From contig NC_068982.1 of NCBI RefSeq assembly GCF_001194135.2, positions 112,503,737 to 112,567,736 on the forward strand: a stretch of DNA of 64,000 nt, written 5' to 3'. Source of the stretch: Octopus bimaculoides (lineage: Eukaryota). Each line of letters starts with the position of its first letter. Position 1 is the stretch's first letter. The translations under genes and the position numbers were made by a program. The notes under the pieces were generated by a model that saw only the letters and a list, made by a program, of their open reading frames with translations, was not told where the DNA came from and did no database searches. This document shows positions 1 through 64,000 of the stretch, in pieces.

Positions 1-2330
1 CTCTTCTACCTGCTGCCTCTGCTTCTTCTTCACCCCCTTCCTCCTCCTCCTACTGCTGCTGCTGTATGTAGTAAAATTGGTACTGTAATGCTGTAAAAGT
101 GGTACTGTAAGTAAACGCAAGAACAAGGTCTGAGATAGTATATGTCTATCCAATCAAGCAAAAGAATCAAGGCCAATTGGATAGATATTTTTGCTCAAAA
201 CACGCAATAACCTTTCTCTAAGGAAATGAAAATGTTTCCCAAATATAAAAAAAACTGGAGAAAAGAGCTGGCGTAGAAGCCGATCATGAATTCAAAGTCT
301 ATGAGCCCTGTGCACTGGTAATAACGAGCATATGACGATAAAGATAAGATGGAAAAATAAAGGTGGCATACGTCCAGTGACCAGCAATCTAGAACTCCCC
401 CTAAAACATTGCATATCACAGAAACGGCAAGAAAACCGTGTGAAAAGGATCTTCTCAACTCTAAATTCCATTAATATTCTGTTCTACTCATAAAAAACGA
501 AAACTTGATGACAGATATAAAGGATATAAATGATCATTATGAGAAAAATACCAGTTTGAGAAGAGATAGTCTCCAATACCGTAGTGCGTAGAAAAGCCAG
601 TACTCTCATGAAAAACGCAGAAACGTACATCCCAAAAATTTGAGCCAACCACTATGGTATTTTTCTTGAGCGCTCTGATACTAGAATTTTCCATGGCCGT
701 ATTTAGAGTAAACAACAACAATACAAGCACAAGAAATGATAGGAGTAGGTGATGATGATCCACTTAAAGACGGGCTACTATATCTGATTTTTTTTATATA
801 TCTAAATTATACTTCATTATTTTATATCTTTTACCTATTTATTATTTTCGGTATTTATTATGGGCAGTTAAAACAATTTTTAGTCTGTTCTGCGAACGAG
901 TAGACATTATGCTTAATTTCAGAATCCACTGTTCGTCGGCCAGTCAAAAGTTTGCCATTGCGTATAAAGCTGTTGTCAATTGATTTAATTATGAAGATAG
1001 TGGTACTAATTGTATTTGGTATGGTTGGGTAGAACTTGTATTTGGCCTTCGTTAGTCATTAAAGTTTGATAGGAAGGCGAACGGGGCAAAATCGAGAAAT
1101 GTTGTCTTCCAATGAATTTTATAAAGTAGAATTGAAGGTGATGAATCTGATGTAGATGAAATGGATTTACGTCTGAAGGCAACAGTAATTCATAGTTTTG
1201 AGGTACCTTGAAACTCCTTGAATAGCAACTTATATTTCTCCCTCAGTTTCTTTGACTAGAGTAACAATATAATTATACTGGTAATCTAAACGATGAAAGA
1301 TAGCAACATGTCAAAATAATACCAAATACTAGTTAACTCTATTAAACATCTTCAAATTAATCCTTGCATCAATATTTTATCGGATATAATTTTACGTGAC
1401 TAACTCCAAGCATTTTTTATGACCAAAAATCAATGACAACTGAATGCATGTCATTTACCTAAGGACCAAGCGATTTCTGATAAAATGATTCTAAAAGAAC
1501 AAGAAAAATAATCTTTCAGTGAGAAATTAGTAATGCCAGAAATGAAATTAGAGTTGTTGTCTATAAGCTTACAGAAGCATTAAAGAAAAATATGCTAGAA
1601 CTAAACAATTACTGAATGCAAGGTTAATAAAAGAAAACTGTATATACAAAGAGAATTTTATGTTATACTTTTTACTCTGCTTGAAACAAAGAAGTCTGCA
1701 AGGTTTCCAGCTTGTGGAAATAAGAGAAATTTACTTATCCGATATGTACTGAGTGCTAAAAGGATCAATATATAAGTAATAGACAGAGATAATATTTACT
1801 ATTAGAATATTCAAGTCATACGCTCTGAAAGTCAATCGGCTAGATCTGGAAGCAACAGCTTAAAAGAAAAAGAGAAATGAATATTATATAGAAAAAATGA
1901 AGCAAGTACACAGTCGGTTGTACGGCATTACATTATAAAATGTGCACATAAATTAGCGATGATATAAACGATTGCAAGCATTACTAAATAAACAATATAC
2001 AAGTAGAATCCAGAAGGCATATTATGTTAATAAAATAAACAAGATCATAGAAAATCAACTTTAATAAAGGAAATAAATTTAACAAAGAATTACTACAGAA
2101 ATTTTAATTAGATGTGCGGTTATTATGTTTGTCTATCAATACGGACAAGCATAATATAATAGCTTTGGCGTAGACTAATGAGTGGAGTAGTTTCCCAATA
2201 TGGTCATTATGACTATTTCAACTTTTGGTTAGTTAGTCGTTTAAGGGGTTAAAAGCCAAATATATGTCATTGCTCTAGCGATTACCTATGTAAATAAATA
2301 CTTCAATGTACTTTTTGGTGATCTCTCTCT

Positions 2331-2381
<51 letters not shown>

Positions 2382-2394
2382 NNNNNNNNNNNNN

Positions 2395-2453
<59 letters not shown>

Positions 2454-4517
2454 AAAACATATATGTGTATACATGTATATACTTATACACGAACAGAAAC
2501 ATGTACGTTCATAACTGTATCTATGTGTAGATGTGGATTAAGTCACACACACAGATACACAAGTGGACCAATATGTATCTGTTCCGTGACATACAAAATT
2601 AATGATTTAGTCATTAATAATTTCGCCAAAACAAACAGTCTGGGATCAATTCAATTTAAATTTAACTATGAACAAAGACAATTTTTAGTATTACACTGCA
2701 TTTATGTACTTTTAATATTAGTTTACTAAACAACATATATTAAATGTCATGCAACATTTGACTTCAAATTTTCTTTTAATTATTCATTCAGTGTATATTA
2801 ATTGAAACTTCGTTGCATGCGTATCAGTCCACTTCTAGATAAGTGACAGCTGAGTGTTAATTTTCAGCATAATTTGTCTAGATTCGAACCGGATAGCGTA
2901 ATTCCTGGTTGCCGTGTTTTAAAGATATTTGCTTCGCGGCAAAATTTCTAGACAGCAACATCACAAACATTCAGGTATATGCATTTTTTATGTCTATTAT
3001 TTTTTTCTGTTAGATTTGAATTTATCCCATGTCAAGAGAATCAAATATAATTCCATATGTACCAATATTCTTACACTTTCTCCATTGAAGTCTCCACTCG
3101 AATTACCTTTCACAAATTGCTATCATTTCATGTTACTCAAATGGTCTTTATTCTTGTAGCAATTATTTGTTATCACATTTTTGAATTTATTGTTGAGAGG
3201 TTTCGTGGAAATTAGCAATTTATATTTTCCTGAAAATTTCAATCATTGTTTTTGTATACAATTGTTAATTATTCGAGAATGATGATCGGTCGGTAAGGAT
3301 CAAGTAGACATGTCACTATGGTGACAACATACGGTCAAGGTAGGAATTAGTAATTTGATATGTTATATAATGTTTAACGACGTATAATTAGTTGTAAGGA
3401 CAATACAGACTTACGTTGAGTAAAAGAAGAAAGGAATATATATATCAAACTTTCGATAGTCTGTTTCTGCATAATAACGACAGTGAATTGATTGCTGTAT
3501 ATTATCTATAGCAAAGAAGCTGAGTTGATTATGTACAGCATTACAGCGAGCCTATCACATGAAAACTATTATGGATATATATCCGTTGGTCAATGTCATA
3601 GACAATTTGCAGCCATCAGATTTGATTGAACTATCACTGTGTATTTACATTACTATTGATTTTCTCTTAGCGTTATATTAATTCAATATAAACAACCATT
3701 GTAATCACTGTGATTTAAATACGATATTTTGCGCAAAAAAATATCTGCTTTGATTCATCAAATAATTGTTCAGGTAGTCAATAGTAGATGTATATGCAGC
3801 TAGGATAAACATATCCCGTGACACTATCTGAATGAAAACAATAGTTGAGCAAGTGCACTAAACGTAACAAGTAATGAGAAAGAATATGTTTTGCTAAAGA
3901 GGTGTGATAAGATCGAAAAATGTCTAGACTTTTCTGTGTTTACTAAATATTAGATAACACGTAGTTCACGAAATTATGTTTTCATCTTTTTATTGTATGT
4001 ACAATTCTCATTCTTATCTAATTAATTATATTTGGGAGTAGTCACCTCATACTTTAACCAAATTTGATTAACAATAATTGTTACTCAAATAATATAACTC
4101 TATAGATTAAGTAGTTAATACTCAGTCATTGTACTCATATGATCATGTCCAACTATTAGAAGTACAGACCATTTAGTAGCATATGAAGTTTAAAACTGTG
4201 GCGCAGACTATTTAACTCTTTACGAGATTAAAGTCCTCAGCTAACATTGTTATCTACCAGAAGTAGTTTGAAATCCCATGCACTTAGAATTCGAGTTGCT
4301 TCTTCATCTCCATTGCTAAGCAGTCAAGGAATATATAATCGTCTACAAAAAGATCTAGGTGCTATATTTAACATATAAATGAACTGAACAACATGTACTT
4401 TAATGCATAAAATTTTCAACATCTTTGCTTCTTTCACAGCAAGAAACTGGGAACTGAGTTGCAATATCGAATCTAAAAGCCATTGACGTCTGTTGTTGTT
4501 CTTTTAGTAAATTCTCC

Positions 4518-4616
<99 letters not shown>

Positions 4617-4638
4617 GTATATGTGTGTGTGTGTGTGT
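4518..4638. repeat. (TA)n(TG)n microsatellite, representative of dozens of (TA), (CA), (GA), (TACA) and (TCTA) arrays across the window
   Basis: Directly visible. Most N-gaps abut such arrays. Confidence 0.95.
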
Positions 4639-5914
4639 GATAAGTAATTTCGACTTTAGGAAAAGGAAATGCAGAAATCTAGAAAATCATTCGGAAGTAA
4701 ACAAGCTACCAATTAAGTGGTATAACTAGGCTTTACTCGAGTTTTGCTCAAATACTTCACAGAATTTAACTCTCGATTCGGAGAAATGTGACCAAGACGA
4801 TGTCTGGCATGAGAAAAGTTTCTAAGTTTCACTCAACTCTCATTTTATGGATCGGATATTTGCCGAGAGATCAATCAATGGAAACACCGTTTCATAAATC
4901 CTGTGTAAATAGAACGGCCGTTATGTTTTCTATTTTCTGTTTAATAATTTTTCTCTCTCATGAGAGGATCTGTCAAGGTGGTTTGTGCATAGTCGTTCAC
5001 CCTCTGAAAAATAGCAGTCAAATGACTCACAAAACACGAATATCCGTCTTAGAAAAAGGACAGAATGTATAACATGGTACTTGGTCTGCTATTTTATATA
5101 TATAAATAGATAACCACACCTGAAAACCTTTGATTATTGGTGCGCTTGAGCAGAGCTAATCTAGGAATAACAACCTTGCATCGTATATGCATTACCGTTC
5201 GAAATAACGGCACTGAAAAGACCATCAAATATCAACTTTACATCTTACCCTCTTTCAGTTGTCACAGCATACAGTTACTGTGCACATAAAGAGCATAGTC
5301 CAATGCCTATCACCATCAAGCAGTAGATTAACTCTGAAGCACTACGGAAATTTTACACAGTAAACTGATGTGCAGCTCATATATATGGAAGTATGTGTTA
5401 CATGCATAAACATTTTTAACAATATTCCCAAAAGAGACACTTGAGCAATTAACAAATCTACAATAATGATCATATTACAAACGCTAAACGATGCAATGTA
5501 TCTCCTCTCCGCCTCTTCTATTACCTCACAATATATTATCATCATTGTCGTTTTTAACTCCAATATGTCGGAATATACTTTTCACTAATCCCTTAATTTT
5601 ACAATTATAATCGCATAGAACGTTTCTTCCCTTCCTTTATCTACTGTCACAAGACGAAGTTGATTAACAGAAGCATCAACACTGCATGTCACGTGTCACG
5701 TGGTCACTGGATCGGCTTGAAATATCATTTAATTCTGCTTCATTAATAGCCAGCACTCATCGGTGCTGGATTCCCACATTCCCTATCAGTCGAGTGAGCG
5801 ATGTCCTGCACCCGAACATTTTGTTACGCAAAAACATACCTACATACATACAGGAGTGCCAGAATGCATATATACAGCATATACATACATCCATCCACAT
5901 ACACACACACACAC

Positions 5915-5957
<43 letters not shown>

Positions 5958-6296
5958 TATGCAGGGCAGGGAATCATCAATTAGTAATAAAATTAATAAT
6001 TAACAATTTCTGCCGGGTAGCTCAGTATGAAAAAAACAATTGTACTAAATTAACNNNNNNNNNNNNNNNNNNNNNNNNNNNNNNNNNNNNNNNNNNNNNN
6101 NNNNNNNNNNNNNNNNNNNNNNNNNNNNNNNNNNNNNNNNNNNNNNNNNNNNNNNNNNNNNNNNNNNNNNNNNNNNNNNNNNNNNNNNNNNNNNNNNNNN
6201 NNNNNNNNNNNNNNNNNNNNNNNNNNNNNNNNNNNNNNNNNNNNNNNNNNNNNNNNNNNNNNNNNNNNNNNNNNNNNNNNNNNNNNNNNNNNNNNN

Positions 6297-6330
<34 letters not shown>

Positions 6331-6711
6331 AGATGATGATGAATTGTGGTGTTGATGCAACTGAGGTTCCCCTAGAATTTCGAGAGGATTATAACAGTAA
6401 TAACAAGATCAGGAGCGAGGAATTACAATTTTTGGATTAAATCTTTGGTACAGTGAATTATAATATGATGTACCTTTATATGTGTAGACATGTACATATA
6501 CATGAGTGAATTGTCATGCACGTATATGCGTATATCTAAGTAATATAATTCGTGTATTCCTTGCGGGATTTCTTTACACGATTTTTGTTACATTTAAGTA
6601 GTCAGTATTGCACCTAACTTTAATCTGTAACATATATTGACATATATCTGTAACATATATTGACATATATGTGTATATATAGTACGTATATATAATATAT
6701 ANNNNNNNNNN

Positions 6712-6745
<34 letters not shown>

Positions 6746-7663
6746 TATATATATACACACACTCACACACACACATATATACATACGTACATATGATATA
6801 TGTGTGTGTGTATGTATCTATCTGTCCACCTACCTATTTCTCCCTCCTCAACTATGTTATTCTCTCTCTCTCTCCAACTGTCTACACATATAGTCATACA
6901 TTAATTCCTAACAAAGATCCGTTTGCTTACACACATGCGCGCGCGCAAAAATAACCGCACACACATTTATATTTATATATCTGTACGTGTATATGACTTT
7001 CTGATCAAGAGAAATCAGGCTACTATAATCGATACATAATCGATAAGCATCAAGTAAATGTACTTTGACGAAAAGTTGCCAGTCCACTTAATCACAGTTC
7101 ACAAGGTAATCCTCTCTAAGTATATGTGCATTGAAAATAGTATTATGTTTTATATCATTCTAATGAAGATAAATAGCGCATTTAGCCAGAAACCATGAGA
7201 TACGGATGAAATAGAAGGACTCTGAACAGAATGAAGAAAAGGTCCCGGTAAAAGTGCTATATGGAGTGGTCCATATTAGGTAAGTTAATGTTATAAAAAA
7301 CAAGAATTGTTGATTTCTTGATAATTGTAAACAATAGTTATAAAATAATGGTCTAAGAAGAGAAACACCCAAAATATTTACCAGAGTATTTCTGTAACGT
7401 TGACACTTTTAGATTATAGTTGACATAATATTGAACCTTTAATTCTAACGTATGAGTGTAAAATCGAGTCTACTGTGCAAGACCATCAACGTGACGTGCT
7501 TGCAAGTTTGATCTCACTGGGTTGTATGTTAGGCAGCTACCATTTGCTGTAGAATTATGTTTAACAATATCAGAGTGAATGGCAACTCTACGGAAGCCCT
7601 TCATATACATGCATACATACATACATACATACATACATACATACAGACATACAGACAGACATG

Positions 7664-8048
7664 GTTACTCCACTCAGAATACAAGTTCAGGTTTATACCT
7701 GAAATTATTGGGGTATTGCCTAAATATCAATCTTGAAAAATTAGGCTTCTCAAAACCAGAAAGAAGAAAGCTAATTCAAAAACTACAGATCCAAGTTGTC
7801 AGTGAAACTGTAAAATTTGTAAAACTTTACAAAGGTATATTTGCGCATGACTAGAAATGCAACTATATGCATGCGAATACATATATAAAATAGAACATAC
7901 AAATCTGCACAAGTACCGACTCCTAATACCGCACATATACACACACACAAAAGAACACTTGTGATGTCAAAGTCCAAAGGTGCCTTGGATCTAGGTTACA
8001 AAGCAGCTCTTTATGTGCGAGAGATCGTAAAATAAGACTGAATAACAA
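7664..8048 (+). mobile_element. 3' end of an RLE-type non-LTR retrotransposon (CRE/NeSL-like), decayed, flanked by (TACA)n
   Basis: Reads LLHSEYKFRFIPEIIGV, then after a frameshift CLNINLEKLGFSKPERRKLIQKLQIQVVSETVKF. This resembles the C-terminal 'IPxIIGxLG...LQ' tail of RLE LINEs. About 200 bp of putative 3' UTR follows, and (TACA)n lies on both sides. Clade assignment is from memory. Confidence 0.6.
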
Positions 8049-8157
8049 CATACATACACACGTAGGTGCGTACGTAGTACCTACCTACCTACCTACCTAC
8101 CTATTTACATACCTACATACACACATACATACGTATGTACACACGTACATACATACA

Positions 8158-8191
<34 letters not shown>

Positions 8192-8432
8192 CATTATTAT
8201 ACACACATACTCAGATTTGCGTATGTGCGTGAATGTGTATTTATAGAAACCTGTTCCCACGTGAAGATCAGTCATCAGACCTCTGGATAGGGTAATATCG
8301 AAACTCTATATAACCAGGTGGCTTCGCAGTTTTTATAAATACACACATATTTGAACTCCGTAATCACACCATTGATTGGTTGTTACTTTGACATGTGTAA
8401 TTCGCGTGAACCGTTCAATACGCATTCATATA

Positions 8433-8476
<44 letters not shown>

Positions 8477-9242
8477 CGTGAGAGAGTCTATTTTCCGGTG
8501 AAGCAGACGTTGTGTTGCTTTGTGCAACAATTGATAATTTTACAGCTTGACACATTGCGATAAAATCGGGACAGACTGAAATAAGAAATGGTGTCGACAT
8601 AATCGACTATAACGTTCAAAGTTGGTTCTCAGCATGTAAAGTTTTACAATCAAGGATTGGAGACAGTAGAAGAAAAGAAGACATGTATTTTTACAATTTA
8701 TTATAAATTATCTTGCATTGATTATGGATAAATATGCTGTTACATTTCTCCATGCTTTCAGATCAAAGTCTTGAGTGTTATTCCGGGAAGCATCCTTGTC
8801 GTGTGAATGTTTGCTTTTCAATGTAAATTCGTGACTCACTTGCCGAAACACTTGAAGCTATACAGCTAATTTATGAGTCCTAGTTATACGTAGAAACGTC
8901 GAAGTTTTCAAAATCAACATCATCATCATCATCAACATCATCTGTCCAATCCTAGGGAAAATCAAAATCATTCTTTCCCCATTGTGACTGCATAGCAAAA
9001 TCCTTATCTGGACTCAAATTACATACACACATTCATCCCAAATAGATTCAAGGCTTTTATTTTCAATCCTTTCCTTCAAACACGTACACATCGAAATCGC
9101 CGGCAGTAACAATTATTATAATTATTACTATTGTTGTTGTTGTTATTGTTATTATCATTATTATTAACATTTCCGTCACAATTAAACTTGAATTCAAAAT
9201 ATATGCATTCCAATAATCTCCCAATCTTTAAATACATAGGAA

Positions 9243-9305
<63 letters not shown>

Positions 9306-9758
9306 AACACACGCACACATACACACAAACGCACGCACGAACGCACGTACGCGCACGCACACACACATACACACTTATGCAATTATGTGTGCGTGTGTTC
9401 ATATATATGTATATGTATATATATCTATTCGAGCCTCAATGGTTGCTTGGAGATACAAGGCATGTCATATAAAGCTGCCGAATTATTGTGTCTCCACAGC
9501 ATGGAACTATTAATAGCTGATATTGAAATACTGTGATTTGTTAAATGATATTTATCTCTCACTCGATGGAGTACTCTTTTGTTGATCCTACAAACAACTG
9601 AACTTTATGCTATACATACATACATACATACATACATACATACATACATACATACATACATACATANNNNNNNNNNNNNNNNNNNNNNNNNNNNNNNNNN
9701 NNNNNNNNNNNNNNNNNNNNNNNNNNNNNNNNNNNNNNNNNNNNNNNNNNNNNNNNNN

Positions 9759-9801
<43 letters not shown>

Positions 9802-10656
9802 GTGTCCATCTAATTTAAGTTCATGTGTATATTCTGATTATTCATAGCAAATATATTGATGCCATTTCCATTCACTTATTGGAAATGCCACATGTCATTA
9901 GCATACAGTATTGAATAGCATAGAACATTCAGTGATAGCTAACATGATATGATTCACCGCATACTTCATTACAACCATTTATGTTGACAGTTTCAGAAGA
10001 AATTTATTTCTTACCTATTAGCTGGATTGATACATTTGCTAATTACATATATGGTGGTTAGAGAGTTAGTGGGACAAGGTAGACGGTTGAAACAATCTCA
10101 AAACAATTATATATGTCTAAGAGGGCAAAGCAAATGAAATTATGAAATTAAATTTACGAAATTCACACTTTGGTCAAAAGAATTCTTATATATATTATTA
10201 AAGTAATAACAGTAACTGATATTTCGAAAGAATTACACAATCGAAATTCTAAACCAATATTATTAGATACAAGCCGAATTGTGATTGGCAAGCGGACCGT
10301 TGCTTCAGGGAAAATTGATGACAATCCAAATAAATGCAATTCATTTTGAGGTCAAGTTCGATGACAGTGATATCGCTATTTAAGGTGTCTTCAACATTCA
10401 TAGTAAGAACATTAGTCTTTCTTGACACTTCTCTCATATATTAACTGATTTCACCGATCGAATTCGTATTAAGGAAGGATAGACGATGATTTACAAGCAA
10501 AAATTCAGAAGTTTGTTAGTCACGAACTACCTGATTTGTATAGAAATAAAAATTTTGCAAATTCATTTTAAAATATAGATTTAATTAGCAACATTTCATT
10601 GGAGGCATGATTTTAAAGAATTTCTCATACATAGACATTGTTTTATATACCTATAA

Positions 10657-10699
<43 letters not shown>

Positions 10700-11419
10700 A
10701 ATATATATATATATATATATATATATATNNNNNNNNNNNNNNNNNNNNNNNNNNNNNNNNNNNNNNNNNNNNNNNNNNNNNNNNNNNNNNNNNNNNNNNN
10801 NNNNNNNNNNNNNNNNNNNNNNNNNNNNNNNNNNNNNNNNNNNNNNNNNNNNNNNNNNNNNNNNNNNNNNNNNNNNNNNNNNNNNNNNNNNNNNNNNNNN
10901 NNNNNNNNNNNNNNNNNNNNNNNNNNNNNNNNNNNNNNNNNNNNNNNNNNNNNNNNNNNNNNNNNNNNNNNNNNNNNNNNNNNNNNNNNNNNNNNNNNNN
11001 NNNNNNNNNNNNNNNNNNNNNNNNNNNNNNNNNNNNNNNNNNNNNNNNNNNNNNNNNNNNNNNNNNNNNNNNNNNNNNNNNNNNNNNNNNNNNNNNNNNN
11101 NNNNNNNNNNNNNNNNNNNNNNNNNNNNNNNNNNNNNNNNNNNNNNNNNNNNNNNNNNNNNNNNNNNNNNNNNNNNNNNNNNNNNNNNNNNNNNNNNNNN
11201 NNNNNNNNNNNNNNNNNNNNNNNNNNNNNNNNNNNNNNNNNNNNNNNNNNNNNNNNNNNNNNNNNNNNNNNNNNNNNNNNNNNNNNNNNNNNNNNNNNNN
11301 NNNNNNNNNNNNNNNNNNNNNNNNNNNNNNNNNNNNNNNNNNNNNNNNNNNNNNNNNNNNNNNNNNNNNNNNNNNNNNNNNNNNNNNNNNNNNNNNNNNN
11401 NNNNNNNNNNNNNNNNNNN

Positions 11420-11477
<58 letters not shown>

Positions 11478-14400
11478 AGACACACTCACACACACGCACA
11501 CACATACACTCACACACCTACATATATTTTCATATGTATGTACTTTATATGCATATTTATACATACATAAAATAATATATAATACATACACATATATATA
11601 TGTATATATATACATACATACGTAGATACATGTATGGGAGCATTGGTGTATACATATAAAAAGTATTCATGTGTATATGTGTATCAATATTTACAAGTAC
11701 ATATGAATACGTATATATATATATATATATNNNNNNNNNNNNNNNNNNNNNNNNNNNNNNNNNNNNNNNNNNNNNNNNNNNNNNNNNNNNNNNNNNNNNN
11801 NNNNNNNNNNNNNNNNNNNNNNNNNNNNNNNNNNNNNNNNNNNNNNNNNNNNNNNNNNNNNNNNNNNNNNNNNNNNNNNNNNNNNNNNNNNNNNNNNNNN
11901 NNNNNNNNNNNNNNNNNNNNNNNNNNNNNNNNNNNNNNNNNNNNNNNNNNNNNNNNNNNNNNNNNNNNNNNNNNNNNNNNNNNNNNNNNNNNNNNNNNNN
12001 NNNNNNNNNNNNNNNNNNNNNNNNNNNNNNNNNNNNNNNNNNNNNNNNNNNNNNNNNNNNNNNNNNNNNNNNNNNNNNNNNNNNNNNNNNNNNNNNNNNN
12101 NNNNNNNNNNNNNNNATATATATACACACATGCATATATACGTGTTTGCGAATGTCGTGTGTACGTTTGCGTTTATGTATATAAACGTGCACTCTAACAG
12201 ACTCACTGACAGTCATACATCACTTCATAACTTTTTAAGTTTGAGAAATAGTTTCCTTAACTTAATGACTTATACCAAACATGTAATTTGAACTTTACAG
12301 AATCTTCTGTTCACATAGGTTATGTATATTTACATAGAAATGAGATAACAAAATATAAAAAAAAAATAATCAAACTGCGTGCACATATGAAGTTTACTGC
12401 AGATTATCGATTTAAACAAAAGTTTATTTTTGTTCTTGATTTTTGCCTCACTTTTGCCATAAATACATATAATATCTGCTATACATATAGATGTTACAGA
12501 AAGAATTGTACATAGGTATGTTAACAATTGTATCCAGTATTTAATTACTAATGGTAAATAAACTTTGTTGTTTTTCGGAACTATTTTATAAAGTTGTCTT
12601 CATAAAGAATGCACATGCATAGCGAGTCACCGCTAAATTATGTTATAATTTGATTTGAATATATTTTACATTAGAAGTAAATTTGCATGATTTTGCATTA
12701 GCTAACGAATTCATCTAATATCCAGTTTAAAATGATCAATTTAGTCAAAAATTTCATTAAAATACTATATTGAAAATGTACTGATACGAAAATGATTAGG
12801 ATTAATTGATGCTTCATGGTGTAAAAATAAATAAAAATAAAAATGGACTTTTATTTAAAAAAAAAAATATTTGAAAATATACAAGTGTATACATAAAATG
12901 CTCGAACGGAAATTATTTTAATTATAATATTATAATTGGGAGGTAAGTATTTATTAGTATGTGTGTTATTGTGTATGCGTTCTTGTAAACCTGCTGATTA
13001 GTGCCATAAACACTATTCATACGCCTGCGCGCGTGTATTCGACGGGCAGAGTTCCATGTGTAAATCAGTATAAGCATGTACGTGTCTATAGATTATATGA
13101 CCATATCAATTTAGGGAAGAAAATATTGCTACTTAACTTTCGAGGAATGTATGCGTCGACTCTGCGGGCAAAGAGGCTACCCACAGGTAGGGGTCCAGTA
13201 CGTTTTCGTGGAACCTTCTTTTCACCATTCTTCTAACATAGTCCAAACGTGATTTGCTGTTTGGGCTCCAATACAAGACATAAACATAGCCATATGACCT
13301 ATAATGCCTTAGCTGATTGGCTGAAAAGTACTTGCATGTATTTTGTGTAATTATTTCTCTTGGAAAGAGAATAGTAAAAGTAGGAAGTGTAGAGAAAGAA
13401 AGAAGAGAAGAGAGAGGAACAGAAACAATAGTGTGAACTTGAAGAAAAATCAAAGAAAAATATCATTGGATTGACAGAAAGGTTGGAAGAACTGAAAAAC
13501 TGGTTTGTTGAAAATTACATTTCTGCTCCCCTACAACTGGACAATTATCTGCGGGAAAGAATTGGAAAATTATTGGCAAACAATTGATTTTACTTGATGT
13601 AGTATTTCTTTATCAGTTAATAAAATGGTTCAGAAAATGAAAAACGATTTCAAAATGCGAGGAATAATTAAAAAATAACTTTTAACCGAAAAGATTTTGA
13701 TGGGAAGTAAATGAATCGATTAAACTCGATTTATAAAAAAGGAAGAAAAGAGTTTAAGAAAATAAATATCATTCTATATATTTGAATGGTTTATATCTCT
13801 TCCTGCCAAAGATTACTATTATTTGTAAGGGTTTATAGATATTTTAATTGTAGCCTTCACTACATAATTATATTACAGCATTGAAAAGTTAATGATGTTA
13901 ATTTTAAGTTGGTGCTACGCAGTAATACATATACACTATAATGACTGTATATAAATATATATATATATATATATACATACGCACTATATTATGTATATGA
14001 TTGCACATATAAAGGGGAAGGCTATATAAAGAAGACTTATGTATATGATGACTAAATTTTACAAACACTAGACTTTATTAGCTGAGATAAACATACACTT
14101 ATTTTCCGTCAAAAGTATTTTACATGAAAATATGGAATAAATTGATATAGTTTTCTTACTTTTACTCACATAATACATTTTGGTTTATAGTTTGATAGAA
14201 CAAATGTTTCTGAAGTGATAAGATGTCGATTAATCTTTATAGGGACATATAGGAATATACCTAACGTGTCTTTGCTCGAAACGTAGTATACTCACACACA
14301 AAGAAGATATTCGAATTTAGAGAATTTAGAGGGGAAAAATAGTTTGGTAGTGATTATGCCAGAGAGAAGGAACGAATGAAGAAGAAAACGAAAACATGAA

Positions 14401-15005
14401 ATTTCAAAAATAGCAATCATAGAGTAAAGTAAAATCTAAGAGAATTGGAGTATGAGAACTAAAGAAATAAATTGATAAATACATAAATAAATAGAAAATA
14501 TTTTAACTGAAGAGATAAGGCATTTAACTTTAATTCTGTATTATTTTGGCAATTTGCTCGTTAGCTTCTTGATTCTGTGAGGTGAGGAGAACATTAAATA
14601 CATTTCTTTACTTCATCCTCAAGTAAATTTTCTTCACTCTCAGTCTTTTCAACCTCCTTCGTCTATGAGTTGCTGGCACAGCTGATGTTTCACATTATGT
14701 TTCTAACATACTTACAGAGAACTATAGAATCCACTATGCTACCCAAATATATGTAACCACACCACATTCGGATAGTCTAGGCTCTACTGACTTCTTTTCT
14801 CCTTTCCCTTCAAAACATACCTAATTAGATAAACTGCTACTGCAAACGTTGCGAATCAAATATTCGATTAATTCTCTATTATCGAATGACTTTAAAGGTT
14901 TCAAAAACACACCAAAATACAATGAGGAACTTTTCATGCAACAATCTCTTTGAATTATAAATACCCTTCTCCAAAACTATCATTAGGTTTTGCCTGATTT
15001 TCTTG

Positions 15006-15086
<81 letters not shown>

Positions 15087-15112
15087 ACACTGCTGCTGCT
15101 GCTGTTGCAGCC
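15006..15112. repeat. Compound trinucleotide microsatellite (CTA)n(CTG)n
   Basis: Directly visible. Source of the poly-Leu ORF in the track. Confidence 0.95.
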
Positions 15113-15628
15113 GCGACTACAATTATTGCTACAACCTAAAATGATGATAGTAATTGTTGTTGTAGTGGTGATAATAGATAGAAGTGTTAATGATCTTAGT
15201 TCAAATACTGATGATCGTTGATGCTGTTGATGGTGGTGGACGTGTGGAGTCTAGTGTTTTTGTTATTTTTGTTCGATAATAAGTGGTAGAAGAGGGGAAC
15301 CACTGAAAAGAGAAATGTGATCTAGAATTTGCCAATTTCTCTTTCTATGTTTATGCTCTTCCCATATTTTTGTTATGCTATGTCTGCGATCGTCCGTGGT
15401 AGTAATCTTCTAAAAATTATGATTATTAATGTTACAGAGACAATGAATGAACGACATATATTTGGAGCTGACGCGGAAGTTGCTCGTTAGCAAAATGTAA
15501 TGGAAGCAAACGTGTTGGCACACTCTGAAATTGTTGTCATTACTAAGGATGGCAGAAAGTCAATCATTTACCTAGATAAACAAAAAAGAATGATATAACA
15601 GCTTTAAATCAACACTTAAAATAGAAAT

Positions 15629-16171
15629 CTCTCTCTCTCTTCTGACATGGCATATTCATGCCGTTGACGAATCATGGCTTGTTCCTCCTCCATTTATTTC
15701 TGTCTCTCGCAACATCACCCAGGGCTTTCTCGCTCTGCATGTTCATTGTCTTCTTCATCTAGTCGAACAACTTCATTCTCTGCCTTCCTCTCGCTCTCTT
15801 TCCCACCAGAGCTCAGTCTCCACAATATAACGCTCTGTTCTGTCACCCTCTCTAAGAAAATGACCAACAAATCTCCACTGGCTCTCTCACTGGATCTCTC
15901 ACTGGCTATCTATCAACTGTTTCTTCACTTTCACCTTCTTCAACACTTCTACATTCATCACCCTCTGTACCCACGAGATTCTAAACATTTTTCTATAAAA
16001 CCACATTTCTGCAGCTTTGAGTCTCTTCTCCATAACGGAGCTTATCGTCCAAGACCACATCCATACGTTAGCACCGACCAGATGCAGCACTTCAATAGTC
16101 TTTTCTTGACTTCCATTCCAATTCTCTTTGCACCAAAAATACTCCTCATAACCGTAAAAGTCTTCTTTGCC
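15629..16171 (-). mobile_element. 5'-truncated RTE-clade LINE with (GA)n tail and 11-bp target-site duplication
   Basis: Minus strand reads ...LLKCCIWSVLTYG..WTISSVMEKRLKAAEMWFYRKMFRISWVQRVMNVEVL..., then GHFLREG and GKRARGRQRMK, typical of the RTE post-RT region. It ends in (GA)n. AAAATAGAAAT occurs at 15618-15628 and 16172-16182. Confidence 0.85.
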
Positions 16172-17491
16172 AAAATAGAAATATGTCAAATATAATATAA
16201 AAATATAATATAACAGAGGTATTTATAGTCTTATGATATGTACTCTTCTGAGTAAGACAAACCGCATCTGGTGGTGAGGCTTCGAATCAGAAATTCAGTA
16301 AGTTTTGTGAGTATGGAATTATCCTTTAGTCACCGTTGTCCCAAGTTCCATTCTTGTCTCAGTCTCATTTATTTGTCACAGAGCAGAAAATGGTTCAGTG
16401 GTTAAGGCACACAAGACCCAAACATGTGTTAGTCCTTAAACATGTGTCACACAGGACCACCGCTATGTGGAGTCCACATATGGCTGTCTTAGCAGCATTA
16501 CAACCCCCTGAGCACATCAGTGCACTGGAATTATAGCAAACCACAACTTGCATAAATCAGAATTTGACCCCTTAAATTCGCGAGGCCCATGAGCAACTGT
16601 TCAGTATGCACATGCCTTGAGACGGCACTTGTGTGGACAGGTTCTACGTCACGTGAATCATTCTCCTTGCTTAAGACTCAATAGACCCTGTAATTCAATT
16701 TTAAGGGCTACAGTAGGAGACTAGAAAACTAAAAACTAACCAGAAGTACTCATCCGTTGTATCTTCCTCAAGAAAAACAATTAAATGCAATGGCAGCAGG
16801 CGTGACACAGGAAAAGATGTGTAACTTTGTCATTGGATAACTGAAAATCGTTGTGAATGATTAAATATATTATATTACAGATTAAAAGTTTAGATGACGT
16901 TTATAGGCTATTAGACTCGTGTGTGTCTGCAACCAGAGAGTATTGTATCAAACTGCATGAAGTAAGATATAAGCTGAGAATTTTAATATGTACGCTTAAT
17001 GAGGTTTTGCATATTTGAAATGTTCCTTTCTCGTCAAACTTACATATCTTTCAGAATTCTGTTATAGTTATACAGTTGATTTTACAACCAGAGGTGTGAT
17101 AAGGTGAGTCTTTATATTTGCGCACACTTAGTATGTTCAACGTTGAAAGTATTAATCGCTAAATGTTTGTCTACATCTGCTACGTTGAGTATTCAATATT
17201 TTGCGTCTCTGTCTATACTTATAAACTGATATACATTAACCAGTCATGTTATTACAAATCGCACACACACACACATACACGCACACACACACGCACACAC
17301 ACACGCACGCACACACTACGTATACACACATACACTTACGTATACAGAAACACACGCGCACTTCTGCACACACACACACATGAACACTCACATACATATG
17401 CATGCGAGTACGTTTGAATCTATGTAGTTGCTTATAGGTATTCATGATCCTGAATAATTTTGTATATCAATATATACACTTTCCGATTTGT

Positions 17492-17565
<74 letters not shown>

Positions 17566-18599
17566 ACATGATGTGTGCGCGTGTGCCGTTGTGTGTGACT
17601 GATAACATGACAAGTTAGTGTGTATCAATCTATATGTATTGAGCGAAACCTAAGTCAACCGACTGTTCTCAAGATATTTATGACACCAGCCTTATTTACT
17701 AGCGTCTGAGAAACAAGTTTATTTGAGGTGACACAAAAAAATTATCTAATATTTATTTCCAGTGTAACAGTTTCTTTAAAATTAAAAAAAAAAAACTATC
17801 GCAATCAATCTTTGCAAATAGATCTTGATTTATCTTTTCATCTAATCTATATTTACAGTCCTCCATAATCAATACTGGTGTATTGACGAAATATATCTCA
17901 TATAACGACAAATGATGACGGAGTAGGCGTAAAGTAAGGAAAAGAGTGAAACGTTTATAAAAAGAAAACAGTATTGAAATGAGAATTCTTACAAATGGAA
18001 CATTGTGAAGTTGTCAGCAACTATAAAGGATTAGAACACTATTGCATATTAGCCATTTTAGAAAGCTCTGGTTAGGAATCAGATGGCCAGTTTCTTTCTT
18101 TCCTCTTTGTATAAAACAAAATCCTTGGAAACGTTATTATTGAGATCGATATACAATAGTTTATCTCAATTGCTTGAACCAATAGTAAATAAATTACAGC
18201 AATAACAATAATGTAACTTTTGTAACATAAAATCTACAAAAGATGCAATTTAACAAACTTCCGTTGGTTTCATATCCTATTATCTATGGAGAAATGTGTG
18301 TTTCCTATAAAAGAAATATAATAATTTTAACTCCGAAATAACGACACAAATTCATGTTTGTATTCATTAAATATTATCTATTTCCCGAACGACTACGTAA
18401 TCTCGAATTTTTTTCATAGAAATTCTCTTCAAACAATCATTCCTATATATTACCATTAAAGACAACCAGTAGAAATACCTAAATTGTAATGATAAATTGA
18501 CTTTATATGTTTATACAGTTATCTTTCTCTTAGTAGCAATTTCTAAAGCAGGTATCTATGCAATTTGATATCCATATATCTTTAAATTTTCAATGTTGA

Positions 18600-19130
18600 G
18601 CTTCTTACAAACTATCAATCCAATGTCAATCTCTTAACTTTTTCTTTATTTATTTTCCAGATCAGAAAAATCTTTCGTTTCTTTCCTATCACGATTCGAT
18701 ATCTTTCATAGATTTGCTCATACTTTTTCAGCCTTCTTAGCATCTACGTTAAAAAAAAAATCTCCCCTTCCTTTCCATAGAAACGTCTTTTCTGTCTCAC
18801 TTCCTTCTTCAACTGCTCTTTTTTAAACTTCTACCTTGTTTTATTTTCTATCTTTATCAAGGGTTTTCTCTCTTTTTCTTTCATCCTCAGAGTATCTAGT
18901 GTATCATTTTTCTTCCGCATTTCTTTCTCTGCTCGTTAAATCGCATTTTCTGTCTTTATCCTTGAAACTGATATTCTATCTTTTCTGATCCAAACTTTAC
19001 TGTCATTTCATTCCTTACAATATGAAATTCGTCACGTTTTATACCCCATCTACCATTTTCACTGCACATTAACCTTTTTCACTCTCTTAGTAGGCATTTT
19101 TCTAGATAGCTGAGAACTTTCTATTCATTT
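18600..19130 (-). mobile_element. Highly decayed LINE fragment (possibly the RTE endonuclease-RT linker)
   Basis: Purine-rich minus strand giving K/E/R-rich broken frames (e.g. KxWIRKDRI...). No catalytic motif seen. Confidence 0.3.
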
Positions 19131-20504
19131 TACTTTAAAACACGTAAACATTTTTTTGCCCGGCAAAATTATAGATGAAATATATTGTAAAACTGACACT
19201 GATCAATAATTGTAGCAATAAATGGCTGAATACTCTGAACGAAAGCTTGGATGATCTTTGATGAGTAATTCTTTAACATAATATTGAAGATCAAATCAAC
19301 ACCGCCATTCATCTTGACATGCAAACTGAATACAATTTGATGTTCACATACATAGATTTACGTGGAAAACGCAAAAGGTGCACAACTATTTACCAGTGAC
19401 TTACACATACACAATCATAAAGGAGAGAATTAATAAATTCATTGAAATATATTTAAATAATTTCTGATGAAAAAATGTGAACCCCTGCACGTATTAGAAC
19501 AGTTTTCACTTCAGAAGATATGAATATAGTTTGCTGAAAAATTAAAAGGAACACCATACAGGACGTAATACTTGCATATGTGTATTATATATGCAATAGC
19601 ATTTTCAAAGAACTATTGAAGTAATTTTGAGGTTCGGAAAATTTTGTTTATTATTTTCTTTAGGAATGAAATAAAAAAAGAGAAGGAGCAAGAAATATCG
19701 GAGTCCGAAGTCAGCAAGATCTGAGAGATAATCTATTGAATGATTACGGTAAGAGCAAAACGGAAATAGAAATGGTTTACAAAACGGTATTTCAAAACTC
19801 TTCAAACCAAACTTTGGATATATCGATTGATATATCAATGATTCCCCAATGAATGAGTATCAAATTAATCTATTCGGTAAACGTAGCTATGTGCATGCAC
19901 AGTAAATACACGTATATATATATGTACATACGTACACACACACACACACACACACACGTATGTATGTCCATATATCGATATATGTATATACACATGTATT
20001 ATGGATACATAGGTGTGTATAAATAAATGTATATATATATATATCCATATATATATATCCTTGTATATCAATATGTGTATGTACATGTATATTATGTATA
20101 TATACATATACACATATATATATGTATGCATGTATGAATGTATGCATATATGTATGTATGTATGTATATATGTATATATATATATGCATACATACATATA
20201 TATGCATAATATATATATATATATATATATATCTGTGTGTAGATATATGTTTGTATATGTATACATATGTAAATNNNNNNNNNNNNNNNNNNNNNNNNNN
20301 NNNNNNNNNNNNNNNNNNNNNNNNNNNNNNNNNNNNNNNNNNNNNNNNNNNNNNNNNNNNNNNNNNNNNNNNNNNNNNNNNNNNNNNNNNNNNNNNNNNN
20401 NNNNNNNNNNNNNNNNNNNNNNNNNNNNNNNNNNNNNNNNNNNNNNNNNNNNNNNNNNNNNNNNNNNNNNNNNNNNNNNNNNNNNNNNNNNNNNNNNNNN
20501 NNNN

Positions 20505-20561
<57 letters not shown>

Positions 20562-22202
20562 ATATATATGTATACATACATACACATACACATACCTACA
20601 CACAGATGCTCATCCCTCGATGTGCCTATATGTGTTGTTGTATGTGTACGCGCGAGCATATCTTCGCCTACAGGGAGAATATTATGTTAACGGCACAGAA
20701 ATATAAAACATTTATCCTTTCTTTATACAAATGTACATAAATACATATTATCACCAATAATTTAGCATTCAATATTTCTGCTGTATATTCCTCATTTACG
20801 CATCATATTAGTCACACTTTATATAACCTTTAAATACTTCAAATATATATCATGTTTCCTTTGCAAATACAATAAAACAGTTACTCATGCACAAAATATG
20901 TATGAGATACACTGAATTCTAAATTGTAATATATACCCGTCCTTGAATACAATAACAAACAATTAGGACAATCCATATAAATGTATTTACATTGAAACCA
21001 ATTTACCGCGATGCAGTACCACAATAAATAATCAGTGCAATATTTGGAATTATTGAATAAGATTTTGGAGACGTGCTTTAAATATAGATAATCTATGAAT
21101 GAGTAGTTTTTGAATTAAAGAAGCATCCACCATCTAGTCCTTCAACGTATTAACGATAGTTACCAACACAAATTCTCAACGCAATCTTAGAAAGGAACAC
21201 ATCACTTTATATAGTTTTGCGTGTTTTCTTTCGTAACAATGGTAGATTGTTAAGTCTAGAACAGTAAGTCTGCTCATTAATAAAACGAGCTGGGAATAAA
21301 CAACAACAGCCAAATCTCCTCCACATGACACCCTATTATCTTACAACGCTAAGATTGTATTGAATATGAAAGACCTACATACACTATTCTGAATAACTCC
21401 AGAACGTTGTTTCTTTGCGGTAAATTTTGGTTGGACTGACTTGCATCTATATACATAATTGTCTAAAACAATCTTAACAATATATTTAGAATAAAAGGAG
21501 AAATTTCACGCATAATGTACTCGCTGTTTCAGATTATAAACATGATTATTTCCATAATTACGTAATTGTGATACATAATTAAATAGAACTGAATTTACTT
21601 GGAAGAGAAAGAATTAGACATGCAAATAATGTGTTTAAGAACTCTTCGTATAACCAGAAGTGGTAAAATGCAGGAATTACATAAGTACTGGAAGTGTTTT
21701 CATGATAAAGAGTTCACCGACGAGAAGAAGGGAGAGCAATATCCAGGTAATCAAAACGATTGTCTACTGACGCAATGCACCTTATGACAATATATTCAAC
21801 TAGAGTACAACATACCGAAAAGCTTGGCGGAAGAATCTGGTGTTACTAATTTTATAAAGAGTACTCTGACATAATGGAGATTATATGCAATGAAAAAAAC
21901 GAGAATCTGGAGGGGATACTTTCTGCGGAGTGGAGTGCAAAAGTCCATGTGCGTAGCATCTACCTACCTATGTGTAAGTGGATTGATCTATTTTAAACTG
22001 AATCATGTTTTTAGATATTGTGTTATTCAATATTTCTTTCGCTATTTTCCTTACTGCATCTTTTAGAAATATTAACTCGTGCTCTATTCTCTGTACAATT
22101 ACATTAGCACCATAACCCATCGCCATTATATAAATTGTTAACCCCACACATTCCCATGACTATGAAGTATATAGCATTGCTATATGAATACGCAAACAAT
22201 AT

Positions 22203-22386
22203 GGCGAGCCGGCAGAATCGTTTCCGCAGCGAATAAAATGCTTTACGTTTTGAGTTTAGATATCGCCAAAGATGACTTTACCTTTCATCCTTTTGAAGTC
22301 GATAAAATAAGTATGAGTTAAGTACTGGTATCGATGTAATCGACATCCCGCTCTCCTCAAAAACTGCGAGCCCTCTTCCAAAAACT
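22203..22386 (+). mobile_element. tRNA-derived SINE, family M (GGCGAGCTGGCAGAA head; central GACTTTGCCTTTCATCCTTTCGGGGTCGATAAA domain), diverged copy
   Basis: Aligns by eye to the copies at 35212, 38138 and 46552. The central domain resembles the Meta-SINE domain (from memory). Confidence 0.75.
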
Positions 22387-22399
22387 ACATATGTAGACG

Positions 22400-24480
22400 A
22401 CACACCCCAAAACACCCCAAATTGTCACAAATCAACATATGCACCGAAATAACACCAAGAACAACAAAAACAACAAACCATAAAAACCGTAATTACAACA
22501 ACCAAACCCCCAGTACGCCCCCTACAACAAGAAAATACACAAGCACAACAACATGAAAAATACGAGCACAATAACTAAAAACACACCTACACAACATGAC
22601 AGTACACAAACACAAGAAGAAGAAACACACACGAACAACAACAGCAAATCCATCAAAAGTAACAACGAAACACTCAATTAGAAAACTGAAGTTCACCTTG
22701 ATACACAAAAACAAGAAATTAATGGACTACATAGAAAACATCACAAATACGAAACCAAAATAGATGGGGAAGAATTTGAAAAAACTCATCCCCCAAACAC
22801 CTGAAGAGAGAAACCTAATAAAAACATCATGTCAGATATGTCACACTCTCTAGAATAACTTCGTAGGGAGTATGGGGCTTTCAAAATCATTAAATAGACC
22901 TTTATTACAAGGGTCTTTCAAGGGATACCCACCCCAAAAGAACAGATCACCCTTACTTGACGTGAATCAAAGTGACGTTGGTGAGTAAACTCTCTCGGTA
23001 TTTTCTCCAATAAATACGGTGGCACTCACAGTAGGATGTATCAATGTATGTGGTCTGGGATCAGCTGGGACAAAAGGCCAATATCTCAGTGACCTCAGAT
23101 CACTTGACTTAGACGAGCTACCCATTGCTGAAAGCAGAATTTCTGGGACGCACGCACTGAGCCCAATACTGCACAACTATAAGACGTACTCAGCTTGTAG
23201 TCTGACAGGATCGGACGGTGGAGTAACAGTGATTTTCTGAGAAGAATTGGGATTAGAGGTGCAGACGATCTTTCTGGATTCGGCAGGTAAGCTGGTGGTA
23301 CTACATGGGGCTGGACGGCCAGATTTCTTCTTTCCTTCCTAGGAACATCTCGCTCTTTAGTTCTAGTTGGTGATTGGAATGGTATTTTGGACGCACGCTG
23401 GGATTGTGAAGTGTTAACACATAAAAGGCGATGCAAAAACCTCGAAATCATGCTCAGATGGTTCCAACTGTCTGACAGGTACTGGATCTTCCAGATGTGC
23501 CAATGTAGACTTGGATTAACTACAATGTGTCTTCCAGATCATACTTACATTGATTTAAGTTAACTGACAAAGATATGTTAAGGGGCAATTCAAACTGGCC
23601 GGCTACACAGATCACAAGTTTCTGATCTTCACTGTCACCTTAGATAGTACTCATAGACAGGGACACGGCCACAGTAAGTTGAATGCGTATTCCCCAGCGC
23701 CAAAAGCGCCAAAAGAGACTTGTTTAGCGAGCTAGTTAAGAGACATCTGATGGGGGCAATAGTCAATAATAGGTGGCCATGAACTCTGAAGAGGGCAATT
23801 AGATTTGAGTCAATAGGATTTAGTAAGGAGAACATGGTAGAAAGAAAGGAGCAAATGGTAGGAAGGGGCAATTAAAAGCGACCAACGTGCTAGCAGCAAG
23901 GATGGCGCTTGACAATTTCTCGTGTTAAAACAAGGATGAATAAAAACCATCCAATGAGCTCGGGTAGTGGAGGCTTCGCGAAGTAATAAAAGTACAATTC
24001 AGTTTTTGACAGATCAGGATGGGCTCGTACTGCGATGAGCCACAGAGGCGTAGAGATTTTAGTTCCTACTTCGGCAGCCTACCTCAATCCTCGGAAGAAG
24101 AGGCTAGGCGTTTTGAAAGGCCAATAACAGCAACTGAGATACGAGAAGAATTGAATGGTTACGCAGGGGACAGATCGGCTGGTTTGGATGATTTGTCCTA
24201 TGAATTTTATGGTTATATGCCAGAGTTATTTTGTGACTTCTTGGCAAAAGCATATGACAACTGGCAGGAAAAAGGGAGAAATTCCCAGGTCTGTGAGCCG
24301 AGATGTGTTAACTTTGCTGAGAAAGCAAGTCAATACAAAGGGATATTATACACAATTTCCGGCCTATAACCCTGCCAACTGAATTTAAATTTTTAGGGTA
24401 AAGAGTTTGGCGCATGTCATGGACTGTTTGGTCGTGGAACCTCAATCCCCTACACAAACTATTGTCCGTCCTTGTGATGT
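22400..24480 (+). mobile_element. Decayed Tx1/L1-like LINE: probable ORF1 C-terminus plus ORF2 APE endonuclease and start of RT
   Basis: 23019 reads ALTVGCINVCGL (APE motif I), followed by LVGDWNGILD (~23365), GYTDHKF (~23600) and KLNA. Then PITATEI..DRSAGLDDLSYEFY and FRPITLPTEFKF (start of the RT domain). Many stops and frameshifts. 22400-22970 is only a presumed ORF1 tail. Confidence 0.8.
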
Positions 24481-24509
24481 CCCCCTCAATTATGTCCCTG
24501 TGGTTAATA

Positions 24510-24573
<64 letters not shown>

Positions 24574-24576
<3 letters not shown>

Positions 24577-24772
24577 CGGCAAGGTTAGCACACCAAGCAA
24601 AACGCTTAGTAGCATTTCGTCCGTCTTAAGTTCTGAGTTCAAATTTCACCGGAGTGACTTTGTCTTTCATTTTTGGGACTCGATAAAATTAGTACCATTT
24701 GAACAGTGCAGTCAGTGTAATAGACTAACCCCCTTTCTTGAAATTGCTGGCTTTGTGACAAAATTTGAAACC
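24574..24772 (+). mobile_element. SINE family M, embedded in (ATT)n
   Basis: Head AGGCGGCAAGGTTAGCAC, B-box-like GAGTTCAAATT and central domain. (ATT)n on both sides. Confidence 0.8.
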
Positions 24773-24875
24773 ATTATTATTATTTTTATTATTATTATTA
24801 TTAATATTATTGCTGTTCTTGCTGTTGTTGCTGTTGTTATTACTATTATTATTATTAATATTATTGTTGTTGTTG

Positions 24876-24970
<95 letters not shown>

Positions 24971-25387
24971 TTATGTTTTACTTTTGCTTCGCATTTGTAC
25001 AAGTTGGCTCCAAGTCTCACCCACCGACCTCAAGAGACAACAAGTTAAAAGTACATGGTGTTATGCCTAGGGAGTCATATATTTGGTTTTGCATATAGTA
25101 TCGTTCTAGAGAATGTTTAAGAAACCATAAGAAAATTATGAGTTTGTTTTAAAATTTGAGATTTCGTTAGACAGTATTTTACGTAGGATATGGGCAGTTC
25201 CCATCAGCACTATCTTTTGAATTTCTGCCATTTTGGGGTTTACCGGTATTTGAGCTAGGTAGGAATCCGACCCTTTTGCTATCATTCTTAGGGCACCTAT
25301 GACAACAAGTATTGTTTTAGTCTACAGGTTCCACATTTTGCCAGTTTCTATTTGAAGATCATTATAGTTGCTTAGTTTATTATTATA

Positions 25388-25893
25388 AAATATACGAAGC
25401 CCATTATACACATCATGACTATCCGTCTGATAAGGGTACACCAGGAACATTCATCTCAACCATATGTGCGTGACATGGTCATCTCATACAAAGCTAAACA
25501 GCGCATGACCTCGCAGGTGGGGCCTAGTTAGAATTTTGTTCAGGTCGAGTAGCCCTCCCGCTCAAAAGGTCCCTGAATAAGGTTTGTTTAAAGATGTTGA
25601 GCAAAACACCCATGCTTCCAAAGGTGAATTTTTCAAACCCCAAAGAATTCCTCTCAACACATGGCTATGATGCTCCCCTACTACTTCTGCTCATGATCAG
25701 AGATGCACATATCGTCAGCCACCAAGGGACACGCTCAACTGGTTAAGGTCAAACAACTGACAAGCAAATGTGTGGTATTAAGCAGAATATTTGCTGTAGC
25801 TCATCTTTTATACCAAGACAAAACAATGTACATGATAACACTTTCAATAAATTAAGATCAGAAGCCGTGAGAGCCACTGGCTGGCACTGCATC

Positions 25894-25894
<1 letters not shown>
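25388..25894. repeat. Unclassified ~500-bp dispersed repeat (recalled as common in Octopus)
   Basis: GC-richer, complex block with a sharp edge against (ATT)n at 25895. Single copy in this window, and family identity is from memory only. Confidence 0.4.
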
Positions 25895-25958
<64 letters not shown>

Positions 25959-25959
<1 letters not shown>

Positions 25960-26292
25960 GGCGGGTTGGCAAGAGGTTGAGCACGCCGGGCAAAATGGTT
26001 AGCGGCATTTTGTTCCTCTTTACGTTCTGAGACCAAATACCGCCGGATCGACTTTGCCGTTCATCGTTTCGGGGTAGATAAAATAAGTACCAGTGAAGTG
26101 CTGGGGTCGATGAAATCGACTATTCCTCTTCCCTACGGTTTCGCCCATTGTGTCTATAGTTAAAAATATTATTCTTATTATTAGTGGTGAGCTGACAAAA
26201 ACTTTACTGTGCCGGGCAAAATATGTAGCGGTATGTCTTCTGACTTTTTTCTGAGTCATTTGCCTTTTAGTCTTTTGAAGTCGACTTGTGCC
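25959..26292 (+). mobile_element. SINE family M full copy (25959-26170) followed by a second truncated head (26186-26292)
   Basis: CGGCGGGTTGGCAAGAGGTTGAGCACGCCGGGCAAAATG..GATCGACTTTGCCGTTCATCGTTTCGGGG, then GGTGAGCTGACAAAAAC..GCCGGGCAAAAT. Bounded by (ATT)n arrays. Confidence 0.8.
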
Positions 26293-26369
<77 letters not shown>

Positions 26370-28683
26370 TGATTAGCGTGCAAATAACAATATTACTTTT
26401 AACAGCATTAATACTAACTGCACCTTCGTGCAAATGCAAATAAAAATTCGTCGGAGGGTAGTATCCTTTTTGTAAATTCCGGAATATGAAAAATATATTA
26501 CGAGTAGATGTTAAACATCTCAAAGGACAACATTCGGAAATAAAATATATCTAAAATAAATGTATGAGGTATGTTTTTCCCTTATTTTCTCTTTCTTGAT
26601 TAAAATTCTATATTCGGTGCTAAGTCTTGATTTTGTTTATTTCATTTTCAGATAATTTTCATAGTTATTTCGTTTTTTTTATTTTGTTGCCAAACAAAAA
26701 TATAATTCTAGTCCCCGATGCATATATCATATATCTTGTTAATTTATAACAGGGTAAATTTCAACCGCTTCTGTATAAAATTCCTTCCGATACTTTATTT
26801 CTTCCTTTAAGATTTACTTGTACACTTAATATTAAATTACCCCGTTATATTTTACGTATCTAAATTCTCTCAAAGTAATTATACCTTCTTGTATCTGCTA
26901 CAGACCACACAATTAGTTTCCAAGGAGAAAACATTTTTAAGAGCATATGTATAATTCGATCAACAGAACAGTATTATAACAATTTTACTTTACTGGTTAT
27001 TGGCTATATTAGAAACAATACACAAGACTCTGCAGGAAAACAAACAATCTAGATAAAGTCATCAAGAGTAACATAATTATATTATAGTGCACTAATACAA
27101 AATCCTGTAACTTGAAAAGAGCATGATTTAAAGATATGACAAGACCTAATCGTCAAAATGTCTATGCATATTAAAATATAAGAAGTGATGTATGTATTAG
27201 TAAACAAACAAATATATCTTCTATCGATAAATTCTGATAGGATTCTAAGCGATGTATGAAAATTAGTTGTTCTGAGATGGCTAAAATATAGTCGGTGTCA
27301 CCATTAGAAAATTAGCTGTGAAGCTGAGGGCTGTTACCTTTAAGAATACGGGTTATTATAAGGGATATTATACTCACAGGAATACCGAATTGCCACAAGC
27401 TACATGCAAATATACGGCTTACTTCAAGCGAACAAATCTTACCTAAAAGAAGAGAAAAAAATACGTTAATAAGTTTAAATTTGAATTTAAAAAAAGGACA
27501 GTAAACGTTAATATATTGAAATAAGATATTCATTTAACATTGAATCACTGTTCGACTAGGTGATGTAATATACACTGTTATTTCATATTCAATAGAACGT
27601 CACTTATTATTGTTTATAGAAATTTGTATCATAGAAATTAGTTACAAAGTATAATGGTGGTGCGCTATGCATGACTGTACTCAACAAAAAAACTGCTTTT
27701 CTCATGAATTTCTTTGTTAAACTTCAAGAATTTTCACAGAATCAAACGAAGATTTTGATGAAACATCCCACACCAACGTTCTTTATATTAATAGAAAATG
27801 AAGGTTCAAATGGAATATTTTTCTGAAATACAGCTCTTTCCTGGATGGAAGACCTTTTCCTTTCAGTTGAGCAGGAAATATCTTATGAAGATTAACATTT
27901 CATGTTTAAGGTTAGTTCCCTTAATATCGATTTACATGAAACTAAAATTAATACGACAATATGACAAAATTTTAGATTTACTGCGCAGCACTCTGTTAGA
28001 TAAATTTAACATAATTTAACATGACATAAATAGTTAATCTGTCTACATTTTGACTTTTATTTACAACCTGTTCAGATCAAACGAATACGTAACAATTTTG
28101 TGCATGATTCAGTCTACCACAATCTTCTTATATAAATTGGTAACCATAAAGAAATAAATATCTTTAAACTTTTGTATTTGGAAATATTTTACTGTTAGAA
28201 TTTGCTAATGAACAGATCGAAAATGATGATTTGATACCTTATTGTAGTCTACTATGCAAACTACTAAAAATTTGTATGAAGCATAAATTTTAACGTTAAG
28301 TATATCCATATAATGGTTTGGTGATAAATTAATGAACAAACTGTACACTATTAAATGTTGTTCGAAAGTCAAACTTAGTTTTGGATATTTCGCTTGAACT
28401 GTTGCATTTCGTTTCATTTACGACAGCATATAACACCATGCTTCAATAATTTCGATACGAATAATCAAAGGGTTCTTTTCTCTACAGATGATTATGTAAC
28501 TCATGAAGCTTTAAGATGACAAAGTCTGCATTTTCATAGGAGCATGTATTTTAATACAGACAAGGTTTTCAAAAGAGAAGTTTGACTAAAAAAGTGGTGT
28601 ATTTTCTTGCTCACGCGAAAGCATACTATAAGTCTCATTAATTGTATGTGACTCAAAGCACCTGCATTTGTTACATATTTATC

Positions 28684-28834
28684 TTGATAATCTGCTACTC
28701 TTGATACTCTGCTGTTCTTGATACTCTGCTACTCTTGATATTCTGCTACTCTTGATATTCTGCTACTCTTGATACTCTGCTACTCTTGATACTCTGCTAC
28801 TCTTGATACTCTCCTACTTGATACTTTGCTGCTC
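28684..28834. repeat. 17-bp minisatellite, 9 units, consensus TTGATACTCTGCTACTC
   Basis: Directly visible head-to-tail units with single-base variants and one 15-bp unit. Confidence 0.95.
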
Positions 28835-30184
28835 TGCACGAAACTTCAGCAGATAATAAAAGACTGATAGTGTGCGACTGGTACATTGGAAACATGAATG
28901 CATAGAAAAAGAGAGATCAATAAAGATTGATTAAATAAAACCCGTCCACATACTTATCTTCACGTGAAGGTGAATATATGATGCAGCTTCCCTAGTTCAT
29001 TCCCTGTGACTAGGTATTCATAAGCTTGCTTACTCTCACATCTTGTGACTGAACACCAAATCTCTCCTGGTTCAGTCTATATATTATTATAAACGTTCAA
29101 ACCGTGCTCAGAACCGTCTTTATCTATATCTAGGTCTATATTGTTTTTAAATATTACCTTCGGTTTTTAAGGCTTTAAAATGTTCATTTCAAGGAATTTA
29201 GCTGCCGTTGCTTGTCGATATTGTTAGCTTATATATACTTCCGCTTTACATTTTGTAGATTGTCACGCATATGTTTATTTGATGAATAACATTACTCACA
29301 GAAATGTGGTACTTGCCTTAAACTAATACGCTTGCGCTTTGCAATTTAGCGTTCATAACCAACAGTTAATCTTAATGCTTGATTAGCTTTAATGATTTGA
29401 CGATAGATGTCAATTAAAATCGTTGTTTCTATTTATGTGTGTTGATGCATGTCACGTAACTGCAATGAACCTAACCTGAACTATACAAACTAAATCACAG
29501 AATATTATTGAAGGGAGCGTATCATTGCTGTGATAGGAGTATTACATAGATGTTCGCATCCACTCTCGCACAAACTCAGAAAACCTGACAAATATAAATG
29601 CATTTACATATTCATTTTCACATACAACTGACTATGCAAATAGTTAAGGTAGGCAATAAGGTACTCAATTATAAGTGGAAATGCGTCTTGTTTTGAGAAT
29701 TCTGAATAACCCAGTTTTCTTAACAGAAAACAAAGTAACTGTTTCTTCGCATTTTCGCTCCAACTAATAATAATCACATATTAATTCGTTAACAATTTGT
29801 TTTGGATACGAGTTTCAGTACAACTGTACCTAAATTAGTCGTCTAAATTAATGCTACTGATATATTTCAGTTACTTCCCTTGGTCCACAATGTGTTATTG
29901 TGCAAGCAAGATATTTCTCGTAACTCACGTCCGATTTATACGTGCTAATCGAGCAGACTTGAAAAGTTTACACTTCACAGATGAGATGTAATAAATCCTA
30001 GTCATGTCCATAACTACCTTCTTGCAAGTTGCCAAAGACCACTTTATTATTCAAGGTATGAAAAAATTAAATTTCTGGTATAACTAATTCTTAAACTTTT
30101 GAATTATCTACCCATTCTCGTTCTCTTAAAGCTACATACATGCATACATACATACATACATACATACAGACAGACAGACAGACA

Positions 30185-30257
<73 letters not shown>

Positions 30258-31034
30258 CATACATACATAAATACACATATGTATGTATATATGATGTGCA
30301 TTCGTGTGTTCGATCTCAAATATTAATTTTACTTCATGAATTCCTTTCATGTATATACCTCTGTACAGATAAGAGAATAATTAACAGCAGAGAAAATATA
30401 TACAAACTCCTTTCAAATTGTGCTGTAATATCTTTAAAAACGCAAGAATACATAGGGGAGCACTATTCGAAAAAGAAGACGCTTTTCCTCTTTGGGTTTC
30501 TGGTTTGAATGGACCGGAGCCTTAACATGAAAGATATGCCGATTTAATTAACATAAACCGTCTAGGTAACCAAAATGGCCAGCTAAAGGGCAAGAGCGCC
30601 CTGAAAAATAACTATCAAAAAGATCGTAGATGCACAGAAAGTCTAGCTAGCCGGAAATGGTATGCTTTTGACTCTAGATCTACTAGGTCATAATTGATTA
30701 GGGCCTAAAAATATATATAAAAACCAATAATTCAATTCGAGTATTTTGAGTCTCCTTCAGTAACTAAAAATACATTTCCTACCAATGATAATTAATGAGT
30801 TCGAGCTCGATTCTTATTGATGTAAGGTATCTTTGAAAGATTCATATGACAGAAGTGAAAGACCTTTTAGATATGTATCACAAATAACATGTGTTAGGTG
30901 AAATATATACGTGATTATAGTATGGTCTTGTTAGGTAGTTGAGAGAGAGGGAGAGGGGGAAGAGAGAGAGAGGGGGAAGAGAGAGAGAGAGGGGGAAGAG
31001 AGAGAGAGAAGTGAGACAGGAAGAGACAGAGAGG

Positions 31035-31095
<61 letters not shown>

Positions 31096-31352
31096 CAACT
31101 ATGACATGGTATTATAAATCGAATGAAAAGGAACATATTTTGCGGGCTTCTAAAAATCTATTTAGGAATCTGCTTCGAGGAACACATAAACATATGTTAA
31201 GCACAGTAACTCGCATATATCAATATACACTTATATGCACACACGAACACATAAAAATATATATAGATATATGAATATACATATGTATGACGTATCAATG
31301 CACATATATATATACGCACCCACATATATCTTTGTTCATGTAAAAAATATTG

Positions 31353-31393
<41 letters not shown>

Positions 31394-33782
31394 CATGTGT
31401 GTGTGTGTGTTTTCGTAAATATGCATGTCTGTACAGAGTATAAGTGAATGCAACATATGAACGCTCCTAAATTTTGGAATCCATCTAGTGGAAAGATTCC
31501 ATTTAGATAACGCCTTTTAGATGGCCAAAATGTATATAATTATCTTTGTTACTCTAGTCTTGAAAACATTTCAAAGTGACTTCCAATCTTTCCTCTAATG
31601 CTTAGTTTACCAGGCTTAATTACTGCTAGCTTGTTACACCAACATTTTTGCCCTATTGACGGACATATCCATATCATACCATTCTACAGAGTCATTATGC
31701 ATTTATATATATATACACTTACATCTGTATACATCTGTATAAATACACGCATATATGTATNNNNNNNNNNNNNNNNNNNNNNNNNNNNNNNNNNNNNNNN
31801 NNNNNNNNNNNNNNNNNNNNNNNNNNNNNNNNNNNNNNNNNNNNNNNNNNNNNNNNNNNNNNNNNNNNNNNNNNNNNNNNNNNNNNNNNNNNNNNNNTAT
31901 ATACATATATATATATATACATACATACATACATACATACATACATGCATACATACATACATACCCTTTGTTAAACACACCCACATATCTTATAATTGCC
32001 TTCTGCTGAAATTCAATGATCTGAATATGGGTGCGTTCATATGAGTAGCTCTGTCTGAATATGTTTTGGTGTACATCTCTACGTATCTATTTACTAGTGA
32101 ACAAATGCGACTATGATTTGTGGTTTGGTATTTATTAGATATATTTGCGCCTGCGCGCATGTTTGAATATGCATGTTATACAAGTATAGCCAGTTATAGA
32201 AAGCAAACTACATGTATCTGTGTTATGCATAGAGCATTTCCTTTCCTTTTAGTTACAATTTTTATTAGAACGTTGAATTTCATGACTGTTCCTTTTACAG
32301 TTGGTTCTTGATTATACATAATTATAGTAATTAAGCGCGATTCTTTTCATTAAAACTACCTAGTGTAATGGTGCAATTATAAGTATTTGGCACACTATTT
32401 TCTACTTTGTAGAAAATGTTGTATCCTAGTATATGACTATTGCTGCATTGTATACACTATGTATTTACATGAATCTTTCTTTCTCAGTACTCTTGCTAGA
32501 TTCAAACACATTTTCAGTAGGAGAGTTTGCTTTTTTCATTTTGTACATGTTTCATTGCTTTGTAGATAGAAACCACTATTTGCACTCAGATGTCTACAAA
32601 CTATAGGCAACCTTTTAGGACTAATGTCATTAAAGTTACTTATTTAGTATATTCATCGTGAATATTACTATAAATATTTTTTTGTATTATCATCATCTGT
32701 ATGGGTATTATTGTTATTGATCTTATTATTATGATTGTTATCCTAATTATTGTCGTCATTATTGATGTTATCATTATTGTTGTGGGTCGCCTTCTATTTC
32801 TGCCCTTGTGGCTAATAAAAGAAATCATTATTATCTTGTAATTCCTTTCAGTATGGAGATTTGTTAGTTGAAGCATATCTGTCAGTAAGAATTTTATTTA
32901 TTTTCTGAAAGAGATTGTCCTGCTGCTGTTGAAAGATTACGGGATAATGTGGTTATGTTTTGTGGATTTTAATATTCTAGAGGAAAATATTACGGGGACT
33001 AGCTCTTGAGCTAGTTTTAAAGTTGGTGATCTCAAAATTTTGGGTACACTGATGCTGCATTTTCTACTTTGTACACATGAACATAGCGCTCAAGGAGCCG
33101 TGCGAGAAAATAGATTCTCAAAGTTTAGATGCGTCCCTAGTAGTCAAGACGAGAAGACCACAGGAAACAACAGTACCTTAGATGAGTCCTTAGATGAGGC
33201 AGATAATAGGATGATGATATCGAGATCTCTGGTTTGGAAAGACTGAAAATGTCATCTTATGCGGTATATAAACTTTACTGCTAATGCAGGATCTACAGCT
33301 AAGGATGATGAGCATACTTACTCCCGAAACTTTGGCATTATTAGACGTTACTGGAGATTCCTTCGTGTGAAGAGTATATTTTTATTGACGTACCATTTCA
33401 TTTCCCAAGTGACATATTGTTTTATTTCACCCATCGAATTGCACATAGGTTAGTTTCTAGTTTTATACTTCGCTAATAACATTCTAAATGTAAAGATTAT
33501 CCATGAAACTTATGTGCTTCATGACAATGTATTATGATGTAGTTTATGCAAAATATGAACAAATATGAACTCAAGTTTATAGTGCGTCGGAGGATAGTGC
33601 TAAATCATGTTTGCTGGGCCTGACTATATTACATTGAACACAATATATTGACTTTCATTATAAGAAAACCTATTCCACATACACTCTCATATTGCAGACA
33701 TCCGTTATGTTTGTATACTTGTTTTTTGAAAATTGTTTAAAATGTTGGTACAGGGTCAGATATTATAGGGGAGAAGTTTAGA

Positions 33783-33932
33783 CGATTACATAGACCTTAG
33801 TGCTTGAGTAGTCCCTCACATTATTGACCCCGAAAGGATGAAAGGCGAAGTTGTCACCGGTATTTGAATTCAAAACGTAAAGAGCTAGAAGGTCGGCTGA
33901 ACATTTTATCTGACGTAATAAAAGATCCCGCT
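33783..33932 (-). mobile_element. SINE family M, diverged copy
   Basis: TTGACCCCGAAAGGATGAAAGGCGAAG..ATTTGAATTCAAAACGTA matches the reverse complement of the family core. Confidence 0.75.
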
Positions 33933-34021
33933 GAAGATAATACCGATAATATTGTACAGCTAGTGCATATTGCTCTATATTAGCAACAAGTTTCAGTCTA
34001 CGCAACTCACACACGCACACA

Positions 34022-34057
<36 letters not shown>

Positions 34058-35041
34058 CATATATACATGTGTGTGTAAGCACGTATATTTATCAGAAATA
34101 ATGGTAAGACCATTTTAGGAGTGATGAACTTCTTGTTCTAAGAAAATCAGTCTAACTGGAGGAGAGCGATATTCTGGTGAATAAGAAAAGAAACTGAATA
34201 TGATTTAGATAGAAAATGAATAACTGATCGACACGTGTTGCTAAGAAATGATAGTAGTCGTTACAGGAATAAATTTCCACTGCATAAATCTTACACATAC
34301 ACACACATGCGCGCACTTTTACACAAATGAACATGCATACAAATAAATGCAGAAACGAATATATGAGTCGATATATAAACAAATCCTTGGAATTTAAGGT
34401 TATGGAAATCATCAACTGTAACTCAAATTATGGTACATTAAAAGTAAATAGAAAAGAACCTTTCTTTGTTTGGAAAGTTATCAAGCAGTCATAACTATCG
34501 GTCAAACTCAGCGATGATTTAGGTATCAAATCTACATGAAAACAAAGAGCAGCAAAATAGAAAATTGAAGCATAAAAAGTGCATCTATAAAAAAAGTATG
34601 TTGCGACGCGGTATATAAAAGGCTCACAGCAGAAAATATAGAAATATATATTTCATTAAATGTGTAAATAATTAGTTGGACATTGTGACTCAGAAGTTAC
34701 AGAGTGTGGAAAAGAGCAGGTAAATATGAATATTATGATGCTTATTCAAAAGCATACCATTCGGAGAGAATTGCATGCTTCGTTTAATACGTCGCGCATG
34801 GTGAATGAAAAAATATTAAGCATGTCGCTATCTTACGCAAGTGTTCCTTGTTAATTCAGTTTCTCACTTACACATACATTATATCCCTTGCTCAGCCTTC
34901 AGCGTATTCGTTTATGACATAAGCATATGTATACGCAGACATGTGCATATACTTTTTAAACACATACACGTATAAACCTATATAGACACCTACTTTCACA
35001 GTCGTATATAAATACATACGCATACATTTATATACGCACGC

Positions 35042-35082
<41 letters not shown>

Positions 35083-35211
35083 CATATAAGTATATATGCA
35101 TGTATTTAACTGTACATATAAACACACACACACACACACACATACACACACACACACATACCTATATATATACATATACATATATATATATATGTGTGTG
35201 TGTGTATGTGT

Positions 35212-35443
35212 TATTTCTTTACTACCCACAACGGGCTACACACAGAGGGGACAAACAAGGACAGACAAACGGATTAAGTCGATAATACCGACCCCAGTGC
35301 GTAACTGGTACTTATTTAATCGACCCCGAAAGGATGAAAGGCAAAGTCGACCTCGGCGGAATTTGAACTCACAACGTAGCGGCAGACGAAATACCGTTAA
35401 GCATTTCGCCCGGCATGCTAACGTTTCTGCCAGCTCGCCGCCT
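35212..35443 (-). mobile_element. SINE family M, near full length and well preserved
   Basis: Reverse complement reads AGGCGGCGAGCTGGCAGAAACGTTAGCATGCCGGGCGAAATGC..GAGTTCAAATTCCGCCGAGGTCGACTTTGCC..AGTAAAGAAATA. Confidence 0.9.
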
Positions 35444-35859
35444 GTGTGTGTATGTGTGTGTATGGGTGTATATATATATAAACGCACTCATGCATATTTA
35501 CAGATGCACGATACATATCCTTACATATATGTGTGTTTGTGCGTATATATTTATTCGTTTATGCATGTATATTACCACAGAATTCATCGTTATCACGTAT
35601 TAGAAACACACTCTCCAGTGATTACTAGAAACGAGACTTCCATACTGGAGGTGGATAACGAAAGAACCGTGTCTGTGTATACTCATAGGTGACCTGTTTT
35701 CTCTCAACACTTGAATTTCTGTCTTTGGCTGAAGTATAAGTTATGGCAGCAATATAGCTTCTCTAAATCCGATTATAGTGCAATTGATATACACATGCTG
35801 TGTTACATTCAGTCACGCGCTCTCTCTTTCTCCTCTTCCTCATTTTGATGATGATGATA

Positions 35860-35894
<35 letters not shown>

Positions 35895-36124
35895 AGTAAT
35901 GATCAATATCATCGTCATCCTCTTTTCCTTTACTTCGTTTTCATTTTCTTTTACGAATTCTTCTTCGTCTTACTTTCTTTGCCTCTGTCTCTGTTTCTCT
36001 TTCTACCAGTCTAACGTTAATCCAGTTTATATTTGCAACTGAATAGCAAGTTAAGCTGCATAAACTGTTTGACAACAGTTGAACATGATAATAACACTGG
36101 TGAAATAATAATAATAATAATAAT

Positions 36125-36188
<64 letters not shown>

Positions 36189-36793
36189 TTCAGCCCCACG
36201 CTGAATAACCTGGCCCCTGAATAGATAACTGAGTAAGATAGCCCCGCGCTGAACAACAACATGGATGTGCTACACCGGGCTCCCCATTCAAAAACAAATC
36301 TAATCTAATAACATCGATGGAATTGGATAAAGAAAGACTTGAAGGAAGCGGTCTTTTAACGAAAATAATAAAATAAGACGAAAATTTTACTGCCATACAA
36401 AGTACAGTTTCTGCTATTCACAATGTCTCAGTGAAACATGTGCGAAACACACACGCGAAATCAACAATGTCCACATAATCATATATACATTTTGATGCCC
36501 ATAGAACTAAACATACATTTCAATGTTTACACAACTACGTGAAATTTACAGGACACACATTCATGCATATAAAAATACGTTTTACAAAAAAAAGCAAAAA
36601 CAAAAGCAAAACAATTTTTTAATTTTTCGAACCTACACAGGCAAAGTGAACAATTCATAAATTTAAAAGCACCACAAAAAACTATGCTCGGAGATAAATC
36701 TATCAACACAAAAAAAATACAGACGAATACAGATCTGTTAGCCTTAAGAAGCTACGCTACGAGCAATGTTTACATGTAAAGAACTCGGAGACG

Positions 36794-38135
36794 GTGTTGT
36801 CTCAAAAAACTAACCCTAAACAGACAAACCCTTCCCCTAATGTCAACATCGAAGCTCGTCACGCCTTACTGATAACAAAGCAAAATACAAACCGGAATGG
36901 TCATCGACCGCATTACAAATGGCCACGTACTCGAATGATGAACCAGATTCGGAGACAAAAAACAGCTACTGGTGCAAATCTTCCTGAAACACAAGAGCTG
37001 GAAGTACCCCACAACCGGAATATTCCAATAGATAGCCTTCCATGCTCGTCATCAAATAACCAAAGGAAAAAGAATGAAAAATGGTCTAGGGAAGATAATA
37101 AAGAAGTTCTTACCATACCATATATTTCCCCACAAATAAATCAAATACTGTACAAACCTACTTAAACTGAAACACCTTGAAGTAAGGTAATAATGAGGAA
37201 ATTTTATTAAGAGCTGCTAGTATAACAATAGGAGTGAGGGAAACCAAAATGCTAAATGTAGTTAAAAACGTGAAAAAAAGGATCAAGATTTACTGACTGT
37301 CAAGAGAAGGCTTTTGCCTTATAGATTTCCAAAGGGAGTAGCAAAAAAAAAAAAGAAGAATGTTGAGACATGGTTATGGTTGCAGAAAAGAAGGCTAAAA
37401 AGGGGAACAGAAAGAGTGTTAGTAGCTGCACTAGATCGGGAATTGAAAATTAATTGGATAAAAACATAGACAAAGGTCAGGTAGATTTCTAAAATAGGTT
37501 ATGCGAATCAAAGGAGGAAAATATTGCTCATATAGTTAGTAAATGTAGTATGCTAGCACAGAAAGAATACAATAATAGACATGACAACCTAAGGAGAATA
37601 ATCCACCGGCAGTAATGTATAAAGGTCGGATTTTATCATACTGTAAGTGGTAGGAACATGAACCTAGTAGTGTTAGAAAGTAAGAAATATAAGTTAAAAG
37701 ATTTTAACATTCAGACTGAGAGAGTAATAGAAGCTGGAAGGCTTGATTTAGTAGTAGTAGACAAAGAAAATAGAAAGTGCCAGGTAATTGATTTTACAGT
37801 CTGAAATAATGAGAAAGTCAATATGAGCGATATAGATAAAATAGCAAAGTACCAGGACCTAGCCATTGAGTTACAGAGGCTATGGAAAGTGCGGGTAAAA
37901 TGTATCCCTACAGTTATAGGTGTATTAGGAACTATTCTTAAAGATTTAACCAGAGGATTAGAGGAAATAGACATAAAACCTAGTTGAGTGAGGCACGAGA
38001 AAAAACAATATTATTAGGAACATCTAGGGCACTTAGGAAAGTTCTTGGCGTCTAAGATTACTTATCGTAGACCAATGTGAATAATCTCTTTCCAGCTGTC
38101 TAATATATTGTGCATAAATGAAATAATAAAAATGA
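36794..38135 (+). mobile_element. Decayed R4/Dong-like RLE LINE: N-terminal ORF piece joined to the C-terminal zinc-knuckle/RLE region and 3' UTR
   Basis: ORF 36794-37165 contains KWSREDNKEV. From ~37190 it reads NEEILLRAAS, HIVSKC..AQKEY..RHD, DFNIQTERVIEAGRLDLVVVDKENRKCQVIDF and KYQDLAIELQRLWKV..IPTVIGVLGT. No RT motifs lie between the two parts. Confidence 0.8.
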
Positions 38136-38137
38136 TA

Positions 38138-38337
38138 ATCCGTTCTACTATAGGCACAAGGCCAGAAATTTGTGGGGAAGAGACTAGTCGATTACATCTA
38201 CCCCACTGTTTCACTGGCACTTAATTTATCGACTCCGAAAGGAGAAAAAGCAAAGCCGACCTCGACGGAATTTGAACTAAGAACGTAGCATCAGACGAAA
38301 TACCGCTAAGCATTTCGCCTGTCACGCTAACGATTCT
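38138..38337 (-). mobile_element. SINE family M
   Basis: Aligns to the 46552 copy (TTCTACTATAGGCACAAGGCC...GGAATTTGAACT..CATTTCGCC). Confidence 0.85.
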
Positions 38338-38387
38338 CAACAACAACAACAACAACAACAACAATTTAATAATTATTACAACAACAA

Positions 38388-38576
38388 AAAGCCAACCATT
38401 TGTTATACATGGATGACCTCAAACTTTATGGTAAAGATGAATATAAAGTCAGTTCCCTCGTTGATACGATGTATACTTTCAGTGCTGGTATCAAATGGAG
38501 TTCGGACTGAGAAAGTGTAATGTGTTAATCTTGAAGAGAGGCAAAATCAAATGTATGGACGGGCTAAGGATGCCGT
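38388..38576 (+). mobile_element. Reverse transcriptase fragment of an R4/Dong-like LINE
   Basis: Reads KANHLLYMDDLKLYGKD (YMDD at 38406-38417), then after a frameshift MEFGLRKCNVLILKRGK. Confidence 0.85.
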
Positions 38577-38748
38577 ATACATATACGACGGGCTTCTTCC
38601 AGTTTCCGTCTACCAAATCCACTCACAAGGCTTTGGTCGACTCGAGGATGTAGTAGAAGACACTTGCCAAATGTGCCACGCAGTGAGACTGAACCCAGGA
38701 TCATGTGGTTGGTAAGCAAGCTACTTACCACACAGCCAATTCTGCGCG
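38577..38748 (-). mobile_element. tRNA-derived SINE, family A (GGCGCAGGAGTGGCTGTGTGGTAAG head), 5' half
   Basis: Reverse complement aligns to the 5' halves of the copies at 51367 and 57570. Confidence 0.85.
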
Positions 38749-38757
38749 TATATAATG

Positions 38758-38807
<50 letters not shown>

Positions 38808-38830
38808 TATTATTATTATTATAATTATGT

Positions 38831-38879
38831 GGTGAGCTGCCTCGTTCGTCTTCACGTTCTGAGTTCAAATTCCGTCGGA
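38831..38879 (+). mobile_element. SINE family M head fragment
   Basis: GGTGAGCTG..ACGTTCTGAGTTCAAATTCCGTCGG. Confidence 0.6.
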
Positions 38880-41747
38880 ATATGTGAATATATATTTACA
38901 TACACATATATGCCCGTCTGTGTGTCTGTGTATGCGAATGTGTGTGTATGTGTGTACGTGTGTGTGCTCGTGCATACATACCCATATTTGTATGTATGTA
39001 ACACTCATGTCACTATAAGACTGTAGACGAGTACCTCATGCGAATGATCTGACGGCAATAAACAACGTCATGATGATTGTTTATATCAGGCAAACTCTTT
39101 CAAGGAGTACTCAAGGATTTAGACATATAGTCTGAGCAACGAACTATTTGAAAATGTAATCCTACACATATATGAATATACATGCGTGTTTGTGTGATGT
39201 GTGCGTGTGTGCTTGAATGTGTGTGCATATGTATATAACACAAGCACACAGACACACACACACACACGCGCGCGCGCGCGCGCATATATAAAGCTACTTC
39301 AGATGATCTGTATTCCTTTAACTCCGTTGTAATATTGCCAATCTTTTGAAATTATAGGAATATAACGCTTAATATAACATTGTAATTTCTGTCGGTTTTA
39401 AATGGAATTTGAAAAGAAAAAAATATATATTTTGAAACTCGCATTTATAGCGTTATAACACCAGATCTAAAGTGAAAATTATTCTTCGAGTTTTCTACTA
39501 GGTTTCTTATGAAAGACGTCATACAGCGATGGTCATTTGTTGGAGTAATCTAAAGTAAAGTGTTCATAGCATTCAGCACTTTTCACAGCAGGTAGACGGA
39601 TGAACAAATTCCTATATTACTATTATATTCGATTTCTGATGGTAAAAGGAAATGACGTTCTGAAAATCAAATAACCATATTCGAGGTGTTCTTGAAACTT
39701 CTAGTATGTAAATCTAAGAGATCACTCATTTTCTATGTTCTAAAATTGGTATTGATGAACACTGGAATCTAACTGTTTACATTTTTCGTTTAGCTGATAA
39801 CTTTCAGATGTCTCATTTCCTCTTTTAATAATTATTATACAAAATTTACATGTATATAGACTGACGTGCCCTTCTCCAAATGAAAATTTAACATATATAA
39901 AATGTTAATTAAGAACATATAAAGTTATCTGAAATAGTGTTATGTGATTAACATAAATGAAATAGAAAGTCGTATTTCTCATTGCTAACAAATCTTACGT
40001 TCGATTTGATAAACATTCATTCTATTTGAAAGGTGCAGCACGTTTAAGTAAACGATATACAGAAAATACGTGTCATTGAATAAAGCATAAATATTGCCTT
40101 GATAAGCAAATATAACAATAGTAATCTTGTAAATGCTAGGCAACGGATTGGGAAATATAAATCATGTAACACCACACACCTGACATAAAGCAATTACAAT
40201 CTATTATTGTGAGAAAAAACGGTTTGTTGCTTTCAGGTACACAATTCTCTGTGTGAGGGTTCAAGTTGATATAATATGTAAAGCTTGCAATATACGCGAC
40301 AACGTGCGGAATAGAGCATATTTGGCAGATAAAACAATATTATCTTGTTACTACCAACATTTTCCACAATACAATATAGGTACTAAAACCCATCAACGAT
40401 TGACAGAGCACAATTAAAGCTAGACTCAAAACGTGACAATACTCTATAGCTGGAATGTTGATTCTACTGGCATCATGTGTACATATTCGAACGATAGGTT
40501 TTTCAAAACTGGTCTCCTGTGCAAGATCTTAAAATATTTTTTGGAACAACGATGTTGATGTAGAGCGCTGTTTAAACCCAGGTACTTGTAAAAGAGTAGA
40601 TCAATTAATAAAAGCAATATAACCATACTCATTTCATCCCCTGCAGCTACAATGTATGTAAGCCTATATTATACAACTGTCTAAAGAAGCGCCAGGTGAA
40701 ACTTTAAATCCTACTGAAAACGAAAGATATAATAGATTTGATATCTTTCTGTATTAAAGCTTCCTATCTATAAATGTTATGGCTTTATTCCTAAAATAGC
40801 TTTGAGTCATAAACCCAATTAAACATTGTCTAAATATTGCATAATTGCAAAGGATATATATATATATATACACACACGTATATGTTTATGCATATATGTA
40901 CGTCTTTAAGTGTATGTATAAACAATCAAACGCAAACACACACTCATATATACATACACGCTCGCACGCACACACACACACATGCACACACACGCACACA
41001 TACACGTACAAACACACACACGTACATTCATGTCTAACTTGCCTGTGTAATCGTAAAGCTGGAAAAAAACGTTCGGTGTGATAATATTCTCGGCCCAATT
41101 CTCCTTATAAACTATGTGTGCAAAGGCATATCATACTGAGTTGTAAATGACAGTATCGCTCTTCAAGAGTGATGTTTATATTTCATCAGTGACGGATGTG
41201 TATTCAGTCGTGTGTGCTGGCCCTCCTAATGTAAATATCACAAAATACATTGTTTCTTTCTATCTATCTATCTATCTATCTAAGTACCACTTGAAAAGGA
41301 GGATGAGGATAGAGAGGAAAGTGTTGTCGAATGAAAGTTTCAATAAAAAATGGGTAAATGTGGCAAGAATGGTAAGAATGAAAGACGACACCATTTTAAG
41401 CATAGACTTGTAACAAAAAGAGACAAAAAGAGAGAAGGTACTTACTTTCATGTACCTTTAAAAAAAAAAGCCTGTGGTGACCGTGGTCTTTTCCGTAGGC
41501 TTTTCTCTCCACGGATAAACCTAATCTGTTCCCCGTTTTTTACATTGACTGTGATACACGATCCCTATTGATCGCCCCCCACCCACGNNNNNNNNNNNNN
41601 NNNNNNNNNNNNNNNNNNNNNNNNNNNNNNNNNNNNNNNNNNNNNNNNNNNNNNNNNNNNNNNNNNNNNNNNNNNNNNNNNNNNNNNNNNNNNNNNNNNN
41701 ATTTGTCCATTTTCAGTATTTAGCCCTGTGTGGCTATAATAAAAAGA

Positions 41748-41817
<70 letters not shown>

Positions 41818-43002
41818 CATATCTATCTTGACTCGGCCGTACTGAAGCTCTGCATACATACACATTGGAAGCAAAATGAATATTCTCGAGGATGTTAACA
41901 TTTTCCGGTTGCATACCGTAAAAATCAGTAGCGAAGAATATTCACAACATCTCATAATTGCTTTTACTTAGTATTTCCTTAATATGGTACTCCGAAGGTT
42001 CGATAACCTGTATAAAGTTGTAGTCATGAGTATAATATATATTTCTAGGTGATAAGTGATCCAACCTTAAAAAGATGATAATTGTACTAAACTTACAAAT
42101 TCATTTAGTTGTCAGAAAAGAATTTTTCATTTTACAGGAAGGTGAATAGTAAAATCGTCACGAAAAATGATTGAGTGTCATATTCGTCATTGTGCACTTA
42201 ACGATTACTTTATGCAAATAAGGCATCACAAGACAGAAAATAAAAGTCTTCTGTCAAAGTTGAGTGTTTTATACTGGGAACCGTCGATGTTAATAATTAG
42301 AAAGTCAAGAATTATTTTATATGAGGGAATTGAAATTACATTATCTCTTCGCTGCTGCATTCAATGTATGGTCCCTAAATAGAAAAGAGGAAACACGTTT
42401 TTGCACACACATACGCACATATATGTGTCAGTGCGTATGTGTATGTATGTATGTATGTATGTATGTATGTATGTAGGTAGGTAGGTAGGTATGCATGCAT
42501 ATACGCACATGTATGACACAAAATATCAATTTAGAAATTATTTTTCACATCGTTTGTGAAGAAAAATGTAAGAAAATTTATGTTAATAAAAAAATATATT
42601 CTAAAAAAAAAAATTCCGAATGGAAACTGAAGAGACTTCTAGATTGACAGAAGGGAGTGGGGAAAATCTATATATAGAGTTCATTACAAGTAGAGTGATT
42701 TTTTTTACCACATAGCGAATGTCAAGTGAAACAGTTTTTATTATTTATCTTCAATTATTTTTATTTCATCATACTTTTCACTTCGTTTCACTATTATTTC
42801 ACTAAAGATATATACAAACAAAACAAATATACAAATAAAAAGACCTAATATACAAAACAGCTGCAAGAGTATTGGTGATGATATTGATGACAATGATGGT
42901 GATGTTGATGATATAATAATAATGATAATAATAATAATGATAATAATAATAATAATAATGATAATAATAATAATAATAATAATAATGATGATGATGATGA
43001 TA

Positions 43003-43497
43003 AAACCAGAGAATGAAGGATTTTTTATTGCAGCACAGGACCAAAGCCTCCCCACCAGAAATTAACAAAAGCATGTAATGAAAAGAAATATAACAACTAA
43101 CTGCAGAATATGTGGGGATGGACAAGAAACAATAAATGAAAGTGTATTAAGACCAAAATATGACAAAGTTTTTCTAAAAGAAACGGAGAAACTTTCAAAA
43201 TAGAAAGACCTGGAAACATAGGTAACTCGAATGTGGAGTCTAAAAGCAGAAACAATCCCTATCATAGTGGGCGCATTAGGTATGATGAAAAATACTCAGA
43301 CAAAAACATGACAAAACCACCAGGATTAGCAAATATATATAACATACAAAAAATAGCACTACCAGACACCGCACACATCCTACGTAAAACACTTTCAATA
43401 TAGTAAAAATGAGAGCATCACAACAAACCAGAGCACATACCCAAGGCATACAGATCTGTGATCGGTAGTACAGTGAAATAACGTTAAAAAGTACTAA
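43003..43497 (+). mobile_element. 3' fragment of an R4/Dong-like RLE LINE between (TAA)n arrays, internally deleted
   Basis: Reads KPENEGFFIAAQDQSLPTRN..CRICGDGQETIN, then KETEKLSK.KDLE..TRMWSLKAETIPIIVGALG..IQKIAL..TAHILRKTLSI*. A 3' UTR and (TAA)n follow. Confidence 0.85.
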
Positions 43498-43515
43498 ATA
43501 ATAATAGTAATAATG

Positions 43516-43581
<66 letters not shown>

Positions 43582-43599
43582 GCAATAATAATAATACAA

Positions 43600-44470
43600 A
43601 AAGGACATGAAGAATAATTATGCAAGAAGGATTTACACAATCAATTCCATGTAGCCACAACAAAAGTTGCTGGAAAAACTAGGTGGGATTGGCTGATGAA
43701 AGGAACCCTAAAAACAGAGACCTAGAGCACTATACTGGCAACGCAAGCCCAAAATTTGGCCACGAACTGCAGGGTCAACCCGAGGAATGTGCAAGTGTCT
43801 CTGCTGTGCCTCATCTGCAATGGAGTGGATGAAACCATTGCCCATATCACGAACAAATGCCTTAGTTTACCCCCAAACCACTACAAGCTATGGCGACACG
43901 ACGAGGTAGCGAAAGTACTACATTGGAAACTGTGCTAAAAGTGGGGACTAGAGAGAGGCACGACGTGATATGAGCACAAATCATAGAGAATGGTGGAGTC
44001 GGACAATAGCAAAATATTTTGTGGGATTTCCCAATCGAAATAAAGCAGGGGCTAGAGCATAATATACCGGATATAGTGGTGGTGGACAAGGTGCACCATA
44101 TATGCTGTATAGTTGACGTTCCATGCTCCTTTGACCCACGAATAGTCAAGCAGGAAGACGAAAAGATGGATAGATGCGACCCTCTTAAGTACGAAATAGC
44201 CCGGCTATGGCAAATGAAGAAGGTGAAGGTAGTGCTAATTATTGTTCGGTCCTTGGAAACAGTATCAGAGGCATATAAAGGAAATTGGAATACAGTGCCC
44301 AGCAGAACTGTTACAAAAGTTTTTGCCTCCTTGGCACGCCTAGAATAATCAGGAAAGTATCAGATAGCTGAAAAGACCGAATAGCATGGTACCGTAAGCT
44401 GCAGGTAGTAAGCCTGTTACGTATACAAGACTCCGGGGTGCTGTCTCACAAACCTGTGATGAATAGAAAA
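43600..44470 (+). mobile_element. 3' fragment of a second R4/Dong-like RLE LINE family
   Basis: Reads LHNQFH..WDWLMKGTLKTET, a CCHC knuckle CLICNGVDETIAHITNKC, WRHDEVAKVLHWKLC, and the RLE motif HNIPDIVVVDK..IVDVPC..EK..LKYEIARLW. Ends in (CAA/TAA)n. Confidence 0.85.
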
Positions 44471-45689
44471 TAACAACAACAATAATAATTCCTGTAACAA
44501 GAAGAAGATTTCTAAAGACTTTTTGATTTGTTCTTCTCCATTGAAAACTTGTTGACGGAGAGACAGGAGGGAGGAGGCAGTGGTATTTAACTTTATGGTA
44601 GTTATTGTGAAGCATTAACATATATAAAGTAAATAAATATATTATATAAAAAAAGCATCGTTTGGAATGCAAGCTTGAAAGGTGTAAGAGTTACAGCAGG
44701 AAATATATGAGGCTTTTAAGCCGATGAGATCCTCACAATACACGTCAGCGTGTTAATGATCAGCTGCTCATATACTTTCCTTGAGAATGCAATCAAATTT
44801 ATGCATTTGATCTACATACAATCGTAGCTGAATATATGGATTTGCATATAAATTTCATATGAATGTTATTCAGTGCGTATACAAGTCTTTACTCATACAT
44901 TTTTTCTCCCGCTCGCTCACTCATATATATATATATTTGTTCTATGTGTGCCATAAATATCGCCATCCACTTTGGAGAACATTTGTAGTTTGGAATCAGT
45001 GGTTCTTTGACTGCTATTTCTAAATTTTCAGTATGTTGGAGAAGCAACTCAATTGCTAATCCCTGTATATTTATAATGATAAATAGTCTTACCGATAAAG
45101 GTTTTTTTCATACTGAACTACTTGGCAGAATTGTTAATTATTAATTCTATTATTAATTGACGATTCTCTGCCCTTATTCTTGTATATTTTATATTTGATA
45201 TCTCTAAGTTAGATGGCTAAACCGTAATCCAGTTCGACACGGNNNNNNNNNNNNNNNNNNNNNNNNNNNNNNNNNNNNNNNNNNNNNNNNNNNNNNNNNN
45301 NNNNNNNNNNNNNNNNNNNNNNNNNNNNNNNNNNNNNNNNNNNNNNNNNNNNNNNNNNNNNNNNNNNNNNNNNNNNNNNNNNNNNNNNNNNNNNNNNNNN
45401 NNNNNNNNNNNNNNNNNNNNNNNNNNNNNNNNNNNNNNNNNNNNNNNNNNNNNNNNNNNNNNNNNNNNNNNNNNNNNNNNNNNNNNNNNNNNNNNNNNNN
45501 NNNNNNNNNNNNNNNNNNNNNNNNNNNNNNNNNNNNNNNNNNNNNNNNNNNNNNNNNNNNNNNNNNNNNNNNNNNNNNNNNNNNNNNNNNNNNNNNNNNN
45601 NNNNNNNNNNNNNNNNNNNNNNNNNNNNNNNNNNNNNNNNNNNNNNNNNNNNNNNNNNNNNNNNNNNNNNNNNNNNNNNNNNNNNNNNN

Positions 45690-45742
<53 letters not shown>

Positions 45743-46551
45743 ATGTATATATATATACACATCTGTCATATCTTAAGGACTACAAATCTTTCCTCTGTGT
45801 TTGCTTTAATCCATAGTTTTTTTGTGTATTTACTTGTTACTTGGTTCTTCCCCCACCACCGACCATCTCGCTCGTTCTGTGCCTTTGAAGTGAATCATTC
45901 ATTACATAAATACTCAAAAGTATTTTAAATCCATAGACTCTGTAATCCAATGGCTAGGAACTTTGCTAATTTTTCTATACCATATTATTATCATTTTTTA
46001 TTCTTATTAATATTATGGCCTACACGTAACCAAATGGATATTTAGAGTATAAATATCAACATCTCTATCAGAATATCTCAGTATATAACATAAAGACACG
46101 TACACACACACAAGCACACGCACACACACACACACACATACACACCCACACACACACACAGAGACACAGACACAGACACACACACACCTCAAGCACCTCT
46201 GGACCAGTAAATCTAAGATTGCTGATCCGTGCTGATATCTGCCTAACGATAATAAATCATCATTAAATGATCTTTCGTTTGTAAATGTTTGAGTAAGAAT
46301 TTGTACTCATCACTATATCACAGTGGAACAGCTAATGTCAATAAATTTCAAACTACCATAGATCGAACTTTTAAGATGTCATGGATAAATTCCTGTGGTT
46401 CGTCACATTTTTTAAGATAGTGCTGTCATGTCAAATTTCAAGTCAGAAGAAAAAAAAAAAAGAAGAAAAAATTCACTAGGAATTATTAATATTTTGCAAG
46501 AGTGTACATTGTTTTTAAATTTGTATCCCTGTTACAGAGATAATAAATATT

Positions 46552-46767
46552 CTTTTCTACTCTAGGAACGAGGCCCGAAATTTTTGGAGAGGGGGCCAGT
46601 CGATTAGATCGACCCCAGTGCACAACTGGCACTTAATTTATTGACCCCGAAAGGATGAAAGGCAAAGTCGACCTCGGTGGAATTTGAACTCAGAACGTAA
46701 AGAGAGACAAAATACCGCTCAGCATTTCGCCTGGCATGCTAAAGTTTCTGCCAGCTCGTCGCCTTAA
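46552..46767 (-). mobile_element. SINE family M with a perfect 16-bp target-site duplication
   Basis: Full head to tail. AGAGATAATAAATATT occurs at 46536-46551 and 46768-46783. Confidence 0.92.
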
Positions 46768-47632
46768 AGAGATAATAAATATTTTTCAGAATTATGCAGA
46801 TTTATGCAGAATTACATTGATATCTTTCGAGTAACCAATAAGAAGGTGAGTAGTTTGTCTTCCAGGCAGCGTTATAAATTGACTCTCAAGGAATAAATGT
46901 TCCATTAGGCAAATTAAGATGTGTCTTATGACATATATGTCAAGTTACTAGATTAATCTCTTCTAAATATTATATATTAATTTCTATAACTGACTCGCTT
47001 TCCGAATCCTGCACACTGGATGTATAGTTTCTTATTACGGTAAGAATTTTTTCAGCTGTATAAAAACAAGATTGCAACTTTTACTTTAACATTTGTTATA
47101 TTAGTAAACTCAAACTTTCATGGCCGACCGCTGTTGATAGCTACGATTTGCGTGAACGTGCCTCCTCTTTTAACATCAGCTGAAAAGGAGTTGAATCATC
47201 AAGATGACATGTATATTTACATTTATGGTTATATTTGAGATTCAGTCTTTGTATTTTCATTCAGTGAGACCCTAGGTGGTCATAACCTCAATGAATTAGA
47301 ATTATTTAGTGAATGTTCTCATTGAATAAATACTTCGATTAGACAAATTGAAGTGTGCCTTCTGAGGTCAAAAGCGTAGAATTACCACCCACCCCAACAC
47401 ACACACTCACACACACATATGCATGCACACACACACGCACATACTTTCTCATATACTGATACACATCTCTCTATTTTGTTCTCTCTTTCCTTTTTATTAA
47501 CGCAGACATGCCCAGCAACGCTTATATGCTTATATTTGTAAATATATCCCATTCTTTATCTATACGTATATATGAATGTGCACAGATGTGTTATATGCGT
47601 GTGCGTGTAGACATGTAAATCTTTCTGTCTCT

Positions 47633-47715
<83 letters not shown>

Positions 47716-48165
47716 CAGGATGCGGTGAATAGATTGTCGTCTAAATTACACGAAAACTAAAAGAACACTCAGATCTCATTTTAACAGTTATATTTACCAA
47801 AATTACATAAAAATATCTTGAAATACTAAAGAGTAAATTTATTCAATAAAATCGCAATTGGCTCAACCACAGCCTCCAGATGACTGCGGAATCTCCTGCA
47901 ACTCTTGTTGACGCCCCCCCCCCTGTTTAAGTTGGTGAATGCTGTCATAACCCTTGCTTTCAGTTCATCTTTGGTGTTACAAGGAGTTTGTTGGTCTCCC
48001 GCTCAAATGCGCCCCACACAATAATCAAGGGGGTTGTAGTCTGGGGAGATTGGTGGCCAAATATTAGGGGTGTTGTAGTCGCAAAAATTGTCTGACACAT
48101 TAACATTGGCTGCTCCTCAGTACTAGCTGTCCTAGAACAAAGAACTGGGTTCTTAATTATCACTG
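47716..48165 (-). mobile_element. Tc1/mariner-superfamily DNA transposon, 3' end relic
   Basis: Minus strand reads WPPISPDYNPLDY then, after a frameshift, VWGAFERETNK..TKDELKARVMTAFTNLN (the SPDxNPxD motif). The terminus CAGGATGCGG follows a TA dinucleotide at 47714-47715. The other end is missing. Confidence 0.8.
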
Positions 48166-51100
48166 CCTACGCACACTCATACATCCACACACTCAAATAT
48201 CTGGTACACAAACACACACACACACACACACACGCACACACACACACACACACACAACGCACACAGACTCACCCACACGCACGCACCCACCACTCTCTCT
48301 CTCTCTCTCTCTNNNNNNNNNNNNNNNNNNNNNNNNNNNNNNNNNNCACACACACACACACACACACAACGCACACAGACTCACCCACACGCACGCACCC
48401 ACCACTCTCTCTCTCTCTCTCTCTGGCTTTGTCAGCTCTCAAGTCCTTACAATGTCCTATCATAAGGCGTAGCACTCGGTTCAAAAAATTATTTTTACAA
48501 ATGCATCTGTTGTCGCTGAGATGCCGATCCTCTTCTAACAGCACCATATGACACGCCTTGACCAATAACAACCCATTTTCCATCTTGGACTTATTGTGTT
48601 TAGTCATTTGGTAACCTGATCCTGAACGAGATGTTTCTGACAGAAGCCTGCGTAACATTAAGTCGCATGAAACTGAATCAAAGTGCTTTAAACAGCAGCA
48701 ACAACAAGGGGTAATAACATCACTACCACCACCAATAATAATAATAATAATGATACGCGCACACACACACACACATATAAATACACAAACACGTGCATAC
48801 CAACATACACATACATATTTCCATCGTAGTTGTATACGTGTTAGTATTCTCACTTTCTTGGTTGTATTTGATATTTTTTTCTTCAGAGATTTATTAGCTA
48901 TTGTCAAAAGATTATTATTCGCTGTAGATATTAACCATAAATATGTAGACACATAACTATTTCGATAGTATGATATTTTTTTACAATATTTCTCGTTTAT
49001 TTTCATTAAAGATCAAAAACATTTGAGAGTATTTAAATACAAATAGTTGTCAATTTTGAATCACGCTTCATATCGTATAAATTGTAATAATTTGATTATG
49101 ATATTAAACGCCATGCTTTATCAAATTATATAATAAAATTTAATCGAAATTGGATTCATTTTTGTAATGCTCAAGCTAGTTTTAATTAATGCATTTCACG
49201 CCTTCTCGTTTAAATGACATTATACAGCTAATTTCAACACTTATGGCAATGGATTTACAAGTCAAATAAAAGAGTTAAACTATTTCGAAATGAATACATT
49301 TTTTTATATCAAAGTAATTCTGTATCCAAGTAATGCAATTATTAAGCAATTATTAAACAAGGAGCTCATTGTCACGGACACATAGAACTGTGTTAACCGA
49401 CACTAGTATATTACTGGTATATGTATTTAATTTACAAATCCAGTTATTAAGAAAAGAAATGCCACCACAATCTGCATTAGCTCTTGAATTCAGGACTTAC
49501 AAAGTTTTAATGAATTACTGACGATTTGCTTTTTTCGTAAACTCACCTAGAAAACACTGAAGAACACATACGCAGTTACTGTAACAGAAAGGAAAAGAGT
49601 ATCACATGGGTACTGTTATGTCGCGTATTACAATGCGACCAGCAGCTTTGATAGAATTTTCCCAAGTATTCTGTATTGTGTAGGGTAGACATGTTTTTCA
49701 TGTACACAATTTTTTGCAGTTTCATGAAAATTTACTACATATACCCAGCGTTAGATTTCATAGATTAAAGAGTGCCTTCTGTGATTATATTCCTCTAGAT
49801 ACTACACGAACGCATACAAGATACACGACACCCACAACACACGCAAACACGCACACACACAATCGCACACACACGAAAACACACACACACAAACACATAT
49901 ACACAAGCACACAAAACACACACACTCTCACATACACCAATACATGTGTTTCTATTTTGCTAGACTAATAGAGAAGAGACAATTAATTGCGATGTTTATC
50001 AACAAGAAGTATCTCAACGATACATTCGTGTTTATGGCATATTTCTTGTAATAAAGGCAAGAGAGCAAGTTAGGTTACTATAAATTAAAAATTTCATGAC
50101 AAAATTCTAGAATACAAGAATTATTCTTGTATTAGTGCAAGGCCGCACCTATTTAGTGAAAGTAATATAGCTGAGGAATTGTTTTGAAACCAAACAATAT
50201 ATCGTATGACAATGAGTCTAGTACCCAAACATTTCTGCCATTTCAATACCCTTTGGTATACCAATAGCAGTACATTGAAAATCTATTGTAGAAAAAAGCT
50301 ACAAATCCTCTCCGAGCACGCTATATTTCTATAATGAAGTAAACCAAAGTCAACTCAACGTCTAATACTTCCAATCAAATATTAAATGTTTCTATAATTA
50401 ATACAGTACAAAGGATGTAACAGTATAAATCGATTATTTACAAATTCATAAAACCTTCATATAAAAGTGAATGAAAAGTTCACCATTAATTTCTCAAACA
50501 AGGAGAAAATAAATTGTGGGTTAATAAATTATATTGTATCAGATGTTATTTCTATCGCTGAAGATAATGATGAACAAGAATATAGCATGCAAAACAACGT
50601 TTTCATGCAACATCAGCTAAAACGTCAAAACGTATTTCAGATTATAAACTGATATAATTGAGATCTCAATCTCACTGATTTAGAAGTGTAATTTTCATAC
50701 TCACACACAATCTTGTCGAAAATAACACGCATCACATATGTATATATATATATATATATATCAAATAATAAGCAACACGGATTTCAAAAGTGATTGCAGT
50801 ACGCACGTTTCATGCTACTTCAGTTTATTTAAGTAATGTGAGCATTACCTTAAATGCAATATGAAGAGCAATCTTCAGCTGCACGAAAAAATGTAGAAAA
50901 AAGACATATTACAAATGTGGCANNNNNNNNNNNNNNNNNNNNNNNNNNNNNNNNNNNNNNNNNNNNNNNNNNNNNNNNNNNNNNNNNNNNNNNNNNNNNN
51001 NNNNNNNNNNNNNNNNNNNNNNNNNNNNNNNNNNNNNNNNNNNNNNNNNNNNNNNNNNNNNNNNNNNNNNNNNNNNNNNNNNNNNNNNNNNNNNNNNNNN

Positions 51101-51366
51101 NNNNNNNNNNNNNNNNNNNNNNNNNNNNNNNNNNNNNNNNNNNNNNNNNNNNNNNNNNNNNNNNNNNNNNNNNNNNNNNNNNNNNNNNNNNNNNNNNNNN
51201 NNNNNNNNNNNNNNNNNNNNNNNNNNNNNNNNNNNNNNNNNNNNNNNNNNNNNNNTATAGAGCGTACGTTAAGTTATTGACGTTGTATATATTGTGGCGC
51301 ACAAAATATTCCATTGTAAGATATATACCATATCTTCTTTAATATTTACTTAAACATCTTAAATAT

Positions 51367-51805
51367 AGGCGCAGGAGTGCCTGTGTGGTAAGTAGCTTGC
51401 TTACCAACCACGTGGTCCCGCGTTCAGTCCCACTGTGTCGAACCTTGGGCAAGTGTCTTCTACTATAGCCACGGGCCGACCAAAGCCTTGTGAGTGGATT
51501 TGGTAGACGGAACCTGGAAGACGCTCGTCATACATACATNNNNNNNNNNNNNNNNNNNNNNNNNNNNNNNNATATATATATATATACACGTATGTGTGTA
51601 TGTCTGTTTGTCCGTCCAGCATTGCTTAACAACCGATGCTGGTATGTTTGCTCCCCGTAACTTATCGGTTCGGCAAAAGAGCCCGATACAATAAGTACTA
51701 GGCTTACAAAGACTAAGCTTTGGGGTCGAATTACTCGACTATAAAGCCGGTGCTCCAGCATGGCCGCAGTCAAAATGACTGAAACAACTAAAAGAGTAAA
51801 AGAAT
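51367..51805 (+). mobile_element. SINE family A, full length with internal (TA/TACA)n and an assembly gap
   Basis: A-box-like TGTGTGGTAAGTAGC, B-box-like GTTCAGTCCC, CORE-like ACCTTGGGCAAGTG, tail AAAAGAGTAAAAGAAT. Colinear with the 57570 copy. Confidence 0.9.
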
Positions 51806-53004
51806 GAGTATTCATTCTTTCAATAGTAGCAAACGAACAACTTGGCTGAAACACATAAAAAAAAAAAAAAATAAATAAATAAATAAATATCCATATTTAT
51901 ATTATACATTTGTGTATATATGTAAGTGTATATTACAAATGTTAAGGACACATTAAAAAAGGTATACCGTGCTGTTGCTCGAATTGTTAGATACAGGGAG
52001 TAGATGAAATCACTCCGTACCACTTTATAAATAGGAGAACAGCACAGCTCACTAAATGAAAGGTAATCAGGATTTAATGATCAGCAGCTTTTATGCACAT
52101 TCCTGTCATTAATATTTACAAACAAAAATTTTAAAAATATTGTTTCTCTAAAGCATTTTTCTAGATAATATAGAATTTAATTATTGCTCTTCATATGCAC
52201 AGCATTAATAGCTGTGATTATCACAAGTTAACCATAATGTACTCAGTGTAAGATGCCACCGTTTGTAGGTTGGAATGTAGAGAAATTAAAGAAAATATAA
52301 GTACAAGAATATAACCGAGTTGCATCCAAAGATTTTTTGCAAACTTTGATCCACTTAATCTATCTTTAATTATATTTAGTCAATGAATATTCCATTTATT
52401 AGAGGGTAATTTCTGAAGAGTTTAGAGCAATATTTTTATATATTTGCCATAAACTTTGAACGCGTAAATATAAACGTTCAAGAACCATGCAATTATAAAA
52501 CCTGTCTAAATAACTCATTCACCCTATCAAAGTTCTAAACGTTATTTATTAATGTAATCTGCAATATAGGGAGATATCTTAAACTATAACAAGTTACTCT
52601 GAGAAATATATTCGTATAAAAATAATGGAAGTTTACTTGGTAAAGACGGACAATTATTTTTATCACCAGAATCAATTTAAACATTGATTATCTCCTTAAT
52701 TAATGATTCAATCGATTCTAGTTCTCTCTTAATCTTTTTGTGCTACTTCAGTTAGGTGAAGAATTTTTGTTTATTTTATCTTATATCGCATCAGAGAAGA
52801 TTCTGACGTATAGACAAAGGTACCTCATGTACCTCCGGAATTTCATTTTCCACTACAGTTTATATTTTTTGCTGATACACATCAGCGAATACTACGAACA
52901 TTTACACATGTATGTACACAAATACAAACAAAACAAGCTCTTTCACAATTTGCATTTGAAATTTCCACTCTAATTGGGGTTCATGTTAGAACTAACGTTT
53001 CGAA

Positions 53005-53095
53005 TGTGTCACGACGTAGGATCAAATCAGGAATCATGTAGTTGCCAAGTGAACATCTTACCAACATCCACTTTATTAAGTTTGAGGGGATGTCA
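53005..53095 (-). mobile_element. Old SINE family A head fragment
   Basis: Reverse complement TGGTAAGATGTTCACTTGGCAACTACATGATTCCTG.. is a diverged match to the family A head. Confidence 0.5.
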
Positions 53096-53434
53096 TTGGA
53101 TGAATGTATGCCTGTGTAGCCTATGTTCTTTACTTTAAAACAATCTTATATATAAATAAATATGATGAATGTTGCATCACGTAATAAAATTGAATTTCGG
53201 CTTCCAAGAGGCAAAATTAAAGTAAATTTGCTTCTCATACCGCATTTTTGTGTAACTGTATGAATATATTACCGAATAGTTTGAAACCTAAAAATATAAC
53301 AATTACCGACTCCATTTACTCTTAGATCTACAACAAATAATTAATGTCTGTAATTTTCACGGCACCAAACATTCGTGAGTTCATGTTAAAGCAAGTCCCC
53401 TATTTTCTTTAGCGCACAATACATAAAGTGAGGT

Positions 53435-53642
53435 GGAGATGCGTGGTTAAGTGGCTACGGTGTTGGATTGACGATCGTAAGATCGTGGTTTCGATTCCGG
53501 GTGATGCATTGTGTTCTTGAACCAAACACTTCATTTCAAGTTGCTTCAGTTCGCTCAGTTGGGAAAAATGAGTAATCCTGTGACGCATCCCCATTTATGT
53601 GGGGAATATATACGTCATGGGAACCGGGAAACCGGACCTATG
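53435..53642 (+). mobile_element. tRNA-derived SINE, family R, short subtype
   Basis: GCGTGGTTAAGTGG..GGTTTCGATTCCGG..CACTTCATTTCA..GGAACCGGGAAACCGG. Colinear with the 55386 copy. Confidence 0.8.
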
Positions 53643-55385
53643 TGTCTATATACTACATAAATGGAGGGAAAGTACAAATAAACAGTCAAAATCAAGAGAA
53701 TGTGACCAACTGAACTGCAAGTTATAAAAGTATTACATAAATACCTATCGTAGTGAAATTAGGGAAATTATAGTGGGGCAGCTTAGAATAAGGTTCATAA
53801 CAGTACGTGTCGATGTTATTTATGGATTGGCTTTCCTTTCCAACTTAAGCTGTCAGCTACTGTAGATGAAGGTCACTTATTAAAATGCAAAAATGATGTA
53901 TTTTTGTATGAAAGTATTTCAATAACGATAAAAGTTTGACAGCCAGGCAATAATTGTTAAAATAGCGATTCAATGTAAAATATGAGTAAATCATAAGGAC
54001 TTTTATCTCAATATATTTCGTCTCTTCATGAAGTAAGCTAAATTGGGGTTTCTCAACAGCTGAAGGTCTAACTGATCTGGCCGGTTTCACTGTTCATCAA
54101 CTTTCATTGTAGTTATATTTCGCTGAGATGGAACGTTTGTATGCTTAATATAATTGGTTTTAAAGTTCTGTAGAGACTATGGCAAAAAAATTATCGCAAG
54201 AATTCAGCGTTTTAATTCTCTTACGTCTCAGATTAAAAATCCTGGAAAAGTTAGTACAATTTGACTTCAATATATAAATCATGTAAATACATATATTTTT
54301 CTGGCACTCTGCCTATTGTGTAAAAAACATTACTTATGCAGTAAATTACATTGACTGACTTGCAGTCTTTACAGTAGAGTATTGTATTGGCAGTTGTTTG
54401 CTGCCATAGGATATATGTAATAAATTGCAATCTAAGAGAAGCTACTTTGGCGTACAATTTTGTCTGTGATATTCCATAGGTGTAGCATTATGATAAATTT
54501 GATATAATGTGAAAATAATATGTAATGCCTTAAAGTTAGAGGAATTACTATTCATCTGCTTTTACTTTTGGACAGTCAGTGAGGATGAGACTTTTTTTCG
54601 GAGTCTAAATTTATTCCACTTATTCTTGACATTAAAGCTATGAGGGAAAGTACAACTTGAATTATAAGAACAATTTTGGCAATGGGTTCACTTCTACTAA
54701 CTAATTGAATTTATTACTTGTTAAGGTTATCTCTACGGATATTCTATAGAAATTATAGTCGGCACTGATTTTTTGTTACGACGTTACAAGTTTTTAGTAA
54801 TTGAATATAATCCTATATTTGATATAGTTCAACGTTGGGATGCTGGAAATTACTGACACATCTCATTGTTGATCTTATAAGGGCGAGTAATCTACCCGAA
54901 TCCCGTTCATTGATTCAATGACAGTAACCCCCAACTCAATTTAAAACTAGAGGAATTTTATAATTTGTTACTTCAGATAGTCAACGTCGAACTGTCACAT
55001 AACGTTTGAGTATAAGTATTAAATACCTCTAAGTATAATTGAAACGGTAGAGTGCTTGCGGTAAGTTATGAAGAAGTATATATAAAATGATTTCTTACAA
55101 AGAAACCGGAACATACTACACGGGTTGTGCAACTATTACCTATTACCAGACTCCAGGAATTGAGGTTTGGTTATTAGAAATGCAATGTTTTTCCCATAAT
55201 AGACATTCTGGAAAACAAGCAGTAGAACATAGTAGGAAATCATTAATGTCAATAGGTAGTATGTAATAGTCACATGTTTTCGTGACTTTTTTTATACACA
55301 TGTATATCTCCCCACCACACACGTACTCACACACATATTGATATAAGTATGTGAGTGTGACACTATTTTCATTATTTGCTGAAGT

Positions 55386-55600
55386 AGATGCGCGTGGCTT
55401 AGTGGTTAGGGTGTTGGACACATGGTTGTAAAATTGTGGTTTCGACCCCAGGACCGGGCGACGCATTGTAGTTTTGAGCAAAGCACTTCATTTCACATTG
55501 CTCGAGTTCATTAATCTGGCAAAAATCAGTAATCCTACGACGGATCGGCGTCCCGTCAAGGTGGGGGGAGAATATACGCCATAGAAACCGGGAAACCGGA
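55386..55600 (+). mobile_element. tRNA-derived SINE, family R, short subtype
   Basis: GCGCGTGGCTTAGTGGTTAGGG..GGTTTCGACCCC..GAAACCGGGAAACCGG. Confidence 0.8.
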
Positions 55601-56322
55601 TTTATTATTTGGCTTGACTCGAGAAGGTAACTTTATCTTTACTTATCATTATTCACTGTCATCGAATTTAGTGACTCAAGTTTCACATTGTTTCACCTTC
55701 ATAAATAACATTTATAACAACGAGCCAAAGAGATAACCTTTGCATGGTCGCTGGTTGTATTGAAATAACAGTCGTTTCTCCTTCAAATCATATCCAACCG
55801 TTTTTAAAAAGAGTAAAATGCTGCAATGCTGCTGATTACAGGTTTGTATGATCAGAATTGATTTTGATACTAAACAACAAAAACAACAGAAACAACAATA
55901 TACACACGCACACACACGCACACAAACGCACACGCGCGCACGCACATGTACATATATTGGTTAGCCCTGCAGAGGAAATGTTCCCTTACTCGCCTATCCA
56001 GAGGGGAATCATTATTCGAACGCTACAATAATACGAGGAAGTGCATTGTCACCAGCGTTGTATAACAAAATCCACTAGTCTGGTCGTACAGTGATGCAGT
56101 GATATGAAATTCTGGCCTAAAGAAAACCCGTCTGATTACAACTCAATATATTTATTTGTCTTCATTAGCACTCAGTAAGAGGCAGTGTTATCTCATGGCA
56201 AACGTCCTTCCTTTATGAACATCTAGACAACTCCCTCCTTCTCCCTCTCCCTCTCCCTCTTCTTCTTTCTCTCTCTTTCCCTCTCACTCACCTCTCTCTT
56301 TCTTTCTCACAGTCTCTCTCTC

Positions 56323-56353
<31 letters not shown>

Positions 56354-57293
56354 GTATACACATATAAATATAGCTATGGGAAACGTGTAAAGTGGTGATG
56401 TACAGAATTTCATACGCTGAAATTTATGTAATTGAAATTTACCCCTTTGTTGGAGAAAGAAGACAAAATCTAGGCGTAAGTGACCTTCAAAAAGAATAAA
56501 TAATTAATCTGTTAATGTTAATTTCGTTGCATATAAACTAACAACAGGAAAATAATTTTTTTTTAACTCTAACATTTATCTATCCAAATTCCTGCGATTG
56601 GTCCATGAATGTTTTTTATTACTTCATGTTAATTCTCTGGAACGTAGAAATCTGTGCTTATTACAGCACTTGAAAGTCTTTTTAAACAATAGGTAACATA
56701 TGTGGTTTCTTAAACATATGGTATTATCAAAACAAAGAAAAAGAATCCATGATTATCTCATAAACATCGCAATCGCATCCGAACAGTCTGTTCTGGCAAC
56801 GCATTGAAGAAATATCAAAGTGCATGTACATCAGATTTGATATTCATATCTAGGGGAAATATGTATTAAATTATTCTTACAGTGCTATTGTCACTCTTTT
56901 TATCCTTCTCTACCCATGGTTTATATTTAGCATGCCTCCGAGTGCTTTCTCCTCGAAACATAAATCATTAAAGAAATTAGCTCTCTACGTTTTTTGTTTC
57001 TCTTGCAAGCAGTCCAACATGCAGTCGTTCTCGTATAATATCGGTTGTATCGATTTCGATAGGCTCGGAAGACCTGCAACATACCACGGGCGGAATCCTT
57101 TCTTGATGTTTCTTTTAAATAGTTGCAAAATATGTTACAGAAACGTTAAAATATATCTGTAAATATAGTGCAATAATACGGAATACAGAATACGTTGTCA
57201 ATATTTCGACTGAACAACAACGTCATCTATCATTCCTGTCTATCTGAGTTTATTAAGAACATGGGTACACACCGGCTTAACAAGTGTGGATAT

Positions 57294-57328
<35 letters not shown>

Positions 57329-57508
57329 TATATATATATATATGTGTGTGTGCGTGCATGTGTGCGTGTGTATGCCTGCATGTATGTATAATTGCATGTA
57401 AATACCTTTATATATATATACATATATACATATACATACATACATATATATACCTATATGTATGTATGTATATATATACACACACACACATATATGTATA
57501 TATGTATG

Positions 57509-57558
<50 letters not shown>

Positions 57559-57569
57559 TAGTGGCTTAA

Positions 57570-57732
57570 AGGTACAGGAGTAGCTGTGTGGTGAGAAGCT
57601 TGCTTCCTCACCACATGATTCTAGGTTCAATCCCACTGCGTGGCACCTTGTGCAAGTGTCTTCTACTATAGTCCCCAGCCGACCAAATCCTCGTGAATGG
57701 ATGTGGTAGATGGAAACTGAAGAAGCCCGTCG

Positions 57733-57763
<31 letters not shown>

Positions 57764-57977
57764 ATATTTGTGTGTCTGTGTTTGTTCCTACATCATCGCT
57801 TGATAACCGTTGTTGGTGTGTTTACGTTCCCGTAAATTACCGGTTCGGCAAAAAAGACCGATAGAATAAGTGCTAGGCTTACAAAGAATAAGTCCAGGGG
57901 TCGATTTGTTCGACTAAAGCCGGTGCTCCAGCATAACCGCAGTCAAATGACTGAAAAAAGTAAAAGAATAAAAGAAT
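57570..57977 (+). mobile_element. SINE family A, full length with internal (TA)n
   Basis: Colinear with the 51367 copy over both head and tail. Confidence 0.9.
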
Positions 57978-58314
57978 ATATTACATATCTGAAAACTGAC
58001 AATACGTAACAGGAATCTGTATCCAGCTAGAACTATCAAAGCATAGTAGTAAAACTTTTAACTGCTATCACCTGTCGTTTTGAACAGAGGATGAAAAGCT
58101 ATGAAGAAAATATAATTTTGACATTTAAAAACACTGGAATGCAAATACTAGCTGTAATAACTCATATTACTGAGTTAATAAAAATACAATGAACTGAAAA
58201 GCAGAACAATATCATGACCTGATATAGTCTAGTAAATAACAATACTATCTAATGAAAACTCTTTCTCTCTCTCTCTGATATCTCTGTCCGTCTGCCTGTC
58301 TGTCTGTCTGCCTG

Positions 58315-58347
<33 letters not shown>

Positions 58348-59043
58348 AACACATACCCACTCTCTCACACACACACGCACACACACGGTTACATACTTAC
58401 AAACACACATACACATGCATTCACATAGCCCACTTGAATTCGATCAATGCTAAACATCGTAAACAATATTAAACAAAGCAAAACAGCGTTGAAATTAGAT
58501 ACACTACAATAGTCCCAATAATATGAAAATGACATTCCTGCAGATTACCTAATATACTAAAAATACAAAGCAATTAAGGGTTATGAAATGTCGATGCTTC
58601 ACGTGATAGCATGAAAGGCTTCTGTTTCATTTTCCTTTATCTTTTTTAAAATTGGAAATAGATATTGATAACAAACAAGATGATACTGCTGATGTTGCAA
58701 CTATTGCTAATTATGGTGATTATAATGATGACAATAATGATTTTGATGGACAGTGTATAATAAAAATGTCTAAAATAGGCACAAATTTGCAGGTCTTTAA
58801 AGAATGTAACATTCGATATATTCCTCCTAATTACAACATTGAACATAATCGACCGCTGAAGTCATCCATCAGATTTCTCATTCTCAATATCATTTTTTTA
58901 AATAGGAGTTTTCAATCTGTCCGATTGACAAATATTACAGAACCAGCAAATTAATGTAATAACCTTTCTGACAACGGAAATCGTCACATTGTTAGTACTA
59001 TCCACCATAAGTTGAGATGAACTAACATTACCTTCTGTCAAGT

Positions 59044-59424
59044 GGAGGCGCAATGACCCAGTGGTTAGGGCAGCGGACTCGTGGTCATAGTATCGTGGTT
59101 TCGAATCCCAGACCGGGTGTTGTGAGTGTTTATTGAGCGGAAACACCTAAAGCTCCACTAGACTCCGGCAGGGGATGGTGGCGAACCCTGCTGTACTCTT
59201 TCACCACAACTTTCTCCCACTCTTACTTCCTGTTTCTGTTGTGCCTGTAATTCAAAGGGTCAGCCTTGTCACACTGTGTCACGCTGAATATCCCCGAGAA
59301 CTACGTTAAGGCTACACATGTCTGTGGAGTGCTCAGCTACATGCATGTTAATTTCATGAGCAGGCTGTTCCGTTGATCGGATCAACTGGAACCCTCGACA
59401 TCGTAAGCGACGGAGTGCCAACAA
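59044..59424 (+). mobile_element. tRNA-derived SINE, family R head with a long different body (~380 bp)
   Basis: GGCGCAATGACCCAGTGGTTAGGGCAGCGGACTCG..GGTTTCGAATCCCAGACCGGG shows A and B boxes. The head is shared with the 53435 and 55386 copies, but the body differs. Confidence 0.85.
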
Positions 59425-60207
59425 CCGTCTGTCACGCATTAAAACTAGAGAGAAGGTATGAGGATTATCAACCTTATTGAAATAATCAAGCTATTGATGG
59501 TTCTTTCTTTTTCAAAAATCTCCTCGTCTAAAAAAATCTCACAGGAAGCCGATGTAGACAAAACATAGGCTTCCTGTGGGATTTAAAAAAAAAAATGGAT
59601 GTGGACATATTAACTCAAGGTTAGCTTCGCTTAAATATTGGCTACAGATCTCTGCCGAGGGACCACTTGCATTGATCTTGTCACCTGGAAGATAATTTTC
59701 ACTATGATCGTATTCTTTTCTAATCAAATATATCGATATTATATTAGTAAAAGTGTAAATATTCCAAGGAGGATCAAAATCTGTTCTTTAAGCATATTTT
59801 TGCTCAACAGTTAATACAATAATCTTTACATCTGTAAAACTTTAGATATTTTCTCGAAGGATGGGGTAAGATCAATTGTACTGGCCTGCTAAATATTTTA
59901 TAGGTTCCAGAGCGATGGAGTGTGAAGTTCGTGAAAGTTATAACTAAATTATTTAGAGAGCACCGCTTTTTACCCCACTCCGTAACATCATCTATCTTCC
60001 TGTATTGAGTAGCATGCGAAAGTTGCAGGTACTGCACTTTCCTCTTGACACAAGTAAATACACATACACACATACACACGCACACACGCGCGCGCACGGA
60101 CACACACACGCACGCATCACACACGCACGCATCACACACGCGCGCACACAACATTCACGCATCATGCACGTACACACACACACACGCATGCACACGCGCG
60201 CGCGCGT

Positions 60208-60239
<32 letters not shown>

Positions 60240-61149
60240 ATGTATTATAAGATTATATTTCAAGTAGCGTTATGAAATGAGCTGCTGGGACTTGTTGCCC
60301 ATACGTGTCTTGATTAGTTCTAAGCAGCTAATGTATTCTTCGTATTCTTCGAAGGGAAACTCTTGGTTATTAAAAAGTGGTTTCACTTTTTAAGTATTTT
60401 AGCACTGACTTAACTATTTGTTTTCTATGAAGGTCGTTTCTCTTGGTAATTTCTTCTCAGCATTTCTACTATAGGGTTAAAGTTTACTTTGCTAAAGTCA
60501 TCCAGCAAGAGGCAAGCTTTTCACAAGCTAAGACGGTTATTTGAACTTACATAGGCTGATTATATTCAGAAGATGCATAAACAAGTCGTCATTCATTCCC
60601 TAAAAACCTAGGGAATATTCAAAAGAAACCAATATTATTATTGCTTCTGTATGGTTTTCTATTAAAGAATAGCAGAAATATGTTTAAGATAACATCATAT
60701 TATTTTATATAGACGCTAAGGAGATTTTGAATTTAATTCAATTCCCTTTTCTTCATTTGGTAACCATATTGGTTCTACATCAGAAACCACAGAATCAATT
60801 CTTAGATATTCACAAAACAAATCTAAGTAAAACATAACAATAACTGTCTTATTGATTAATGCTTTAAGGAATATATAGAAAAACATCTGCAGCCTGTAAT
60901 TTTCACTTTGTAATACTAAATAATGTACATTTCTATAGGAAATCCTTTAGAAATATCCATTTGTGATGCTCCAAAAGATGACACCAATGTTAGCCAATTA
61001 CAATGGATATAACAATACATTACTGTTCGCTACTTCTAACTGTAACGGTTGAAATGTGTATCCTGGTTTCTCGCTAAAAACTATCATATATGCGGGAAAT
61101 CTGAAAAGAGAAATAAGGTATTACCATTCTAAGGAAATATAATCAATAG

Positions 61150-61480
61150 AAAGGCATGTTTTGGAGCGTATCTTTTCTACTCTCATCAAGCGACACACGT
61201 CAATGCATTTTCCCTCGTTTCTGAACGGAGCTTTGATATATACTTTTCTATGAATGATCGTAAGAGTCTTCTAAAGCTGCTACTTTTCAATGAGAAAGTA
61301 CATTTCAAGATAGTGCATTAGTTCGGATAGTTATCATCTTATATAGGAATATTAAATCTCAGCCAAACCAAACCTATCTTATTCTTTCGGGTTGAAGTAC
61401 TAAAGAAACTCATGTCGACACATTAATATTTAAGATGTTGATCTTCAAACAGAAACCAAAGAATCCGGAAGATGTATAGG
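61150..61480 (-). mobile_element. Very decayed LINE (RTE-like) RT-thumb fragment
   Basis: Broken minus-strand frames such as VWLRFNIPI..TIRTNALS. Weak similarity only. Confidence 0.25.
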
Positions 61481-62022
61481 TTCGAATTTCATAGAAAATA
61501 TAAAGAGAAGAAGTTGATTTCGCTGGTAATGGTTTTCAATTCAGTAAATATCTGACTGAAGTTTTAGGGCGAAGAAATAATATATTCATTGTCCTGTTGA
61601 AAGCTTAGAAACCAATTTCGTAAACGGTGAATACATATAATACATTTTGTGCAACTATATAATTCATTATTTATTATGGCGAATACTTAGAAATGATTAA
61701 TCTGCATTGTACAATGCTGAAATTATGACTGTACGGTAACATTTCTTTTTTTTTTTTTGCTTTTTGTATGAAAATCTTTAGACGAAAAACGACAACTAGA
61801 AAATCTGTTACCACAGACTACTTGACTATATATTCTTTATGTACAAGGCATCCCTGGGAAATTTTGACATGCTACTATTTCAGATTGTCTAATGAGTGGA
61901 TTTTTTTTTACACTCAATCTTATATATTTTATCAGTCATTCTAAGATTTAAGAACTGCATATAATTTTAATTGCTAGAGCATTTAATTCCTTTCATGGAT
62001 TTCAAACTAACTAACTAACTAA

Positions 62023-63028
62023 GAGGCAGAAGTAACAGCAACAGGGCCCAATGGACAACCGAGCGTGCGGAAGCATGAGGGGGCAACGGAAGACCCCTTC
62101 AGACCAGGCTTTAAAAACTACAAGTCCTCATTTAATATCCCAAAGAGCACAACCCTAGCCAATCACGTCTAAACATTGAAAGAAAGCGCCACGGAGTACA
62201 GCATAAAGTGGAAGATCCTAGAAAGATGCAAACTGTACTTCAACAACAGCAGCAGGAAGTGATTATGTCTGGATGAGAAGAGAGCAATTTTAAAAGGTAC
62301 CTAACACCCGGATGTTTACCTGAATAGCAGGAGTGTGTTGTTTAATCCTTGCCCGCATGAAAGGAAGTACATTCTATTGTACCTGTGCGCCCCACCATGA
62401 CTGCATCCACAGGTCCCCTGTCTCGACCTTCGGTAAACGACCCTCCTCCTATGCCCTTGGGCCCGGCAAAATAAGTTTGACCAAAGCACTCACTAAGGCA
62501 CCCATGTACACACACTCACACCCTAAGGCGGACACCCTACAAAATAAACTGTCTCCCCCAACACACACCCTTTAACACTAATTGTATCCCTACATATACA
62601 CATATCTCCCACACACTAACATAAATCACCCCCCCACAACTTAATCTTTTACAGAAAGAAAACGGACCAACGAACACAGCTATATATACCTAATTATACA
62701 ATTGACACCGCCACACATACCCCACATCCCATCCTCACAGGAGCACCACATTAATAACACACACTTTCCCCACTTCAAGATAACTCTTGCCAGCTTCACA
62801 GCATACCTAAGCAAGGGACATAACTTCCAAACTAATCCCCTGGCCCCCTTTTCGCTCCACCACTTTTTCATAGCAACCGCTGACCGGTTGTTCTAATCCA
62901 CCTCCGACAAAAGAGAACAGTCGTCATATTACCTTCCATGTCGGCCAACTCTGATGAGCGTAAAGTTATATAATCAGTTTGTTAACTAACATTCCATTGT
63001 ATTCTTTACGCGAATCCGATTGGTAAGA
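62023..63028 (+). mobile_element. Penelope-like element 3' relic: GIY-YIG endonuclease pseudo-ORF, C/A-rich 3' region and terminal hammerhead-like motif
   Basis: One frame, 62023-62400, reads EAEVTATG..KHEGATEDPF..FKNYKSSF..STTLANHV*TLKE..YSIKWKILERC..RK*LCLDEK..LNSRSVLFNPCPHERKYIL. This is the PLE GIY-YIG pattern (YxGxTE..F..HKSSF; CxLCxxEK..LNxR..CxH) with three internal stops. Confidence 0.85.
62948..63028 (+). ncRNA. Degenerate minimal type I hammerhead ribozyme (PLE pLTR type)
   Basis: CTGATGA (62951-62957); stem II GCGTAAAG/CTTTACGC (62958-62965/63004-63011) with a 38-nt loop; GAA (one A short); short stem III; TA at 63024-63025. Only 2 bp of stem I remain. Confidence 0.6.
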
Positions 63029-63076
63029 CCAGTCGTGATAAATATTTAATACGATACATTTCGGATAATATATGTA

Positions 63077-63185
63077 TATAAATTAAGGCGGCTATTCGCA
63101 ATTCAGAAACGATAGGCAAGAAGTACAGTCGTCACTAAAGTGAAGGGTTGCTAGAAATAAGAGTCAAAACAATTCTTAGCCATGG
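63077..63185 (-). repeat. Inverted partial copy of the hammerhead-repeat unit (3' half)
   Basis: 63077-63142 is the reverse complement of 63374-63439, and 63148-63170 is the reverse complement of 63325-63347, each with a few mismatches. Confidence 0.9.
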
Positions 63186-63189
63186 CGAC

Positions 63190-63249
63190 GGAGTAATGGG
63201 GTCACTGATAAAGATTGATTAAATCTGAAATCAGTGCTTATATGACTCC
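63190..63249 (+). ncRNA. Type I hammerhead ribozyme, copy 1 (core variant CUGAUAA, probably impaired)
   Basis: Stem I GGA..GTCA/TGAC-TCC; CTGATAA 63205-63211 (G8->A); stem II AGATT-GATTA-AATCT; GAAA 63227-63230; stem III with one mismatch; AUA site at 63240-63242. Confidence 0.75.
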
Positions 63250-63519
63250 ATCTCCCTTGTCGTAGGGAGGGATCCAGTCTCCCTTATGAGCCGTTGGAAA
63301 AGTGCTCACACGTGACTAGCAGTCGTTTTGACTTTTATTTCTAGCAATGCTGCTGCTTACTAGCACTCTCCGCCACTTTAGTAAGGGCTGTACTTCTTGC
63401 CTATCGCTTCTACATTGCGAATAGCCACCTTAATTTATAATTCTCACTTCACTATTTTCGAAATCATTGAATGTTTCCCATGGTATTTTCCATTAGGCTG
63501 ACAGGGTAACTTAGGTAAC

Positions 63520-63578
63520 GGAGTAATGCGTCACTGATGAAGATTTATCAAATCTGAAATCAGGTCTGATATGATTCC
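63520..63578 (+). ncRNA. Type I hammerhead ribozyme, copy 2 (intact catalytic core)
   Basis: Stem I GGAG-bulge-TCA/TGA-TTCC; CTGATGA 63534-63540; stem II AGATTT-ATC-AAATCT; GAAA 63556-63559; stem III ATCAG-GT-CTGAT; predicted cleavage after A63571 (AUA triplet). Confidence 0.9.
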
Positions 63579-63711
63579 ATCTCGCTTGTCGTCTACCTTG
63601 TCAGCCGTTAGAAAAGTGCTCCCACGTGGCTACGAATTCTTTTGACTCATATTTCAAGCCATACTGGTGTTTACTAGCGGCCTCTGTCGCTTTAGTGACG
63701 ACTGTACTTAT

Positions 63712-63712
63712 G

Positions 63713-63768
<56 letters not shown>
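63712..63768. repeat. (TCTA)n microsatellite truncating hammerhead unit 2
   Basis: Directly visible. Confidence 0.95.
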
Positions 63769-63769
<1 letters not shown>

Positions 63770-63782
63770 ACACACATATGTG

Positions 63783-64000
63783 ACGAAGGTGACAGTAAAG
63801 AATGTCCCTTCACAAGTGGAAACACAGTGGATAGTAGGTTCTATATGCCTCGAAATGGAGGAGGCAAATATATTAGAAATTGCTACTGCAGAGGAGAAAA
63901 ACTGGGAAGGGGGAAAAAAAGTCGAAGTCCTCCTCCACATCACTGAAGAGGAGTGCCAAAAGATCCCCACACACATCCAACTGGCAAAGGACCACAAGTT
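63783..64000 (+). mobile_element. Open frame running off the window, probable ORF1 (gag-like) fragment of a Tx1/L1-like LINE
   Basis: 72 uninterrupted codons: TKVTVKNVPSQVETQWIVGSICLEMEEANILEIATAEEKNWEGGKKVEVLLHITEEECQKIPTHIQLAKDHK. The 'VxNVP..W' pattern recalls LINE ORF1 RRM regions. Not in the ORF track because no stop lies in the window. Confidence 0.5.

What the first reader, a model, noticed from the sequence alone, without database searches (positions are those of the whole stretch)
63186..63709. Tandem 329-bp non-coding repeat carrying type I hammerhead ribozymes: candidate cephalopod retrozyme / circular-RNA element
Seen: two direct copies spaced 329 bp apart (cores at 63205 and 63534). 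Copy 2 has every invariant hammerhead nucleotide (CUGAUGA, GAAA, UH) and all three helices, although the first stem II pair is A-U rather than the usual G-C. Stem I has a UAAU-containing bulge, and loop II of copy 1 (GAUUA) is complementary to it, suggesting the bulge-loop tertiary contact. GGCTGACAGGGTA (63496-63508) pairs with TACCTTGTCAGCC (63594-63606) and closes the ribozyme domain. Known: metazoan non-LTR retrozymes are tandem repeats of a few hundred bp with type I hammerheads that self-cleave to monomers and circularise. Inference: transcripts of this family would yield a ~329-nt monomer (63243-63571) or circRNA. At this locus copy 1 has a G8->A change, so this particular dimer may cut only once. 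Whether the family is described in cephalopods could not be checked.
Basis: partly seen in the sequence, partly recalled or inferred. Interest (0 to 1): 0.85.

Follow-up and report, generated by a model that had tools for sequence, protein, structure and literature searches.

The report
Decayed hammerhead-bearing retroelement relic in octopus
An old, mutated insertion of a small non-coding tandem repeat in an octopus genome still spells one complete hammerhead-ribozyme motif; it looks like a dead copy of the known "retrozyme" class of mobile elements, not a working source of circular RNA.

Summary
The sequence observation is correct. Two direct copies lie 329 bp apart. Copy 2 has every hammerhead core base and three helices. 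Copy 1 has G8->A and a broken helix III. My descriptor hit only this site in the window and nothing in 20 Mb of random sequence.

New findings:
- A third, inverted, 5'-truncated copy (63016-63189) abuts the array head-to-head.
- The array ends in (TCTA)14.
- All three arms are about equally diverged (75-81%).

This is the tandem-plus-inverted layout of Penelope-like/target-primed retrotransposition, so I read it as one old insertion.

Evidence against activity:
- No Rfam hammerhead model matches, even at E<=10.
- Helices II and III are marginal.
- The predicted fold pairs core CUGAU with AUCAG and is 11 kcal/mol better than the ribozyme fold.
- Only one motif is intact.

No other copy was found in the window or in any searchable collection, so family-level conservation is untested. 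The neighbouring ORF is 85% identical to an Octopus bimaculoides protein, which supports a cephalopod origin.

Verdict: a probable fossil of a non-LTR retrozyme-like element. It would be a new member of a known kind, of modest interest, and unproven as a ribozyme.

The parts
63016..63189 (-). Inverted, 5'-truncated partial unit. It corresponds to unit positions about 63309-63497 and abuts the direct array head-to-head.
   Evidence: Inverted repeats I1-I4. Local alignment 63313-63497 versus 63182-63016. Three-way alignment. Extension left of 63016 is not significant (score 90 versus shuffles 78.6+/-7.7).
63188..63514 (+). Direct unit 1 (full 329-bp period), non-coding.
   Evidence: The longest stop-free stretch is 38 aa.
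63190..63249 (+). Dead hammerhead-like motif of unit 1. The core is CUGAUAA (G8->A) and the helix III 3' strand is CUUAU. It folds as a long hairpin, CACUGAU...AUCAGUG.
   Evidence: Sequence, alignment, fold.
63515..63718 (+). Direct unit 2, truncated at its 3' end where it runs into the microsatellite. The last aligned bases, GTCTATC, correspond to GCCTATC of unit 1.
   Evidence: Alignment 63188-63405 versus 63518-63718.
63520..63578 (+). Complete type I hammerhead consensus motif. Helix I is 4+3 bp with a UAAUGC bulge, then CUGAUGA, helix II of 6 bp (A10.1-U11.1), GAA, helix III of 4 bp, and H17 = A63571. The predicted scissile bond is 63571/63572.
   Evidence: Descriptor scan and random control. 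Helix check and energies.
63496..63606 (+). 13-bp helix (63496-63508 with 63594-63606, one G.U) that closes the hammerhead domain.
   Evidence: z = -4.2 for 63490-63612.
63713..63769 (.). (TCTA)14 microsatellite at the 3' junction of the array. It shares the microhomology CTATC with the unit.
   Evidence: TRF, alignment.

Best explanation
I read this as the fossil of a single, old retrotransposition of a small non-coding RNA with a unit of about 329 nt that carried a type I hammerhead.

Shown:
- There are about 1.6 direct units, plus an inverted 5'-truncated piece joined head-to-head.
- The array ends in a (TCTA)n microsatellite.
- The three arms are about equally diverged.
- One unit keeps the whole hammerhead consensus and the other has lost it.

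Inferred mechanism:
- The template was a multimeric or circular transcript of a non-LTR retrozyme-like element (at least 2.2 units were copied).
- It was reverse-transcribed by target-primed reverse transcription, most likely by a Penelope-like element enzyme.
- First-strand synthesis was primed at the microsatellite through CUAUC/TCTA microhomology.
- A second priming or template switch produced the inverted piece. The inverted piece ends at about unit position 63497, just upstream of where the direct array starts (about 63518). That is what twin-priming-type events produce.
- In the living family the hammerhead would cut multimers to about 330-nt monomers that can circularise. Helix III is weak as a hairpin but self-complementary (AUCAGGUCUGAU), so cleavage probably needed a double-hammerhead between neighbouring units.

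At this locus the element is inert. Each arm has decayed by about 10-13%, copy 1 is catalytically dead, and copy 2 is predicted to be trapped in a competing hairpin.
For: - Motif: the complete core and three helices in copy 2 form the only descriptor hit in the window, with 0 hits in 20 Mb of random sequence.
- Literature criteria: copy 2 meets the acceptance criteria used by Perreault et al. 2011, namely the full core and no mispair next to the core.
- Format: a direct repeat of 329 bp, 42% GC, with no ORF longer than 48 aa. This matches non-LTR retrozymes as described in PMC7229834.
- Architecture: an inverted 5'-truncated copy sits immediately at the 5' end of a partial tandem, with a microsatellite at the junction. 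Craig et al. describe this layout for PLEs (anatomy).
- Single event: pairwise identities are 75%, 77% and 81% on 69 shared columns, which is star-like.
- Helix proportions: helix II is long (6 bp) and helix I short (4 bp), as in PLE-associated hammerheads.
- Helix III: the segment forms a 12-bp self-duplex of -12 kcal/mol.
- Host: the host is an octopus, and octopus genomes carry abundant Penelope-like elements, some recently active.
Against: - Rfam hammerhead models give no match even at E<=10 in a 91-nt search.
- The 10.1-11.1 pair is A-U, whereas this is the most conserved helix pair after 15.1-16.1.
- The hammerhead fold is 11 kcal/mol above the MFE. The stem III hairpin alone scores 0 kcal/mol and stem II alone -1 kcal/mol. 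A hammerhead control recalled from memory does fold correctly.
- The circular monomer is not more structured than shuffles.
- Only one of the two motifs is intact, so there is no evidence that the ancestral unit had the full core.
- There is no second locus in the window and no hit in any collection.
- No target-site duplication was found.
- No Penelope-like ORF was seen in the window.
Confidence: 0.6

Rival explanations
1. The hammerhead is a chance look-alike. The repeat is an ordinary non-autonomous retroelement or short satellite whose real conserved local structure is a long hairpin (CACUGAU-RA-AGAUU...AAUCU-GAA-AUCAGUG). Copy 2 matches the hammerhead consensus by accident, in a UGA-rich stretch that is internally repetitive.
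For: - The MFE of both copies is this hairpin. In copy 1 it is 7+5 bp.
- No Rfam hammerhead model matches.
- There is A-U at 10.1-11.1.
- TRF sees a 12-nt internal periodicity at 63547-63572.
- Copy 1 lacks G8 and helix III, so the ancestral state is unknown.
- Across a Gb-sized genome scanned window by window, tens to hundreds of chance descriptor hits are possible. The relaxed descriptor gave 8 hits per 20 Mb.
Against: - The strict descriptor gave 0 hits in 20 Mb of random sequence.
- The motif sits in exactly the genomic format where metazoan type I hammerheads are known to occur: a tandem unit of about 330 bp, low GC, and PLE-like architecture.
- The second copy differs from the consensus by only two events.
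Confidence: 0.25
2. One reading: this dimer is a live retrozyme locus whose transcripts self-cleave and give a linear monomer or circular RNA of about 329 nt.
For: - Copy 2 has an intact consensus, closed by a 13-bp helix.
- Retrozyme RNAs are abundantly expressed in other invertebrates.
Against: - Two cuts are needed and copy 1 has G8->A plus a broken helix III.
- The arms are 19-25% diverged, so the locus is old and decaying neutrally.
- The locus fails the operational criterion of two consecutive complete hammerheads.
- The predicted fold is inactive.
- No ORF-level trace of the unit was found in a 15-billion-protein collection that includes Logan assemblies. This is weak evidence.
Confidence: 0.05
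3. The repeats are the pseudo-LTR or terminal region of an autonomous Penelope-like element whose ORF lies outside the window.
For: - PLE pseudo-LTRs carry hammerheads and show tandem and inverted arrangements.
- The window ends 290 bp downstream of the array.
Against: - Unit 1 runs directly into unit 2 with a 329-bp period, so the unit has no room for an ORF.
- The ORF that starts at about 63780 is a 5'-truncated LINE ORF1-like gene. It shows a weak ZCCHC3 RNA-binding-domain hit, and its homologues carry a CCHC knuckle. It is not an RT/GIY-YIG protein.
- No long ORF lies within 63 kb upstream.
Confidence: 0.07
4. It is a C/D-box snoRNA-like gene, with UGAUGA as the C box and CUGA as the D box.
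For: Sub-threshold Rfam matches to several C/D snoRNA families, the best at 20.1 bits against a gathering score of 39.
Against: - All scores are far below gathering, and the matches rest only on the box motifs, which the hammerhead core contains by definition.
- The span is about 43 nt, too short for a eukaryotic C/D snoRNA.
- It sits in a decayed repeat.
Confidence: 0.01

Closest known systems
Metazoan non-LTR retrozymes (Cervera & de la Pena 2020, PMC7229834; Li et al. 2026 preprint 10.64898/2026.07.22.740005)
   Same: - A type I hammerhead lies inside a short, non-coding, low-GC direct repeat. The unit is 329 bp against the published 150-450 bp.
- There is no LTR, PBS or PPT.
- The host genome is rich in Penelope-like elements.
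- A mollusc (the mussel) is already a known host.
   Different: - Only 1.6 direct units are present and only one motif is intact.
- A-U replaces G-C at 10.1-11.1, helix II is long and helix I short.
- The monomer is not predicted to be highly self-paired.
- Expression, circularity and copy number are untested.
- The locus fails the criterion of two consecutive complete hammerheads.
Penelope-like element insertions and their pseudo-LTR hammerheads (Cervera & de la Pena 2014, PMC4209133; Craig et al. 2021, PMC8557442)
   Same: - A partial tandem with an inverted 5'-truncated copy directly at the 5' end, and a microsatellite at the junction.
- Hammerhead proportions of helix II about 6 bp and helix I about 4 bp.
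- A palindrome-like helix III that suits dimeric cleavage.
   Different: - There is no RT/GIY-YIG ORF.
- The unit is only 329 bp.
- Helix III is 4 bp rather than absent or 1-2 bp as in the minimal PLE hammerheads.
Newt satellite 2 / axolotl 330-350-bp hammerhead repeats and Schistosoma Sm-alpha
   Same: - Tandem or SINE-like non-coding repeats of about 330 bp with a type I hammerhead.
- A 5'-strand bulge in helix I.
- A weak helix III, implying a double-hammerhead.
   Different: - Those families have G10.1-C11.1, a 4-bp helix II and documented loop-loop contacts and cleavage.
- Here none of that is shown, and Rfam models built on those families do not recognise this sequence.
L1 twin-priming inversions (own knowledge: Ostertag & Kazazian 2001)
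   Same: - An inverted 5' segment is joined head-to-head to a direct 3' segment.
- The inverted segment ends just upstream of where the direct segment begins in the template.
- The junction is abrupt, with 0-2 nt of overlap.
   Different: - The template here is a repeat or circular RNA with no poly(A).
- The 3' end lies in a (TCTA)n tract.
- The enzyme is unknown.

Membership tests
Hammerhead ribozyme, type I | Invariant core C3 U4 G5 A6 N7 G8 A9, G12 A13 A14, A15.1-U16.1 and H17. | tested here: met
   Copy 2 (63534-63571) has all of them. Copy 1 fails, with G8->A.
Hammerhead ribozyme, type I | Three helices around the core with standard pairs next to the core, and helix I open. | tested here: met
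   Helix I is 4+3 bp, helix II 6 bp and helix III 4 bp, and every pair was verified as standard. There were 0 such sites in 20 Mb of random sequence.
Hammerhead ribozyme, type I | Recognition by the curated covariance models (Rfam hammerhead families) at gathering score. | tested here: not met
   No hammerhead family is listed at gathering on the window, nor at E<=10 on 2 kb or on 91 nt.
Hammerhead ribozyme, type I | The catalytic fold is accessible (stable helices, no dominant competing fold). | tested here: not met
   The hammerhead fold scores -4.1 against an MFE of -15.2 kcal/mol for 66 nt. P(stem III) is about 0 and P(CUGAU:AUCAG) is 0.96. The stem III hairpin scores 0 kcal/mol. Nearest-neighbour models ignore tertiary contacts, and a dimeric helix III (-12 kcal/mol) could rescue the fold.
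Hammerhead ribozyme, type I | Helix I / loop II tertiary contact. | tested here: inconclusive
   A 5'-strand bulge exists in helix I. The UAAU/AUUA complementarity is present only in dead copy 1. The helix lengths (I = 4 bp, II = 6 bp) differ from canonical type I.
Hammerhead ribozyme, type I | Covariation in the helices across family members. | not testable with these tools
   No other copies are obtainable. The two local copies show only one-sided changes.
Hammerhead ribozyme, type I | Mg2+-dependent self-cleavage 3' of H17. | not testable with these tools
   Needs experiment.
Metazoan non-LTR retrozyme | Short (150-450 bp), non-coding, low-GC tandem repeat lacking LTR/PBS/PPT. | tested here: met
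   The period is 329 bp, GC is 42%, there are 1.6 direct units and no ORF is longer than 48 aa. TRF itself does not call the repeat.
Metazoan non-LTR retrozyme | [quoted passage not shown] 2026). | tested here: not met
   Only copy 2 is complete.
Metazoan non-LTR retrozyme | Multi-copy family in the genome. | tested here: inconclusive
   There is no other locus in the 64 kb. No cephalopod DNA collection is available here.
Metazoan non-LTR retrozyme | Monomer RNA is highly self-paired and is expressed as linear and circular RNA. | tested here: not met
   For the first part, the circular fold of 63243-63571 gives z = -1.0 and 58% paired. This monomer is a decayed chimera. Expression is not testable.
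Metazoan non-LTR retrozyme | Co-occurrence with Penelope-like elements in the host genome. | tested here: inconclusive
   The host was identified as Octopus, and PLEs are reported as abundant in octopus genomes. None was seen in this window.
Penelope-like-element style insertion | Partial tandem plus an inverted 5'-truncated copy adjacent to the 5' end, with a microsatellite target. | tested here: met
   compared with the description in PMC8557442.
Penelope-like-element style insertion | RT plus GIY-YIG ORF in the element. | tested here: not met
   The unit has no ORF. The neighbouring ORF is LINE ORF1-like. The element would therefore be non-autonomous.

The most novel reading that the evidence does not exclude
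Octopus genomes harbour a living, undescribed retrozyme family. Its hammerhead would carry A10.1-U11.1, switch between an inactive extended hairpin and an active double-hammerhead, and produce circular RNAs of about 330 nt mobilised by Penelope-like elements. This locus would be one fossil of that family.
Probability: 0.25. Interest if true: 0.5.

Novelty: new member of a known kind. Interest (0 to 1): 0.3.

Why it matters
If the family is real, it extends hammerhead-bearing non-LTR retrozymes to cephalopods. Cephalopod genomes are rich in Penelope-like elements and SINEs, and their RNA biology is much studied.

The locus also gives a clear example of tandem-plus-inverted architecture linking retrozymes to target-primed reverse transcription at microsatellites.

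The practical lesson is that TRF-plus-Rfam pipelines would miss such relics. As it stands, this is one decayed copy of a known kind of element, so it does not change what is known.

Tried and rejected
- Rfam cmscan at gathering and at E<=10 on the whole window, on 2 kb and on 91 nt gave no hammerhead hit, only sub-threshold C/D snoRNA, miRNA and CRISPR noise.
- Other copies in the window: blastn with word size 7 found none. The flanks have no paralogue, so an empty site could not be reconstructed. There is no target-site duplication of 8 nt or more.
- Extending the inverted copy left of 63016 through a decayed hammerhead is suggestive by eye but not significant.
- External family members were sought in several ways, all empty:
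  - translated unit as a profile;
  - all six frames concatenated;
  - exact-pattern scans of metagenome contigs, twice, viral contigs and prokaryote genome contigs;
  - exact look-up of ten window ORFs.
- A LINE ORF query meant to reach same-genome contigs found nothing.
- ARAGORN found no tRNA-like part, so there is no support for a tRNA-SINE origin.
- Pfam on ten nearby or long ORFs showed no RT or GIY-YIG next to the locus.
- The supplement of PMC8557442 is not held, so octopus PLE consensus sequences could not be compared.
- A minimal PLE-type hammerhead scan found no further motif in the window.

Full report
**Observation**

- CTGATAA at 63205 and CTGATGA at 63534 are 329 bp apart.
- The repeat finder reports a 63-nt direct repeat at 87% identity (spacing 329) and a 119-nt one at 77% (spacing 314). 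The units therefore differ by a 15-nt indel.

Copy 2 has the following parts:
- helix I: 63530-33 with 63572-75, plus 63520-22 with 63576-78, around a UAAUGC bulge on the 5' strand;
- core CUGAUGA at 63534-40;
- helix II: 63541-46 with 63550-55, 6 bp, first pair A-U, loop AUC;
- GAA at 63556-58;
- helix III: 63559-62 with 63567-70, 4 bp, loop GGUC;
- H17 = A63571.

All pairs were verified as standard pairs. Copy 1 has G8->A and CUUAU instead of CUGAU on the 3' side of helix III. The 13-bp helix 63496-63508/63594-63606 is real, and it makes the 123-nt domain more stable than all 200 shuffles (z = -4.2).

**Is it more than chance?**

I wrote a type I descriptor requiring the full core and helices I>=4, II>=4 and III>=3.
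- It finds this site and nothing else on either strand of the window.
- It finds nothing in 20 Mb of first-order Markov sequence with the window's composition, so fewer than about 0.02 hits are expected per window.
- A relaxed descriptor gives 8 hits per 20 Mb. In a Gb-sized genome scanned window by window, isolated chance motifs would therefore occur.
- The repeat context is what adds weight here.

**Anatomy beyond the finding**
- A third, inverted copy lies immediately upstream. Window 63016-63189 on the minus strand aligns with unit positions about 63309-63497.
- Its 5'-truncated end abuts the 5' end of the direct array at about 63188 with 0-2 nt of overlap. This is a head-to-head junction.
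- Its other end (about unit position 63497) lies just upstream of the unit position where the direct array begins (about 63518). Extension further left is not significant.
- The direct array ends at 63709-63718, inside the unit, where the unit's GCCTATC merges into a perfect (TCTA)14 tract at 63713-63769.
- On the 69 columns shared by all three arms, identities are 75%, 77% and 81%. This star-like pattern fits one event followed by neutral decay of roughly 10-13% per arm.
- The unit has no ORF above 48 aa, no tRNA-like part and 42% GC against 32.6% for the window.
- I found no target-site duplication and no paralogous empty site.

**Host**

The ORF that begins at about 63780 and runs off the window is 85% and 74% identical to Octopus bimaculoides proteins A0A0L8GYS2 and A0A0L8H4C4. 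The latter is annotated as a CCHC-type domain protein.
- The window is therefore from an octopus. The species itself is not proven.
- This ORF is a 5'-truncated LINE ORF1-like gene (weak ZCCHC3 RNA-binding-domain hit). It is not a Penelope ORF.

**What argues against a working ribozyme**
- No Rfam hammerhead family matches, either at gathering score or at E<=10, even when only 91 nt are searched. The only listed matches are sub-threshold C/D snoRNA models that key on UGAUGA and CUGA.
- In the MFE fold of the 66-nt and 111-nt domains, core CUGAU pairs with AUCAG, the 5' strand of helix III, and stacks on helix II. The hammerhead fold is 11 kcal/mol worse and the stem III pair probability is about 0.
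- Alone, stem III scores 0 kcal/mol and stem II -1 kcal/mol.
- A Schistosoma hammerhead construct recalled from memory does fold as a hammerhead in the same program, so the failure here is informative.
- During transcription AUCAG would meet the upstream CUGAU before the downstream one exists.
- AUCAGGUCUGAU is self-complementary (12 bp with two G.U, -12 kcal/mol). A double-hammerhead between adjacent intact units is therefore plausible, as in newt and minimal PLE hammerheads. That needs two good copies, which this locus lacks.
- The circular monomer 63243-63571 is not unusually structured (z = -1.0).

**Comparison with what is known**
- Cervera & de la Pena (PMC7229834) define metazoan non-LTR retrozymes as tandem repeats of 150-450 bp, low GC, with type I hammerheads. 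They are expressed as circular RNAs of about 170-400 nt, co-exist with Penelope-like elements, and occur in a mussel among other invertebrates.
- Craig et al. (PMC8557442) describe PLE insertions as partial tandems. These often have an inverted 5'-truncated copy immediately at the 5' end and a bias for microsatellites. The present locus has exactly that architecture.
- PLE-associated hammerheads have a long helix II and a short helix I, as here.
- Li et al. (2026 preprint) argue that animal retrozymes derive from PLE pseudo-LTRs. They call an element active only if two consecutive units carry complete hammerheads. This locus fails that criterion, and TRF with their parameters does not even call the repeat.
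- Octopus genomes carry many Penelope-like elements, with an expansion at JC distance of about 0.2 and some recent activity.
- No paper in the searchable library connects hammerheads or retrozymes with cephalopods.

**Family evidence**

I could not obtain any.
- There is no other copy in the window.
- Translated-unit searches were empty in one frame and in all six frames.
- Exact-pattern scans of metagenome, viral and prokaryote contigs found nothing.
- None of the available DNA collections holds cephalopod genomes, so these negatives say little about copy number in octopus.

**Conclusion**
- My best explanation (confidence about 0.6) is a fossil of one retrotransposition of a multimeric or circular non-coding RNA of the non-LTR retrozyme kind. 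It was made by target-primed reverse transcription, probably by a PLE enzyme, at a (TCTA)n tract. A twin-priming-like second priming would have produced the inverted arm. One unit still matches the hammerhead consensus and the locus is inert.
- The main rival (about 0.25) is that the hammerhead match is accidental and that the conserved element is the long hairpin.
- I classify the finding as a probable new member of a known kind, of modest interest.

Noticed in passing
window 62951-63014 (+): A second hammerhead-core-like string lies 520 bp upstream: CUGAUGA, then an 8-bp helix II that starts with the canonical G-C and has a 38-nt loop, then GAA. It has U instead of A at 15.1 and no helix I or III. 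About 0.026 such strings are expected per window. It abuts the far end of the inverted copy, and I cannot tell whether it is a more decayed ribozyme or chance.
   Followed up: partly
window 63780-64000 (+), runs off the window end: A 5'-truncated LINE ORF1-like reading frame. It gives a weak ZCCHC3 RNA-binding-domain hit, and its homologues carry a CCHC knuckle. It is 85% identical to Octopus bimaculoides A0A0L8GYS2 and 74% identical to A0A0L8H4C4. This identifies the host genus. The UniProt model A0A0L8GYS2 appears frameshifted relative to this copy at the A-run near 63920-63955.
   Followed up: partly
window 22241, 24585, 25959, 33780, 35277, 38135 and 46547 (about 150-220 bp each): An interspersed short repeat family (SINE-like) has at least 7 copies at 71-87% identity. 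A second family occurs at 38576-38753, 51363-51805 and 57567-57977. Neither is related to the hammerhead unit.
   Followed up: no
window 22989-24366, 43726-44345 (+) and 15902-16222 (-): Decayed LINE fragments. By eye these include endonuclease and RT N-terminal motifs. There is also a zf-RVT Pfam hit at 43726-43935 (E = 5.8e-5, below the curated cut-off).
   Followed up: no
window 63547-63572: TRF at lenient settings sees a 12-nt period (AUCAAAUCUGAA / AUCAGGUCUGAU). The 3' half of helix II plus GAA, and helix III, therefore resemble a short internal duplication. This is relevant to the chance look-alike rival.
   Followed up: no
whole window: The window has 2,759 N in several assembly gaps that flank (TA)n, (CA)n and TCTA-type microsatellites. 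GC is 32.6%. This looks like a draft short-read scaffold, where tandem or inverted repeat loci may be collapsed.
   Followed up: no
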